DNA of 64,000 bases, from contig CP070646.1 of NCBI GenBank assembly GCA_020354435.1, positions 2,922,175 to 2,986,174 on the forward strand. The letters run 5' to 3'. A program made the position numbers and the translations under genes. Below are positions 1-64,000 of the stretch, piece by piece (positions within the stretch are counted from its first letter, which is position 1; each line of letters starts with the position of its first letter). Origin of the DNA: Gammaproteobacteria bacterium (lineage in GTDB: Bacteria; Pseudomonadota; Gammaproteobacteria; GCA-001735895). A model generated the notes under the pieces. That model was not told the origin of the DNA and searched no databases. It was given only the letters and a program-made list of their open reading frames with translations.

Positions 1-498
1 GTGCGTCAGCAGCTGATCGCGCAGCAGCGGCTCGGCGAGCGCGATAGCTTCGCGTCCGGCGAAAAATTCTGCGTCTTTATCACGCGCGTTTTTCACCAGG
101 TCCTCGACCACGAGGTCGTCCTCGATTGCGTAGCTGTGCTGGAAGTTGCTGATCGAATCGACGCGAATCGCGAAAGGAATATGCCAGGCTTCGGCGGTCA
201 GGCGTTCGACCGCATCGAGGATCTGTGCCGAGAAGACCTGCTCGTCGCGCGGCTCGAATACAAACAGGAAATTGTCGTTTTTGGTGTAGGTGTCCTGCAG
301 GTTTTCGAAGGCTTGCAGCTCGGGATTCGCTTCCGAGAAAAACACGCGGTAGTTGGTCGAAAACTCGAGCTTGCCGGCACCGAAGCCCGCGCCGGCAGCG
401 AGTATCAGCGCCAGCAACAGCACCAGCCAACGGCGGCCGATGGCCGTCCGGGTTAATGCGGCAGCGAAGTTGTCTATTGCTTTGAAGTAATTACTCAT
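1..498 (-). CDS. RND-superfamily (MMPL-type) exporter, N-terminal part; the CDS runs off the window start
   Basis: The reverse-strand reading frame begins MSNYFKAIDNFAAALTRTAIGRRWLVLLLALILAAGAGFGAGKLEFSTNYRVFF, a TM1 followed by a periplasmic loop as in MMPL/HpnN-like exporters. There is no stop before position 1. It is absent from the ORF track because it is truncated. Confidence 0.55.
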   Translation of the reverse strand, partial: MSNYFKAIDNFAAALTRTAIGRRWLVLLLALILAAGAGFGAGKLEFSTNYRVFFSEANPELQAFENLQDTYTKNDNFLFVFEPRDEQVFSAQILDAVERLTAEAWHIPFAIRVDSISNFQHSYAIEDDLVVEDLVKNARDKDAEFFAGREAIALAEPLLRDQLLTH

Positions 499-557
499 CT
501 TTCTTTTCTCCATAGGTTTTATTTGTAACCATTCGGTTTAAAATTAGATAAAAAAAC

Positions 558-1157
558 TCAGGTCCAGGAATCGATCAAATTTTCAAGGTTATCGACGATT
601 TGAGTATCCGGCATGAAGCCTTTGACCATCGCCGCCGAGCCGGCGAACGCGATCATCAGCGAGACTGCGAGCTTTTGCGGATCGAGTTCGGCGCGGATCT
701 CATCGGCTGCCTGCGCCTGGACGATCATCGCCTGAATCGCCTGCAGCCGCTGTTCGCCGAATTTTTGCAGTAGTGCCTTCACCTCGGAATCGTGCGGTGC
801 CAGTTCCACCATCGAATTGATCATCATGCATCCCTTGTCGCTGCCAGCGTCGTCGCATATCTTCTTCACCACCGCGCGAATATTGGTTAGCGGCGAAGCG
901 GCGTCGGACACCACCGCGGTAGTTTCGCGAAACTCGATGTCGGCGTAGTTCTTCAGCGCTGCCATGAATAATTGATGCTTGTCACCGAACACGCGGTACA
1001 GGCTGGCCTTGTTCAGGCGGGTACATTCGGTAAGATCTGCGAGTGAGGTAGCCTCGTAACCCTTGCGCCAAAACGCCTCCATGGCCGCTTCGAGTACGGC
1101 GGCTTCGTCGAATTCCCGCGGTCTGCCGACCGGATTGCCTGTGGGTGTTTTTACCAT
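558..1157 (-). CDS. TetR/AcrR family transcriptional regulator
   Basis: N-terminal HTH region: AMEAFWRKGYEATSLADLTECTRLNKASLYRVFGDKHQLF. It is 199 aa and sits next to a transporter gene. Confidence 0.85.
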   Translation of the reverse strand: MVKTPTGNPVGRPREFDEAAVLEAAMEAFWRKGYEATSLADLTECTRLNKASLYRVFGDKHQLFMAALKNYADIEFRETTAVVSDAASPLTNIRAVVKKICDDAGSDKGCMMINSMVELAPHDSEVKALLQKFGEQRLQAIQAMIVQAQAADEIRAELDPQKLAVSLMIAFAGSAAMVKGFMPDTQIVDNLENLIDSWT

Positions 1158-1344
1158 GTTTCAACCAATTTAAAACCGAACGGTTGCAAATATAGCTCCA
1201 ATCGCTCGAATTGTAAACCCTTCGGTCTAAAAATATTTTTTTACCGCACCTGGTTTCGAATGGAACCCTTGAGGAAGTTCTTGCGTCCTTGCGGTCGAGA
1301 TTGCCCTGACAATAAATTTAAACAACGATCATGAGGAGCCTGAA

Positions 1345-1443
1345 ATGCTGGCAAATGCTATCGATCAGATGAAGATTGCCCTCGATGGCTGGAAAAACAT
1401 CGCCGTCAAAACCGACGACTTCGAAGTGTTGTTCGAGCGGTGA
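1345..1443 (+). CDS. hypothetical small protein (32 aa), speculative
   Basis: ATG is preceded by AGGAGCC with 6-7 nt spacing. Translation: MLANAIDQMKIALDGWKNIAVKTDDFEVLFER. It is below the ORF-track size cut-off. Confidence 0.2.
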   Translation: MLANAIDQMKIALDGWKNIAVKTDDFEVLFER

Positions 1444-1670
1444 GCCGGAATTCGTTCTGCGTGCGAACACAAGCAACTCCCGGTCTGCGGTCTGTGCGGC
1501 TGTCCGCTTGCGGCGAAACTGGGCGGCCGATGCCAGTTGCCCCGCCGGCCGCTGGTAACAGCATGGCCCTAAAGTAGGCAGGCTATGAATTTCTGAATCC
1601 ACCTGGAAGCGGATTCTGTCCCCAAAATGCCGCTGAACTGGGTTATCATAGCCACGATCGAGGCAATGAT

Positions 1671-2051
1671 ATGAGTAGCGACGAAATTAAATCACCCCGC
1701 ATCGATCACATTTCGTGGGGGCATATCGTGGTTGCCGGCCTTGGCAAAGGCAAGGATTTCAAGCTCTGGCCCGGCGGCGGCCGGGAATGGGACTGGCGTG
1801 AAACCGGCACGCGCCATGAGCCCGGCATTCAACCGGCGGATATCGAGGAATTGGTCGACCACGGATGCAGGGTAATCGTGTTGAGCCGCGGTATTTTACT
1901 GCATTTGCGCGTTTGCGAAGAGACGCTCGAACTGCTCGAGAAGCGCGAAATCCGCGTAATTGTCGCCGAAACCAAGGAAGCGGTCGAAATCTATAACGGC
2001 CTGGTAGAGGACGGCGAGACGGTTGGCGGCCTTTTCCATTCGACCTGCTGA
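1671..2051 (+). CDS. Mth938-like domain protein (DUF498)
   Basis: The 126-aa product is the right size and has the pattern of the Mth938-like fold: HISWGHIVVAG…GCRVIVLSRG…IRVIVAETKEAVEIYN. Confidence 0.55.
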   Translation: MSSDEIKSPRIDHISWGHIVVAGLGKGKDFKLWPGGGREWDWRETGTRHEPGIQPADIEELVDHGCRVIVLSRGILLHLRVCEETLELLEKREIRVIVAETKEAVEIYNGLVEDGETVGGLFHSTC

Positions 2052-2175
2052 TACCGTCGCGGAACCGGTCTACCGTGCTCGGCGTTATTGTCCGGAATTA
2101 AATCGAATCGAACGGTTGCCGGGGTACAATTGGACGATCGATTCAAGCGGTCGCCTGCGACCGGGGTAGAAAATC

Positions 2176-2628
2176 ATGTCTGAACCACGAAAAGCCCGCG
2201 CGATTGGTATTAACCATGTTGCCCTCGAAGTGGGCGATATCGACGAGGCGCTCGAATTTTACGGCGCCTGGCTCGATTTCGAGCTGCGCGGCCGTAGCGA
2301 TACGATGGCATTTATCGATCTCGGCGATCAATTCCTGAACTTTTCCACTGGCCGGCGCCAGGCGCCCGACGACGAACGCCATTTCGGTCTGGTGGTCGAC
2401 GATCGCCAGTCGATCCTCGACAAGCTCGAGCAAATGGGAATTCCGCTGCTGCCCGGTCCGTTCAAGGATTTTCTCGATCCCTGGGGCAATCGTATCGAAC
2501 TGGTTGACTACGCTACGATTCAATTTTCGAAGGCGCCCAACGTGTTGCGCGGTATGGGCCTCGAAGGTCTCGAGAAAAATCACGAAGCCCTCGCCGAACT
2601 CGCCGAAAAGGGCATGGGGCCGGATTAG
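2176..2628 (+). CDS. VOC (glyoxalase/bleomycin-resistance/dioxygenase) family protein
   Basis: INHVALEVGDIDEALEFYGAWLDFEL…HFGLVVDD…PWGNRIELVDY is typical of the VOC family. Confidence 0.8.
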   Translation: MSEPRKARAIGINHVALEVGDIDEALEFYGAWLDFELRGRSDTMAFIDLGDQFLNFSTGRRQAPDDERHFGLVVDDRQSILDKLEQMGIPLLPGPFKDFLDPWGNRIELVDYATIQFSKAPNVLRGMGLEGLEKNHEALAELAEKGMGPD

Positions 2629-2652
2629 CAGTCACGCCCGCGTCGGCGCGGT

Positions 2653-3129
2653 TTACTTTTGTATGATTCTGAGTTGGTCCTCGCCGCGCAAAATGGTTTT
2701 GTCGTAAGTTTCGGCTTTTAGACGGAAGGTGTAGGTTCCCGGGTTAACCCGGAAGCCGGTGGTGCGCACGTCACAGAGCAGATCGAGGTGACCATCGTTA
2801 TTGATATCGACCTGTTTGCAAAGACTTTTATCGGACTTGCCGACCAGCATTACGTCGATTCCCTCGAGCCTGATCGTACGCGGATTGATGGAGACGACGT
2901 CAAGTGTGGGCGAGCCCAGGATCGCTACCGGAATCACGCGCCCGGCATTCGTGGTTATGGTGTTGATTTCGCTTTCAGGCTTGATATCGATCTGCATCGA
3001 TGACGATGGATCTCCGCCAAACAATCTGCTCGATTGGGCGATTTGTGAATCCTCCGACGCGACCGATGGGGACGCATTGCCACAAATCCATACTAAAAAA
3101 ATCAAACCGGCTTTTAACTGTACTTTCAT
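2653..3129 (-). CDS. secreted protein with an FG-GAP/EF-hand-like calcium-binding loop
   Basis: Signal peptide MKVQLKAGLIFLVWICGNASPSVAS, and a DINNDGHLDLLCD loop. The start was moved to the internal Met (codon 9 of the track ORF 2653..3153). Confidence 0.5.
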   Translation of the reverse strand: MKVQLKAGLIFLVWICGNASPSVASEDSQIAQSSRLFGGDPSSSMQIDIKPESEINTITTNAGRVIPVAILGSPTLDVVSINPRTIRLEGIDVMLVGKSDKSLCKQVDINNDGHLDLLCDVRTTGFRVNPGTYTFRLKAETYDKTILRGEDQLRIIQK

Positions 3130-3282
3130 TTGTCTCTGCTGTTCAGTGATCACGCCATTTTACCTTCTAATTCAGTAATTGTGGTCCCCGATGCGGATCT
3201 CAATGCCGGCAACTACGGCTACCGCATTCATCTTGTGAAACAGGTATACTATTTTTAACAAGCCAGGAATATATAGAAAATC

Positions 3283-3753
3283 ATGTTTAAACTGATCCGT
3301 TTCCTGATCACGCATGCAATCGCGCTCGCTATCGGCTTTGCGCTAGGCGTTTACCTGCTGCCGATACTGGTGGCGCCGCAGGCGCCGAGCGATTTCGAGG
3401 TCAGCAGTAACTCGCAGGGTGCCATTTTCAGCGGCAGGTTTACGCGTGATTTACCGGGCAGCGATTTTCTGCACTGGGGCGAGGGCGATGTTTCGATCAC
3501 ACCGAGCCACATCACTTTCATGGGATCGATCGCTCCCGGCCCGGACTACCGGCTGTACCTGACGCGCGAGCTGGTGCGCAGCGAGGCCGAGTTTTTACCG
3601 GTTAAAGACGATTCCGCGCAGGTCGGCCCGGTCAAGACCTTCGACAATTTCATCCTGCAAATACCGCCCGGGGTCAATCCCGCTGATTACAAGGCAGTCG
3701 TCGTCTGGTGCGAATCTTTCGGCGAGTTCATCACCGCCACCGCTTACCAGTAA
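3283..3753 (+). CDS. membrane-anchored DM13-domain protein
   Basis: N-terminal TM helix. GRFTRDLPGSDFLHWGEGDV…APGPDYRLYL matches the DM13 domain signature. Confidence 0.5.
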   Translation: MFKLIRFLITHAIALAIGFALGVYLLPILVAPQAPSDFEVSSNSQGAIFSGRFTRDLPGSDFLHWGEGDVSITPSHITFMGSIAPGPDYRLYLTRELVRSEAEFLPVKDDSAQVGPVKTFDNFILQIPPGVNPADYKAVVVWCESFGEFITATAYQ

Positions 3754-3947
3754 AACCCGGGGACAGTTTACTCTTTTTAGACGAAAAACCGGGGACAGTT
3801 TACTCTTTTTACAATACCCGCTCTGCCCGGTGGGGCAAGTCCCCTGCGTTTGCGCGCGAAGTACAGGTGATACCGGGGAGTGATGTCTGGAAAAAAGTAA
3901 ACTGTCCCCGAGTTTTTATAAATTAGTAAACTGTCCCCGGGTTATTT
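3752..3947. repeat. REP/MITE-like element: two direct plus two inverted copies of AAAACCGGGGACAGTTTACTCTTTTTA, forming a nested ~190-bp hairpin
   Basis: Copies at about 3752-3780 and 3784-3811 in the forward orientation, and at 3891-3918 and 3923-3947 in the inverted orientation. The same core recurs at 56189-56285 and in part near 12140. Confidence 0.8.
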
Positions 3948-3962
3948 GAAGGAGAATGATAT

Positions 3963-4358
3963 ATGGCTACCGTTCCGCTGATCGAATACGAAGACGCGTC
4001 CGCCGGGGTTCGCGCCGTCTATGACGATATCAAGGAAGTCAGGCAAACCGATTTCATCAACAATTTCTGGAAAGGGTTGGCGAACAATCCCGCGCAACTG
4101 AGGCGGACCTGGAAGCAGATCAAGGCGGTGATGGCGCCGGGTGCGCTCGATCCGCTGACCAAGGAAATGATTTATGTCGCCGTGTCGGTCGCCAATTCCT
4201 GCGAATACTGTATCCATTCGCATGCGGCCGCCGCCCGCGCCAGGAGCATGACCGAGGAACAGTTCGGCGATTTGCCCGCCGTGATCGGTCTGGCGCACCA
4301 CACCAACGGCCTGGTCAGCACGCTGCAGCTCGAGGTCGACGACGCTTTCAAGGTTTGA
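3963..4358 (+). CDS. carboxymuconolactone decarboxylase family protein (AhpD-like)
   Basis: The CEYCIHSH motif, a 131-aa length, and the AhpD-like alkylhydroperoxidase core. Confidence 0.8.
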   Translation: MATVPLIEYEDASAGVRAVYDDIKEVRQTDFINNFWKGLANNPAQLRRTWKQIKAVMAPGALDPLTKEMIYVAVSVANSCEYCIHSHAAAARARSMTEEQFGDLPAVIGLAHHTNGLVSTLQLEVDDAFKV

Positions 4359-4492
4359 TAACAGTGAACGGGTAGCAGGGGCGTGCTACCTTTTTCCGTT
4401 TGCGGACAAAAACGTGGCCCGTTCGGGCCCTCGCGCGGTAGAATTTCGTCACGCAGCTGCGCTGGAATCCATAACGAAAGTCGACCGATAAC

Positions 4493-5857
4493 ATGAAGCT
4501 TAGTTTGAAGGGTGTTTTTGGCCTGGTGCTGGCGCTTGCGCTGGCGATAGTGGTCGCCGTCGTAATGGTGAAGAACAAATCGCCGCTGGAACACGTCGCC
4601 GCCGAGATGCCGAGACGCGCGGTCGAGGTTATTGCCGCGCGCCAGATACCATTCCGTACCCGTATCACGGCCTATGGCAATGTCGAACCTGCGATCACGC
4701 TCAACAGCATGGCCGAGGTCAGCGGCAAGATCAGTTATGTGCATCCCAATCTCAAGGCCGGCGAAACCATCCCTGCGGGCACGTTGGTGGTGCGCATCGA
4801 CGCCGAGGACTATGCCCGTTCGCTGCAGCAAACGCGCGAGGATTTGAAGGCGAGCCGTTCGGCACTGGCCGAGCTCGAGTCTGAGCAGGAATCGACGCGG
4901 CGTTCGCTCGAACTCGCGCGCAAGAATCTCGAAGTCGGCGAAGCCGAGCTTTCGCGCGTACGCGACGTATACCAGAAGCAGCTGGTGGCCAAGTCGACGC
5001 TCGATGCCGAGGAGCAGAAAGTCATTCAGCTGCGGCAGCAGGTCCAGGACCTGCAGGGAAGGCTGGACGGTTACCGCAGCCGCCGACAATCCACCCAGGC
5101 CCAGATCGCGCGCGCCGAGCAGGAGGTACAAAGTCGCGCAACCATTCTCGGCCGTACCGAAATTACGCTGCCGTTCGATGCGCGCATTGGCACGGTCAAT
5201 ATCGATCAGAATGAATTCGTTGCCGTCGGCGCGCCATTGTTCGAGGCGATCGATCTCAAGGGGGTAGAGATCCGCGCGCAGTTGCCGCTCGAGTCGATGC
5301 GCAACCTGGTCAGTCATCTCGAGAATAGCGTGGCATTGAACCGGCAGTTCGTGCAGACCGGTGGACGCATCAACGAAAGCCTGGGCCTGTCCGCGCGCGT
5401 CAGGCTCGTCAGCGATCTGCCGGAGGCAGTCTGGGAAGCGCGCGTGCTGCGCATCAGCGAGGCGATCGACGCCACGCGGCAGACGCTCGGCGTCGTCGTC
5501 GGTGTCGACGATCCTTACGAAAAGATCATTCCGGGCCGCCGGCCGCCGCTGTTGAAGGGTATGTTTACCGCGGTCGATCTGCTCGCGCCGGAGCGATCGG
5601 CATTGGTGATTCCGCGCAAGACCGTGCACGCGGGTCGCGTTTATATCGCCAACGGCGAAGATCGGCTGGAAATCCGACCGATCGAAATACAGCTCGTCCA
5701 GGGCGACCTGGTGGTGGTGCGCGGCGGTATCGAGGTCGATGAGCGCATCATCGTCACCGACCTGACGCCGGTGATCGAGGGCATGCCGCTCGAAGTCCGA
5801 TCGGCGCCGGCGATCGAGGACAGTCTGCGCCGGCGCGCGCTCGGAGCCGACCAATGA
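4493..5857 (+). CDS. efflux RND transporter periplasmic adaptor subunit (HlyD/MFP family)
   Basis: N-terminal TM anchor, a long coiled-coil, and barrel-sandwich motifs. Its ATGA overlaps the downstream RND permease. Confidence 0.8.
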   Translation: MKLSLKGVFGLVLALALAIVVAVVMVKNKSPLEHVAAEMPRRAVEVIAARQIPFRTRITAYGNVEPAITLNSMAEVSGKISYVHPNLKAGETIPAGTLVVRIDAEDYARSLQQTREDLKASRSALAELESEQESTRRSLELARKNLEVGEAELSRVRDVYQKQLVAKSTLDAEEQKVIQLRQQVQDLQGRLDGYRSRRQSTQAQIARAEQEVQSRATILGRTEITLPFDARIGTVNIDQNEFVAVGAPLFEAIDLKGVEIRAQLPLESMRNLVSHLENSVALNRQFVQTGGRINESLGLSARVRLVSDLPEAVWEARVLRISEAIDATRQTLGVVVGVDDPYEKIIPGRRPPLLKGMFTAVDLLAPERSALVIPRKTVHAGRVYIANGEDRLEIRPIEIQLVQGDLVVVRGGIEVDERIIVTDLTPVIEGMPLEVRSAPAIEDSLRRRALGADQ

Positions 5858-8800
5858 TTCGCTATTTTGCGGCGCATCCCACGGTCGCAAATATCCTGAT
5901 GTTCATCATTCTGCTGCTCGGCATTGCCGCGCTGCCAGGGCTGAACAAGGAAACCTTTCCCGAGATCCAGCTGTACAAGGTACAGGTCACGGTCAACTAT
6001 CCGGGCGCTAATGCTTCGGAGGTCGAGGAAGGCATCTGCAACCGGCTCGAGGACGCAACCGACGGTATCAGTTTTTTGAAGGAGCGCAGCTGCGAGGCGC
6101 GCGACAACTTCGGCACCATGGTGCTCGAAATGCAGGAAGATCAGGATCTGCAGCAATTCATCGACGACATCAATTCGGCGGTCGACGGTATCACCGATTT
6201 TCCGGACGACGCCGAGGACCCGCTGATCGACGAGCTCGGCCGTACCTCGGCGGTGGTAAGCGTCGCGATTAACGCGAACCTGTCACAGCCGGAACTGAAG
6301 GCGCTGGCGGAACATTACCGTTACCGCCTGCTGGCAATGCCGGAAATCCCGATGGTCGACGTCAGCGGCTTTTCGACACACGAGTACAGCGTGCTGGTCA
6401 AGGCTGAAACCCTGCGCCTTTATCGGCTCAGTATCCAGGATATCGCCAACCTGATCCGGCAGCAGGCGGTGGATCTGCCAGCGGGTACGCTCGATGCCGA
6501 CCAGCGGTCGTACCAGATCCGCGTCGAAAACGAACGCCGCAGTGTCGAGGAACTCGCCGATCTCGTGGTCTTGCACGACGAACGGGGCGGACGCCTGCGG
6601 CTCGGCGAAATCGCCACCATCACCGATGATTTCACCGACGAGGAAGTACGCGTCGAACTCGATGGTCGGCCGGCGGCGTTGCTGCAGGTCAGGAAAAACA
6701 CCGGCGACGATACGCTGACCGTCTACAACGCGGTACAGGCCTTCATCGATGCCGAAAACGCGGTGCTGCCGGAATCGACGCGGCTCGTGATCACGCAGGA
6801 TACGGCCTCGATCGTCGACGACCGGCTGCGTTTGCTGATCCGCAACGGCTGGCAGGGTTTGTCGCTGGCGACCCTGACCCTGTTCCTGTTCTTTAGCTGG
6901 CGTTATACCTTCTGGGTAGCGTTGGGTCTGCCGATCTCGTTCATCGGCGGGCTCATGGTCATGAGCCTGATCGGCATCACCATCAACATGATTTCGATGG
7001 TCGCGCTGTTGATGGCGATCGGTATCCTGATGGACGATGCCATCGTCATTTCCGAGAGTATCGAAAACGAGTATCGTTCCGGCAAGCCACCGCTGGAGGC
7101 CGCCGTCGCCGGTATCAGCCGGGTCGGCCGCGGCGTGCTGTCGTCGTTCGCGACCTCGGCCATGCTGTTCGGCAGCCTGCTGTTTTTGAAGGGCCACATC
7201 GGCCAGGTCATGGGCGTGTTGCCGGTGGTGCTGCTGTCGGTGCTGACGATCAGCCTGGTGGAAGCGTTTCTGATACTGCCGCACCACCTGGTGCACTCGC
7301 TGAAGAATCGCGCACTGCTGGACAAACCCGGCTGGCGCGATGCTTTCGAAGACCGCTTCGAGCGCCTTCGTGCCAGGGTCGGCAGTTTCGCCGATCTTGC
7401 GATCGACTATCGTTACCTGACCGTTGGCGTAGCGGTTGGCATATTCGTAGTTACCGTGAGCCTGTTCCCGGCCGGCCTGATCAAGTTCAAGGCGTTTCCC
7501 GATCTCGAGGGCAATGTGCTCGAGGCGCGTATCATCATGCCGCAGGGCACGCCGTTCGAGCGCACCGAGGCGGTCGTCAGCGAGCTGATCGCAAGCCTGC
7601 GCGAGGCCGAGCGGCAGTTACCGCCGGAACCGGAGGGTGAGCTGATTCGGCATGTGCAGGTGTTTTACAGCCACAACGCCGACGCCGGCGAGTCCGGCGC
7701 ACATCTCGCCACGATCAGTCTCGATTTACTCGATTCGGAACGGCGCAATACGTCGCTCAACGAACTGCGGCGGCGCTGGCTCGAGGCCACCGGTTCGATC
7801 TCCGACGCGGTATCGGTGCAGTTCAAGGAGCCGGTACTGGGGCCGGCGGGGCAGGCGATCTCGATCCGCCTGCAGCATGATGACCTGCAGCAATTGTCGA
7901 ACGCGTCGTGGGAGTTGCAGACCTGGCTCAACGGCTATCCCGGTGTTTCCAACGTGATGGACGATCTGCGGCTCGGCAAACCGCAGTTCAGCGTCAGCCT
8001 GCTGCCCGGCTCGCTGGTGTCGGGATTGAATGCCGAGCAACTCGCGCAACAGCTACGTGCCGCTTACCAGGGGGTCAAGGTCGACGACGTCTACAGCGGC
8101 CGCGAAGCCTATGAAATCAACGTCAGGCTCGACACCGATCGCGAAAACGCGTTGCGCGATTTCGAACAATTGAGCCTGTTCAACAACCAGGGCGTCGATA
8201 TCCCGCTGTCGGCAATCGCCGAGATCGATGAGAAGCGGGAATTTTCGCGTATCAACCGCATCAATCATCAGCGAACAGTCACGATAAATGGCGACATCGA
8301 CCCGGATATCGCCAACACCAACGAAATTATCGGCGATACCCGCGAGCGATTTCTCAGTGGTCTGCAGCAGCGTTACCCTGGCATGTTCATCAGCCTCGAG
8401 GGCGAGGTCAAGAACGCGCGCGAGACCAACCAGTCGATCCTGTTGGGATTCGTGCTCGGGATTTTCGGCGTCTATTTTCTGCTCAGTTTCCAGTTCCGCA
8501 ATTACCGCGAACCGCTGGTGGTGTTGATGAATATTCCGCTGGCGTTGATCGGCGTGGTCTGGGGACACAAGCTGATGGGTCTCGACATCACGATGCCGAG
8601 CATGATCGGATTCGTTTCGCTGGCCGGCGTGGTCGTCAACGATTCGATCCTGCTGGTCGAGTTCGTCAAGCGCCGCAGCCTCGAGGGTATGACGCTGCAC
8701 AACGCCGCCGGCCAGGCCGTACGCGATCGCTTCCGCGCGGTCTTCCTGACCTCGGTGACGACCATCGCCGGCATGCTGCCGCTGTTGTCGGAGACGAGCC

Positions 8801-8970
8801 TGCAGGCACAGGTACTGATACCGTTGGTGGCAAGCGTCGTTTTCGGCATGATTTCGTCGACGCTGCTGCTGTTGCTGGTTTTGCCGGCCGCCTATGCGAT
8901 CATGGAAGACTTCGGCATCCGCGAAATCGACGAAGACGAGATGAGCTTCATCGAAAGCGGCAGAACCTGA
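5854..8970 (+). CDS. RND efflux transporter permease (AcrB/HAE family)
   Basis: 1038 aa, 12-TM architecture, and an N-terminal MIRYFAAHPTVANILMFIILLLGIAALPGL. No outer-membrane factor gene is adjacent. Confidence 0.9.
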   Translation: MIRYFAAHPTVANILMFIILLLGIAALPGLNKETFPEIQLYKVQVTVNYPGANASEVEEGICNRLEDATDGISFLKERSCEARDNFGTMVLEMQEDQDLQQFIDDINSAVDGITDFPDDAEDPLIDELGRTSAVVSVAINANLSQPELKALAEHYRYRLLAMPEIPMVDVSGFSTHEYSVLVKAETLRLYRLSIQDIANLIRQQAVDLPAGTLDADQRSYQIRVENERRSVEELADLVVLHDERGGRLRLGEIATITDDFTDEEVRVELDGRPAALLQVRKNTGDDTLTVYNAVQAFIDAENAVLPESTRLVITQDTASIVDDRLRLLIRNGWQGLSLATLTLFLFFSWRYTFWVALGLPISFIGGLMVMSLIGITINMISMVALLMAIGILMDDAIVISESIENEYRSGKPPLEAAVAGISRVGRGVLSSFATSAMLFGSLLFLKGHIGQVMGVLPVVLLSVLTISLVEAFLILPHHLVHSLKNRALLDKPGWRDAFEDRFERLRARVGSFADLAIDYRYLTVGVAVGIFVVTVSLFPAGLIKFKAFPDLEGNVLEARIIMPQGTPFERTEAVVSELIASLREAERQLPPEPEGELIRHVQVFYSHNADAGESGAHLATISLDLLDSERRNTSLNELRRRWLEATGSISDAVSVQFKEPVLGPAGQAISIRLQHDDLQQLSNASWELQTWLNGYPGVSNVMDDLRLGKPQFSVSLLPGSLVSGLNAEQLAQQLRAAYQGVKVDDVYSGREAYEINVRLDTDRENALRDFEQLSLFNNQGVDIPLSAIAEIDEKREFSRINRINHQRTVTINGDIDPDIANTNEIIGDTRERFLSGLQQRYPGMFISLEGEVKNARETNQSILLGFVLGIFGVYFLLSFQFRNYREPLVVLMNIPLALIGVVWGHKLMGLDITMPSMIGFVSLAGVVVNDSILLVEFVKRRSLEGMTLHNAAGQAVRDRFRAVFLTSVTTIAGMLPLLSETSLQAQVLIPLVASVVFGMISSTLLLLLVLPAAYAIMEDFGIREIDEDEMSFIESGRT

Positions 8971-9020
8971 GTACCGTTGCCTCATTCCCTATATTTACGG
9001 TCACTCCGGTCTTTCCGTCA

Positions 9021-9046
9021 TGTCATCCCCGCGCAAGCGGGGATCT
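9021..9046 (+). repeat. REP-like palindromic element TGTCATCCCCGCGCAAGCGGGGATCT (copy 1 of 5)
   Basis: An 8-bp stem (ATCCCCGC/GCGGGGAT) with a GCAA loop. Other copies are at 28334-28359, 43800-43825, 49955-49980 and 50034-50059, all in the same orientation. Confidence 0.85.
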
Positions 9047-9217
9047 TCCAGCGATCGCTCCACAGTGGCGCCTCGGACCCCGAGCCGGGGCCCATTTTTG
9101 CAAACCAGCATAAATCGCAAGTTGGACGATACACAAGACAGATACCATTCGGGGCAATGATTATCGCGTGATTGAGTAATTGATGCCGGCTCGGCGGCCG
9201 GCAAGACAACAGCTGCG

Positions 9218-22006: not shown

Positions 22007-22651
22007 TCAGTTGGTTTTTGAGTCTGCTTCGGACTTGAGTTCGCGATAGCGCGCCAGGTCGATTTCGTACTGCTGGTTGATCTTTTCCTTTTCGGCGACT
22101 TTCAGGCTGAGCTGCTGGTTGCGGCTTTCGATCTTGCGTGTGAAATGCTCGATTTTCTGCTCCAGCCCTCCTGGCACTTGCTTGCCTTTGGAAAGGTAAC
22201 TCTTGTCTGCCACGCTCCGCAGCTCATCGAGCTTGATCTGCGTCGTCGCGATGCTCTTGTTGATCAGGCGAATGACCGAGTCCACTACCTGGATACGGTC
22301 ATCACGCGCGATCTGCAGTTCTTTTTCGGAGCTGAAGGTCAGCAATAGCACCTGATCCTTCTGGTCCTGGATCGCTTTCAGTCTGGCGGCTTCCTTCTCT
22401 TCTTCTTCCTTTTTGCGCCGGGCTTCCGCTTCGGCGGCGAGATCTTCCTCGGATCTGGCATCTTCGGTGGTAGAAACGACCATGCCCTGCGAATTCAGCT
22501 GGTGATGTTTCTTTTTCGCTTGCGCGGCCGGCAGCCGATCGCTATAGCGCACATTACCGTCTTCGTCGATCCACTTGTACAGCGCCGCCGCCGAAGTGCT
22601 GCCGCTAACCAGGCACAAAAGCATGGTCATCATCATGAGCGTGATTTTCAT
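22007..22651 (-). CDS. DUF4124 domain periplasmic protein with a coiled-coil
   Basis: Signal peptide followed by LYKWIDEDGNVRYSDRLP. The start was taken at Met12 (MKITLMMM); the track ORF extends to 22684. Confidence 0.6.
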   Translation of the reverse strand: MKITLMMMTMLLCLVSGSTSAAALYKWIDEDGNVRYSDRLPAAQAKKKHHQLNSQGMVVSTTEDARSEEDLAAEAEARRKKEEEEKEAARLKAIQDQKDQVLLLTFSSEKELQIARDDRIQVVDSVIRLINKSIATTQIKLDELRSVADKSYLSKGKQVPGGLEQKIEHFTRKIESRNQQLSLKVAEKEKINQQYEIDLARYRELKSEADSKTN

Positions 22652-22952
22652 CGAACTGGCGAGATGTTCAGTCATGTCGCGCACGGTGTTTCAGGGTCCT
22701 TGATCGTAACCGATAACTTGGGGTGTAAAAGGTCATATATAGTTTAGTTTTCGTAATTTTTCATTAATTTAGGGTGCCCGGATGTGCTCGTCGTGACCCG
22801 CGATGGCACGGCCGCAGGCCGTTCTGCAAGCCTGCGGCAAAGTACGGATCGACCGGGTGATATCAGGTATGACCTTATCGTGAACCGCTCGAAGACGAAG
22901 TGCTTTTGCCGGGTGGCTCGGCGAAACGCCGGTTGGTTCGCCTTATGCGGGT

Positions 22953-23714
22953 TTAGCGGCTCGTCAACAGGCTGGCCACCGGGGTATGCAGTGCCTGCAA
23001 ATAGTGCCTGTCGCCGGGCGAGGTGACGAGCACGGCGACACCCAAGTTTTCCGGTTTCCATTCCGGGTTGATCGGAATGCGGTAATGGTTGTCGACCTGC
23101 AGGTTTCTTGCCGGGCTCATGTAACGCACTACTCGCTGGTGGTGCAGAATCGAGCCCGAGTTTTCTCCACGCCTGACGTCCGTCGACAGGTTGTTTTCGT
23201 AGACCAGGTAACGCAGACGGATTTGGTCGGCGATGTTACGTTCACCCGGTGAATGCAGGTCGAGCAGGAGCCCGGTTTGATCGCGGGAAACGGTCAGTTC
23301 GAGCGATAGGGGCGCCGGCTGCAAATTTGCCTGCTGAATCTTGCCGAGGATGTTTTTCGCACCGCGTGCTTCCATGCCATCGACGAAAAACTCCGGCGTG
23401 TAAATCGTGCGCTGCTGGTTATTTGCGCCAAGCGCGCGCTGCCGTTTGCTGTATTCGGCGCTGGCGAAGCGGTCCTTCCAGCCCAGGTAATCCCAGTAGT
23501 CGACGTGGAAGGATAGCGCCAGTACGTCGAGTTCATCTTTCGGTATCTCCACCAGTCGTGAAAGCCAGCGATCGGCAGGCGGGCAACTGCTGCAGCCCTC
23601 GGAGGTATAGAGTTCGACCACCGCGGTCCGGGTATCGCCGCTGTTGACGACGACGGGTTCGCCGGCCCAGGCCGGCAAGCAGAACAGGCTCGCCAACAGT
23701 AGTTTTCGAATCAT
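22953..23714 (-). CDS. DUF1223 family thioredoxin-like secreted protein
   Basis: Signal peptide MIRKLLLASLFCLPAWA and SEGCSSCPPAD. The start was moved to Met81 of the track ORF. Confidence 0.65.
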   Translation of the reverse strand: MIRKLLLASLFCLPAWAGEPVVVNSGDTRTAVVELYTSEGCSSCPPADRWLSRLVEIPKDELDVLALSFHVDYWDYLGWKDRFASAEYSKRQRALGANNQQRTIYTPEFFVDGMEARGAKNILGKIQQANLQPAPLSLELTVSRDQTGLLLDLHSPGERNIADQIRLRYLVYENNLSTDVRRGENSGSILHHQRVVRYMSPARNLQVDNHYRIPINPEWKPENLGVAVLVTSPGDRHYLQALHTPVASLLTSR

Positions 23715-23769
23715 GCTGCACCCTTGTGTTTGCGCATAGCCTGAATAGACAGCGCCGGTCGCGGTGAGT

Positions 23770-24408
23770 TCAGTCGATGCCGTATTTCTCGCGATAGGCC
23801 TCGACCGCCGCGCGCCGCTCGACTTGCCCGCCTTCCTCGAGATACTCGAGGATGTGATCGAGCCGAACGATCGATACCACGTCGAGACCTTGCTGTTCCA
23901 GCTCCTGAATCGCCGAAAGCTCGCCGAGACCCTTTTCCTGCCGATCGAGCGCAATCGTTACCGCGCTGGCGCTTGCGCCGAGCGATTCGATCAGCGCAAT
24001 CGATTCGCGAATGGCGGTGCCGGCGGTAATCACGTCGTCGATAATCATGACGCGACCGGCAATCTCGGCACCGACGGTGTTGCCGCCCTCGCCGTGATCC
24101 TTGGCTTCCTTGCGGTTGAAGGCGTAGGGCAGGTCGCGCCCGTATTTCTGAAACAGCGCGCTGGCGGTAATTGCCGCCAGCGGTATGCCCTTGTAGGCCG
24201 GGCCGAAAAGCAGATCGAACTCGATCCCGGATTGCTGGATCGCGTCGGCGTAAAATCCGGCCAGCGCGGCGAGGTCGGCGCCGCGGTTGAAGATACCCGC
24301 GTTGAAGAAGTAGGGGCTCACGCGGCCGGATTTCAGCGTGAATTCACCGAAGCCGAGCGCGCCACGGTCGAGGCAGTATTCGACGAAACGGGATTGATAG
24401 GCATGCAT
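23770..24408 (-). CDS. pyrE: orotate phosphoribosyltransferase
   Basis: [19 protein letters not shown]…[12 protein letters not shown]. Confidence 0.9.
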
Positions 24409-24483
24409 GCGGGAATCGTTATTAGCTGGTTATCACAAGTCATGTATCATATCGCCAGATTTTAATATTGGTAGCAGTTTCCG

Positions 24484-25263
24484 ATGCGCGTGATTTCAAT
24501 TAACACCAACGGTATTCGTGCGGCGGCGCGCAAGGGCTTCTTCGACTGGCTGCCGCGGCAGCGGGCCGACATTATTTGCGTGCAGGAGACCAAGGCACAG
24601 GTCGGGCAGCTAGATCAGCCGATGTATCACCCGAAGAATTACCACTGTAGTTATTTCGACGCGCTGAAAAAGGGCTATGCCGGTACTGCGATTTACAGCC
24701 GGCACGAACCGCTGCAGGTGATCCGCGGTTTTGGCGAATCCGAATTCGACAACGAGGGGCGTTATCTCGAGTATCGCTTCCCGAACCTGTCGGTGATCTC
24801 GCTGTATGCACCTTCGGGCTCGTCGGGCGATCATCGACAGGAGTCGAAATGGCGTTTTCTCGATAGTTTCATGCTGCATTTGCAGGCGCTCAGGCGCAAG
24901 CGTCGCGAGTTCATCATCTGCGGTGACTGGAATATCGCGCATCAGAACATCGATCTGAAAAACTGGCGCTCGAACCAGAAAAACTCCGGCTTCCTGCCGG
25001 AAGAACGCGCCTGGTTGACCGACCTGTTCGACCGCGTTGGATTTATCGATGCGTTTCGCATCGTCGACCCGCGGCCGGAGCAGTATACCTGGTGGTCTAA
25101 CCGCGGCCAGTCCTGGGACAAAAACGTCGGTTGGCGTATCGACTACCAGATCATCACCCCCGGGTTAAAGAGCCGCATTCAGAAAGCGCGGATCTATCGC
25201 GATCGGCGTTTCTCCGACCATGCGCCGCTGATCATGGATTATGATCTGGAGCTCCCGCGCTAG
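24484..25263 (+). CDS. xthA: exodeoxyribonuclease III
   Basis: MRVISINTNGIRAA…ICVQETK…DHAPL. Confidence 0.9.
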   Translation: MRVISINTNGIRAAARKGFFDWLPRQRADIICVQETKAQVGQLDQPMYHPKNYHCSYFDALKKGYAGTAIYSRHEPLQVIRGFGESEFDNEGRYLEYRFPNLSVISLYAPSGSSGDHRQESKWRFLDSFMLHLQALRRKRREFIICGDWNIAHQNIDLKNWRSNQKNSGFLPEERAWLTDLFDRVGFIDAFRIVDPRPEQYTWWSNRGQSWDKNVGWRIDYQIITPGLKSRIQKARIYRDRRFSDHAPLIMDYDLELPR

Positions 25264-26822
25264 TGCCATTGGGTGTAACCAGCGGGGGCAGCTCGCTTAA
25301 GCTATTCCTCCACCGGCGGGTGATAACGATGCTGTTCCTCGGTTTTTCCGCCGGCATTCCCCTGCTGCTGATTTTTTCTTCGCTTAGCCTGTGGCTGCGA
25401 GAAGCCGGCGTCGACCGTGCCGTGGTCACCTATTTCAGCTGGGCCGCACTCGGTTATTCGTTCAAGTTCGTCTGGGCGCCGCTGGTCGACCAGTTGCCGT
25501 TACCGTTGCTAAGCTACAGGCTCGGGCGTCGGCGGGCATGGATGCTCACCGCGCAGTTAGCGATTGCGAGCGCGATCCTGTTGATGGCCTCGATCGATCC
25601 GCAGTCGAGTGAAGCCAGCCTGACGCTGATGGCGCTGGCGGCGGTATTGCTCGGTTTTTCATCCGCGACCCAGGATATCGTCATCGATGCCTACCGTATC
25701 GAATCGGCCGAGGCAGAGCTGCAGGCGATGATGTCGGCCACCTACATCGTCGGTTACCGCCTCGCCATGCTGGTGGCCGGTGCAGGCTCGCTCTACCTGG
25801 CCGAGGGCTTTGGCAGCACTAACGAGGTTTATAGCTACCAGGCCTGGCAAAACACTTATTCCATCATGGCGGCGGCAATGTCGGTCGGCATCATCACGAC
25901 CCTGGTGATCGCTGAACCGGCGCGCAGCGATTCGAAATCGTACCTGGAAACGACCGGCGAGTATGCCCGTTTCCTGCTGCTGTTTGCGGTCGCGGTAGCC
26001 GGTTTCGTCGGGATTTATGCGCTGTCGAGTGACTTCGTCGAGGGCATCAAGGCCAGCCTGACGGGACAGCTGGGGAACCGGGCCTTCGCGGCAAGCCTGA
26101 TCGAGGCGTTGCGCCTCGGTGGTGCCATGCTTGCCGCCTGGATACTCGCTGTAGGACTGGTCAGAATCGGCCTGGTGCGTTACGAGATGGTGGATCGTAC
26201 CTATATCGTGCCGGTACGGGACTTTTTTCAGCGTTATGGCTGGTCGTTCGCCTGGTTGTTGCTGGCGCTGGTCGGGCTTTACCGCATTTCCGATATTGTG
26301 CTCGGCGTCATTTCCAACGTGTTTTACAAGGATCTCGGTTTTGACAAGACCCAGATTGCCGACGTCGTGGTTATTTTCGGGATTTTGATGACCATTGTCG
26401 GTGGCTTGCTCGGCGGCCTGCTGGCGGCTCGTATCGGCGTGGTTCGGATCCTGCTGCTCGGCGGCGTGCTGGCGGCGGCAACCAATTTACTGTTCATGCT
26501 GCTCGCCGGTATCGGTAACGATATTTTCTGGCTTTATGTCGTCATATCGGCGGATAACCTGTCGGCGGGCATTGCCAGCGCGGCGTTTGTCGCTTTCCTG
26601 TCGAGTCTCACCAACGTGTCGTTTACCGCGATGCAGTACGCGATCTTCAGCTCGTTGATGACCCTGATCCCGAAATCGCTGGGTGGCTACTCGGGCTCGA
26701 TGGTGAACGCGATCGGTTACCCGGGTTTTTTCCTGTTGACCGCGATTCTCGGTATACCGGTGTTGTTACTGATCGTGGCCGCGGCGAAGCGATTCGAGTT
26801 ACGCGATCAGGGTAACGCCTGA
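25263..26822 (+). CDS. ampG: AmpG-family MFS muropeptide permease
   Basis: [14 protein letters not shown]…WAPLVD, about 14 TM segments. The true start may be internal, near 25329. Confidence 0.75.
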
Positions 26823-26869
26823 ATTTTGTTGTATCATGTGCGCACTACGGGAACTCACTTAAGCCAATC

Positions 26870-28150
26870 ATGAGCAAATCAGAACAGCTGTTTGAACAGG
26901 CCGGGGCCGTTATTCCGGGCGGTGTCAATTCACCGGTACGCGCATTCAATGCGGTTGGTGGAACGCCGCCTTTTATCGATCACGCCGAGGGCGCTTACCT
27001 GATCGATGTCGACGGTAATCGTTATATCGACTATGTCGGCTCCTGGGGTCCGATGATAACCGGCCATGCGCATCCGGAAATCATCGACGCGGTAACCGAG
27101 GTGGTGCAAAAGGGACTCAGTTTCGGTGCACCCTGTGCGCTCGAAGTCGAGCTTGCGCAGCGCATCTGCGATACGATGCCGAATATCGATCTGGTGCGCA
27201 TGACCTGTTCCGGCACCGAGGCCACCATGAGCGCGATCAGACTCGCGCGCGGTTATAGCGGGCGCGACAAGATCGTCAAGTTCGAGGGCTGCTACCATGG
27301 CCACGGCGATTCACTGCTGGTCAAGGCCGGCTCCGGCGCATTGACGCTGGGGGTACCGAGTTCGCCGGGCGTACCGGCGGTGCTGGCCGATCATACGGTA
27401 ACGCTCGAATACAACAACAGCGAACAGGCGCGCCAGGCTTTCGCCGAGATCGGTAACCAGGTCGCTTGTGTCATCGTCGAGCCGGTTGCCGGCAACATGA
27501 ACTGCGTACCACCGGTTGACGGTTTCCTGCAAACGCTGCGGGATTGCTGCGACGAGTCCGGCAGTGTCCTGATTTTCGACGAAGTCATGACCGGCTTCCG
27601 TGTCGGTCTCGGCGGCGCGCAGGAGTTATACGGAATCGTGCCGGACCTGACCACGCTGGGCAAGGTTATCGGTGGCGGCATGCCGGTAGGCGCCTTCGGC
27701 GGCAAACGCGAAATCATGAATCATATCGCGCCGCTGGGGCCTGTTTACCAGGCCGGTACCCTGTCCGGCAATCCGGTGGCGATGGCGGCCGGCCTGAAAA
27801 ATCTCGAGATCATATCGCGCCCGGGATTTTTCGAGGATTTGACGCGGCGTACGACTCAGCTTGTAAGCGGCTTGCTGGCGGCGGCCGAGGCCAATGGCGT
27901 GGCGCTGCGCGCCAACCAGGTCGGCGCGATGTTCGGCCTGTTTTTTACCGATCAGCCCGAGGTCACGAGCTTCAGCCAGGTCAGCGCATGCGACGTCGAA
28001 CGATTCAAGCAGTTCTTTCACGGCATGCTCAAACGTGGCGTCTATCTCGCGCCGTCGGCTTACGAGGCCGGATTTGTCAGCGCGATGCACGGAGAGGTCG
28101 AAATCGAACAAACCATCGAAGCCGCAGCGGCTACTTTCGCCGAACTGTAA
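26870..28150 (+). CDS. hemL: glutamate-1-semialdehyde 2,1-aminomutase
   Basis: [10 protein letters not shown]…[12 protein letters not shown]. Confidence 0.9.
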
Positions 28151-28300
28151 AACCCGGGGTATCCCTTCGAACGCCCGGGGATGGAATCCTTTGTCAGGCT
28201 CCGGTGAGCCATCCCTGGCCCGTCCCGCCGGAGCGCCGGACCGGTCCATCCCCGGGCGCTAATCGCCTGCCAAAGGATTCCATCCCCGGGCTTCGGATGC
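28149..28300. mobile_element. MITE-like element: 26-bp terminal inverted repeats (CCCGGGGATGGAATCCTTTGTCAGGC at 28174-28199 and GCCTGCCAAAGGATTCCATCCCCGGG at 28265-28290) flanking a ~65-bp core
   Basis: The inverted repeat is near perfect, with one mismatch. There are four CCCCGGG boxes. No coding capacity. It lies immediately 3' of hemL, and a REP element sits at 28334-28359. Confidence 0.55.
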
Positions 28301-28449
28301 TGCAAGGATTTGACAGGCTATAAATTGTTCGGATGTCATCCCCGCGTAAGCGGGGATCTCATACAGTGCTGACGATTGTTACCACGGGCCGTCCGGAGTT
28401 CCTGGATAATTGCTGCGCAATTTCCGGGATGACCTCGTAGTTGGGTTGG

Positions 28450-29013
28450 TCAGAGGCCCAACATGCCCTTTTTTAAACTTTTGTCGGCGGGATGGTTGCC
28501 CAGCCAGATTTCGAGTAACGCGTTTTTGAAATCTTCACCCGGGATCGTGCCCAGCGGCTTGCCGTTGCGGCTGACGCGCACACCCTGGTCGGGCCTGTAA
28601 TCGAAAGCGTACTGTTCTTTCGCGACCACGCTGCTGTCAAAATACTGGTAAAACTGGTCGATGCGCGCCTGCAGCTTTTTCAGGGTTTCGCTGTTTTGAT
28701 TTTTTTCGAAGCCTTCACGCCAGGCCTCGATCAGTTTGTCGCGATCGACTTCCTTGTAGACAAAATCGAGTTGCACCCGCCACGGTCCCGGCCGCGACAG
28801 AATCTCGGCGACATCGGACGACCGGTTCGGCAGGTACAACGCGCCGACGTAGACGTCGACCCACAGTTTTTCACGCAGGCCGATGCCGTTCAGCACCAGG
28901 GTCTGGCCATCCCCGGTTTTTATTTCATCTTCGACAAATACGCCGGAAAGCTCGGCCGCGGCGGTTAATGTGCACCACAGGCCCAGGCAGGTAGCAAGTA
29001 CCGCTTTTTTCAT
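28450..29013 (-). CDS. chalcone-isomerase-like family periplasmic protein
   Basis: Signal peptide MKKAVLATCLGLWCTLTAAA, then VLNGIGLREK…YVGALYL…LLEIWLG. The start was moved to Met60; the GAGGAGGA RBS supports it. Confidence 0.55.
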   Translation of the reverse strand: MKKAVLATCLGLWCTLTAAAELSGVFVEDEIKTGDGQTLVLNGIGLREKLWVDVYVGALYLPNRSSDVAEILSRPGPWRVQLDFVYKEVDRDKLIEAWREGFEKNQNSETLKKLQARIDQFYQYFDSSVVAKEQYAFDYRPDQGVRVSRNGKPLGTIPGEDFKNALLEIWLGNHPADKSLKKGMLGL

Positions 29014-29102
29014 CGCCCTGTCCTCCTCGCGGCTGGATTCAAGGCAGTTTATGCCTGGCCAGGGCGAATTGGAACCCCGGCAGGAATGGCGCGCCCGAGG
29101 CG

Positions 29103-29702
29103 TCAATCGTTGGCTGCTTCCGGTTTGACGTACTGGATGACACCGAGCCGGATAAGCTCGGCATGCAGTATAACCGCGCGATCGGTGCATTCCGGTATCT
29201 CGAGCAGGCGCTGTTTCAGCGCGGTTTCCAGCGGCAGCAGGTAAATCAGTTGATAGAGTATTTCCGAAAAGGACTGGTCGGCCTTACGAATGCGGCCCTC
29301 CTGGGCGCTGATATGATCGAGCAGCTCGAGCATGTAATGAAATTGTTCAGGGATCTCCCGGGTATTGCTTTCCTCGAGTACCTTGATTTCGGCGAAAGTC
29401 AGTCCGTCGGTCTGGGTGTGGGTCGACAGGATTTCGAAACGATCGATACCTAAGGCGGTGATACCAAGCAAGCCGTCGGCGCGGTGCTCCCAGTCGCTGA
29501 TCGTGGCCGTCGTGCCGATCGAGTAAATATCGGCATTAACGGCAGTTTCCTCGCCGCTGTGGATCAGCACCACGCCGAAGGCGCTGCTTTCGCGCATGCA
29601 GTTGGCGATCATGTCGAGGTAGCGCGGTTCGAAAACCTTGAGGCCGAGCGTGTTGCCGGGCAGCAGCACGGTTTTCAGCGGAAACAGTGGAATCTCGGTC
29701 AT
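29103..29702 (-). CDS. standalone LON N-terminal (substrate-binding) domain protein
   Basis: IPLFPLKTVLLPGNTLGLKVFEPRYLDMI is the LON_N signature. Confidence 0.75.
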   Translation of the reverse strand: MTEIPLFPLKTVLLPGNTLGLKVFEPRYLDMIANCMRESSAFGVVLIHSGEETAVNADIYSIGTTATISDWEHRADGLLGITALGIDRFEILSTHTQTDGLTFAEIKVLEESNTREIPEQFHYMLELLDHISAQEGRIRKADQSFSEILYQLIYLLPLETALKQRLLEIPECTDRAVILHAELIRLGVIQYVKPEAAND

Positions 29703-29725
29703 CTTCGGTCGCTGCCCGGTAAAAC

Positions 29726-30331
29726 TCAGTGACCCCAGCGCGGCGACAGGTCGTTATCGATACCGAGCTGGTCGAGTATGCGCGAGACGACGAAATCGAT
29801 CAGTTCCGATACCTCACTGACGCCGTGGTAGAAACCCGGATTGGGTGGCAATATGACGACGCCGAGGCGCGCCAGCTTGAGCATGTTTTCCAGGTGGATG
29901 GCGGAGAAGGGTGTTTCCCTGGGAACCAGGATCAGGCGCTTGCCTTCCTTGATGACGACATCGGCGGCACGGTGAATCAGGTTTTCGCTGCTGCCGACCG
30001 CAATCGACGCCAGGCTGCCCATGCTGCAGGGGCAAACCACCATCGCGTCCGCCACCGACGATCCGCTGGCCGGGGGCGCGGTCCACTGGTCCTTCGAGTA
30101 GACGTCGATCAGAGCCTCGTCGGCATCGAAATACTCGGCGAACTGCCGTCGCATTTTCTGCGGCGAACCCGAAAGCTTGAGCTCGGTTTCCATGCCCATG
30201 ACGATCTGCCCCGGTTGCGAGGTAATGAACTGTACATGAATTTTGTTTTGCAGACAGCAATCGAAAAGGCGCAACATATAGTCAGCGCCAGAGGCTCCGG
30301 TCATTGCCAGAGTTACCGTTTCGGGTTTCAT
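29726..30331 (-). CDS. ubiX: flavin prenyltransferase UbiX
   Basis: TLAMTGASGADYMLRL…VVCPCSMGSLASIAVG. Confidence 0.9.
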   Translation of the reverse strand: MKPETVTLAMTGASGADYMLRLFDCCLQNKIHVQFITSQPGQIVMGMETELKLSGSPQKMRRQFAEYFDADEALIDVYSKDQWTAPPASGSSVADAMVVCPCSMGSLASIAVGSSENLIHRAADVVIKEGKRLILVPRETPFSAIHLENMLKLARLGVVILPPNPGFYHGVSEVSELIDFVVSRILDQLGIDNDLSPRWGH

Positions 30332-31638
30332 GGATCGGAGATTGCTATTTCGGCCTCGACCAGTTTATCAGTAGCCTGCGACAGTCGCGAGATCAGGTTT
30401 TCCAGGAAGATGCGATAGTAGCGCAGCTGGGTTTCAGTGGAAGCCATCTCCATCAGCGAGGTGCTGACGCACATCAACGAAACATCGGTGCGCGCGACGA
30501 TCGTCGCATTACGCGGCTGATGCGTTAAAAACGCGATCTCACCAAAGCAGTCGCCCTGTTTCATCAGGCCGACGACCTTGTCATTCTTGACTACCTCGAC
30601 GCCGCCCTTGGCAATGATGTAGAAAGCGGTTTCCTTTTCTCCCTCGGTGACGATGACCTCGCCCTTTTGGAATTCCTTCCATTCGCTGGCGTTGACTACC
30701 TCGGTGATCTGGTCGTCGCTGAAATCCTTGAAGAAAGCGAGGTAGCGCAGCGTCTTCCATTTTTCCTGCATGTCGATGCGCTCACCGACACCGCGCAGTC
30801 GGCCGAAGGAGTTGCTCAGATCCCTGGCCAGCAGGTAGGCGGATTCGTAACGATCGTAAATAATCTTTTGCATGCATTTCTCGACGATCATGGCGATGTG
30901 TTCGGGCACCTCGGGATTCAGCTCCATGATCGGTTCCGGATCGAGATTGCTGATCTTGTAAATCAGCGATTCGAGACTGCCGGCCTTGTATGGCGTGCGT
31001 CGAGCCAGCAGCGCATACATGACCGCACCCAGCGAGTAGATGTCGGATTGCGCGACCAGGCGTTTTTCCTCGGATAACTGTTCCGGCGGCATGTACATCG
31101 GCGATCCCTGAACCTCGGTATCGTGTCCCTCGAAACCGACATCGACGTGAGCGATGCTGAAGTCCATGATCTTCACTTCGCCTTCGTTGCTGAGCATGAT
31201 GTTGCCGGGTTTCAGGTCGCGGTGAATGATGCCCTCGCGATGCACATAGTCGAGACCTTTGGCGCACTGGTAGATGACATCGACCACCTGGTTCGGCGTC
31301 AGCGTCTTGCCGCCGGTGACATACTCCTGCAACGTGACACCATCGACGAACTCCATGACGATGTAGTTGAGGTCGTCTTCCTGGCCGGCATCATAAACGC
31401 TAACCACTGACGGATGGTGCATGCGACCGGCACTGTATACCTCTGCAAAAAACCCCTCGCGCAGTTTCTGCTCGGTCGCCGGATCCATGTCGTGAGCGGA
31501 ATGCGCCACCTTGATCGCGACGGTGCGCTGCACGAAGGGATCGTAAGCCTCGTAAACCACGCCCATGGCGCCGCGGCCGATACGGCGTTTCACTTCATAC
31601 TTGGCTATTTTTGCAGGTCTATGTGATTTCTCAGACAT
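30328..31638 (-). CDS. Hanks-type Ser/Thr protein kinase fused to a C-terminal cyclic-nucleotide-binding (CAP-like) domain
   Basis: Kinase motifs: GRGAMGVVYEA, VAIK, HRDLKPGNIML, DFS, SPMYMPPE. C-terminal cNMP domain: GDCFGEIAFLTHQPRNATIVA. Its start overlaps the ubiX stop (ATGA). Confidence 0.85.
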   Translation of the reverse strand: MSEKSHRPAKIAKYEVKRRIGRGAMGVVYEAYDPFVQRTVAIKVAHSAHDMDPATEQKLREGFFAEVYSAGRMHHPSVVSVYDAGQEDDLNYIVMEFVDGVTLQEYVTGGKTLTPNQVVDVIYQCAKGLDYVHREGIIHRDLKPGNIMLSNEGEVKIMDFSIAHVDVGFEGHDTEVQGSPMYMPPEQLSEEKRLVAQSDIYSLGAVMYALLARRTPYKAGSLESLIYKISNLDPEPIMELNPEVPEHIAMIVEKCMQKIIYDRYESAYLLARDLSNSFGRLRGVGERIDMQEKWKTLRYLAFFKDFSDDQITEVVNASEWKEFQKGEVIVTEGEKETAFYIIAKGGVEVVKNDKVVGLMKQGDCFGEIAFLTHQPRNATIVARTDVSLMCVSTSLMEMASTETQLRYYRIFLENLISRLSQATDKLVEAEIAISDP

Positions 31639-31647
31639 ACCCGAAGT

Positions 31648-32991
31648 CTAGTTCCGCATTGCGTCGATCAGGCGTTGATGGATGTTGTCGAAACCGCCAT
31701 TGCTCATGATAACGACTTGATCCCCTGACCGACAATGTTGTACTAAGTAATCGATAATTTGTTGTGAATCGGTTTTTACATCTACTATTGTAGGCGCAGA
31801 TTGCGCCATTTTCTCGAGATCCCACTGCAAACCCGGAATTTCGCAAAGTAAAACCAGGTCGGCGGCGGCCAGCGACTGGCCAAGCTGGGATGCATGTGCG
31901 CCCATTTTCATCGTGTTCGAACGAATATCGAGCACGCCTATCAGGCGTCCCGGGGTCCGGCCTTTAAGCGCTTCCAGGGTTAACGCAATCGCGGTCGGAT
32001 GGTGGGCGAAATCGTCGATGATGCGTACGCCATCGATTTCGGCAATGATCTCCTGGCGTCGGCGCACGCCCCTGAACTCGCGCAGGGCCGCAAGCGAGGT
32101 TTCTATCGGAATTCCGGCATCACGCGCGGCGATAATGGCAGCGCTCGCGTTAAGCGCGTTGAATTGCCCGGGCTGCGAAAGCTCGAGCGGATACCTGGCC
32201 TTGCCGTTATCGACATACAGCGCCAGGTCCGCGTCGAGATAAAAGTCCGCGCCGGAATCACGCGTGGAGAAATCGATGCGGTTGCTCCAGCAACCCATTT
32301 GCAGAACATCAAGCAGGTTGTCGTCGTCCCGGTTGACGACGATTAACGCCGACGCCGGCAGCGTGCGTACCAGATGATGGAACTGGCGTTTGATCGCGTT
32401 CAGGTCGTCGAAGATATCGGCATGATCGAATTCGAGGTTGTTCAGGATCAGCGTCCGGGGATGGTAATGCACGAACTTGGATCGTTTGTCGAACAGCGCC
32501 GAGTCGTATTCGTCGGCCTCGATGACGAAGAAGGGGTCGCTGCCGAGCCTGGCCGAAGCGTTAAAATTGTGGCCGACGCCGCCGATCAGATAGCCGGGAT
32601 CAAGGCCGGCGTGCTCGAGGATCCAGGCCAGCATGCTGCTGGTCGTGGTTTTGCCATGCGTGCCGGCCACCGCCAGCACCCAGCGGCTTTGCAATGCCGC
32701 CTCGTAAAGCCACTGGGGCCCTGAGCAGTAGCGCAGGCCCTGGTCGAGGATTGCCTCGAATTGGGGGTTACCGCGGGTAATCGCGTTGCCAACGATATAC
32801 ATATCGCAATCCGACGGCAGCGATTCTGCATCGTAACCCTGATGCAGGTGAATGCCGGCCTTTTCCAGCTGCGTGCTCATCGGCGGGTAAACGTTCGCAT
32901 CGGAACCTTCGACCCCGTAGCCGAGTTCGCGAGCGATTAACGCAATGCCGGCCATGAAGGTGCCGCAGATACCGAGAATGTAAATCTTCAC
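31648..32991 (-). CDS. mpl: UDP-N-acetylmuramate:L-alanyl-gamma-D-glutamyl-meso-diaminopimelate ligase
   Basis: MKIYILGICGTFMAGIALIARELGYGVEGSD. Confidence 0.9.
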   Translation of the reverse strand: MKIYILGICGTFMAGIALIARELGYGVEGSDANVYPPMSTQLEKAGIHLHQGYDAESLPSDCDMYIVGNAITRGNPQFEAILDQGLRYCSGPQWLYEAALQSRWVLAVAGTHGKTTTSSMLAWILEHAGLDPGYLIGGVGHNFNASARLGSDPFFVIEADEYDSALFDKRSKFVHYHPRTLILNNLEFDHADIFDDLNAIKRQFHHLVRTLPASALIVVNRDDDNLLDVLQMGCWSNRIDFSTRDSGADFYLDADLALYVDNGKARYPLELSQPGQFNALNASAAIIAARDAGIPIETSLAALREFRGVRRRQEIIAEIDGVRIIDDFAHHPTAIALTLEALKGRTPGRLIGVLDIRSNTMKMGAHASQLGQSLAAADLVLLCEIPGLQWDLEKMAQSAPTIVDVKTDSQQIIDYLVQHCRSGDQVVIMSNGGFDNIHQRLIDAMRN

Positions 32992-33506
32992 CAGTAAAAC
33001 CAGATCAGGATGAATTGATAAACCACGTAGTAATTGAAGGCTATCATAGCTGAAAGAAAGGTCGAGATTTCAAAAGCACGTTTGAAGATCAGCGACATGA
33101 TCGCGAGATTCCACAGCAGCACCAGGTAAAAAATCGGGTTTTGCAACATGTTTTCATAACCGTCTCCGAATCGGTAGACAATGATCGAAACCACGGTCAT
33201 GAGCATGTTGATACCGACCAGTGCGGAAAACGTCTGTTGAAACCGTGCTATAGAATTTTTCCAGCGCAGTCCGAGGTAAGCTACCAGCGCCAGCAGACCG
33301 ATTTCCAGCGTCAGGTGCGCGCTCAACTCGGCGAAGCCGCGTTCTTCGTCAACCAGCAACAGGCACAGCAGGTAATAACTGAGTAGCGTCAGGGCAGTGC
33401 AATGGGGACTATAGGGCAGCCGTGCCGGGCTCGATAAAAACAGGCTCATGTAGACGTATTGTCCGAGGCTAGTGAGCCATAAGCCGAGGATGTTTTGCAT
33501 CGGCAC
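32988..33506 (-). CDS. hypothetical polytopic membrane protein
   Basis: About 5 TM helices over 172 aa. Overlaps the mpl start by 4 nt. No recognisable family. Confidence 0.5.
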   Translation of the reverse strand: MPMQNILGLWLTSLGQYVYMSLFLSSPARLPYSPHCTALTLLSYYLLCLLLVDEERGFAELSAHLTLEIGLLALVAYLGLRWKNSIARFQQTFSALVGINMLMTVVSIIVYRFGDGYENMLQNPIFYLVLLWNLAIMSLIFKRAFEISTFLSAMIAFNYYVVYQFILIWFYW

Positions 33507-33668
33507 ATCATAGCGGGTTGGCGCCGCAACACAATGCCGCGTCGCAATTTACCCCGCGTTCGCTGGCGGCAAGGATTTTCTTCGCCCGGATACGCGGCTG
33601 GCAAACAAAAATGAATGAGGAAAAAATACCAGTTGGTTATAATCCCCTGCTTTTGGCCGACAATTTAA

Positions 33669-34592
33669 ATGAACGATACCCCCGCGACCGATTTGCATAG
33701 CTTTCAGGGTCTGATCCAGACCCTGCAAAACTACTGGTCCGGCCAGGGTTGCGTGATCCTGCAGCCGTTGGACATGGAAGTCGGAGCCGGCACCTTTCAC
33801 CCGGCTACTTTTATCAGGGCCATAGGACCGGAACCCTGGCGCGCGGCCTACGTGCAGCCAAGCCGGCGGCCGACCGACGGGCGCTACGGGGAAAACCCGA
33901 ACCGGTTGCAGCATTACTTCCAGTTTCAGGTACTGCTCAAGCCGTCTCCCGACGATTTCCAGGAACTTTACCTGGGGTCGCTGCAGGCGCTCGGTTTCGA
34001 TACGCTGGTGCACGATATCCGTTTCGTCGAGGATAACTGGGAGTCGCCCACACTGGGTGCCTGGGGTCTTGGCTGGGAAGTCTGGCTGAACGGCATGGAG
34101 GTCACCCAGTTCACGTATTTTCAACAGGTCGGCGGTCTCGAATGCCACCCGGTTTCCGGCGAAATCACCTACGGCATCGAACGTCTGGCGATGTATATGC
34201 AGGGCGTGGATAACATCTTCGACCTGGTCTGGACCCGCGGGCCGCAAGGTATCGTCACCTATGGCGATATTTACCACCAGAACGAGGTCGAACAGTCCAC
34301 CTATAACTTCGAACTCGCCGATACCGACGCGCTGTTCAACTGGTTCGATGTGTGCGAGGCCCAGTGCCAGTTGCTGATCGAAAAAAAGCTGCCGCTGCCG
34401 GCCTACGAACAGGTGATGAAGGCATCTCACGCGTTCAATCTGCTCGATGCCCGTCATGCGATTTCGGTGACCGAGCGCCAGCGTTTCATTCTGCGCGTGC
34501 GCACGCTGTCGCGCGCCGTCGCCGAGTGTTACTACGAATCCCGCGAAGCGCTGGGTTTTCCGTTGATCAAACAGGAGGCTGGCGATGACTAG
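33669..34592 (+). CDS. glyQ: glycine--tRNA ligase alpha subunit
   Basis: [34 protein letters not shown]…[28 protein letters not shown]. Confidence 0.95.
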
Positions 34593-34630
34593 CCTGTTTA
34601 TCGGCAATCGCGGCAGAAGGGTGGTTAGAT

Positions 34631-36700
34631 ATGAAGGCCAGTGACTGCCTTATCGAAGTCGGTACTGAAGAGCTGCCGCCACGCGCGCTCAAGTCCCTGG
34701 TGCAGGATTTTTCCGCGCTAATGCAACAGGCGCTGGCGGAACATGAGCTGGCGCCGGCACGGGTTGAAATCTTCGCCACGCCACGCCGCCTGGCGCTGCT
34801 ATTGCGCGATACGCCGCTGCGCCAGGCTGACCAGGAGATCGAAAAACGCGGTCCGGCGCTGGCGGCCGCTTTCGACGAAGATGGCAATCCGTCACGCGCT
34901 GCGCTCGGTTTCGCCGCGTCCTGCGGTGTCGAACTCGATCAACTCGAGCGTCGCGAGACCGACAAGGGTAGCTGGCTTTATTACCGCAGCACCCGGGCCG
35001 GGCAGAGCCTGCAGGACCTGTTGCCCGGTTTGCTCGCGCGCGCACTTGCTGAGTTGCCGATTCCGAAACGCATGCGCTGGGGCAGTCGCAGTGAAGACTT
35101 CGTGCGTCCGGTCAAATGGCTGGTGCTGATGATCGACGACCAAGTTGTCGATACCGAGATTTTCGGCCTGCGTTCAGGTAACCGGAGTTTTGGTCACCGC
35201 TTTCACGCGCCGCAGGCGTTAGAGATTCCGTCGGCACGGCAGTACGAAGAAGTTCTGCGCTCCAGGGGGCTCGTGATCGCGAGTTTCGAGCAGCGCCGCG
35301 ACACGATTCGCCACCAGGTCGAACAGGCGGCCGCAGGGCTTGGCGGCGAGGCGCATATCGAGGATAACCTGCTGGATGAAGTCACCGCGCTGGTTGAGTA
35401 TCCTGTTGCGGTATGCGGCGAATTCGATGCCGATTTTCTCGAGTTGCCGGTGGAAGTACTGGTCATGACGATGCAGGAAAACCAGAAGTATTTCGCCCTG
35501 TTTGATAGCCACGGTGCATTGCTGCCGCATTTTATTGCTATTGCCAATATCGACAGCCGCAAACCCGAGGTGGTTGCCAGCGGCAACGAGCGCGTGATCC
35601 GGCCGCGCTTTGCCGATGCCGGTTTCTTTTTTGCCCAGGACCGCAAGCAGGGGCTCGACGTGATGCGTTTCCGCCTCGATTCGGTCGTGTTCCAGGAAAA
35701 GCTGGGTAGCCTTGGTGAAAAGACCGCGCGCATCATTCGCCTGGCCAAGTATATCGCCAGCCACACCGGCGGCGACCAGGACCTGGTACGGCGCGCCGCA
35801 GACCTGTGCAAGGCTGACCTGATGAGCGACATGGTCGGAGAGTTTCCCAGGCTGCAGGGAGTCATGGGGCGTTACTATGCGCAGTTGCAACAGGAAGAGC
35901 AGTCGGTCTGCGATGCGATCGAACAGCACTACTGGCCACGTCATGCCGGAGACCAACTGCCGCAAGGCACCATCGCGCAAGCGCTGGCGCTGGCGGACCG
36001 GCTCGATACGCTGGTCGGCATCTTCTCCATCGGCGAAAAACCCGGTGGCGACAAGGATCCGTTTGCACTGCGCCGTGCCGCGCTCGGAGTATTGCGTATC
36101 ATCGTCGAGGGTGAGTTACCGCTGGATCTGAAGGACCTGTGCCAGGCAGCCGCTGACGGCTACTACGGCAAGGTCGAGGCGGCGGAGGTGATCGACGAAG
36201 TTATCGACTATGTATTTGATCGTCTGCGGGCTTATTACCAGGAGCAGGGCATCGGCTTCGATATCGTCGATGCGGTCGCTTACAACCGTCCGGGACGGTT
36301 GTACGATTGCGATATGCGCATCCGTGCTGTACATGAGTTTCAAAGTCATGAAGCGGCGTCCGCGCTGGCTGCAGCGAACAAGCGTATCAGCAATATCTTA
36401 AAGAAGCAGGAGAACCTGGCTGATACTGTCGATCAGAACCTGTTGCGGGAAGAAGCTGAAAAACAGCTTTACCGGCAATTACAGGAGCTCGGCGAAGGGG
36501 TTGTCGCGATGTTTGGCGCCGGGCAGTACCTGCAGGGCCTGGAACGTTTGGCCGAGCTGCGGCCGGTAGTCGACCGGTTTTTCGACGAGGTCATGGTGAT
36601 GGTGGATGATGCCAGTTTACGAAACAACCGACTTGCGCTGCTCGATCAGCTACTGCAAAGTTTTCGCCTGGTCGCGGATTTTTCAAGAATTCAGTCCTGA
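34631..36700 (+). CDS. glyS: glycine--tRNA ligase beta subunit
   Basis: 689 aa, in the conserved glyQS arrangement: LIEVGTEELPP…. Confidence 0.9.
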   Translation: MKASDCLIEVGTEELPPRALKSLVQDFSALMQQALAEHELAPARVEIFATPRRLALLLRDTPLRQADQEIEKRGPALAAAFDEDGNPSRAALGFAASCGVELDQLERRETDKGSWLYYRSTRAGQSLQDLLPGLLARALAELPIPKRMRWGSRSEDFVRPVKWLVLMIDDQVVDTEIFGLRSGNRSFGHRFHAPQALEIPSARQYEEVLRSRGLVIASFEQRRDTIRHQVEQAAAGLGGEAHIEDNLLDEVTALVEYPVAVCGEFDADFLELPVEVLVMTMQENQKYFALFDSHGALLPHFIAIANIDSRKPEVVASGNERVIRPRFADAGFFFAQDRKQGLDVMRFRLDSVVFQEKLGSLGEKTARIIRLAKYIASHTGGDQDLVRRAADLCKADLMSDMVGEFPRLQGVMGRYYAQLQQEEQSVCDAIEQHYWPRHAGDQLPQGTIAQALALADRLDTLVGIFSIGEKPGGDKDPFALRRAALGVLRIIVEGELPLDLKDLCQAAADGYYGKVEAAEVIDEVIDYVFDRLRAYYQEQGIGFDIVDAVAYNRPGRLYDCDMRIRAVHEFQSHEAASALAAANKRISNILKKQENLADTVDQNLLREEAEKQLYRQLQELGEGVVAMFGAGQYLQGLERLAELRPVVDRFFDEVMVMVDDASLRNNRLALLDQLLQSFRLVADFSRIQS

Positions 36701-36800
36701 GGGACGTAGTTAAAGACGGGAGACTCGAGTGCCAGGCCTGCATATCTCACCACAGTCCTCAGCGAGCCTGTCGGCAGCCGCAACAGGAGGCTGATGAGAT

Positions 36801-37346
36801 ATGCGGGCTAAAATGGTAATCCTCGACCGGGATGGTGTCATTAACCACATGCTGGACGGCGACGTGACCTCCGCCGACGACTGGGATCCGATACCGGGCA
36901 GCATCGAAGCCATCAGCCGCCTGAAAAAAGCGGGTTACCTGGTAACCGTGGCAAGTAATCAATCTGGTATCGCGCGCGGGCAATACAGCGAAAAGGATTT
37001 GCAGGCGATGCATGACAAGATGCAGAAACTGCTGGCGGCCCGCGGTGTCAGCGTCGACGGCATTTTTTACTGTCCCCACGGACCTGAAGCCAATTGTATC
37101 TGTCGTAAACCAAAACCCGGACTGCTGTACCAGATCGCAAAACAGTTCGACATCGATTTATCGCAAACGCCATTGGTGGGAGACAACATCAGCGATATAA
37201 GGGCCGCGAAGATGGCCAATGCGAAACCGATACTGGTACGTACCGGCAAGGGTGAGTACGTGATGCAACATTTCCCCGAAGCGCTCGATGTTCCGGTTTA
37301 TGATGATCTGGCGCATTTCGTTCGTGAAACCCTGCGCAAGAAATAG
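36801..37346 (+). CDS. gmhB: D-glycero-beta-D-manno-heptose-1,7-bisphosphate 7-phosphatase
   Basis: ILDRDGVIN…CPHGPEANCICRKPKPGLL is the HAD signature. Confidence 0.85.
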   Translation: MRAKMVILDRDGVINHMLDGDVTSADDWDPIPGSIEAISRLKKAGYLVTVASNQSGIARGQYSEKDLQAMHDKMQKLLAARGVSVDGIFYCPHGPEANCICRKPKPGLLYQIAKQFDIDLSQTPLVGDNISDIRAAKMANAKPILVRTGKGEYVMQHFPEALDVPVYDDLAHFVRETLRKK

Positions 37347-37356
37347 AGAACGGCCT

Positions 37357-38118
37357 GTGGTAAGCCCGCTATACAGGTTCTGGTTGGGGGTTCGCTCAAC
37401 GCTTTTCTGGATTGCCTTTTTACCGATGACGCTGATTCTGGCCGGCCTGCTGTCGCTGTCGTTTTTCATGCCGCTGAAGTTTCGTATCGGAATCATCAAG
37501 ACCTGGATCGGTTACAGCCTCGGCTGCCTGCGCCTGTTCTGTGGTCTCGACTACGAGATCGAAGGTCTGGAAAATATCCCCGACAACGGTTTTATCGTCA
37601 TGAGCAAACACAGCTCGACCTGGGAAACGATCGCGCTGCAGCGCCATTTTCGGCCAATGGTCTGGGTGGTCAAACGCGAGCTGACCTGGATTCCTTTTTT
37701 CGGCTGGGCGCTGAAAGCGATGGATGCTATCGCGCTCAATCGTGGCACCGGCCGCAAGGCCATCAACCAGCTGGTGCGGGAAAGCAAGGTCAGCATGGAC
37801 AAGGGACGAATTCTGATGCTGTTCCCCGAGGGAACGCGCGTGCCGCCGGGGCAGAAAAAACCGTTCAAGCTGGGCGGTGCGATCGTGTCGCAGCAAACCG
37901 GCTACGTGGTGCTGCCGATCGCGCACAACGCCGGCGAGTATTGGCCCCGGCACAGCTGGATCAAGTGGCCCGGTAAAATCCGTGTCGTGATCGGCAAGCC
38001 GGTCGATCCCACGGACAAAAACCCGGAACAAATCATCACCGAGGTTGCCGACTGGATTCTCGCCGAATGCGATAGAATCAGCGACCGGGCGCAGCTGCAG
38101 CGTCTGGGTATATCGTGA
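37357..38118 (+). CDS. plsC: 1-acyl-sn-glycerol-3-phosphate acyltransferase
   Basis: HSSTWE (an HX4D variant) and FPEGTR motifs. A GTG start at 37357 was chosen to avoid overlap with gmhB; the track ORF begins at 37288. Confidence 0.7.
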   Translation: MVSPLYRFWLGVRSTLFWIAFLPMTLILAGLLSLSFFMPLKFRIGIIKTWIGYSLGCLRLFCGLDYEIEGLENIPDNGFIVMSKHSSTWETIALQRHFRPMVWVVKRELTWIPFFGWALKAMDAIALNRGTGRKAINQLVRESKVSMDKGRILMLFPEGTRVPPGQKKPFKLGGAIVSQQTGYVVLPIAHNAGEYWPRHSWIKWPGKIRVVIGKPVDPTDKNPEQIITEVADWILAECDRISDRAQLQRLGIS

Positions 38119-38219
38119 AGTACCCGGCGACCATGCCCGGGAAAAACATGCCATACGTCATTCAACATTTATTCCGATTTCGTAGCGCTGAATCGAGCCG
38201 TTCCGGAAGGTCGAGTTCG

Positions 38220-38858
38220 ATGCTGCTCCGCTATGGTTTAATGTTGCTTTTGTTTTACTCGGGCCTGGTTAACGCTTTCTGGAGCGGTGTCGCATTTGAG
38301 TTCGGCAGTATCGATTCGGACTGGGATTTCAAGCACGAAACCCGTGAAGCGCAAATCGACCAAATCAGTATCAAGCTGGAGGATAAAGTCGGTTCGAGTC
38401 TGACAGGGGGGCTGGAACTTGGCTATTTCGATATGCGCGTGGTTGCTCCCGATAGCAGTACCGCGGAAACCCTGAAATTCGATGGTGCATTTTTCGGTGT
38501 CTATCTGCGTCAGCCAGTCCCTATCAGTGACTGGTTATCCCTGTATGGAAAGATCGGGCTGCGTTATACCAGCGGTAGCGAGAGCGGTGATGGCAACGCC
38601 GATATCGACTGGACGACCGCTCTGTTTGAACTCGGAATGGGCTTGCGGTTTTCGAATTACCGTGTTACTCCGTTTGTTGTCTACGAGGACGTCGACGGTG
38701 ATATCAGCAACGATGGTACCGAAACGTTCGAAATGGACGACGAAATTACCCAGGGTATTAAGTTCGATTATTTCACCGATAGCGTGTCTTTTATCCAGTT
38801 GGTTTTCGTCACTGGCGGTAACGAGGGCGGTTACATTAATTTCGTGCGCCGCTACTGA
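38220..38858 (+). CDS. outer-membrane beta-barrel protein (OmpW/OmpA-like)
   Basis: Signal peptide MLLRYGLMLLLFYSGLVNA, alternating amphipathic strands, and a C-terminal aromatic (…FVRRY). The start was taken at Met36 of the track ORF. Confidence 0.55.
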   Translation: MLLRYGLMLLLFYSGLVNAFWSGVAFEFGSIDSDWDFKHETREAQIDQISIKLEDKVGSSLTGGLELGYFDMRVVAPDSSTAETLKFDGAFFGVYLRQPVPISDWLSLYGKIGLRYTSGSESGDGNADIDWTTALFELGMGLRFSNYRVTPFVVYEDVDGDISNDGTETFEMDDEITQGIKFDYFTDSVSFIQLVFVTGGNEGGYINFVRRY

Positions 38859-39568
38859 GAGGCATTGAGATAATGTTGCTTGCGGTCGCTGTAAACCTGG
38901 ATGAGTTCGTCGATCTTATCCTGATCGTACTCGCGCAAACCGCTTAACACCATTTTCTTTTGCCCCTTGCCGACGGTATTGCCGTTACAGCAAAGATCGA
39001 AATTCAGGGCGACGTCGCCGCGTTTACCATAGAGGCGGAATACCTTTTCGGTCAGGTTGAGATCAACCGATTCGATGTCGAGGGTGTCGAGGGAAATGCG
39101 CATGTGATCGTAAATGACCAGCGGCCGCTCGGTATTGATCATGACGTTGTTTTCCTTCATTAACGGCACGAGCACATGCGGAAAGGTATGGCCGGAAAAC
39201 TCGACGTAGTTGCGCGTCAACGAATCGATCAATTGATTGTTATGGCTTTGTTTGCCATTGGTCGAGACATCGAGGTACTTTTTGTCGTTTTCGTCGTAGA
39301 TCGATATCTCGCGCGCGTTGACTTTCGGCAGAATCAACGTCACGTCGTCGCCGACCATACCGGAAAACGAAAACCCCATCGTCTGTCGCAAACCGTAATG
39401 ATGGATAATCACCGAAAACAACAGGTCTCCCGGTACGCAAAAGCGCTTCGAATCGACATCGTGAATCGAGTTGAAATCGCCGGCGACTGTTTTTGCGAAA
39501 TTGCTTGCCTGCACTCGCGTAAACGAAAGTCTGGATCCCTCCAGATTACAGTATTGTTCTAGATTCAT
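38852..39568 (-). CDS. hypothetical protein, possibly DUF3581 family
   Basis: 238 aa, AT-richer than its neighbours, lying next to yheS. The family assignment is from memory of pattern only. Confidence 0.4.
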   Translation of the reverse strand: MNLEQYCNLEGSRLSFTRVQASNFAKTVAGDFNSIHDVDSKRFCVPGDLLFSVIIHHYGLRQTMGFSFSGMVGDDVTLILPKVNAREISIYDENDKKYLDVSTNGKQSHNNQLIDSLTRNYVEFSGHTFPHVLVPLMKENNVMINTERPLVIYDHMRISLDTLDIESVDLNLTEKVFRLYGKRGDVALNFDLCCNGNTVGKGQKKMVLSGLREYDQDKIDELIQVYSDRKQHYLNASQ

Positions 39569-39897
39569 ATTATTCTCGGGTTAACTTCCCGCGACCCCGG
39601 GTGGTATCTTACCTCATTTACAGGAAGGGTAGTTAATCTCAATATTGCGGCCGCCGTGCACGGCCTTTTGCAAAAGCGATCGAATCGTTGGAGTAAATAG
39701 TGCTTTTAAGCGAAACATCAGACATACGGATTGTCGCCGGAGTGAATCCGCTGCCGGCGCCGTCGGCTGCAGGCGCTTCTGTTTTTCCGCGCTATCCGCG
39801 TGACGGCGTCCGCATTACTATCCTGCCGGACACCGACGCGGTAATCAGGCCAGTGTGATCGACATGGCGCAGCAAAAGGGCATTGCCCGGAACTATC

Positions 39898-41763
<1,866 letters not shown>

Positions 41764-41780
41764 CCATCGGCTAATGCGGG

Positions 41781-43220
41781 CTAGGTAGAGCGGCAATCGC
41801 AAACGATTTTACCCAGGGTTATGAGCGCGTTCTCGGTCTCCTGGTTCCACGGCGAGCCGCAGTTGATGCGCAGATGATTCTTGAAACGTCGTGTTGCCGA
41901 GAACAGGATGCCCGGCGTGATCGCGATATTGTGTTCCAGCGCCCGGTTGAATATATCGATACAGTTGCAACCTTCCGGCATTTCCACCCATAACACATTA
42001 CCGCCATGCGGATGCGAGATTCGGGTGCCTTCGGGGAAGTTCTTGGCAATCATGAAGCGCCCACGCTCGACCTGTTCACGCATGGCGACGCGCAGCCGGG
42101 CCAGGTGACGGTCGTATTGCCCGCTGCTGAGAAACTCGGCCAGGGCGAGCTGGTTGATCGAAGACGTTGCCGAAGACCAGGCCTGTTTGAATTGCAGGAA
42201 TTTCTTGTGGTAGCGGCCGGCGATGACCCAGCCCACACGATGGCCCGGCGCCAGCGTTTTGGAAAAGGACGAGCAACTCAGCACGATATTGTTGAGATCG
42301 TAAGACTTGGCCGGACGCGGCGGCTTGTCGCCGAAGTACACGCTGCCATAAACGTCGTCCTCGATCAGCGGAATGTCGCGCTCCGCCAGCAGGTTAACGA
42401 GTTCGCGTTTGCGTTCCTCCGGCATCTGGCAGCCGAGCGGATTACTGGTATTGGGAGAAGCCATCACGGCCTTGATATCCATCGTATCGAAGGCTTCTTC
42501 GAGTGCTTCGATGTCCAATCCGGTTACCGGGTCGGTATCGATTTCGACCGCCAGCATGCCCATTTGCTCGATCATGCGCAAAACGGCGAAATAGGTCGGA
42601 GATTCGACCGCAATGATATCACCGCGCTTGGCGACCGTGCGCAGGCTGATCGACAGGGCCTCGGTAGCGCCCGAGGTAATGATAATATCGTCCGCGCTAA
42701 CCCGGGTGTAGGTTTGCGCGTATTGTTGTGCGATCTGTTCGCGCAGTTTGCGATCGCCGGGCGGGAACAGGTAGTCCATGCTTCTTTGCGGATAGCGGCT
42801 GATAATGCTGCGCGTTGCGCGTGTCAGTGATTTAACCGGCATGAACTCCATCGACGGGTTGGAGGTGCCGAAGGGCGTGATGCGGGGGTTGTTGGCGTTG
42901 CGAAATACCTCTTCGAACAGATCGCCAAATCGTACGCGTCGGGCCCGGCCGGGGGTCGATACCGATCTGTCGATATCGTTGATCTGATTGACCAGCGCGT
43001 TGACGTAAAAACCGGATTGCGGCTTCGCGGTCAAAATTCCCTGGTCTTCGAGGTTGACATAGGACTGGGTTACGGTTGCAATACTGACTCCGAGCTGTTT
43101 GCTGAGCTTGCGCAGTGAAGGCGCCTTGTCGCCGGGTTTGAGATCACCCTTTTCTATCAGTTCGTTGATATAGCGCGAGACCTGTGCGTACTTGAATGTA
43201 TCGGGGCGTGTAACTGTCAT
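41781..43220 (-). CDS. MocR-type PLP-dependent aminotransferase-family (GntR-HTH) transcriptional regulator
   Basis: N-terminal GntR HTH (LPSLRKLSKQLGVSIATVTQSYVNLEDQGIL) with a class-I aminotransferase fold. Confidence 0.85.
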   Translation of the reverse strand: MTVTRPDTFKYAQVSRYINELIEKGDLKPGDKAPSLRKLSKQLGVSIATVTQSYVNLEDQGILTAKPQSGFYVNALVNQINDIDRSVSTPGRARRVRFGDLFEEVFRNANNPRITPFGTSNPSMEFMPVKSLTRATRSIISRYPQRSMDYLFPPGDRKLREQIAQQYAQTYTRVSADDIIITSGATEALSISLRTVAKRGDIIAVESPTYFAVLRMIEQMGMLAVEIDTDPVTGLDIEALEEAFDTMDIKAVMASPNTSNPLGCQMPEERKRELVNLLAERDIPLIEDDVYGSVYFGDKPPRPAKSYDLNNIVLSCSSFSKTLAPGHRVGWVIAGRYHKKFLQFKQAWSSATSSINQLALAEFLSSGQYDRHLARLRVAMREQVERGRFMIAKNFPEGTRISHPHGGNVLWVEMPEGCNCIDIFNRALEHNIAITPGILFSATRRFKNHLRINCGSPWNQETENALITLGKIVCDCRST

Positions 43221-43379
43221 GGTCTATCGGTAACTGTTCCGTACTCATTTTGAAAAAATTGTAACTGTTATTATAACAGTTTCGTCCATATTATTGCATC
43301 ATTGCTGTTGCGGCAGGACAACTGCCCCGGCAAAAAGTTAAAACCCCCTCCTCCTCCTCAGGTTTTGACTTATCGTTAG

Positions 43380-43412
43380 GCCCAATCAAACCAGATTGGG
43401 CCTTTTTTTTGG
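43380..43412 (+). terminator. rho-independent terminator on the plus strand
   Basis: GGCCCAATC-aaacca-GATTGGGCC followed by T9. Confidence 0.7.
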
Positions 43413-43416
43413 TTTT

Positions 43417-43700
43417 GGGCTGCTGCGCACCGCGATAGCGGCGTTACTTTTTGCAGCGAGACGCTCACATACTGATTTGTATGCTCGCGCCTTCGCTGCA
43501 AAAAGTGCCTTGCTCTCACGGTGCTCGCGACGCCCAAAACATTCGATTGTTTTAGAGTCTGGGCTGCTGCGCTCGTGATAGCGGCGTTGGAATTTCGCGC
43601 GAGACGCTCGCGTACCGGCCTGTACTGCTCGCGCCATCGCGCGAAATTCCGCCTTGCAGCTGCTTCGCTCGCGACGGTCTGCAGGCAAAAAACTTCCCCG
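43417..43700. repeat. tandem duplication (~144-bp period) of a unit containing a 14-bp-stem hairpin with compensatory substitutions between the two copies
   Basis: Unit 1 stem ACTTTTTGCAGCGA / TCGCTGCAAAAAGT. Unit 2 stem GGAATTTCGCGCGA / TCGCGCGAAATTCC. Of 14 stem positions, 7 differ, and all are compensated on the opposite arm. The flanks GGGCTGCTGCGC…GATAGCGGCGTT and GCTCGCGACG are conserved. Confidence 0.8.
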
Positions 43701-43799
43701 GGATTTGCTGCACTCTCTGAATTTCAAAGCCAGGTGACATTGCGGGCCTGCAGGCAAAAAGTGTTCAGACCATTGCTGTGTTTCAGGCTTTAAATTTGG

Positions 43800-43825
43800 T
43801 GTCATCCCCGCGCAAGCGGGGATCT
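43800..43825 (+). repeat. REP-like element TGTCATCCCCGCGCAAGCGGGGATCT (copy 3)
   Basis: Exact match to the family core, just 3' of tRNA-Arg. Confidence 0.85.
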
Positions 43826-43907
43826 TGTGATGGCGAGATACTCGAGTCCGATGGGTCGGTAAATGGCTTGGCTTTTTGGCGGTACGAGACCCATCGAAGG
43901 AGAGAAA

Positions 43908-43984
43908 TGGCGCGCTCGGCGGGAGTCGAACCCACGACCTTTGGCTTCGGAGGCCAACACTCTATCCAACTGAGCTACGAGCGC
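43908..43984 (-). tRNA. tRNA-Arg (anticodon CCG)
   Basis: The reverse complement reads GCGCTCGTAGCTCAGTTGGATAGAGTGTTGGCCTCCGAAGCCAAAGGTCGTGGGTTCGACTCCCGCCGAGCGCGCCA: a cloverleaf with a T-loop GGTTCGA, an anticodon loop CTCCGAA, and an encoded CCA. Confidence 0.9.
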
Positions 43985-44139
43985 TTTGAATTTCCCGTGC
44001 TGCTCGAAAGGCAGGGGCGTGATTGTAAACCATCCGGCCGCGATTTAGGCAGGATCGACAGATATTTTTTTTTGCGAATTATTCGCTTTTCGAGGATAAT
44101 GCGCTGCGTTTCGCAGCCACCCGACTCCTGGAGACCCTC

Positions 44140-44613
44140 GTGAGCGATACCCAACACGACACTTTTTCGAACCGTAATATCACCGTTCTCGGTATCTTGC
44201 TGTTGATAGCCGTATTTATCGGAGAGGTCCTGATCGGTCCCCATAGCGATGAAGAAGTCGTGGTCGAAGTGGCCGACACCATGGAAGATATCGCCATGCG
44301 CATCAAACCCGTGGTCTCAATCGAAGATATTCGCAAAAACATGAGTGTGGCATCGGCCGCGGCGGACGCGGCTGATAAATCGCCGGATCAGCTATATCAG
44401 AGCGCCTGTCTTGCCTGTCATACCACCGGCGCTGCCGGTGCGCCGAAGATTGGTGATGCGGGTGCCTGGGATCAGCGCCTGGCCAAGGGGCTGGACGCGT
44501 TGGTCACATCGGCCATCAATGGTATCGGTGCCATGCCGCCTCGTGGCGGCTCCCAGTTTAACGACGATCAGATCAAGGCCGTGGTCGAGTACATTCTCGA
44601 CGAATCCAGGTAA
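44140..44613 (+). CDS. membrane-anchored cytochrome c5-family protein
   Basis: CLACH heme-binding motif. C-terminal region LYQSACLACHTTGAAGAPKIGDAGAWDQRLAKG…MPPRG. N-terminal TM helix. The start codon is GTG. Confidence 0.8.
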   Translation: MSDTQHDTFSNRNITVLGILLLIAVFIGEVLIGPHSDEEVVVEVADTMEDIAMRIKPVVSIEDIRKNMSVASAAADAADKSPDQLYQSACLACHTTGAAGAPKIGDAGAWDQRLAKGLDALVTSAINGIGAMPPRGGSQFNDDQIKAVVEYILDESR

Positions 44614-44791
44614 CACTGCCGCTGCGCGGCAGCGTCATCCCGGAAAAAGCTAGCGTTTGCCGATGCGTCGGACCGCCGGGATCTCCCAAGCATTCCGCGC
44701 TCCAATCGGCGGCATAAATCCATCCATGCCCACGCGGCGGATTCATCCCGGAAACTGAATAGCGCTCATCCTGTCTTAACCCAAGCAACTG

Positions 44792-46297
<1,506 letters not shown>

Positions 46298-46545
46298 GAC
46301 AGAGTCCTTTCATGATTAAACGGGCCATTTGTCCGGCGCGTAAACGCATCCTGCGTTGCGTACAGCAGTTTAACACGAAAATCCCTGCCGGATGACCTTC
46401 GGCAGGCGCATTTATCGGCTGCAATCAGGCAGAACTTACCCGAATGCGCTGGTCGTATATCCCCGATGACATATTAGTATATTAGAGTTTATTAATATAA
46501 TTTTACGACAAATTTCATTTACAGGGCAATGAGAGGGCTAGAGTT

Positions 46546-47232
46546 ATGAGTATCAAACGATTATCAGCCGTTTTATCGGCTTCATTGCTTGCGGTTTTAG
46601 TTGCTGCCGCAGGCTCTGTCTCAATCGCCAGCGAGCAGCAGCAGGTAGATCCTACGGAGCACAAGTTCGAGCTTGCCAAACAGTACTATGGCGAATGCAC
46701 CGCAACCGACAGCTCGCAGTTCGACGCAATTCGTCCGGAACTGAAGGCATTTACCGATATGGAGATCATGGCGCAATACATGTCCGATCCTGCCAAGTTT
46801 GCCAAGTTGATGTCGGTGGTCAATGATCCGCGCACGATTCACGTCATGAGCAAATGTGCCACCGAGCCGGTCATGTGGGATACCTGGATGAGGGGTATGA
46901 CCGATTTCAACAAGATGAGTCGAGCCATGACTTACTTCATGAACCCGAACATGTACATGCAGTGGATGATGGCGCCGATGAATCCCGCGATGTACCAGCC
47001 GATGATGCAGATGGCTGACCCGGCTTACTATACCCGCTGGATGAATGCGATGATGAACCCGGTCTTTTACCAGCCGATTACTTCACTCGCTGACCCCAAC
47101 TGGTATACACCCCGAATCAACTGGATGATGAATCCGCAGTCGATGCAACCGATGTTCAACATGATGAACATGGGCGGCTATTTCGCCCCGGTGCCCGCTG
47201 CAGGTAATACGGCTGTTCAGCCGCAAAACTAG
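46546..47232 (+). CDS. secreted Met/Asn/Pro/Tyr/Trp-rich repeat protein
   Basis: Signal peptide, then about four ~25-aa repeats of the form MNPxxYQPxxxxADPxxYTxWMNxM, with many MxM/MxxM motifs. Confidence 0.6.
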   Translation: MSIKRLSAVLSASLLAVLVAAAGSVSIASEQQQVDPTEHKFELAKQYYGECTATDSSQFDAIRPELKAFTDMEIMAQYMSDPAKFAKLMSVVNDPRTIHVMSKCATEPVMWDTWMRGMTDFNKMSRAMTYFMNPNMYMQWMMAPMNPAMYQPMMQMADPAYYTRWMNAMMNPVFYQPITSLADPNWYTPRINWMMNPQSMQPMFNMMNMGGYFAPVPAAGNTAVQPQN

Positions 47233-47323
47233 GAAGTTAAACAGGGACCCAGCAAGTTAAACAGGATGTTACGAATCGGTACGGAAAGGATTCCGTGCCG
47301 ATTTTTTTATTGAGGGCAAGATC

Positions 47324-47530
47324 ATGCAACCGAATATCGGAACCGTCGATCGCAGTATTCGTGCGATTGTCGGTCTCGTCTTGATTGCGAGCTGGTTTTT
47401 TGACCTGCAGCAGGGCACGCTCGGAATCTTATCTCTGATAATCGGAATCAGCTTGATCGTGACCGTGGCGGTCCGCCGCTGCCCGCCTTATGTGCTGCTC
47501 GGCATCAATACCGGCGCGAGCGGAGAATAA
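47324..47530 (+). CDS. DUF2892 (YgaP-like) small inner-membrane protein
   Basis: GTVDRSIRAIVGLVLIA…, 68 aa with two TM segments. Confidence 0.7.
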   Translation: MQPNIGTVDRSIRAIVGLVLIASWFFDLQQGTLGILSLIIGISLIVTVAVRRCPPYVLLGINTGASGE

Positions 47531-47566
47531 CCGAATCATTCGTGCTCACCGGCCAGGCGCCGTACC

Positions 47567-47812
47567 TCAATCCAGGCTTTCTTCGAGTTCCTTCAGTCGG
47601 GCTTCGATGTTTTCGAGTTTTTCCCGGGTTCGTGCCAGTACTCTTGCCTGTATATCGAACTCTTCGCGGCTAACCATTTCGTAATTAGCAAGCTGCTGTT
47701 GCAGCAGGCTTTTCAAACGCGCATCAAAATCCGATTTGGCCTGCTGCAGGCCGGGCGGTAACAGTTCGTTGATCTTGTCTGAGATCCGGTTGATAGTCTG
47801 ATTGTCGATCAT
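47567..47812 (-). CDS. ubiK: ubiquinone biosynthesis accessory factor UbiK (YqiC/BMFP)
   Basis: MIDNQTINRISDKINELLPPG…VSREEFDIQARVLARTREKLENIEARLKELE is collinear with E. coli YqiC. The start was taken at Met14 of the track ORF. Confidence 0.8.
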   Translation of the reverse strand: MIDNQTINRISDKINELLPPGLQQAKSDFDARLKSLLQQQLANYEMVSREEFDIQARVLARTREKLENIEARLKELEESLD

Positions 47813-47941
47813 AAATGCCTCAAGATAGTGCAGAGTATTTCGAATACGCACTATTAGCGTGCAAAACTACGCGTAATTGCATCAATTTTAACCGTAATTT
47901 GCGAAGTTGCACAGAGTTGCCAATATGTGCCTCGGATTTAA

Positions 47942-48295
<354 letters not shown>

Positions 48296-48304
48296 GAGGG
48301 CCAC

Positions 48305-49549
48305 ATGGAAAACCAGATTTTTGAGTTACAGTACGCTCTCGATACGTTCTATTTCCTCGTATGCGGTGCGCTGGTCATGTGGATGGCCGCCGGCTTCGCC
48401 ATGCTTGAGGCTGGCCTGGTGCGCTCCAAGAACACGACCGAGATTCTTACCAAGAATGTCGCCTTGTTTGCGGTGGCCTGCACTATGTATATGGTTTGCG
48501 GCTACTCCATCATGTATGAAGGCGGAATATTCCTGTCGGGCATTCTAGGGGATGGCGTTGCTGGCGCCGATGAACCCGCAACCTATGCGCCGTCTGCCGA
48601 CTTTTACTTCCAGGTAGTCTTCGTCGCAACGGCAATGTCGATCGTCTCGGGCGCCGTGGCGGAACGGATGAAACTGTGGGCGTTCCTGCTTTTCGCCGTC
48701 GTCATGACCGGCGTGATCTATCCGCTGGAAGGCAGCTGGACCTGGGGCGGTGCACCGGTCTTCGGCATGTATACGCTCGGCGATCTCGGATTCTCGGATT
48801 TCGCCGGTTCCGGCATCGTGCACATGGCCGGCGCGACCGCGGCGCTTGCGGGCGTGATACTGCTTGGCGCACGCAAGGGCAAATACGGTAAAGATGGCAA
48901 GGTGAATGCGATTCCAGGCGCCAACCTGCCGCTGGCGACGCTCGGCACCTTCATTCTCTGGCTCGGCTGGTTCGGCTTTAACGGCGGATCGGTGCTGGCC
49001 ACGGCCACGGTCGAAAGCGCGAACGCGGTTGCGGTCGTGTTCATGAATACCAACGCTGCCGCGGCCGGTGGTCTGATTGCCGCGATGATCGTTGCCCGCA
49101 TCATGTTCGGCAAGGCTGACCTGACGATGGCGCTGAACGGCGCGCTCGCCGGCCTGGTCGCGATTACCGCGGAACCGTCTACGCCGACGCCGCTGCTCGC
49201 GACCATATTCGGCGCTATTGGCGGCGTCCTGGTCGTCTTCAGCATCGTCACTCTCGACAAGTTGAAGATCGACGATCCGGTCGGCGCGATTTCGGTGCAC
49301 GGTGTTGTTGGCCTGCTCGGACTGCTGTTGGTGCCTGTCACCAATGACGGTTCCAGCTTCAGCGGGCAGATCATCGGTGCGCTGACGATTTTCGTCTGGG
49401 TATTTGTCGCCAGCTTCGTGGTTTGGCTCGTGATCAAGACGGTCATCGGAATTCGCGTCAGCGAAGAGGAAGAATACGACGGAGTCGACCTGTCCGAATG
49501 CGGCATGGAGGCTTACCCGGAATTCATCGCTACCGCGCAGACTCGTTAA
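48305..49549 (+). CDS. amtB: ammonium transporter
   Basis: 11-TM Amt family, in the glnK-amtB operon. Confidence 0.9.
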   Translation: MENQIFELQYALDTFYFLVCGALVMWMAAGFAMLEAGLVRSKNTTEILTKNVALFAVACTMYMVCGYSIMYEGGIFLSGILGDGVAGADEPATYAPSADFYFQVVFVATAMSIVSGAVAERMKLWAFLLFAVVMTGVIYPLEGSWTWGGAPVFGMYTLGDLGFSDFAGSGIVHMAGATAALAGVILLGARKGKYGKDGKVNAIPGANLPLATLGTFILWLGWFGFNGGSVLATATVESANAVAVVFMNTNAAAAGGLIAAMIVARIMFGKADLTMALNGALAGLVAITAEPSTPTPLLATIFGAIGGVLVVFSIVTLDKLKIDDPVGAISVHGVVGLLGLLLVPVTNDGSSFSGQIIGALTIFVWVFVASFVVWLVIKTVIGIRVSEEEEYDGVDLSECGMEAYPEFIATAQTR

Positions 49550-49570
49550 ATCCTTTAAACGGTATACTAA

Positions 49571-49604
49571 TCGGGGCCGGCTTCTGCCGGCCCCGATTTT
49601 TTTT
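49571..49604 (+). terminator. rho-independent terminator after amtB
   Basis: CGGGGCCGGCTTCTGCCGGCCCCG followed by T8. Confidence 0.8.
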
Positions 49605-49639
49605 GTGATAACATTGGTCTAAAAGGATCAGAATCAGCA

Positions 49640-49909
49640 ATGTTGTGCCATATCTACCGCAGTAACCTTAAACTCGACACCTACCTTTATCTCACGACCA
49701 AGGATGATTTTTCGGTTATCCCGGGGGAGTTGTTGCGCGTGTTCGGGCCACCCGAATTCAGTTTCAGTTTCGATTTAACCGAAGGACGTAGGCTTGCCAA
49801 GGAAAATACCGCAGAGGTAATCGAGAATCTCGAAACCAGGGGTTATCATCTGCAGTTGCAGGACGACGAGCTGATCGAGGAAATGCTGGCACGCAAAGCC
49901 ATTAATTGA
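49640..49909 (+). CDS. ycgL: YcgL-domain protein
   Basis: CHIYRSNLKLDTYLYLTTKDDFSVIPGELLRVFG is collinear with E. coli YcgL. Confidence 0.75.
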   Translation: MLCHIYRSNLKLDTYLYLTTKDDFSVIPGELLRVFGPPEFSFSFDLTEGRRLAKENTAEVIENLETRGYHLQLQDDELIEEMLARKAIN

Positions 49910-49936
49910 CATTTGAAAAGTAGCCCTGTATCTCAT

Positions 49937-50061
49937 ACAGGGCTACTTTTCAAATGTCATCCCCGCGCAAGCGGGGATCTCCGACCAAACCCGCGGTATC
50001 CTGTTGAGCGGTTTTACAGGGCTACTTTTCAAATGTCATCCCCGCGCTAGCGGGGATCTCC
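49937..50061 (+). repeat. two-unit direct repeat (46-bp unit ACAGGGCTACTTTTCAAATGTCATCCCCGCG[C/T][A/T]AGCGGGGATCTCC, 79-bp period); the first unit is fused to a 21-bp-stem hairpin just 3' of ycgL
   Basis: Units at 49937-49982 and 50016-50061, with a 33-bp unique spacer. A degenerate third copy (GTTATCCGCGCAAGCGGTGGTCC) lies near 50135-50160. Confidence 0.8.
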
Positions 50062-50198
50062 AAACCGCATACCGGAAGATCACCAACAACCACACGATAA
50101 CAAGATTCCGGCTTACGCGGGAAGTACCCAGATTTCGTTATCCGCGCAAGCGGTGGTCCGGCGTACCGGGATCATCTGGCTCTATGCCACTTACGCAG

Positions 50199-50987
50199 TC
50201 AGTGCCGACTGGAGTCCCGACCCGATAAGCGCTGCAGTAGCTGCTTAACCTCGTGTCGCAGAAAACGGCTTTTAATCGGCGGCGAGGTTGCCACTTCGTG
50301 GCAGTAGAAGCGGCAGAATAAATCCCATTCCCGATCACTGAAAATCTCGCCCTGCCGGGTTTGGCGACGGATGTTCAGCAAAAGCCTGGAGAGTGTTCTC
50401 TGCGTGGTGACACGTTTGGGATAGGGGTTTCGAACTTCGCGGTCGATCAGGGTTAATTGCATTGACGTACCGGGGGCGTCACTGCTGAAAATGTCTTTTA
50501 GCCGAATCGATCCAAAGAATCCGTTTTGATGCAGCTTGCCGACCAGCGTGGCGAAATGGATGACGATATGTTTACGCTGATGGCTGTTCGACGCCCGGTA
50601 AAGTTCGGACAAGTCCCGGCCATCGACTTTGCGGGTCATGATGAAGCCGTTTTTCGGCATGCCCAGTTTCAGGCTTTCGCCAACCACAACCACTTCGGCC
50701 GCATCGAAGCCGGCGCTGCGCAGCAATCTGTAATGCAACATTTCCCTGTAGGGTTTGCTATGTGCGAGTTTTCCACCGAAATAACTTTCGAGGGCAGACG
50801 CGAGCTTCTCGGCGTAAACGCGTTTAAGGAAGAAAATATGACCATCCAGCTGCAGCAGCCGTGTTTCGCGTCCCTAGGCCTGCTCGACCAGTTTGCCGGC
50901 GGTGGAATTCAGTATCGAGGTGTAGTCGTCCAGGCCGTGTCTGCGCAGTAGCGCTGCGTACTCAGGATTAACCTGTAGCCGAACCAT
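50199..50987 (-). pseudogene. InaA/Kdo-kinase-family (lipopolysaccharide kinase) gene interrupted by a single in-frame TAG at 50874-50876
   Basis: One continuous 263-codon frame: MVRLQVNPEYAALLRRHGLDD…KLVEQA-TAG-GRETRLLQLDGHIFFLKRVYAEK…LHQNGFFGSIRLKDIF…. It is collinear with E. coli InaA blocks (KKLYVKRM / ELERAGV…LLVTE / MHS…HG…RHIYV). The track splits it into ORFs 50874..51101 and 50199..50741, which are in the same frame. Confidence 0.65.
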
Positions 50988-50991
50988 ATGC

Positions 50992-52299
50992 TCAGAGTCT
51001 GTCGCGCAGCGCGTAGTAAGACATTCCGAGAACCATGCCCGGCCAGCGTAATAAATCGCCACCGGGAAAGGATCGGGTCGGAATTTTACCGAACAGATCA
51101 AAATTTTCGGCTTCGCCGGACAACGCGTCGGCGATCAGTTTGCCGGCCAGTGAAGCCATGGCAACGCCCTGGCCCGAGTAACCCTGGGCGAAATAAATAC
51201 TGTTACCGAGGCGTCCGAAGTGCGGCATCCGATTCAGCGTTACCGCGAGCGTGCCGCCCCAGGCGTAGTCGATACGGGTGTCGGCCAGCTGCGGATACAC
51301 CTGCAACATCGGCTTGCGCACGAAACTGGCGATATCGGTGGGAAAATTCTGCCGATAGTTTTCACCGCCGCCGAACAACAGGCGCTTGTCCGCCGACAGG
51401 CGATAGTAGTTGACCACGAAACGCGAGTCGGCAATCGCGATATCGCGAGGATTGATCCTGCGGAGTTGTTCGTCACCCAGCGGTTCGGTCGCAACGACGA
51501 AATTGTTGAGCGGCATGATCTTGCCCGCGACTCTTTTTTCGAGTTTGCCGAGATATCCGTTGCAGGCGAGTACGATGTGATCGGCTTCGATCACGCCGGT
51601 TGTGGTCTGCACACGGTTCGGTTTGCCTTCCCGGTAACCGCTGACCGGGCTGTCGCGGTAAATCCGGGCGCCGGCGGCAAGTGCCGCGGCGGCCAAACCG
51701 AGCGCGTAGTTCAGCGGATGCAGATGACCGGCGCCCATGTCGAGGCTGCCGCCGCAGTAGCCCTCGCTGCCGACCAGTTCGGCCATGGCGTCGCGCTCGA
51801 GAAACTCGATCTGGTCGTAGTCGTATTCCTTGCGCAGGAAATCGACGTATCGTCGGCTGTCTTCGTCGTAGCCGGATTTGTGGTTCGGATGCGCGATTCC
51901 GGGTTTCAGGTCGCAATCGATCTGGTGTTCGGCGACGAGCTGTCTGACGGTATCCTTGGCCGCTTCGGCTAGCTCCCAGAAGTGGCGTGCCGCGTCGGCG
52001 CCGACCATCTGCGTGAGCGTGACCTGATCCTTGCGCTGGCCGCTGCAAACCTGGCCGCCGTTGCGCCCGGAAGCGCCCCAGCCGGGTTTGCGTGCCTCGA
52101 GCAGGACCACATCATATCCACGCTCGGCGAGGTGCAGAGCCGAGGACAGGCCGGTATAGCCGCCGCCGATGATGCAGACATCGGTACGGCAGGAACCATC
52201 CAGCGTCTCCAGCTCGAGTTTCCGGTTGCGCGTGGCCTCGTAGTAGGAAGCCGGGTAGTGGCCAGTATCGCTGCGGTCCTGGACCAGTTTGAAAGCCAT
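50992..52299 (-). CDS. FAD-dependent oxidoreductase (gamma-glutamylputrescine oxidase PuuB-like / DadA family)
   Basis: VCIIGGGYTGLSSALHLAERGYDVVLLEA dinucleotide-binding motif, 435 aa. Confidence 0.8.
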   Translation of the reverse strand: MAFKLVQDRSDTGHYPASYYEATRNRKLELETLDGSCRTDVCIIGGGYTGLSSALHLAERGYDVVLLEARKPGWGASGRNGGQVCSGQRKDQVTLTQMVGADAARHFWELAEAAKDTVRQLVAEHQIDCDLKPGIAHPNHKSGYDEDSRRYVDFLRKEYDYDQIEFLERDAMAELVGSEGYCGGSLDMGAGHLHPLNYALGLAAAALAAGARIYRDSPVSGYREGKPNRVQTTTGVIEADHIVLACNGYLGKLEKRVAGKIMPLNNFVVATEPLGDEQLRRINPRDIAIADSRFVVNYYRLSADKRLLFGGGENYRQNFPTDIASFVRKPMLQVYPQLADTRIDYAWGGTLAVTLNRMPHFGRLGNSIYFAQGYSGQGVAMASLAGKLIADALSGEAENFDLFGKIPTRSFPGGDLLRWPGMVLGMSYYALRDRL

Positions 52300-52309
52300 G
52301 CGGCCCTTG

Positions 52310-53695
52310 TCAGGCGATCGCTTTATGGGTCAGGTCAAGGCACTGCCAGGCGCGTTCGACAAATACATCGACATCGGCCGGCTGCAGGATCAGCGGCGGA
52401 GAAATAATCATCGAATCGCCGACGGCGCGCATGACCAGGTTATTGTTGAAACAGAAGTCGCGGCAGATATTGCCGACGTTCAGGTCCTTGTCGAATTTGA
52501 CGTAATTGTCCTTGTCCTGGACCAGCTCCAGCGCACCCAGCATACCGACGCCGCGGACCTCGCCGACCAGCGGGTGATCGCCGAGTTCACGCAATCGCTT
52601 CTGCAGGTAAGGCGCGGTCTGTTCGCGGACCTTGTTGACGATGTCTTCACGTTGCATCAGCCTGATGTTGGCGATCGCAACCGCGGCGCAAACCGGGTGG
52701 CCGGAATAGGTATAGCCGTGATTGAGTTCGCCGCCCTGGTTGATCAGCACATCCATGATCTTGTCTGCGACCATGACGCCGCCGATTGGAAGGTAACCGG
52801 AGGAAATCCCCTTCGCCATCGGCATCAGGTCTGGCTTGAGGTCGTAGTAATCGCTGCCGAACCATTCACCGGTACGGCCGAACCCACAGATGACCTCGTC
52901 GGCGATCAGCAGGATGCCGTAGTGCTCGCATATCTTCTTCACTGCCGGCCAGTAGGTTTCGGGCGGTACGATGACGCCGCCGGCACCCTGGATCGGTTCG
53001 GCGATGAACGCGGCTACCTTGTCCACGCCGAGTTCCTCGATCTTGTCGGCGATCGACTGCGCCGCCTGGCGGCCGAATTCGTCGCGATCGAGATCGCTAC
53101 CGAGCTCGCAGCGCCTGGCGAACCAGTTGGGTTGCTCGACGTGTACGATATTCGGAATCACGCCGCCCTGCTTGTGCATGGCCTCCATGCCGCCCAGGCT
53201 GGAGGCGGCAATCGTGCTGCCGTGGTAGGCGTTCTTGCGGCTGATCACAACACGCTTTTCGGGTTTGCCGAGAATATCCCAGTAACGCCAGACCAGGCGC
53301 AGCACGGTATCGTTGGCCTCGGACCCGGAGCTGGTGAAAAACGCGTGGTTCATGTGCGCCGGGGTTACCTCCGACAACAGCGCCGACAGTTCGGCGGCGG
53401 GTGGCGTGGAGGTCTTGAAGAAAGCGTTGTAGTAGGGCAGCTGCTGGATCTGCGCGTAGGCCGCCTCGATCATGTCCTTTTGCCCGTATCCCATGTTGAC
53501 GCACCAAAGCCCGGCCATCATGTCCAGCAATTCGTTGCCGTCGGAATCGGTCAGGTATACGCCATCGGCCGATTCGATAATACGCGCCGGCTTTTCCTGC
53601 AAATCGTGCGGATTGGTAAACGGGTGCAGGTGGTGGCTATCGAGGTCCTGCCATTTTTCGGTATTGCTCGTATCCATCGCGGTTGCTTGGGTCAT
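52310..53695 (-). CDS. class-III (omega) aminotransferase, putrescine/beta-alanine--pyruvate transaminase-like (SpuC-like)
   Basis: LWCVNMGYG…, a PLP-lysine region, 461 aa. Confidence 0.8.
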   Translation of the reverse strand: MTQATAMDTSNTEKWQDLDSHHLHPFTNPHDLQEKPARIIESADGVYLTDSDGNELLDMMAGLWCVNMGYGQKDMIEAAYAQIQQLPYYNAFFKTSTPPAAELSALLSEVTPAHMNHAFFTSSGSEANDTVLRLVWRYWDILGKPEKRVVISRKNAYHGSTIAASSLGGMEAMHKQGGVIPNIVHVEQPNWFARRCELGSDLDRDEFGRQAAQSIADKIEELGVDKVAAFIAEPIQGAGGVIVPPETYWPAVKKICEHYGILLIADEVICGFGRTGEWFGSDYYDLKPDLMPMAKGISSGYLPIGGVMVADKIMDVLINQGGELNHGYTYSGHPVCAAVAIANIRLMQREDIVNKVREQTAPYLQKRLRELGDHPLVGEVRGVGMLGALELVQDKDNYVKFDKDLNVGNICRDFCFNNNLVMRAVGDSMIISPPLILQPADVDVFVERAWQCLDLTHKAIA

Positions 53696-53704
53696 AGTGT
53701 CACC

Positions 53705-55030
53705 TCAGACTTTTAACAGTAAGTGCTCCCGTTCCCAGGGACTGATTACGTTGAGAAAGTTATCGAACTCGACTTCCTTGACGCCGACATAAATGCCGAC
53801 GAAGGCTTCGCCGAGGACTTCGCCGATTTCCTTGCAATCGGCGAGACGTTGTAATGAATCGTACCAGTGCCGAGACAGCTGCATCGGTTCGTCGTAGGCG
53901 CTGCCTTGCAGCGGTTCGCTAGGCTTAAGGCCCTGTTTCATGCCGATGTAGCCGCAGGCCAGCGAGGTTGCGATCGCCAGGTAGGGGTTAACATCGGCCG
54001 AGGCGATACGATTCTCCACGCGCATTGATTTCGGGTTGTTGTCGGGCACGCGGAATCCGGTGGTGCGGTTGTCGAAATCCCAGTGAAAATTTATCGGCGC
54101 AGACATTTCTCGCACGATGCGGCGGTACGAGTTTACATAGGGCGTCATCAGCGCCATCGCCTCCGGCAGGAAGCGCTGCAGGCCGGCAATGTGGTTCAAA
54201 AGCAGTTCGTTGGGCATGCCTTCCGGCGTCGAGAAAATATTCTCGCCCGATTCCAGGTCCTCGACGCTCTGGTGGATGTGCATCGCGCTGCCGGGTTGCC
54301 CTTCCATCGGCTTGGCCATGAAAGTCGCATAAAGGTCGTGACGCAGCGCGGCCTCGCGTACGGTGCGTTTGAACAGGAAGGCCTGGTCGGCCAGTTCCAG
54401 CGGGTCGCCGTGCAGCAGATTGATTTCCATCTGCCCCATGCCTTCCTCGTGAATCAGCGTATCGATCTCGAGTCCCTGGCCCTCGCAGAAGTCGTACATG
54501 TCGTCGAACATCGGGTCGAAGTCGTTAACCGCATCGATGTTGAACGATTGGCCGCTGCGCTCGGCGCGGCCGGTACGGCCGATCGGGGGTAGCAGGGGGT
54601 TTTTCGGATCCAGGTTCGGCTGCAACAGGTAAAATTCGAGTTCCGGCGCGACCACGGGCTTCCAGCCCTCGGCGCGGTAGAGATCGATCACGCGGCGCAG
54701 TACTCCGCGCGGAGAAAACTCGATCGGGTTGCCGTCCACGTCGTAACAGTCGTGAATCACCTGGGCGGAGGGTTCGCGCGCCCATGGCAACTGGCGAATC
54801 GTGTACGGATCGGGTTGCAGCACCATGTCGGCATCGAGCGGGTTGATCTGTTCCCAGTTAGCGGGATAGTCGCCGGTGACCGACTGCATGAAGATGGCCT
54901 TGGGCATGCGTAGCGTGGTGCTATCGGTAAACTTTGCGGCAGGCATGATCTTGCCGCGCGCGGCGCCCGCGAGATCGGGCACGATGCACTCGACTTCGGT
55001 GATTTGGTGTTGCTCAATCCAGTCTTTCAT
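53705..55030 (-). CDS. glutamine-synthetase-family gamma-glutamyl-polyamine ligase (PuuA/SpuB-like)
   Basis: GS catalytic domain (…EFYLL…, …HIHQS…, NRTTGFRVP). The start was taken at Met14 of the track ORF (MKDWIEQHQITE). Confidence 0.8.
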   Translation of the reverse strand: MKDWIEQHQITEVECIVPDLAGAARGKIMPAAKFTDSTTLRMPKAIFMQSVTGDYPANWEQINPLDADMVLQPDPYTIRQLPWAREPSAQVIHDCYDVDGNPIEFSPRGVLRRVIDLYRAEGWKPVVAPELEFYLLQPNLDPKNPLLPPIGRTGRAERSGQSFNIDAVNDFDPMFDDMYDFCEGQGLEIDTLIHEEGMGQMEINLLHGDPLELADQAFLFKRTVREAALRHDLYATFMAKPMEGQPGSAMHIHQSVEDLESGENIFSTPEGMPNELLLNHIAGLQRFLPEAMALMTPYVNSYRRIVREMSAPINFHWDFDNRTTGFRVPDNNPKSMRVENRIASADVNPYLAIATSLACGYIGMKQGLKPSEPLQGSAYDEPMQLSRHWYDSLQRLADCKEIGEVLGEAFVGIYVGVKEVEFDNFLNVISPWEREHLLLKV

Positions 55031-55269
55031 AACATTTCTTGCTGTTGGTCCTGTGGCGCACCGGGCCAATCATGGCGCGCCGAATCGTGCTATCTAGCAT
55101 AGTTGAAAACTTGGACACCGGACAATTGTGATCACAAAAAAGAGCAAAGTCAATTCGACGTAGCTCGACTGTTTACAGGGGTTTAAGCGGTTGTGCATTG
55201 ACAGGTCCGCGGTCGTGGGTATAGCCTCGCCGGATTCCTGGTGATCACATATTAACCGCGGGAGGCGAT

Positions 55270-56190
55270 ATGACAGACGATTTCAGCTTGCGCAGACGCA
55301 AACCGGGCGGTGGCACTCGCAAACTGCAAAACTGGGGCGTCGATTGCGAGTACGGCGTTTTGCGCGATGTATTGTTGGGCCCGGCCGACAATTATCAATG
55401 GCTGGAAACCAGCTCGGTATCGAAAAAAAGCATACGCCGTAACTACGAATTCGACGCCGACGTCGCCCGGCGTCAGCATGCCGAGATGGTGTCGGCATAC
55501 CAGTCGGCCGATGTTCAGGTGCATTTGCATGAACCGGATCCGGCGTTGCCATATCAGATTTTTGCTCGCGACTCGTCGGCCATGACGCCCTATGGCGCGA
55601 TTATCACCAGCATGGCCAACTGGTGGCGGCGAGGGGAAAATTTTCGCGCGATCGAAACTTACGAACGCCTCGGCATTCCGATTTACGACTATGTCACCGC
55701 GGGTACCTTCGAGGGTGGTGATTTTAACGTCATCGAGCCAGGCTGCGTGCTGATCGGCTGGGAGGGCGACGAGGGTCGCAGCCAGGAACAGTCGGCACTG
55801 CAGCTGAAAAACTGGTTCGAGGCCGAGGGCTGGGAAGTCAGGCTGGCCGACATCGATCCATTTTACGTGCACATCGATCTTATGGTCGTCATGCTGGCGC
55901 CGAAACTGGCGGCGGTTTGTCTCGAGTCGACCGATCCCGATATCGTTAGCTGGCTCAAATCGAAAAGTATCGAAGTCATCTCGGTGCCGTTTCAGGATAC
56001 GCTCGATCTCGGCTGCAACGTCGTCGCCCTCGGCAACGACCGCGTACTGATGCCCGAAAAGAGCCAGGTGCTCAAAGAGAAAGTGCGTGCTCATGGTCTC
56101 GAAGTTTTCGATCCCGATGTGTCAATGATCACGCCCGGCGGTGGCGGCGTGCACTGCATGTGCCAGGCACTGCGCCGCGATCCCGGCTAA
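55270..56190 (+). CDS. amidinotransferase/DDAH-superfamily hydrolase (dimethylarginine dimethylaminohydrolase-like)
   Basis: C-terminal GGGGVHCMCQALRR catalytic-Cys motif of the guanidino-group-modifying enzyme fold. Confidence 0.6.
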   Translation: MTDDFSLRRRKPGGGTRKLQNWGVDCEYGVLRDVLLGPADNYQWLETSSVSKKSIRRNYEFDADVARRQHAEMVSAYQSADVQVHLHEPDPALPYQIFARDSSAMTPYGAIITSMANWWRRGENFRAIETYERLGIPIYDYVTAGTFEGGDFNVIEPGCVLIGWEGDEGRSQEQSALQLKNWFEAEGWEVRLADIDPFYVHIDLMVVMLAPKLAAVCLESTDPDIVSWLKSKSIEVISVPFQDTLDLGCNVVALGNDRVLMPEKSQVLKEKVRAHGLEVFDPDVSMITPGGGGVHCMCQALRRDPG

Positions 56191-56285
56191 AAACTCGGGG
56201 ACAGTTTACTTATTTCGCTAGTGAAATAAGTAAACTGTCCCCGAGTTTTTTCTAGCGAAACAAGTAAACTGTCCCCGAGTTTTTC
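56189..56285. repeat. REP-like cluster: three copies of AAAAACTCGGGGACAGTTTACT, the first two forming a perfect ~30-bp hairpin between convergent genes
   Basis: Copies at 56189-56221, 56218-56251 (inverted) and 56252-56285. Same family as 3752-3947. Confidence 0.85.
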
Positions 56286-57127
56286 TAAGGGGTTTCCTCG
56301 GCCGTCATCTGCATATCGAGGGCGCGCTGTTTTTGTTGCCGCAACATGATGTAACCGGCCACGAGTACGCCGATTGCCACCACTAGTATGATGATCGTCG
56401 CCAGCGCGTTGATATCGGGTCGCAGGCCGAGCCGAATGCGCGAGTAAATCAAGATCGGCAGCGTGGTCGCGCCGGGACCGGTGACAAAGCTGGCGATAAT
56501 CAAATCATCGAGCGACAGCGTAAACGACAGCAACCAGCCGGCGAGCATGCCAGGGGCGAGTAACGGCAGCGTGATATCGGTCAGCACGCGCAGCGGCTTG
56601 GCGCCCAGGTCCTGCGCCGCTTCCTCGAGATCCTGCGCCATGCCGGCCAGGCGCGACTGGATAATGACCGCGACGTAGGCCATCGAAAACGTAATATGCG
56701 CGATCGTTATGGTCGAAAATCCGCGTTCGCTGGGCCAGCCGATTGCACTCTGCAGCCAGATGAACAACAGCAATAGCGACAGGCCGGTGATGACCTCGGG
56801 CATGACCAGCGGTGCCGAAATCATGCCGCTGAAAAGAGTGCGCCCGCGAAAGCGCCCGAAGCGCACCAGTGCCAGTCCGGCGAGCGTGCCGAGGATCGTC
56901 GCGAAACAGGCGTTGACGGTCGCGATCTTGAGGCTCAGCGTGAGCGCGTCCCAGACCTCAGGGCTTTTGAACAACTCGACGTACCACTTGGTCGAAAAAC
57001 CGCCCCAGATTGGCACGATCTTGGACTTGTTGAACGAATAAAAAATCAACAGCACCATCGGTATATAAAGAAAGGCAATACCGAAGGCCAGCGTGGACAG
57101 CAGAAAGATCGAGCGTTTTTGGTTCAT
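56285..57127 (-). CDS. potI: spermidine/putrescine ABC transporter permease (PotC/PotI)
   Basis: ABC TMD with an EAA-like loop, in the potFGHI arrangement. Confidence 0.85.
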   Translation of the reverse strand: MNQKRSIFLLSTLAFGIAFLYIPMVLLIFYSFNKSKIVPIWGGFSTKWYVELFKSPEVWDALTLSLKIATVNACFATILGTLAGLALVRFGRFRGRTLFSGMISAPLVMPEVITGLSLLLLFIWLQSAIGWPSERGFSTITIAHITFSMAYVAVIIQSRLAGMAQDLEEAAQDLGAKPLRVLTDITLPLLAPGMLAGWLLSFTLSLDDLIIASFVTGPGATTLPILIYSRIRLGLRPDINALATIIILVVAIGVLVAGYIMLRQQKQRALDMQMTAEETP

Positions 57128-58089
57128 GGATTTTCCGTCTCCTTCGCCTGGATGTGCTGGTACAGCATCATCGGCAGCACCAGCAGCAACAGCAGCGCGA
57201 TGGCGACCGCCGAGGCCACCGGCCAGTCGATATTGGCGTTGAACTCGTTGTACAGCACGCGCCCGATCATGAGCACGTTACCACCGCCGAGCAGGTCCGG
57301 AATGACGTACTCGCCGGTCGCCGGAATAAACACCAGTAACGAGCCGGCGAGAATGCCGGGTGAGGTGGCCGGCAGGGTTATCGTGAAAAATGTGGTCATC
57401 GGCTTGGCGCCGAGATCGGCTGCGGCCTCGAGCAGTTCCCAGTCGAGTTTTTCCATGTTGGCGTACAGCGGCAGGATCATGAATGGCACGTAGGTATAGA
57501 CGATGCCCACGTAAACCGCGAAGGTCGTGTACAACATTCGAATCGGTTCATCGATGATGCCGAGCGCGATCAACAGATCGTTGATCGTGCCCTGGTCCGC
57601 GAGCAATCCCATCCATGCGTAAACGCGCAGCAGGAACGAGGTCCAGAACGGCAGGATGATCAGCAACAGCAGAATATGCTTGACGGTATGGCTCGAACGC
57701 ACGATGGCGTAGGCGATCGGGTAACCAAGTAACAGGCACAGAATAGTCGAGGTCACCGAAATCACGAGCGAGTTCAGATAAGTGTTAACGTAGAGATCGT
57801 CTTCCCACAGATAGGCGTAGTTATCGATCACCACGCGCACGTGCATGATGCCTTCGTCGACCCATTCGACCAGCGGCGTATAGGGCGGGCTCGCAATCGT
57901 GGTTTCGGCCAGACTGATCTTGAGCACGAAGAAAAACGGCGCGAGGAAAAACAGCAGCAGCCATGCATACGGAATTCCCAGTACCAGGAGTTTCCACTGG
58001 TCCTGCAGCAGCCGCGTCAGCCGATTCAGAATCCTATCCTTGAGCGTCGCTTCACCGATGGCTACGACTTCTTCGGCCGGCGTGCTCAT
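57124..58089 (-). CDS. potH: spermidine/putrescine ABC transporter permease (PotB/PotH)
   Basis: 321 aa, 6 TM, overlapping its neighbours. Confidence 0.85.
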   Translation of the reverse strand: MSTPAEEVVAIGEATLKDRILNRLTRLLQDQWKLLVLGIPYAWLLLFFLAPFFFVLKISLAETTIASPPYTPLVEWVDEGIMHVRVVIDNYAYLWEDDLYVNTYLNSLVISVTSTILCLLLGYPIAYAIVRSSHTVKHILLLLIILPFWTSFLLRVYAWMGLLADQGTINDLLIALGIIDEPIRMLYTTFAVYVGIVYTYVPFMILPLYANMEKLDWELLEAAADLGAKPMTTFFTITLPATSPGILAGSLLVFIPATGEYVIPDLLGGGNVLMIGRVLYNEFNANIDWPVASAVAIALLLLLVLPMMLYQHIQAKETENP

Positions 58090-59261
58090 TTTGTCAGCAC
58101 CACGGAACTGGAGGCATCCCAGCTTAGATAAACCTCTTCGTCCCAGTCGATGGGCGGGCTGGCGTCCCTGGGACGCATCATGTTGGGCGAGGTGATCTCG
58201 ATCATGTGATCGCCGTCGACCTGTACGCGGTAAGTCGATGTGCCGCCGAGATAACCGATATCGTGCACCATACCCCTGATCGTGTTGGCGCTGCTATTAG
58301 CCGGCGATTCCTTCGAGATCCGCACCTTTTCCGGTCGCAGCGCGACCCAGACCTTGGTGCCTTCCTGGATCGACATGCCGTGATCGACGAAAAACTCGCA
58401 TTTCGGATCGTTGCTCTCGACGATGACATGGTCTGGCCCGTTTTCGATGATACGACCCTCGAACATATTGGCGTTACCGATAAAATTTGCCACCACGCGC
58501 GAATTCGGAAACTCGTAAATTTCGGTCGGTGTGCCGATTTGCTGAAAGCGCCCGGTATCCATGACCGCAATCCGCGTCGACAGCGTCATCGCTTCTTCCT
58601 GATCATGGGTGACGACGATGAAGGTCACGCCGAGCTGCTCCTGGATGTTCATCAATTCGTACTGGGTCTGTTCGCGCAGGCGCTTGTCGAGCGCGCCCAG
58701 CGGCTCGTCGAGCAGCAATACCTTGGGCTGCTTGACCAGCGCGCGCGCCAGAGCGACCCGCTGCTTCTGGCCGCCCGACAGCTGATGCGGCTTGCGTTTG
58801 GCGAACTGATCGAGTTCGACCATCGAGATCATTTCGTCGACACGCTGCTGGATTTCGGACTTGGGAACCTTGTCGCGTCTGAGCCCGTAGGCGACGTTGT
58901 TCCACACGGTCATGTGCGGGAACAGCGCATAGGACTGGAACATCATGTTGACCGGGCGCTCGTAGGGCGGTACGTCGTTCATGTTCTGTCCGTCGATCAG
59001 GATCGTGCCCGAGGACGGCGTTTCGAAGCCGGCCAGCATACGCAGCAGGGTCGACTTGCCGCAACCTGAACCGCCGAGCAGGCAGAAAAGCTCGCCCTTG
59101 TAAATGTCGAGATCGACGCTATCGACCGCGGTGAAATCGCCAAAGTGTTTGCTGACACTCTGTACCTTGATGAAGGGCTCGGCTTCCGGGTCCAACCAGG
59201 GCCGGTCGGTATAATCGAGCGCTTCGGCCATAGACCCCCCTTGGCTATACTGTAGAGTCAA
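58086..59261 (-). CDS. potG: spermidine/putrescine ABC transporter ATP-binding protein (PotA/PotG)
   Basis: Walker A GGSGCGKST, LSGGQKQRVALARAL, and a TOBE C-terminal domain. Confidence 0.9.
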   Translation of the reverse strand: MTLQYSQGGSMAEALDYTDRPWLDPEAEPFIKVQSVSKHFGDFTAVDSVDLDIYKGELFCLLGGSGCGKSTLLRMLAGFETPSSGTILIDGQNMNDVPPYERPVNMMFQSYALFPHMTVWNNVAYGLRRDKVPKSEIQQRVDEMISMVELDQFAKRKPHQLSGGQKQRVALARALVKQPKVLLLDEPLGALDKRLREQTQYELMNIQEQLGVTFIVVTHDQEEAMTLSTRIAVMDTGRFQQIGTPTEIYEFPNSRVVANFIGNANMFEGRIIENGPDHVIVESNDPKCEFFVDHGMSIQEGTKVWVALRPEKVRISKESPANSSANTIRGMVHDIGYLGGTSTYRVQVDGDHMIEITSPNMMRPRDASPPIDWDEEVYLSWDASSSVVLTK

Positions 59262-59267
59262 AAAAGC

Positions 59268-59296
59268 CGGGGCGATTTTTCGCCCCGGCTTTTGTT
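59268..59296 (-). terminator. intra-operon terminator/attenuator between potF and potG
   Basis: On the minus strand, GCCGGGGCGAAAAATCGCCCCGGC followed by T6. Confidence 0.6.
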
Positions 59297-59299
59297 TTA

Positions 59300-60403
59300 C
59301 TAGTTGCCGGCCTTGAAGTTGGTCCAGGTCCGGGTTCTGATCCGTTCCGCTTTTGGCGGCAACGGGTTCAGGGTATACATGGTGGATACCTGTGCCGGGG
59401 TCGGGAATGCCGCCGGGCTGCTCGTGACCGCCTCGTCGATCAACGGCATCGCATCCTTGTTGGCGGTTGCATACCAGGTGTAGTTACTGTCGTTAGCGGC
59501 AACCTGGGGGCGCATCAGGTAATTCATGAACAGATGAGCATTCTCGATGTTCTTGGCATCTTTAGGAATGACCCAGCCGTCGACCCAGAAGTTCGGGATC
59601 GCGGGCAGGAAAAAGTCCAGCTTGACCCCGGTATTGGCTTCCTCGGCGCCCGACATTGCGAGCAGGCCGTCCGGTCCCCAGGTGACTGCGACGCAGAATT
59701 CCTTCTGCGGCATGCGCTGGTAGGCGTAGTTATCGAAGGTTTTAATGTAAGGGCGGACCTTGAGCAGCAATTCCTCGACTTCCTTGTAGTGCGCGCGATC
59801 GGTCGAATCCGGCGGGTGGCCAAGATAAGCCAGCGCCATCGGGATTACGTCGGTCGGTGAATCGAGGAACGACACCCCGCACTTGGCCAGTTCCTTCATG
59901 TGCTTCGGATCGAAGATCATATCGATATTGCCGATCGGCGCGTCGGGATAGGTCTCCAGCACCAGCTCACGGTTATAGGTTACGCCATGGGTGCCCCACA
60001 TGTAGGGCACGAAGTAATCGTGTCCCGGGTCCCACTTGGAGCCGACCTGTGCCATGACGTCCGGGCTCATGTGCTTGAGGTTGGGGAGCTTGGTCTTGTC
60101 GATTTTCTGCAGGATGTTTCCACCCTTCATAAGGCGTGCCGCTTGCGAAGCCGCGTGCGACACCACGTCGTATCCGGAGTTGCCGGCAAGCAGCTTGGAA
60201 TCGATCGCCTCGACCGAGTCATACGGGGTGAAAACGACTTCGACGTCGTATTCTTTGGCGAAGTTTTCGATCGTATCCTCGGCCATGTACTCGGCCCAGT
60301 TGCTGACGTTGAGCTTTCCCGCCGCCGATGCGATGGTTGCACCGGTTAGCAATGCTGCCGTGGTCAAACCGATCAGGCTGGATTTAATAGCAGTGTCTTT
60401 CAT
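59300..60403 (-). CDS. potF: putrescine/spermidine ABC transporter periplasmic substrate-binding protein (PotF/PotD)
   Basis: Signal peptide followed by the SBP fold. The start was taken at Met14, where a GAGGAGGAAAC RBS precedes it. Confidence 0.85.
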   Translation of the reverse strand: MKDTAIKSSLIGLTTAALLTGATIASAAGKLNVSNWAEYMAEDTIENFAKEYDVEVVFTPYDSVEAIDSKLLAGNSGYDVVSHAASQAARLMKGGNILQKIDKTKLPNLKHMSPDVMAQVGSKWDPGHDYFVPYMWGTHGVTYNRELVLETYPDAPIGNIDMIFDPKHMKELAKCGVSFLDSPTDVIPMALAYLGHPPDSTDRAHYKEVEELLLKVRPYIKTFDNYAYQRMPQKEFCVAVTWGPDGLLAMSGAEEANTGVKLDFFLPAIPNFWVDGWVIPKDAKNIENAHLFMNYLMRPQVAANDSNYTWYATANKDAMPLIDEAVTSSPAAFPTPAQVSTMYTLNPLPPKAERIRTRTWTNFKAGN

Positions 60404-60601
60404 GTTTCCTCCTCGGAAGTACTGACTAGTTTTGAATATCAAACTTAATTATCGTGAAGTTACGCTGTACCGCGGCTTAACGGCGATAGCAGGCTGAATT
60501 TCTATTCGCGGGGCGACAACACGAAGCATAATGACGAATAGCCTGTCACATCAATAGTTTGAGCGGATATTAACATAAAAATTATTGTTTTGTGATCACA
60601 T

Positions 60602-61252
60602 TTAATTCTTTGCGCCGGCTCTGATGTCGGGGTAAATGCATTCGATCAGTTCGAAAACGGCCGCAATTGCCTGGTCACGCTTGAATCCTGCATCGTTGAT
60701 CAGGAAATTCTGCCACAGGCCGTCGATCATGCCCTCGAAGCTGAGTGCCGCGGTCCTGGCGACGAGGCGGGCACCGTGTTGACGCTCGATCGCTTCGCAT
60801 ATCGCCAGCAGTGTGTCCGAGAATGCCTGGTCGCTGGCGCCGCAAACCTGTTTGTATTTAGGGCGTGAACGCGACTCACCCCAGAAAGCAAACCAGACGC
60901 TGATTTTGCGCCGATTAAAGATTTTTGGCGCGAACGCCGCCTCGATCATCGCGCGCAAGCGGTCGTTGGGGTCATCGCCTGCGGCTTCCAGCGCCTGTTG
61001 CCAGTTAGACCGGTATTCATGATTAAGGTAATGCAGCGTCTGTTCGAGCAGAGCCTCCTTGCTGTGGAAGTGAAACACGACGTTGCCCTGAGACAGACCG
61101 GCACGTTCGGCGATTTTCGCTAACGTGGTTTGCGATATGCCGAGTTTATCGATGCAGTCGATGGTCGCTTCGATCAACTGGCGTTTGCGAAATTCGCTTT
61201 GCTGTTTACGGTTGCGACTGGCGAAATTCTTCTCGGTAACAGGTGTCGACAA
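60602..61252 (-). CDS. TetR-family transcriptional regulator
   Basis: IEATIDCIDKLGISQTTLAKIAERAGLSQGNVVFHFHSKEALL HTH. Confidence 0.85.
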   Translation of the reverse strand: MSTPVTEKNFASRNRKQQSEFRKRQLIEATIDCIDKLGISQTTLAKIAERAGLSQGNVVFHFHSKEALLEQTLHYLNHEYRSNWQQALEAAGDDPNDRLRAMIEAAFAPKIFNRRKISVWFAFWGESRSRPKYKQVCGASDQAFSDTLLAICEAIERQHGARLVARTAALSFEGMIDGLWQNFLINDAGFKRDQAIAAVFELIECIYPDIRAGAKN

Positions 61253-61405
61253 GCTATGCTTCCGTTTGAGGTATTTTTCAGACCATATAACTTTCTGAGT
61301 GTTTGGTCAATAAAAGTATATAAATTATTGAAAAAGCTTGCAAAATAAAAAATTAAAAATATAATTCTCCAGTCATTCACGACACCATACCGCGGGGAGG
61401 CGAGC

Positions 61406-62815
61406 ATGAGCAGCGCAGCAGAACTGAAACAGAACGACAACTTGTTTATCCACCCCTGGGACGATATGGCCAAGATCGGCAAGCACGAGCGTACGCTGCT
61501 GGACCGGGGCGAGGGCGTGTATGTTTACGACAGCGATGGCAACCGCCTGCTGGATGCGCCCGCCGGCATGTGGTGCGTCAATGTCGGTCACGGTCGCCAG
61601 GAAATCGCGCAAGCCGTTTACGACCAGATCATGGCTTTGACCTACGTTTCCCCGTGGTCGATGACGACCGGGCCCGCGGCCGAGTTCGCCGCACAGCTCG
61701 CCGAATTATCCCCGGGTGACCTGAACCACGTGTTTTTTGCTACGGGCGGCTCGACCGCGGTCGATTCCGCGCTGCGATTCGCGCATTTTTACAACAACAT
61801 GCGCGGCATGCCGAACAAGAAACATATCATTTCGCAAAAGCGGGGTTATCACGGCAGTACCTATCTCGGTGGCAGCGTCTCCGGCAAGGAGCGCGACAAG
61901 AGCAACCTGCATTTCGAAACCGAGCTGGTGCACCACATCGACGCGCCGCACCCGTTGCATAAACCCGCAGGCATTTCGGATGCCGATTTTCTCGATCACT
62001 GCGTCGCCAACCTGGAAAACATGATTGCCGAGGTCGGGGCAGAAAATTGCGCGATCTTCGTCGCCGAGCCGATTCTCGCCTCCGGTGGGGTTATCGTGCC
62101 GCCTGCAGGCTACCACCAGCGCTGTCTCGAGGTTTGCCGCAACAACGACATGCTCTACCTGTCGGATGAAGTGGTGACCGCGTTCGGACGTCTGGGTCAC
62201 TGTTTCGCATCGGAAGACGTTTTCGGTATCGTGCCCGACATTATTACCACGGCCAAAGGCCTGACCTCGGGCTACATCCCGATGGGCGCTTTCCTGGTAT
62301 CGGATCGACTGATCGACGAGATCAAGCAGAAGGGTGGTGATACCGCCGTATTCTCCAACGGCTTTACTTACTCGGGTCACCCGGTGGCGGCGGCGGCCGG
62401 GATCAAGAATCTCGAAATCATGCAGCGTGAAAAACTGTTCGAGCAGGCGCGGGACACCGGGCCTTACCTGCAGCAGCAAATGCAGACGCTGCGCGATATT
62501 CCGATCGTGCGCGACGTGCGCGGCATGGGCCTGATGGCCTGCGTCGAGTGCGAATTGATCCAGGGCAAGGATGACCTCGCGATGGACTATGAAATTGGTA
62601 ACCTGATCGACAAGCACTGCCAGAAGCTCGGCCTGATCGTGCGGCCGATCATCAACATGTGCGTGATGTCGCCGCCGCTGACGATTACCCGCGAGCAGAT
62701 CGACGATATGGTGTCGATGCTGCGCCAGGGCATACTGCTGGCGCTCGAGGAAATCGAAAATGCCGAGGCCACATCCACGGGCGCGGATAGCCGCCATCCT
62801 TCACCGGCAGCTTGA
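61406..62815 (+). CDS. class-III (omega) aminotransferase
   Basis: MWCVNVGHG…, a PLP-fold core, 469 aa. Confidence 0.8.
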   Translation: MSSAAELKQNDNLFIHPWDDMAKIGKHERTLLDRGEGVYVYDSDGNRLLDAPAGMWCVNVGHGRQEIAQAVYDQIMALTYVSPWSMTTGPAAEFAAQLAELSPGDLNHVFFATGGSTAVDSALRFAHFYNNMRGMPNKKHIISQKRGYHGSTYLGGSVSGKERDKSNLHFETELVHHIDAPHPLHKPAGISDADFLDHCVANLENMIAEVGAENCAIFVAEPILASGGVIVPPAGYHQRCLEVCRNNDMLYLSDEVVTAFGRLGHCFASEDVFGIVPDIITTAKGLTSGYIPMGAFLVSDRLIDEIKQKGGDTAVFSNGFTYSGHPVAAAAGIKNLEIMQREKLFEQARDTGPYLQQQMQTLRDIPIVRDVRGMGLMACVECELIQGKDDLAMDYEIGNLIDKHCQKLGLIVRPIINMCVMSPPLTITREQIDDMVSMLRQGILLALEEIENAEATSTGADSRHPSPAA

Positions 62816-62828
62816 GGGGTGCAGGGCG

Positions 62829-64000
62829 ATGAAATACGTAACTGCTCAGGATATTTTCAGGCGTGACGGCAGCCGCCGCGGCTTGCCGGCCTGGACTTAC
62901 GACAATTCCGAACTGACCCGGCTCGAGATCGAGCAGGTTTTTTTGCGTAACTGGCTGTTCGTCGCGCATGTCGTCGATCTACCGAGAAGCGGCGACTACC
63001 AGTGTTTCAGCATGGGTGACGAGCGCGCTGTTATCGTACGCGGCAGCGACGGCGAAATTCGCGCCTTCTACAATAATTGCCGGCATCGCGCATCGCGCGT
63101 CGTGCCGGAGGAAAAAGGCCACTGCGGCAAGGCTTTCATTTGCCCGTTTCACGGCTGGTCCTACAATCTCGATGGCAGCCTGAAAAACATCCCGAAATCG
63201 GACACTTTCCCGCAGCTCGACAGGGCCCAGTACGGACTCAAGCCGCTCGATTGTGAAGTCTGGCACGGCCTGATTTTTGTTCGCTTCGGCGGCGACGGCC
63301 CGTCGGTGGCGCAAATGCTGGCCGAGGCGGAGGAAGAGATCGGTTTCTATCGAATCGAGGATATGCAAAGGCTCGGCGATAGTTACGATTTCAGGTTCGA
63401 ACTGGACTGGAAGGCCGTGGTCGACGTCGACAACGAGGGCTATCACGTGCCGATCGGTCATCCCGAACTGTTCGACCTGATGGGGAGTACCTATACCGAC
63501 CAGCGCACCGAGGGCGGCCTCAGTCGTTCTCAGGGCAGTTTCAGGGATCGCAAATTTCGCTTCGAACGTAACCGCGAGTATGTCGAATCCCTGCCGGACG
63601 ACAGCTACCTGCCCGAGTCGCACCGCCACCTCTGGATTTACTGGGGTATGTTCCCGACCTTCGTGCTGACCCTGTTTCCGGACCAGATCGAAATCTACCA
63701 GTTTTTCCCGACCGGGCCGCAACAGAGCATCATGCAGGGCGTCTGTTATGCACTAGCGGACGATCGTCCGCAAATGCACAGGGCACGCGAGCTCAACCAG
63801 GCGATCAATATGGGGGTCGGCAACGAGGACATCCAGTTGATCGCATGGGTCGCCGAAGGCATGCGTTCGAGCACATACGACGGCCTCATGCTTTCGGATC
63901 TCGAACTCGGTGTTGCGTCGTTTCACAATGCCTTGCGCGATGTGCTGCCGGTGCTCGATCTGGCTCAATCGCCGGAGCCGGGCACGCTCGAACAGGTTAA
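62829..64000 (+). CDS. Rieske [2Fe-2S] non-heme-iron oxygenase alpha subunit; the CDS continues past the window end
   Basis: CRHRASRV…CPFHGW Rieske motif. There is no stop codon within the window, so it is absent from the ORF track. Confidence 0.75.
   Translation, partial: MKYVTAQDIFRRDGSRRGLPAWTYDNSELTRLEIEQVFLRNWLFVAHVVDLPRSGDYQCFSMGDERAVIVRGSDGEIRAFYNNCRHRASRVVPEEKGHCGKAFICPFHGWSYNLDGSLKNIPKSDTFPQLDRAQYGLKPLDCEVWHGLIFVRFGGDGPSVAQMLAEAEEEIGFYRIEDMQRLGDSYDFRFELDWKAVVDVDNEGYHVPIGHPELFDLMGSTYTDQRTEGGLSRSQGSFRDRKFRFERNREYVESLPDDSYLPESHRHLWIYWGMFPTFVLTLFPDQIEIYQFFPTGPQQSIMQGVCYALADDRPQMHRARELNQAINMGVGNEDIQLIAWVAEGMRSSTYDGLMLSDLELGVASFHNALRDVLPVLDLAQSPEPGTLEQV

Follow-up and report, generated by a model that had tools for sequence, protein, structure and literature searches.

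Can a bacterial Ser/Thr kinase be gated directly by a cyclic nucleotide, and what would such a kinase do among the housekeeping genes with which it is packed? Cyclic-nucleotide-dependent protein phosphorylation is textbook eukaryotic signalling, and bacterial cAMP is thought to act chiefly through CRP-type transcription factors. The question is raised by a gene, here termed STK-CNB, at positions 30328..31638 (minus strand) of a 64,000-nucleotide stretch of gammaproteobacterial DNA, hereafter the window; all features given below by window coordinates lie on the same strand. The open reading frame has an ATG start and encodes 436 amino acids. We find that STK-CNB is a genuine and strongly conserved gene whose product joins a PknB-type Ser/Thr kinase to a cyclic-nucleotide-binding (CNB) domain.

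Results

Two Pfam domains are present in the product, Pkinase N-terminally (PF00069, residues 14-267; 172.6 bits vs a cutoff of 31.7, E 1.3e-50) and cNMP_binding C-terminally (PF00027, residues 321-394; 69.8 bits vs a cutoff of 27.5, E 2e-19), which bears out the fusion proposed in the original prediction. An AF2 model built from a diverse alignment of 54 sequences (mean pLDDT 84) exhibits a bilobal kinase fold, evident also from the Foldseek superposition, followed by a helix, a beta-barrel and a second, long helix; an earlier model from a shallow alignment (36 sequences at 70-95% identity) had reached a pLDDT of 57 and was discarded. Transmembrane segment and PASTA sensor are absent, and the sensor is the intracellular CNB domain. 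Judged from its sequence, the product is a Ser/Thr kinase of Hanks type (PknB-like, RD-class), soluble and cytoplasmic, with predicted activity.

The kinase domain (30838..31599; delineated by Pfam, conserved motifs and Foldseek) holds the full catalytic set, comprising the Gly-rich loop (GRGAMG), the VAIK lysine (K43), the alphaC glutamate (E66), the HRD aspartate and the catalytic-loop asparagine (HRDLKPGN, residues 139-146, with HRD at 139-141 and N146), the DFG aspartate (within DFS, 159-161) and the APE glutamate (within GSPMYMPPE, 178-186). Among 69 homologs, the residues G23, K43, E66, H139, R140, D141, K143, N146, D159, E186 and D199 vary little or not at all, and the DFG glycine is replaced by Ser in 66. 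In a comparison of 52 divergent members, DFS and DFG interchange freely with no other decay, and the activation loop carries Ser or Thr in 51. The best Foldseek match of the kinase part of the model is M. tuberculosis PknB (1o6y; TM 0.93, rmsd 1.8 A, 34% identity), to which the kinase domain alone is also nearest by sequence (146 bits). The top NCBIfam match, PknB_PASTA_kin (NF033483), scores 267 bits vs a cutoff of 450 and is confined to the kinase part (residues 13-287 against profile positions 8-278 of 563), hence STK-CNB does not belong to the PASTA kinases. Nor is the catalytic domain of AGC type: the CNB helix begins at residue 281, directly past the kinase core, and so leaves no room for the AGC C-terminal tail.

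The CNB module (residues 281-434, 30337..30798; from Pfam cNMP_binding, PDB sequence matches and AF2 secondary structure) is composed of an N-terminal helix (281-298), a beta-barrel (319-391) and the long C-terminal helix (401-434). Within the barrel lies the phosphate-binding cassette (PBC), FGEIAFLTHQPRNAT, at residues 365-379; the longer motif FGEIAFLTHQPRNATIVA spans residues 365-382 (FGEIAFL…PRNATIVA), and it is present together with the intact HRDLKPGN and the DFS variant, all as originally described. G366 and E367 of the PBC are invariant and R376 is found in 65 of 69 homologs, the arginine being gone in four lineages; the residue that follows it varies (N, Q, A, G, V, T, S). The pattern is conserved likewise in the 52 divergent members. 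Otherwise the PBC is canonical (G-E-x-A…P-R-x-A-T) and fits the consensus for cNMP binders (PMC2246266), and the nearest PDB sequence matches are the ligand-binding, true cGMP or cAMP, CNB domains of PKG and PKA-R. One departure concerns the beta2-beta3 loop, where Glu336 aligns with the glycine of PKG 'evGsrfyii'. Across the family this position is mostly D, E or N, and Gly is restricted to groups L071 and L072. In canonical cAMP sensors, the loop glycine (G169 of PKA RIalpha) and the PBC arginine vary together (PMC2246266), and the replacement of the glycine by Glu336 suggests that allosteric coupling in STK-CNB may differ from theirs. The C-terminal helix shows a periodicity of ~3.6 residues, with a conserved stripe of F407/F411/L415/L419 plus R418; since this hydrophobic stripe runs i+4 and lacks a clean heptad, a coiled-coil dimer through residues 401-434 is not established.

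Bacterial CNB-kinase fusions have been catalogued in surveys since 2007 (PMC2246266), and STK-CNB is a member of a widespread family already catalogued by architecture. The present analysis describes this family, compact at ~435 aa, and the operon that links it to mpl; our literature search for a characterised bacterial Pkinase-CNB protein returned survey-level mentions only. The compact bacterial STK-CNB family (about 430-460 aa), as defined in the present analysis, embodies more than 40 clusters at 50% identity, ~430-460 aa in length, that share the kinase-CNB architecture. Representatives of 400-480 aa, 41 in number, align with residues ~5-428 of STK-CNB in one stretch, at 34-76% identity. 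STK-CNB itself displays the family's N-terminal kinase, C-terminal CNB domain, GDCFGE motif and end-to-end homology. A profile search from a nine-sequence alignment contributed little new diversity, most of its matches falling in the close clade already sampled. The family is common in marine-sediment and symbiotic sulfur-oxidising Gammaproteobacteria, and a cultured host is Pelomicrobium methylotrophicum (WP_147799612.1).

In the window, STK-CNB is part of a gene cluster that starts with memb172 (32988..33506), which encodes a hydrophobic, probably membrane protein of 172 aa with no match in Pfam, NCBIfam or PADLOC. It overlaps by 4 nt with mpl (31648..32991; TIGR01081, 577 bits vs a cutoff of 389), the gene of the murein tripeptide ligase (UDP-MurNAc:L-Ala-gamma-D-Glu-meso-DAP ligase), a MurC paralog. 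A gap of 9 nt separates the end of mpl from the start of STK-CNB, the median in related loci being 5 nt. Downstream, the TGA stop of STK-CNB overlaps the ATG start of ubiX in an ATGA (30328..30331; tcat on the plus strand). The flavin prenyltransferase gene ubiX itself (29726..30331; TIGR00421, 191 bits vs a cutoff of 109) is followed by a gene for a standalone Lon N-terminal (substrate-binding) domain protein of 199 aa, LonN (29103..29702; PF02190 LON_substr_bdg, 93 bits), with a median gap from ubiX of 18 nt in related loci. The neighbours mpl, ubiX and LonN and the ATGA coupling are as first reported from the sequence, memb172 being an addition to that description, and the overlap is kept in 51 of 64 related loci. 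Peripheral to the cluster is the gene of a secreted chalcone-isomerase-like (Chalcone_3) protein with a signal-peptide-like N-terminus (28450..29013; PF16036, 190 bits), starting at 29013 with GAGGAGG upstream; its position is held by a thioredoxin gene in lineages L082 and L087. An AmpG permease gene is located nearby. Scans for promoters and terminators gave counts equal to shuffle expectation, hence no signal above chance in the locus; Rfam and tRNA scans gave nothing near STK-CNB, and none of the window ORFs checked encodes a nucleotide cyclase, PP2C or FHA protein.

The memb172-mpl-STK-ubiX-LonN arrangement is a tightly packed, conserved operon. The complete block is kept where STK identity has fallen to 43%, its core where it is 34-46%, and in both cases the outer flanks differ. 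Conservation of the context is thus confirmed, but the ubiX linkage expected from the original prediction holds in part: lineage L087 (34% identity) retains memb-mpl-STK-LonN and is devoid of ubiX, L069 retains ubiX and is devoid of LonN, and other family members reside in unrelated loci (PP2C-FHA; ribH-nusB-thiL-pgpA; moaC/M48). The neighbours that persist best are mpl, which lies upstream of STK-CNB in all four linked lineages, and the gene of the small membrane protein, counterparts of which (171-175 aa) precede mpl in L069, L082 and L087; ubiX does not belong to this pair. These mpl-linked lineages are marine sulfur-oxidising Gammaproteobacteria, a gutless-worm symbiont among them. Direct adjacency of mpl and ubiX in other gammaproteobacteria, also part of the original prediction, is seen in P. 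aeruginosa, where the locus tags PA4020 (mpl) and PA4019 (UbiX), our sole source for the kinase-free arrangement, are direct neighbours. The kinase gene most likely owes its operon position to an ancient insertion into a housekeeping cluster of mpl and ubiX, which would give constitutive co-expression and couple ubiX translation to the kinase. A single insertion is not demonstrated, the mpl-linked kinases being grouped in an NJ tree with a bootstrap of 17/200.

STK-CNB is single-copy, has a host-like GC3 of 0.72 and is under strong purifying selection (dN/dS = 0.03-0.07), its dN/dS lying below that of ubiX and, in every comparison that gave values for both genes, below that of mpl. A premature stop interrupts mpl in the Olavius Gamma 3 symbiont, where the kinase is intact and has a dN/dS of 0.04.

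Discussion

We consider STK-CNB to be, with better than even probability, a cytoplasmic kinase under the control of cAMP or cGMP and co-expressed with housekeeping genes. The ligand is most likely a cyclic mononucleotide (cAMP or cGMP) at the single C-terminal CNB domain, from where it would control kinase activity; we infer both the ligand and the direction of regulation. The architecture offers a plausible route for the signal. In the model the first helix of the CNB module begins ~3 residues past the last kinase helix, and a long amphipathic helix closes the module. A ligand bound at the PBC (E367, R376) could reposition both CNB helices. Their movement might alter kinase autoinhibition or dimerisation and, through it, activation-loop autophosphorylation.

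Several CNB domains of the CRP/FNR type and of trypanosome PKA have another ligand or a ligand-independent role. The CNB domain of STK-CNB might similarly respond to a different ligand, or serve as a ligand-independent module of dimerisation or autoinhibition, an alternative to which we assign a rather low probability. It would accommodate Glu336 in place of the beta2-beta3 glycine, the loss of the PBC arginine in four lineages, the variable residue after that arginine and the missing cyclase among the window ORFs checked, and it has a precedent in trypanosome PKA, whose CNB domains are reported to bind nucleosides, not cAMP (PMC10959531). Against it, the PBC is otherwise canonical and agrees with the Kannan consensus for cNMP binders, E367 is invariant, 65 of the 69 homologs retain R376, and true cGMP or cAMP sites are the best PDB matches. 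That the DFS variant abolishes catalysis and leaves a pseudokinase or scaffold is hardly credible and is rejected: beyond the Ser in place of the DFG glycine, K43, E66, D141, N146 and D159 are all intact, DFS and DFG alternate freely in the family without other decay, and purifying selection is very strong. A role in anti-phage defence, as a kinase of PD-T4-6, MADS MAD6 or Stk2 type responding to an immune cyclic nucleotide, is also very improbable. PADLOC models for PD-T4-6 score up to 256 bits and mad6 214 bits, and NCBIfam MAD6 165 bits, but the matches are confined to the generic kinase domain and the last compares with an NCBIfam cutoff of 460. The gene is moreover single-copy with host-like GC3 in a vertically inherited housekeeping operon, partner defence genes are absent and the neighbours have no PADLOC matches. 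The defence reading is thus largely refuted, as neither model threshold nor defence-island context supports it.

A different issue is the substrate. The kinase could be an operon-specific regulator, a generalised form of the original prediction: it would phosphorylate proteins encoded in the same operon (the membrane protein, Mpl, UbiX or LonN) and so gate peptidoglycan recycling, prenyl-FMN/ubiquinone supply or proteolysis by the level of a second messenger. We regard this as unlikely, though with arguments in its favour: packing is tight and conserved with translational overlap, the core block persists at 34-46% STK identity despite differing outer flanks, AmpG permease is encoded nearby, and there is precedent in the action of PknA on MurC and MurD. 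Yet only memb172 and mpl are universal in the linked loci, and the clade of linked kinases is weakly supported as a single one (bootstrap 17/200). The absence of ubiX from L087 and of LonN from L069, the mpl pseudogene beside a constrained kinase in the Olavius symbiont and the unrelated contexts elsewhere argue against an operon-encoded substrate, and the kinase-free adjacency in P. aeruginosa implies that inherited gene order can account for linkage. Should an operon product serve as substrate, Mpl would, speculatively, be the first choice, since Mur ligases figure among the known substrates or partners of PknA (MurC and MurD are phosphorylated by, or interact with, PknA; PMC3605390). The input that the original prediction suggested into the ubiquinone-prenylation or Lon-adaptor neighbourhood finds no specific support in these loci; a link of STK-CNB to ubiquinone or Lon is speculative and should not be treated as established.

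Returning to the gated cytoplasmic kinase, its wider importance is in providing, as a conserved compact bacterial kinase with an intact predicted cNMP site, a tractable test of direct cNMP-gated Ser/Thr phosphorylation in bacteria. STK-CNB is probably physiologically important in marine-sediment and symbiotic sulfur-oxidising Gammaproteobacteria, given that it is more constrained than the adjoining housekeeping enzymes. A bolder proposal, which we hold to be doubtful, would give the family the role in prokaryotes that PKA/PKG have in eukaryotes, as single-chain PknB-type kinases activated by cAMP or cGMP. In mpl-linked lineages, these would couple the level of the second messenger to cell-envelope recycling (Mpl and the membrane protein as targets) and to a co-translated supply of UbiX.

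Comparison with known systems

By sequence and fold, the kinase of STK-CNB is nearest to PknB/PknA-type Hanks kinases (M. tuberculosis PknB, S. aureus Stk1, S. pneumoniae StkP), with which it shares RD character and Ser/Thr in the activation loop. Unlike them, it has neither transmembrane segment nor PASTA sensor, carries a CNB sensor instead and shows DFS for DFG. The mycobacterial cAMP-dependent acetyltransferase Pat (NF058543) likewise fuses a CNB domain to a protein-modifying enzyme, but its output domain is an acetyltransferase and the match (STK-CNB residues 300-387) is far under cutoff (40 bits vs 460 in NCBIfam). Kannan et al. 2007 (PMC2246266) grouped as 'Other_bacterial' the bacterial CNB domains joined to CheY, to rhodanese, to kinases or to DNA-binding domains. 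STK-CNB likewise attaches a bacterial CNB domain to a kinase, and its PBC fits the consensus of that class, GEMALLDGEPRSATVVA, closely; the survey lists the domain combination without family definition, gene context or function.

The original prediction saw in the protein an analogue of cAMP- or cGMP-dependent protein kinase, and in the functional sense the analogy stands. As in PKG, including Plasmodium PKG, kinase and CNB domain share one polypeptide; the PBC is canonical and the CNB domain most similar to those of PKG and PKA-R; and the expected logic is the second-messenger-gated phosphorylation of PKA/PKG, as predicted here. The kinase is not of AGC type and has no AGC C-terminal tail, one CNB domain takes the place of two to four, and the beta2-beta3 glycine is replaced. 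The domain order is the reverse of that in PKG, the CNB domain lying C-terminal to the kinase and not in tandem N-terminally, as in PKG, or on a separate R subunit, as in PKA. Because the kinase is PknB-type, not AGC, and its single CNB domain is C-terminal, STK-CNB is an independent fusion, a functional analogue of PKG and not its relative.

Results

The kinase gene (STK; 30328-31638, minus strand) starts with ATG and encodes 436 residues, within which Pfam places a protein kinase domain (residues 14-267, PF00069, 172.6 bits versus a cutoff of 31.7) and a cyclic-nucleotide-binding (CNB) domain (residues 321-394, PF00027, 69.8 bits versus 27.5). With both scores above their cutoffs, and with the motifs HRDLKPGN, DFS and FGEIAFLTHQPRNATIVA all found in this ORF, the two-domain fusion of the original prediction is confirmed. 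The public annotation of the identical protein (P0001, 421 aa) begins at V16 (window 31594-31638, minus strand); since residues 7-15 (RPxKIxKYE) are conserved family-wide and the Pfam kinase domain extends from residue 14, the ATG at 31638 is the likelier start.

STK is embedded in a same-strand cluster opened by a hydrophobic 172-aa protein (memb; 32988-33506, minus strand; no match in Pfam, NCBIfam or PADLOC), whose gene overlaps mpl by 4 nt. The mpl gene (TIGR01081, 577 bits) ends 9 nt upstream of STK, and ubiX (TIGR00421) follows downstream with the predicted ATGA overlap, the forward strand reading tcat at 30328-30331, such that the STK stop codon overlaps the ubiX start. Next comes LonN, a 199-aa protein consisting of the Lon N-terminal domain alone, so that all three neighbours named originally are in place. 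The cluster closes with a secreted Chalcone_3-family protein (CHI), its real start at 29013. An AmpG-family muropeptide permease (25263-26822, plus strand; TIGR00901, 518 bits), a second peptidoglycan-recycling gene, sits on the other strand at a distance of 4.8 kb from mpl. A membrane-anchored GGDEF-EAL protein of c-di-GMP turnover (16881-19118, plus strand; 745 aa) is encoded 11 kb from STK, directly after a YicC-like gene with a 4-nt overlap. The window ORFs checked included no cyclase, PP2C, FHA protein, second kinase or second CNB protein; tRNA-Arg(CCG) (43908-43984, minus strand) was the sole RNA gene detected in the 64 kb.

Among the genome loci carrying STK homologs, L001-L067 are syntenic throughout (gmhB-glyS-glyQ / memb-mpl-STK-ubiX-LonN-CHI / hemL-ampG-xth). 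The ATGA overlap recurs in 51/64 loci, and median gaps across loci are 5 nt from mpl to STK and 18 nt from ubiX to LonN. Three more distant lineages retain the core of the block: L082 (STK 43% identical to that of the window) has memb-mpl-STK-ubiX-LonN-thioredoxin between different outer flanks, L069 (42%) has memb-mpl-STK-ubiX followed by LexA, without LonN, and L087 (34%) has memb-mpl-STK-LonN-thioredoxin, without ubiX. In each of these mpl-STK lineages a memb counterpart of 171-175 aa precedes mpl. The persistent neighbours of STK are thus memb and mpl, ubiX and LonN each being dispensable somewhere. In L082, a standalone 160-aa cNMP_binding protein (L082:9121-9603) follows the mpl-STK-ubiX-LonN block at a distance of ~3 kb.

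Further family members occupy unrelated surroundings. In Ca. Magnetocorallium paracelense (L072:4035-7347), a homolog of 33% identity belongs to a PP2C phosphatase-FHA protein-kinase cassette; the window clade, by contrast, is without an adjacent phosphatase or FHA gene. Other members sit at the end of ribH-nusB-thiL-pgpA (L080), adjoin moaC and an M48 peptidase (L071, L083), or lie between hydrolase genes and purD (L084). Paralog pairs occur in L068 (2359-3645 and 5989-7305), flanking pgi and a CBS-pair protein, and in L085 (9-839 and 996-2369), with a truncated copy upstream of the full one; the gene caller labelled the truncated copy a standalone 149-aa cNMP_binding protein. In P. aeruginosa no kinase intervenes between mpl and ubiX, whose locus tags (PA4020 and PA4019) are consecutive, in agreement with the adjacency claimed for other gammaproteobacteria; this supports the view that STK entered a pre-existing mpl-ubiX pair. 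A single insertion would fit the neighbour-joining tree, though without statistical support (17/200 bootstraps).

An identical protein appears in the annotation of an uncultured gammaproteobacterial MAG, and hundreds of clusters at 84-95% identity derive from marine metagenomes and the Olavius algarvensis Gamma 3 endosymbiont. In a search of 1.84 billion representatives, the best 150 matches included at least 41 clusters, 400-480 aa long, that aligned to STK end to end in a single stretch (34-76% identity). Named members, from Gammaproteobacteria MAGs, Pelomicrobium methylotrophicum and Azospira, all go by the generic name 'serine/threonine kinase'.

Alignment of 69 homologs from the genome loci (33-95% identity) showed the glycine-rich loop, K43, E66, H139-R140-D141, K143, N146, D159, E186 and D199 to be invariant or nearly so. 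The DFS variant remarked on originally is a family trait rather than decay, present in 66/69 homologs with the catalytic set intact. Conservation follows the same pattern in 52 more divergent members, where DFS and DFG interchange freely without further decay, and so the serine is no sign of a pseudokinase; 51 of these 52 have an activation-loop Ser or Thr, as fits an autophosphorylating RD kinase. Within the clade, STK is under the tightest constraint in its operon, tighter than that on the adjacent housekeeping enzymes (dN/dS 0.03-0.07, versus 0.07-0.15 for ubiX and 0.07-0.17 for mpl, ratios that are approximate because dS is close to saturation). Together with selection, the residue conservation rules out a pseudokinase, and catalytic activity is predicted. 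Compared with the closest locus, L001, identity is 94% for STK, 81% for Mpl (31648-32991) and 86% for UbiX (29726-30331); at deeper divergence the trend reverses, STK evolving faster than the neighbouring housekeeping enzymes, in a comparison that also took in LonN (29103-29702).

AlphaFold2 with a diverse 54-sequence alignment gave a model of pLDDT 84 and pTM 0.66 (pLDDT only 57 with a shallow alignment). The kinase fold continues until about residue 277; almost immediately past its last helix, helix 281-298 opens the CNB module, followed by an eight-stranded barrel (319-391) and a long C-terminal helix (401-434) bearing a conserved stripe of F407, F411, L415 and L419 along with the near-invariant R418. 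The linker GRLRGVGER (residues 278-286; window 30781-30807, minus strand), poorly ordered in the model, resembles the inhibitor site RRGAI of the PKA regulatory subunit; it is conserved in the window clade only, which makes its significance doubtful.

Discussion

The evidence best supports a cytoplasmic kinase with cAMP or cGMP as its gating signal, for which we infer ligand, sign of regulation and substrates. Binding of the nucleotide would shift the N-terminal and C-terminal helices of the CNB domain, and the shift would change autoinhibition or dimerisation of the PknB-like catalytic domain, with altered activation-loop phosphorylation as the result. In the phosphate-binding cassette, all 69 homologs have G366 and E367, while 65/69 retain R376, and the 52 more divergent members follow this pattern too. 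It is plausible, too, that the CNB domain binds something other than a cyclic nucleotide or works independently of ligand: R376 is occasionally lost, Glu336 replaces the β2-β3 loop glycine of canonical cAMP sensors (G169 in PKA), a residue found to co-vary with the cassette arginine (Kannan et al., PMC2246266), and nucleoside binding by trypanosome PKA (PMC10959531) provides a precedent. A role as defence kinase is unlikely. The PADLOC models PD-T4-6 and mad6 do score 200-256 bits, but they match the generic kinase domain alone and hence offer no evidence of defence function; STK also falls short of the curated MAD6 cutoff, and its context is a vertically inherited housekeeping operon.

For the gated kinase, operon membership would most simply mean that STK is expressed together with housekeeping genes and that translation of ubiX is coupled to it. 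The suggested input into ubiquinone prenylation or Lon is unsupported by the comparative data, ubiX being absent from L087 and LonN from L069. If an operon product is the target, Mpl would be the most defensible candidate, given that MurC and MurD count among the substrates or interaction partners of PknA (PMC3605390), that Mpl is a MurC paralog and that AmpG is encoded nearby. The idea is weakened by the Olavius algarvensis Gamma 3 endosymbiont, where a premature in-frame TAG replaces AAG at codon 44 of mpl in three independent assemblies (L007:4648-5991; L078 and L079:8648-9991), as compared to 0/58 other loci with full-length mpl. STK, ubiX and LonN downstream of the stop are all intact, and with STK at a dN/dS of 0.04, the symbiont argues against Mpl as the kinase's sole purpose. 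The stop may reflect loss of murein-peptide recycling.

The architecture is catalogued yet uncharacterised, and none of our findings is new in category: Kannan et al. (PMC2246266) had named kinases among the partners of bacterial CNB domains by 2007, CNB-linked kinases have been noted in Planctomycetota (PMC11032199), and a literature search for experimental work on any bacterial member found none. STK offers a tractable test of direct cNMP-gated Ser/Thr phosphorylation in bacteria. Its isolated kinase domain is nearest by sequence to PknB, PknA and StkP, and M. tuberculosis PknB is the best structural match to the modelled kinase (TM 0.93, rmsd 1.8 Å, 34% identity), whereas the CNB domain comes nearest to those that bind ligand in PKG and PKA-R; Plasmodium PKG ranks first among full-length PDB matches solely through the score contributed by its several CNB domains. 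By sequence and model, STK is thus a PknB-type kinase with one independently acquired C-terminal CNB domain. The proposed analogy to PKA/PKG stands as regards a kinase and CNB domain on one chain but does not extend to the catalytic domain: STK is similar to PKG in its logic on paper, yet it falls outside the AGC family to which PKA and PKG belong.

Follow-up and report, generated by a model that had tools for sequence, protein, structure and literature searches.

The window analysed here is a 64,000-nucleotide stretch of a gammaproteobacterial genome that is 99.8% identical to a contig of MAG GCA_006227885.1. Between the genes for a MocR-type regulator and a tRNA-Arg it carries two hairpin-forming units in tandem, which are the subject of this analysis. 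The features of the locus are listed below; bit scores are those of R1, a covariance model built from 16 aligned and folded full copies of the repeat to which the units belong.

41781-43220, minus strand: MocR/GntR-aminotransferase open reading frame
43240-43410, plus strand: conserved small transcript, divergent from the MocR gene
43378-43410, plus strand: intrinsic terminator with a 10-bp stem and T8 (context, outside the repeat)
43409-43548, plus strand: unit 1, a full-length subtype A copy (R1 147.6 bits, E 4e-38)
43412-43420 pairing with 43532-43540, plus strand: outer stem of unit 1 (left arm GTTTTGGGC, right arm GCCCAAAAC), which covaries between copies (helix 1)
43434-43445 in unit 1 and 43577-43588 in unit 2, plus strand: left half of the core, GATAGCGGCGTT
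43456-43491, plus strand: central core of unit 1, with GCGAGACGCTC, the apical hairpin and TGCTCGCGCC in that order
43468-43472 with 43479-43483, plus strand: apical hairpin of unit 1, CATAC with GTATG
43507-43513 in unit 1 and 43651-43657 in unit 2, plus strand: core partner GCCTTGC
43553-43692, plus strand: unit 2, a full-length B/C hybrid copy (R1 111.8 bits)
43745-43760, plus strand: orphan right-terminal arm (GGCCTGCAGGCAAAAA), repeating in direct orientation the last part of unit 2 (43676-43691)
43908-43984, minus strand: tRNA-Arg(CCG)

A sequence-only reading of this DNA had described adjacent units with 14-bp stems, compensated differences, an inner hairpin and shared flanks, and all of these are present. 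The units lie head-to-tail with a period of 143-144 bp and share 81% column identity when aligned with each other. Each contains a 14-nt stem that is 100% complementary (43446-43459/43493-43506 in unit 1, ACTTTTTGCAGCGA; 43589-43602/43637-43650 in unit 2, GGAATTTCGCGCGA). Of the 14 stem positions 7 differ between the units, each difference being compensated on the other arm (7/7). The apical hairpin is likewise CATAC/GTATG in unit 1 and GTAC/GTAC in unit 2. Common to both units are the blocks GATAGCGGCGTT, GCGAGACGCTC, TGCTCGCGCC, GCCTTGC and GCTCGCGACG, which as patterns match at these two places only in the 64 kb, where shuffled sequences lead one to expect none. Scanning the window with R1 recovers the same two copies and no others. 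The divergence between the units is too great for Tandem Repeats Finder to report them.

Pairing extends well past the 14-bp stem, and about 125 nt of each unit can be folded, on either strand, into one long imperfect hairpin. For unit 1 the fold energy is -62.8 kcal/mol on the plus strand and -73.7 kcal/mol on the minus strand (z scores of -6.8 and -9.4 relative to shuffles), and the fold of unit 2 is weaker by the same comparison (z scores of -2.6 and -3.6, respectively). Comparison with subtype C copies in loci L127, L070 and L013 identifies unit 2 as a hybrid: its left arm and variable stem are of subtype B and its right outer arm (GCCTTGCAGCTGCTTCGC) is of subtype C. Its outer stem is mispaired because a B left arm has been joined to a C right outer arm. 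The orphan arm downstream of unit 2 is likely the leftover of an older copy, and a terminal arm of this kind (GGCCTGAAGGCAAAAAA) also closes the orthologous copies in L020 and L024.

Unit 1 starts within a few bases of the T-run of the terminator at 43378-43410, which is the typical position for the family, and a scan of the locus for terminators calls this upstream one only. We dismissed the idea that the repeat is itself an intrinsic terminator, because a T-run precedes and an A-run follows the hairpin on both strands. The small transcript that ends at this terminator has a promoter-like TTGAAA-N16-TATAAC, followed by a CCUCCUCCUC run and then the terminator, the stem of which covaries across five orthologous loci. 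It gives a weak Rfam match to Betaproteobacteria_toxic_sRNA (23.8 bits, for a gathering score of 50). A short polyproline ORF over the upstream CCTCC run was rejected, as orthologues show a 2-nt indel. Direct repeats of the form TGTAACTGT(C/T)AT at 43209 and 43260 resemble MocR boxes. A solitary G+C-rich hairpin (ATCCCCGCGCAAGCGGGGAT, 43803-43826) lies in the interval that separates unit 2 from the tRNA-Arg 3' end. Despite a superficial likeness we do not regard it as a type I-E CRISPR repeat, as it stands alone with neither an array nor a T-run. The window holds at least three further palindromic repeat families (56189-56284 with 3784-3916; 49907-50038; 28173-28291), represented by AAAAACTCGGGGACAGTTTACTT..., with inverted and tandem copies, TGACATTTGAAAAGTAGCCCTGTAT, which contains GTAG, and GCCCGGGGATGGAATCCTTTGTCAGGC. 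Mosaic hairpin repeats abound in this genome.

Units 1 and 2 are neighbouring members of a lineage-specific family of palindromic intergenic repeats of about 130 bp that had not been described before. We scanned the pattern GATAGCGGCGTT-N(6-16)-GCGAGACGCTC against 185,579 species genomes, one per species, and obtained 18 loci, distributed over about 12 MAGs of uncultured Gammaproteobacteria. There are several MAGs with two or more loci, and contig ends account for many of the matches. Metagenomes were scanned with an independent pattern from the 3' half and the matches then checked with R1, which confirms true copies in about 35 metagenome contigs among the matches listed. Together, the window, MAG and metagenome loci contain at least 73 copies that reach 84 bits or more with R1, with 71 distinct sequences. 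The search for further copies by covariance model, which the sequence-only reading had proposed as a check, has therefore yielded over 70 strong copies. They occupy about 55 sites among the loci gathered (42 solo copies, 9 doublets, 3 triplets and 1 quadruplet). Grouping by eye on upstream context gives 16 independent sites in unrelated surroundings, among them groEL, a tRNA-Thr, several small transcripts and various protein genes.

The hosts belong to an uncultured gammaproteobacterial lineage found chiefly in marine and sediment samples. Phage, plasmid and IMG/VR collections contain no true copies, and pattern matches in viral sequences are due to chance. An Rfam 15 cmscan of 42000-45500, with E values up to 10, gives no credible match on either unit, so that the Rfam search suggested earlier assigns them to no family; a literature search for the core motifs turned up chance primer matches only. 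Extrapolating from density rather than from a count (a single site in the 64 kb of the window and roughly one additional site for every 30 kb of the gathered loci), a genome would carry some 50-100 sites. The source annotation places an 86-aa gene without a Pfam match in the repeat region of L020 (945-1205) and L021 (506-766), and this gene is probably a spurious ORF made by the repeat.

We then examined the pairing across the 71 distinct copies. Paired cells make up 94.2% of the total, compared with 80.4% after shuffling, and in 28 of the 45 pairs both partners have changed (398 cells). Covariation scores 0.355, compared with 0.126 for shuffled alignments (reached in 0 of 500) and 0.05-0.08 for slid partners. 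This alignment was fitted to R1 and somewhat favours structure, within the freedom that the invariant anchors restrict; a sequence-only MAFFT alignment gives the same picture. The earlier observation that sequence diverges while pairing is retained is thus correct, and it holds for the whole family: 94% of cells pair and double changes are found in 28 of 45 pairs.

Three stems covary around a fixed centre: an outer stem, a middle stem and a variable stem of 10 bp, in which the sequence is free and complementarity is kept. The centre is an asymmetric internal core, GCGGCGTT...GCGAGACGCTC...GCTCGCGCC.TCGC...GCCTTGC, in which GCGGCGTT pairs with GCCTTGC and GAGACGCTC with GCTCGCGCC; GCGGCGTT and GCCTTGC are invariant in all 71 copies. 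The termini (helix 1) are the most variable part of the element. At least three subtypes (A, B and C) can be distinguished, and the difference between units 1 and 2 is a difference between old, widespread subfamilies. The units differ because they descend from these subfamilies, and not because a new RNA was selected at this locus.

Copies of the repeat follow a rule of position. Among the 16 independent sites, 10 start 0-10 nt past a hairpin with a T-run of at least six; the remainder follow a weak terminator-like sequence (1), a stop codon (3), the CCA end of tRNA-Thr (1) or none of these (1). Counted together, 15 of the 16 place the element in sense orientation immediately behind a terminator, a stop codon or the 3' end of a tRNA. 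At the terminator sites the A-run of the right arm pairs with the T-run and a few site-specific bases, and at the tRNA and stop-codon sites pairing ends at the gene boundary. For this reason the tRNA and stop-codon sites lend no support to the idea that the right arm is copied from the left flank on insertion. Inspection of the flanks for target-site duplication revealed none.

Elsewhere in the gathered loci, other short conserved segments with intrinsic terminators, each followed by a repeat copy, occur near divergent genes (upstream of the copies in L001, L018, L048, L054, L088, L096 and L144; in L011 and L076; and in L003, L094, L107, L110 and L131). Two examples are ...GTCCTCCTTTGGTTATA(A)TTGTCGATTACGAC... 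and ...AAGACCCTCCTGTTATACGTTTGTGTG.... These terminator-ended segments may be further small RNAs.

The orientation of the repeat is polar with respect to replication. With the copies masked, flanking GC skew is positive on the element's plus strand in 20 of 21 site groups (binomial p = 2e-5), and in all loci examined opposite orientations never occur within one locus. Coding sequence near the copies is about evenly split between the strands, and skew on the element strand is positive both for genes on the same strand (+0.045, 152 kb) and for genes on the opposite strand (+0.028, 154 kb). Orientation therefore tracks replication and not transcription, with GC skew serving only as a proxy for replication direction. 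In the window itself, skew is positive in 30 of 32 bins. G-richness marks the leading strand, and the G-rich plus strand of the element therefore lies on the lagging-strand template. Such polarity could possibly have a passive origin, in which copies whose stabler hairpin forms on the lagging-strand template are preferentially lost.

Decay and turnover are evident at many sites, and solo halves and truncated copies are common. The groEL site is found with a full copy (L160), with an internal deletion that joins GCGGCG to GCGACG across the hairpin (L163), as a remnant (L162) and empty (L161), the last being too diverged downstream to place the junction. Locus L018 was dismissed as a clean empty site, as it holds a decayed copy. 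The flanks of L017 and L007 are 98% identical and their elements only 72% identical. The orthologue of the L007 copy survives in both L017 and L144 as a right-half remnant, so that L017 and L007 each kept a different member of what was once a tandem pair. Orthologues of the MocR locus differ in content: some have a single copy, which may belong to subtype A, B or C, L024 has a diverged copy that is paired anew, and L026 has a decayed remnant, so that copy number ranges from a decayed remnant to two; the site is nevertheless kept in genomes whose MocR proteins are 83-95% identical.

Tandem arrays contain up to four copies, separated by spacers of 3-45 nt without an ORF. Downstream of groEL the repeated unit is the element plus the terminator (period 176-184 bp), and in other arrays it is the element alone (period 143-148 bp). 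Some copies carry in their right arm a REP-like module of about 50 nt, inserted at the fixed point GCTCG^CGACG. The module reads CTCGAGTAC..GTACGAG followed by GTGCCGGNTGCGC-CGGGA-GCGCAANCCGGCCTG, forms two small hairpins, and reads GCAG-GCCGG... on the minus strand. It occurs in L010, L013, L016, L020 (copy 1070-1204) and L088 and is absent from L039. The L016 and L039 copies are otherwise identical, and the module therefore looks recently mobile and targeted to the repeat. For the repeat itself, no transposition event was caught directly among the loci compared. Many sites are common to diverged genomes, and much of its history has therefore been vertical; amplification may have proceeded through local duplication alone.

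We searched for an enzyme that could mobilise the repeat. There is no Y1/HUH transposase linked to it in the window or in about 360 kb around the copies, as judged by a phmmer search of 6,492 ORFs, taken from the window and every gathered locus, with YafM and IS200 TnpA as queries. This negative is weak, because RAYTs are single-copy per genome. The sole match lies on an unrelated high-GC metagenome contig (L087, 2400-3150; Pfam Y1_Tnp PF01797, E 3.7e-10) that had been gathered through a chance pattern match; it is a RAYT-type Y1 transposase flanked by canonical GTAG REPs (GTAGGCCGACTCTCCGAGTCGGCGCACC). It therefore validates the search as a positive control and has no link to the repeat family. 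An autonomous parent, with left and right halves split around an ORF, was sought among the loci and not found.

The explanation that we consider probable is a REPIN/ERIC-like palindromic repeat, non-coding, non-autonomous and polar with respect to replication, that is propagated or retained as a single-stranded DNA hairpin. Mobility and the single-stranded DNA mechanism are what we infer from the patterns described above. The element would spread or be amplified through a single-stranded hairpin at the replication fork and would land just 3' of T-rich gene ends, that is, terminator T-runs, stop codons and tRNA ends. Later turnover would come from tandem duplication, hairpin-mediated deletion and recombination between copies, and covariation would arise as only hairpin-competent lineages persist or propagate. 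Among the candidates first put forward for the two units, a recognition hairpin for a recombinase or transposase comes nearest to this explanation, although no mobilising enzyme was found.

Some features point elsewhere: the core is asymmetric and invariant, and nearly every copy sits at the 3' end of a co-oriented transcription unit, both of which could reflect an RNA or protein-binding function. The repeat might thus be a cis-acting RNA element at transcript 3' ends (a stabiliser, a termination back-up, an insulator against read-through, or a site for RNase III or another protein) that has been recruited repeatedly, as has been proposed for some REP and ERIC copies. The sense orientation right after a terminator, stop codon or tRNA 3' end at 15 of 16 sites fits such a role, as do an invariant core framed by covarying stems and a copy at groEL that lies between the stop codon and the terminator and is hence transcribed. 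Four G.U (G.T in DNA) positions in the plus-strand core are also fixed or nearly so, although they are offset by fixed A.C positions. The mismatches at variable positions, however, do not look RNA-like. Since A.C on one strand is G.U on the other, an RNA functional from one strand is expected to show mostly G.U, and the non-Watson-Crick cells are instead divided among G.U (94), A.C (62) and other combinations (103), a spectrum without a clear strand-specific RNA signature.

Stability also counts against an RNA read from the plus strand: in 63 of 64 copies the minus-strand fold is the stabler one, the gap being 8.7 kcal/mol under RNA and 4.0 under DNA parameters. Little RNA would be made at the 10 of 16 sites that lie downstream of a strong intrinsic terminator, and at one conserved site the element is antisense to the genes on either side. 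Moreover, orientation follows GC skew even beside genes on the opposite strand, hybrid, truncated and internally deleted copies are tolerated, and no Rfam family matches. We therefore regard the cis-acting RNA element as unlikely, while giving it more weight than the alternatives that follow. The proposal of selection on secondary structure stands insofar as pairing is kept across the family; its extension to the RNA level is not supported, given the mix of mismatches, the stabler minus strand and the location of most copies past a terminator. The data do not support RNA selection as the origin of the covariation, and a role in RNA may remain for transcribed copies such as the one in the groEL 3' UTR.

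There is a small chance that the family represents something new, either a replication-coupled hairpin element, a whole-length palindrome with its core read on one DNA strand, that is inserted or retained right behind T-runs at the 3' ends of transcripts on the lagging-strand template and is mobilised by an enzyme not yet linked to such repeats, or a strand-specific single-stranded DNA signal domesticated by the host. Taken on its own, a signal that serves the host during replication (a priming or primosome hairpin, or a site for a nucleoid protein or topoisomerase) would make the polarity functional. It would accord with the strictness of that polarity, with an invariant asymmetric core that may resemble a protein recognition site, and with long retention at some sites, such as the MocR locus. 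We nevertheless find it improbable: copies decay freely (the L026 remnant, the L162 and L163 deletions), spacing is irregular with clustering in tandem arrays, and we know of no chromosomal replication-signal system that uses dispersed repeats of 130 bp.

Explanations confined to this locus fare much worse. The sequence-only reading had offered two of them, paralogous small RNAs and a structured trailer at the 3' end of the tRNA-Arg transcript. Stable hairpins with compensated stem differences speak for these, and at another site a copy does come right after the CCA end of a tRNA-Thr. Yet the two units belong to two old subfamilies and share their architecture with copies at 16 or more unrelated sites, and at orthologues of this very locus both copy number (from a remnant to two) and subtype vary. 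A promoter scan calls no site before either unit, and unit 1 begins only a few bases past a terminator. The trailer is further contradicted by strand and distance, as the units lie opposite to the tRNA-Arg, on the 3' side of a plus-strand terminator and more than 215 nt from the tRNA 3' end, and the family occurs in many other contexts. Either version is thus very improbable.

Least probable of all are integron-type attC sites, that is, folded single-stranded recombination substrates in an array: the imperfect hairpins of similar length, with conserved unpaired features and variable stems, the tandem arrays in one orientation and a polarity relative to replication like the one reported for chromosomal integrons (PMC5371416) are set against the lack of RYYYAAC/GTTRRRY boxes at the hairpin feet, spacers of 3-45 nt with no cassette ORFs between copies, a scatter over at least 16 sites instead of one array, and no integrase in the gene tables of the protein-fetched loci.

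For annotation, these hairpins are best masked as a repeat family of a widespread sediment lineage, and not called as sRNAs or short ORFs. The family also carries a caution, as strong covariation does not by itself prove a functional RNA, and here is a well-behaved case of covariation without a demonstrated RNA function. Whole-hairpin covariation, an invariant asymmetric core, near-exclusive placement at 3' ends and strict polarity make it a clean natural system for the spread and persistence of palindromic repeats. As such, it can help to tell RNA selection from selection on single-stranded DNA.

Compared with known systems, the repeat resembles group IIC introns in site preference alone. Group IIC introns insert in sense orientation right after intrinsic terminators, but the repeat has neither intron structure nor a reverse transcriptase and is just 130 nt long, and Rfam gives no group II intron match in 42000-45500 even at E values up to 10. 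The likeness to IS200/IS605 elements is one of behaviour only. These have imperfect hairpins that are read on one strand, insert 3' of a short single-stranded DNA target without duplication, and have the genomic orientation expected for the lagging-strand template (PMC5027513, PMC3333891). The repeat shares the orientation bias relative to replication. It differs in being a single whole-length palindrome, where IS200/IS605 elements have two subterminal hairpins around a gene or its remnant; there is no TnpA or TnpB nearby, and we recognise no cleavage or guide sequences within it.

REPINs provide a closer parallel in many respects. They are extragenic, number tens per genome and form hairpins of about 100 nt in which compensatory changes are common; their tandem clusters include flanking sequence and reach a maximum of four, insertions occur into or next to copies, and inheritance is largely vertical (PMC3116915). 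REPs lie mostly downstream of coding regions (PMC3733652), and a REPIN consists of two inverted REPs, each a palindrome of 20-40 bp with a 5' GTAG or CGTC tag (PMC3733652, PMC3333891). The repeat is likewise extragenic, with compensatory changes in its hairpin, tandem clusters of up to four that include flanks, and insertion into copies. Its halves, however, are not palindromic, and there is no conserved GTAG or CGTC tag at the foot of the hairpin: the CGTC that the minus strand of GCTCGCGACG contains is no unpaired tag beside a stem of 8-9 bp. In addition, the conserved part is an internal asymmetric core and not the ends, and it is a separate REP-like module, with a GCAG head, that inserts into the repeat. 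A cognate RAYT is usually flanked by REPIN-type repeats, and none was found in the window and loci. Strict replication polarity is a further difference, as a symmetric REPIN has no comparable orientation.

We also dismissed a classical MITE, which has conserved terminal inverted repeats, a target-site duplication and a parent IS with matching ends, as the termini here are the most variable part, inspection of the flanks shows no target-site duplication and no halves were found around an ORF. Unlike Correia-type MITEs in particular, the repeat has no conserved terminal inverted repeats and no target duplication. The repeat thus lacks the defining features of REPINs, classical MITEs and attC sites. 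ERIC elements are intergenic, noncoding, whole-length hairpins of about 127-150 bp near gene ends, with longer variants produced by insertion at a fixed site. The repeat departs from ERIC in its host lineage, which is not enterobacterial; to our knowledge, polarity and terminator adjacency have not been described for the ERIC, YPAL or Correia families. Likened by description rather than by consensus alignment, the repeat nonetheless shares with the ERIC/IRU, YPAL and Correia-type families its size, its whole-length hairpin, its position at gene ends and insertion at a fixed site.

Follow-up and report, generated by a model that had tools for sequence, protein, structure and literature searches.

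Within the 64-kb stretch of gammaproteobacterial DNA analysed here (hereafter the window), ycgL—a neighbour that an earlier note on this DNA had named and that Pfam confirmed—opens onto a convergent intergenic region holding one long hairpin and several short palindromic repeats. The latter are referred to below as REPs, for repetitive extragenic palindromes, and were scored with a covariance model (R1). In order along the locus, the features are:

49640–49909, + strand: ycgL coding sequence, 89 aa, a listed ORF with Pfam domain PF05166 (YcgL) and 460 homologues
49907–49959, no strand assigned: perfect 53-nt palindrome TGACATTTGAAAAGTAGCCCTGTAT ctc ATACAGGGCTACTTTTCAAATGTCA, with a 25-bp stem, a 3-nt loop and 100% complementary arms
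49936–49982, + strand: direct-repeat unit 1, 47 nt, made up of the hairpin right arm and REP copy 1
49955–49982, + strand: REP copy 1 (R1: 40.1 bits, E 3.6e-8)
49983–50014, + strand: 32-nt gap between the units (the 'spacer' of the earlier note), occurring once in the window
50015–50061, + strand: direct-repeat unit 2, 47 nt, holding REP copy 2 (50034–50061), with loop GCTA
50105–50128, − strand: decayed inverted REP, GGTAC TTCCCGCGTAAGCCGGAAT, with four mismatches to the loose pattern
50136–50159, + strand: decayed direct REP, CGTT ATCCGC GCAA GCGGTGGT CC (repeat family D2, 88%)

The downstream 180-aa ORF, previously read as a pseudogenised inaA-like gene, matched the Kdo/WaaP (InaA-type) kinase family below threshold (19.4 bits against a cutoff of 21.3; E 7.6e-4) over the C-terminal two thirds of the profile, which is compatible with a truncated inaA-like gene without proving one. 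Upstream, amtB has a canonical terminator of its own; ycgL has none besides the hairpins, and these were rejected as a canonical terminator because neither is followed by a T-run on its 3′ side. The identical YcgL protein is on record only on a single 6.5-kb contig of GCA_006227885.1, and this contig is 99.2% identical to the window.

The earlier note had described a 46-bp unit occurring twice at a period of 79 bp around a 33-bp spacer. Repeat and period (79 nt from start to start) were borne out, the unit measuring 47 nt (TACAGGGCTACTTTTCAAATGTCATCCCCGCGCAAGCGGGGATCTCC) and the gap 32 nt. A single mismatch separates the two copies and falls in the loop (GCAA vs. GCTA); in strain L001, unit 2 has the loop GCAA and one extra C in the C run of the left stem arm. 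REP copy 1 comprises the tag TGTC, the 8-bp stem ATCCCCGC/GCGGGGAT, the loop GCAA and the tail CTCC, and REP copy 2 scored 36.3 bits (E 3.6e-7) under R1. The 47-nt unit further takes in 20 nt of local flank (TACAGGGCTACTTTTCAAA and a T preceding the tag), which form the right arm of the hairpin and lie outside the dispersed repeat. The degenerate third copy reported before is present as well, its core at 50142–50158, 100 nt beyond the second copy. A further, inverted decayed copy (50105–50128) forms a head-to-head (body-to-body) pair with REP copy 2. Taken alone, neither decayed copy is significant under R1 (9 bits, E 5 for the inverted one; 11.4 bits, E 1.2 for the direct one at 50136–50159).

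Similar repeats lie elsewhere in the window:

9021–9049, + strand: single REP copy (R1: 39.7 bits)
28334–28362, + strand: REP copy with loop GTAA, 3′ of an aminotransferase gene (R1: 39.1 bits)
28401–28434, − strand: long-type REP-like partner GGTCATCCCGGAAATTGCGCAGCAATTATCCAGG, recognised by direct sequence reading and outside R1 scoring
43800–43828, + strand: single REP copy ~80 nt from tRNA-Arg(CCG) (R1: 41.7 bits, the top match)
44633–44687, + strand: long-type REP frame CGTCATCCCGG ... CCGGGATCTCCC round a variable insert, ~20 nt after a cytochrome c gene

R1 called exactly five full-length copies in the window, all on the + strand and scoring 36–42 bits, with cores at 9025, 28338, 43804, 49959 and 50038, where none would be expected by chance; neither the 20-nt core nor the 24-nt arm had a match in 100 dinucleotide-preserving shuffles of the window. 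The dispersed unit spans ~28 nt, with an unpaired tag (C/T)GTC, an 8-bp stem starting with AT, a 4-nt loop and a short tail, and can be written TGTC-ATCCCCGC-GNNA-GCGGGGAT-CT, with this stem and a GNNA loop in all five intact copies. All five short-type copies carry TGTC as the tag and the long-type copy at 44633 carries CGTC; the latter has orthologous copies in two relatives (L150, L152). On the 3′ side, the window copies have only CT in common (tails CTCC, CTTC, CTCA and CTTG).

All five intact copies in the 64 kb are intergenic, four of them following + strand genes in convergent gaps; the copy at 9021 lies 51 nt beyond the stop of an AcrB-type gene and ahead of a terminator-like hairpin. 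Two head-to-head pairs were seen in the window (28334 with 28401, which is inverted relative to it, and 50034 with 50105), each with a divergent or decayed partner, the remaining copies being single or head-to-tail. At the gathering threshold, Rfam recognised only the tRNA-Arg in the whole window. A Pfam scan of its 54 ORFs found no cas, transposase or RAYT domains; the lack of cas genes had been remarked on before.

The unit corresponds to the published definition of CGTC-1 REPs, namely a CGTC or TGTC tag, an 8-bp stem starting with AT and a 4-nt loop (PMC3733652), in a family that covers dRS3 of Neisseria and RPE-6 of Rickettsia (Di Nocera, De Gregorio & Rocco 2013, PMC3733652). Because it does so, the REP/BIME-type array that the earlier note had named as one of two alternatives gains support, and we regard the ycgL locus, with a probability of roughly 0.87, as a small cluster of CGTC-1-type REPs. 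Like the family at large, the window copies share the unpaired tag and stem-loop architecture and are extragenic, multi-copy and mostly found 3′ of genes and between convergent genes. They differ in their tail, which is CT(C/T) in the clade of the window and usually CCA in the family, and in their arrangement: CGTC-1-type copies elsewhere mostly form head-to-head pairs and head-to-tail pairs were called negligible in the CGTC families (PMC3733652), whereas the window copies are mostly single or head-to-tail, making the tandem pair atypical. A third difference is the fusion of one window copy to a long palindrome specific to the locus, in which the tag, normally unpaired, is sequestered.

The 22-base version of the core was found at no fewer than 120 genome loci in many phyla, and in 25 viral contigs. 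Among the matches listed, these included alpha-, beta-, gamma- and delta-proteobacteria, Patescibacteria, Planctomycetota, Gemmatimonadota and Fibrobacter, extending the exact core to more phyla than the five reported in 2013. Again among the matches listed, no 8-kb locus had more than two exact copies, about three quarters of 112 copies had a second one within ~80 nt, nearly all of these pairs—judged by eye—being inverted with tags outward, and most copies from other genomes ended in CCA(G). The CT tail recurs in some gammaproteobacterial copies (L020, L072, L077, L121). In the 86 distinct cores among these matches, the stem was 95% paired, with both-side changes at six of eight pairs.

A Neisseria example of the unit is CGTCATTCCCGCGAAAGCGGGAATC, and the Neisseria REPIN master sequence ATTCCCGCGCAGGCGGGAATC, which has been linked to Group 2 RAYT (bioRxiv 10.1101/2021.07.10.451892), differs from the window core by one compensated stem pair and the loop. 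As in REPIN–RAYT systems, copies at orthologous sites persist across diverged relatives (Bertels & Rainey; bioRxiv 10.1101/2021.07.10.451892); unlike in those systems, the intact window copies are mostly outside inverted doublets. Within the window, no RAYT gene was seen. Di Nocera et al. identified no transposase dedicated to the CGTC REPs; an HUH tyrosine transposase (RAYT) may mobilise the REP, a mechanism put forward for Neisseria. Clustering of the ORFs within 2 kb of 120 listed copies gave no IS110, RAYT or cas genes and only generic paralogues (acyl-CoA dehydrogenase, ABC ATPase, short-chain dehydrogenase, response regulator, UvrD), and Rfam annotated nothing at the motif in 18 motif-bearing loci.

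The other alternative put forward before was a degenerate orphan type I-E CRISPR array, in which the palindromic units would be decayed repeats and the 32-nt segment an old spacer. The likeness on which it was built is genuine: the unit and the E. coli K-12 type I-E repeat (GTGTTCCCCGCGCCAGCGGGGATAAACCG) have the 7-bp stem TCCCCGC/GCGGGGA in common, their 4-nt loops differ in one base, a hand alignment matches 21 of 27 positions, R1 matches every K-12 repeat at 16–17 bits (E about 0.008), the gap has the length of a type I-E spacer, and Rfam returned a weak CRISPR-DR28 match. The likeness is, however, confined to an 18-nt stem-loop (model positions 6–23), leaving tag and tail—lacking in the type I-E repeat—unaligned, and true REPs score 36–42 bits; nor does the unit match the 3′ handle (ATAAACCG type) of the CRISPR repeat. 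The CRISPR-DR28 match reached 20 bits against a threshold of 35 and lies on the opposite strand. In a permissive Rfam scan of 49850–50250, the only other matches were likewise sub-threshold (a miRNA precursor and the Leu leader), all of them being driven by generic hairpins.

The arrangement also argues against an array. Where an array would show at least three identical repeats, a constant period and uniform spacers, the locus has two copies followed by decayed cores of irregular spacing and mixed orientation, with a period of 79 and then 100 rather than 61, and a repeated unit that includes 20 nt of locus-specific flank. Single copies are scattered in the window (9021, 28334, 43800) and, in numbers of at most two each among the matches listed, over the 120 or more genome loci, and none of the 54 ORFs in the 64-kb window is a cas gene. 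The 32-nt segment, put to blastn as the earlier note had proposed, had no match in phages and a best plasmid match of E 0.7, nothing credible, although a single 32-nt query is a weak test. An orphan CRISPR remnant thus seems hardly conceivable, and the CRISPR-looking mini-array is an ordinary cluster of the widespread CGTC-1/dRS3 REPs. Since these REPs share the type I-E stem and undergo tandem reiteration, they can look like mini-arrays, and the removal of this false lead cautions that tandem CGTC-1/dRS3 REPs may mislead readers or repeat finders alike. That the two stems share ancestry or a binding protein appears very unlikely to us.

Among known REP arrangements, the cluster can be set beside the NIME of Neisseria, in which dRS3 repeats flank RS segments in long arrays reported to be Neisseria-specific (Bentley et al. 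2007, PMC1797815). In both, several dRS3-type palindromes alternate with segments of 20–100 nt, and array length varies among close relatives. The window cluster differs in being tiny (two intact and two decayed copies). In the window, the 24-nt arm bearing the 20-nt flank recurs only within the locus itself. An uncultured gammaproteobacterial clade is thereby added to those known to have REPs of the dRS3 type, here with a small NIME-like cluster. The REP/BIME elements of E. coli are similar as clustered GC-rich extragenic palindromes at gene 3′ ends and belong to an unrelated sequence family, with a GTAG tag there and a CGTC tag here.

Relatives indicate how the cluster may have grown. L149 shares the layout of four REPs, its modules recurring at a period of 104; its inverted copy is well kept (one mismatch), it also has the orthologue of the decayed 50136 copy, and its second module retains the hairpin apex. 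L147, whose ycgL matches the window gene at 96% of third codon positions, has one module only, and L148, L151 and L152 have a single module with a long-type REP. Tandem reiteration of REPs with flanking DNA has been described for REP clusters in the literature, and such reiteration of REP and flank was also seen in L124, L061 and L064. In the window, the 32-nt gap holds CCTGT 10 nt ahead of the next right arm; a decayed left arm in this gap was dismissed for want of statistical support in the window (p 0.62), and the likeness between the two post-REP segments was not significant (p 0.66). We retained the idea of tandem modules since L149 shows the module clearly. The 47-nt repeat would accordingly stem from reiteration of a REP in tandem with a piece of its flank, the usual way in which REP clusters grow, rather than from CRISPR spacer acquisition.

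What is unusual about the locus is confined to the long hairpin on the ycgL stop codon. The earlier note had correctly seen that it starts there, and had given it a 21-bp stem; the stem has 25 bp, with arms at 49907–49931 and 49935–49959. Its first three bases are the TGA of ycgL (49907–49909), so that the base of the palindrome, TGAC/GTCA, draws on the stop codon on the left and, on the right, on REP tag bases 2–4 (GTC) and the first base of the REP stem. REP copy 1 adjoins the palindrome with zero linker, and its tag is paired into the long hairpin in the predicted fold. The fold of the region was far more stable than that of shuffles (z = –8.35), and the palindrome is present in the minimum-energy fold.

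In relatives, the palindrome is conserved as a structure while its sequence changes. Ten distinct orthologous variants were found, all in the same position and starting on the T of TGA, with all 240 of 240 cells paired. Both-side changes had occurred at 16 of 24 pairs, a value reached in none of 500 shuffles, and included many transversion flips, with one G·U pair overall; the apex CCTGTA/TACAGG and the base were conserved. Arm identity was decoupled from synonymous identity in ycgL (Spearman 0.15), and mutations appeared as mirror images in the two arms, at a rate close to or above the neutral one. Between the window and L147, for instance, the flanks are 93–99% identical, yet differences are seen at five of the 15 variable arm pairs, each of them mirrored. 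Because the ten variants are fully paired and two thirds of the pairs have changed on both sides, the comparison points to the two arms copying each other; such copying, for which template switching or conversion inside the hairpin is the probable route, would keep the palindrome perfect. With ten perfectly paired variants and mirrored changes even between near-identical strains, the stop-codon palindrome offers a compact natural data set on the upkeep of perfect palindromes in bacterial genomes.

The position of the hairpin suggests possible consequences for ycgL. In the RNA, the two stable helices, set side by side at the ycgL 3′ end, would shield the message, and the first helix, since it starts at the stop codon, could slow terminating ribosomes and damp YcgL synthesis, by analogy to E. 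coli, where REPs no more than 15 nt from a stop codon cause ribosomes to stall according to work cited in PMC12306157. A tentative proposal is that palindrome and abutting REP are mainly a selected, locus-specific regulatory device of ycgL—one that might attenuate translation, offer a site to RNase III or stabilise the 3′ end—the other REPs being incidental. It would account for the invariable placement and pairing across the ten lineages, for the conserved apex and base and for the occurrence of the palindrome only at ycgL (none elsewhere among 498 tag sites in ~1.5 Mb of DNA covered); the E. coli precedent lends it plausibility, and in one subgroup the arms are more conserved (0.87–0.93) than third codon positions in ycgL (0.63–0.69). 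Against it, many relatives entirely lack the palindrome, ycgL there running almost to the convergent gene, and selection on RNA pairing alone would leave more G·U pairs and mismatches and no mirrored transversions at the neutral rate. A combination, in which the palindrome corrects itself by arm copying and is kept, with the abutting REP, as a stop-proximal control element of YcgL, we likewise consider possible rather than probable. If true, homogenisation of a palindrome would here be coupled to gene regulation, in a natural case replicated across the phylogeny. The palindrome also provides a test case for whether stop-proximal hairpins tune translation outside E. coli.

Its perfect inverted arms, which resemble terminal inverted repeats, together with the presence of the hairpin-plus-REP module in some relatives, its absence from others and its local duplication, might instead suggest a miniature transposon inserted after TGAC, be it a foldback MITE or a palindrome-associated IS200/IS605 derivative. 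This appears improbable, as the arm sequence occurs at no second site in the window or in any other locus examined, the arms of different lineages are set apart by scattered point changes rather than by replacement with a family consensus, and the window ORFs include no transposase. In IS200/IS605 elements, the hairpins of the left and right ends are related in sequence; the two hairpins here are not, and IS200/IS605 ends were rejected on this ground.

Two further candidates for the hairpin were considered and set aside. An attC site was rejected, the hairpin having neither extrahelical bases nor R/L boxes. The apex CTGTAT-N3-ATACAG resembles the half-sites of an SOS (LexA) box, whose spacing is 16 nt; the spacing here is 15 nt in all but one variant, and a LexA box was rejected accordingly.

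The 3′ end of ycgL is occupied by a cluster of REPs—small dispersed extragenic palindromes—of a known family, and three things only are new about it: the host clade, the atypical head-to-tail arrangement, and a self-mirroring palindrome at the stop codon. The locus comprises the following features, the first two recovered by repeat search:

49907–49931 / 49935–49959: arms of a perfect 25-bp inverted repeat with a 3-nt loop
49936–49982 and 50015–50061: 47-nt direct repeat in two copies (one mismatch, spacing 79, gap 32 nt)
50105–50128: weaker copy of the palindromic core, inverted
about 50136–50159: weaker copy of the palindromic core, direct

An 89-aa ORF with the YcgL domain PF05166 runs into the long hairpin, the T of its TGA stop being the first base of the left arm. 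An earlier note on this DNA had recognized most of these features (49907–50160), and its lengths are corrected here to a 47-nt unit, a 32-nt gap and a 25-bp stem. Since the 20-nt core and the 24-nt arm had zero occurrences in shuffled copies of the window, and the locus folded 8 standard deviations better than shuffles, these structures are not due to chance. Beyond the cluster, the segment at 50199–51101 (−) is probably a decaying gene: its 180-aa ORF aligns below threshold with the Kdo/WaaP (InaA-type) kinase profile, over the profile's C-terminal two thirds alone, and a 75-aa ORF upstream of it gave no match in a profile search. This ~800-bp segment is missing from three relatives (loci L149, L151 and L152), where a FAD oxidoreductase gene directly follows ycgL.

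The dispersed element makes up only ~28 nt of the 47-nt unit. Its core, ATCCCCGCG(C/T)(A/T)AGCGGGGAT, occurs as lone copies at 9021, 28334 and 43800 besides the ycgL locus, each time with TGTC before it and CT after it. A covariance model of the short REP (R1), built from 86 distinct copies of other genomes, retrieved exactly five full-length REPs from the window, all on the + strand (36–42 bits, E 1e-8 to 4e-7). The remaining 20 nt of the unit, TACAGGGCTACTTTTCAAA plus the T that precedes the tag, belong to this locus and come from the hairpin's right arm; within the window, the 24-nt arm that includes them has no further occurrence. A second, long type of REP, whose frame encloses a nested or variable inner hairpin, is present twice:

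44633–44687 (+): long-type REP, frame GTCATCCCGG...CCGGGATCT
28401–28434 (−): long-type REP, same frame

It also occurs at L150:4958–4994, L152:4968–5019 and L151:10317–10354, is conserved at the orthologous site 3′ of a cytochrome c gene, and, in several relatives, takes the place of the short REP at ycgL. The six primary REPs (9021, 28334, 43800, 44633, 49955 and 50034) all share the + strand, in a window with positive GC skew throughout (0.024–0.052), which, at n = 6 copies, is suggestive of one common orientation relative to replication and upstream genes. The gap between a GntR-aminotransferase gene and tRNA-Arg also contains, shortly before the REP at 43800, two copies of a short direct repeat (ctgcaggcaaaaa) spaced ~70 nt apart (43669–43760).

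A motif scan with GTCATCCCCGCGNNAGCGGGGATC, one genome per species, returned at least 120 loci, and those listed cover alpha-, beta-, gamma- and delta-proteobacteria, Patescibacteria, Planctomycetota, Gemmatimonadota, Omnitrophota, Hydrogenedentota, Melainabacteria, Fibrobacter and others. Among the matches listed (loci L002–L121), the exact 22-base core also appeared in Bdellovibrionales MAGs. REPs are normally species-specific, and near-identity between phyla is odd for such elements. Copies aligned with their flanks gave the consensus (C/T)GTCATCCCCGCGAAAGCGGGGATCCAG; about three quarters have a second copy 9–80 nt downstream, which, judged by eye, is almost invariably inverted with the tags outward. 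Stem pairing reaches 95% across the 86 distinct cores, with both-side changes in six of the eight pairs. The CGTC-1 REP family is defined by a CGTC or TGTC tag, an 8-bp stem starting with AT, a 4-nt loop and a short tail (Di Nocera et al., PMC3733652). Window copies share this tag, stem and loop, but end in CT(C/T) instead of the family's CCA, a tail also seen in some other gammaproteobacterial copies. The Neisseria member of CGTC-1 is dRS3 (Di Nocera et al., PMC3733652; ATTCCCN8GGGAAT), which builds NIME arrays (Bentley et al., PMC1797815); a Neisseria construct carries the sequence type of the window core, and the Neisseria REPIN master sequence ATTCCCGCGCAGGCGGGAATC is tied to a Group 2 RAYT, a REP-associated HUH tyrosine transposase (Bertels and Rainey, bioRxiv 10.1101/2021.07.10.451892). 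Judged by sequence, the window REPs are members of this very widespread CGTC-1/dRS3 family. The phylum range of the exact 22-base core appears to far exceed the five phyla listed in 2013 (Di Nocera et al., PMC3733652), and some MAG labels may be wrong. RAYT has been proposed for the spread of Neisseria REPs (bioRxiv 10.1101/2021.07.10.451892), and the 2013 work found no dedicated transposase for CGTC REPs (Di Nocera et al.); no recurrent neighbour gene was seen beside the copies examined in other genomes.

The earlier note had weighed an orphan type I-E CRISPR relic against a REP/BIME-type array. The resemblance to the type I-E repeat that it had pointed out is genuine: R1 matched every repeat of the E. 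coli K-12 CRISPR-I locus at 16–17 bits, but solely over model positions 6–23, the stem-loop UCCCCGCGCCAGCGGGGA, leaving the REP tag and tail unaligned. As the note had stated, the window lacks cas genes: Pfam scans of 54 window ORFs returned housekeeping genes only, with no cas, transposase or RAYT domains. Rfam yielded nothing at threshold (CRISPR-DR28 reached 20 of 35 bits, on the opposite strand), and the 32-nt gap, the note's putative spacer, matched no phages and plasmids at chance level only. Together with irregular spacing, mixed orientation and scattered single copies, this leaves the CRISPR reading of the mini-array not supported. The search for further core copies that the note had advised gave dispersed copies in the window and at the 120 or more loci elsewhere, with at most two exact copies per genome locus among those listed; with the CGTC-1 tag, stem and loop, these copies bear out the REP alternative. 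We read the REP and the type I-E repeat as two families with a very stable C-run/G-run hairpin in common; common ancestry of their stems, though conceivable, has no support here. Several long window ORFs without a Pfam match, among them 4172–5890 (−), 33549–34607 (−) and 52289–53716 (+), are probably not genes; in relatives, the stretch matching the last carries an Aminotran_3 gene called on the other strand.

Syntenic loci of relatives, gathered via YcgL homologues, varied in composition. L149 (YcgL 89% identical) has the window's four-part layout—hairpin plus REP, second module, inverted REP, decayed REP—with a module period of 104 and the hairpin apex CCTGTAtttcaTACAGG still in its second module. 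L147, whose ycgL shares 96% of third codon positions with the window's, has one module only and lacks ~190 nt of the cluster, and five others (L148, L151, L152, L160 and L217) possess a single module with a long-type REP. These differing module numbers and REP types indicate that the cluster expands and contracts, like BIME and NIME arrays. In the more distant L168 and L169 (YcgL 75% identical), which lack the long palindrome, a head-to-head REP pair sits immediately behind the ycgL stop, within the first 110 nt, making the ycgL 3′ end a recurrent REP site; in many other relatives, ycgL nearly reaches the convergent gene.

The 47-nt repeat is best read as tandem reiteration of the REP with part of its flank, as described for REP clusters (Di Nocera et al., PMC3733652) and as observed again in L124, L061 and L064; the 32-nt gap had no statistical support as a decayed left arm (p 0.62). 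L124, an IMG/VR viral contig, contains two head-to-tail REP pairs (10900–11160 and 13720–13919; periods 81 and 86 nt) with AT-rich repeated flanks, mini-arrays resembling the window's.

The long hairpin is the unusual part of the locus. Of 498 tag sites in ~1.5 Mb of retrieved DNA, only those after ycgL have the 53-nt palindrome. Its ten versions among relatives all start with TGA-C, end with GTCA and directly abut the REP stem. All 240 of 240 pair cells are standard, and both-side changes affect 16 of 24 pairs, a figure reached by no shuffle; many are transversion flips (AU to UA, CG to GC), with one G.U pair only. Arm similarity is uncoupled from ycgL synonymous similarity (Spearman 0.15), and in a comparison of the window with L147, flank identity is 93–99%, yet 5 of 15 variable arm pairs differ, each change being mirrored. 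By itself, selection on RNA pairing cannot bring double changes to fixation as fast as neutral change or faster, which argues for copying of one arm from the other. Template switching is known at E. coli quasipalindromes and, by analogy, switching within the palindrome would template one arm on the other. The conserved base may be no more than a boundary set by a constrained neighbour at either side, the stop codon with its C to the left and the REP tag to the right. The conserved apex CTGTAT-N3-ATACAG (49926–49940 and orthologues) resembles two LexA-box half-sites, spanning 15 nt, not the 16 of a LexA box, in all variants except L154.

Just upstream, amtB has a canonical terminator (49569–49598); no T-run terminator was found for ycgL. 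In the predicted RNA fold no linker separates the long helix from the REP helix, and the long helix begins on the stop codon in every palindrome variant. According to work cited in PMC12306157, ribosomes in E. coli stall at REPs located within 15 nt of a stop codon, and expression is reduced. By this analogy, we infer that the hairpins would protect the 3′ end of the ycgL transcript and the stop-codon helix would damp YcgL translation.

Complete REPs in other genomes often have one to three incomplete 5′ half-copies (GTCATCCCCGC plus ~8 nt) ahead of them, with a period of ~20–21 nt (L064:7826–7880; L061:1–200 (−); L005, L031, L057, L074, L082, L101, L106 and L113), for instance GTCATCCCCGCCATCTTTCT twice ahead of a complete hairpin. 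To our knowledge such series have not been described; they have the look of copying that aborted repeatedly at the hairpin.
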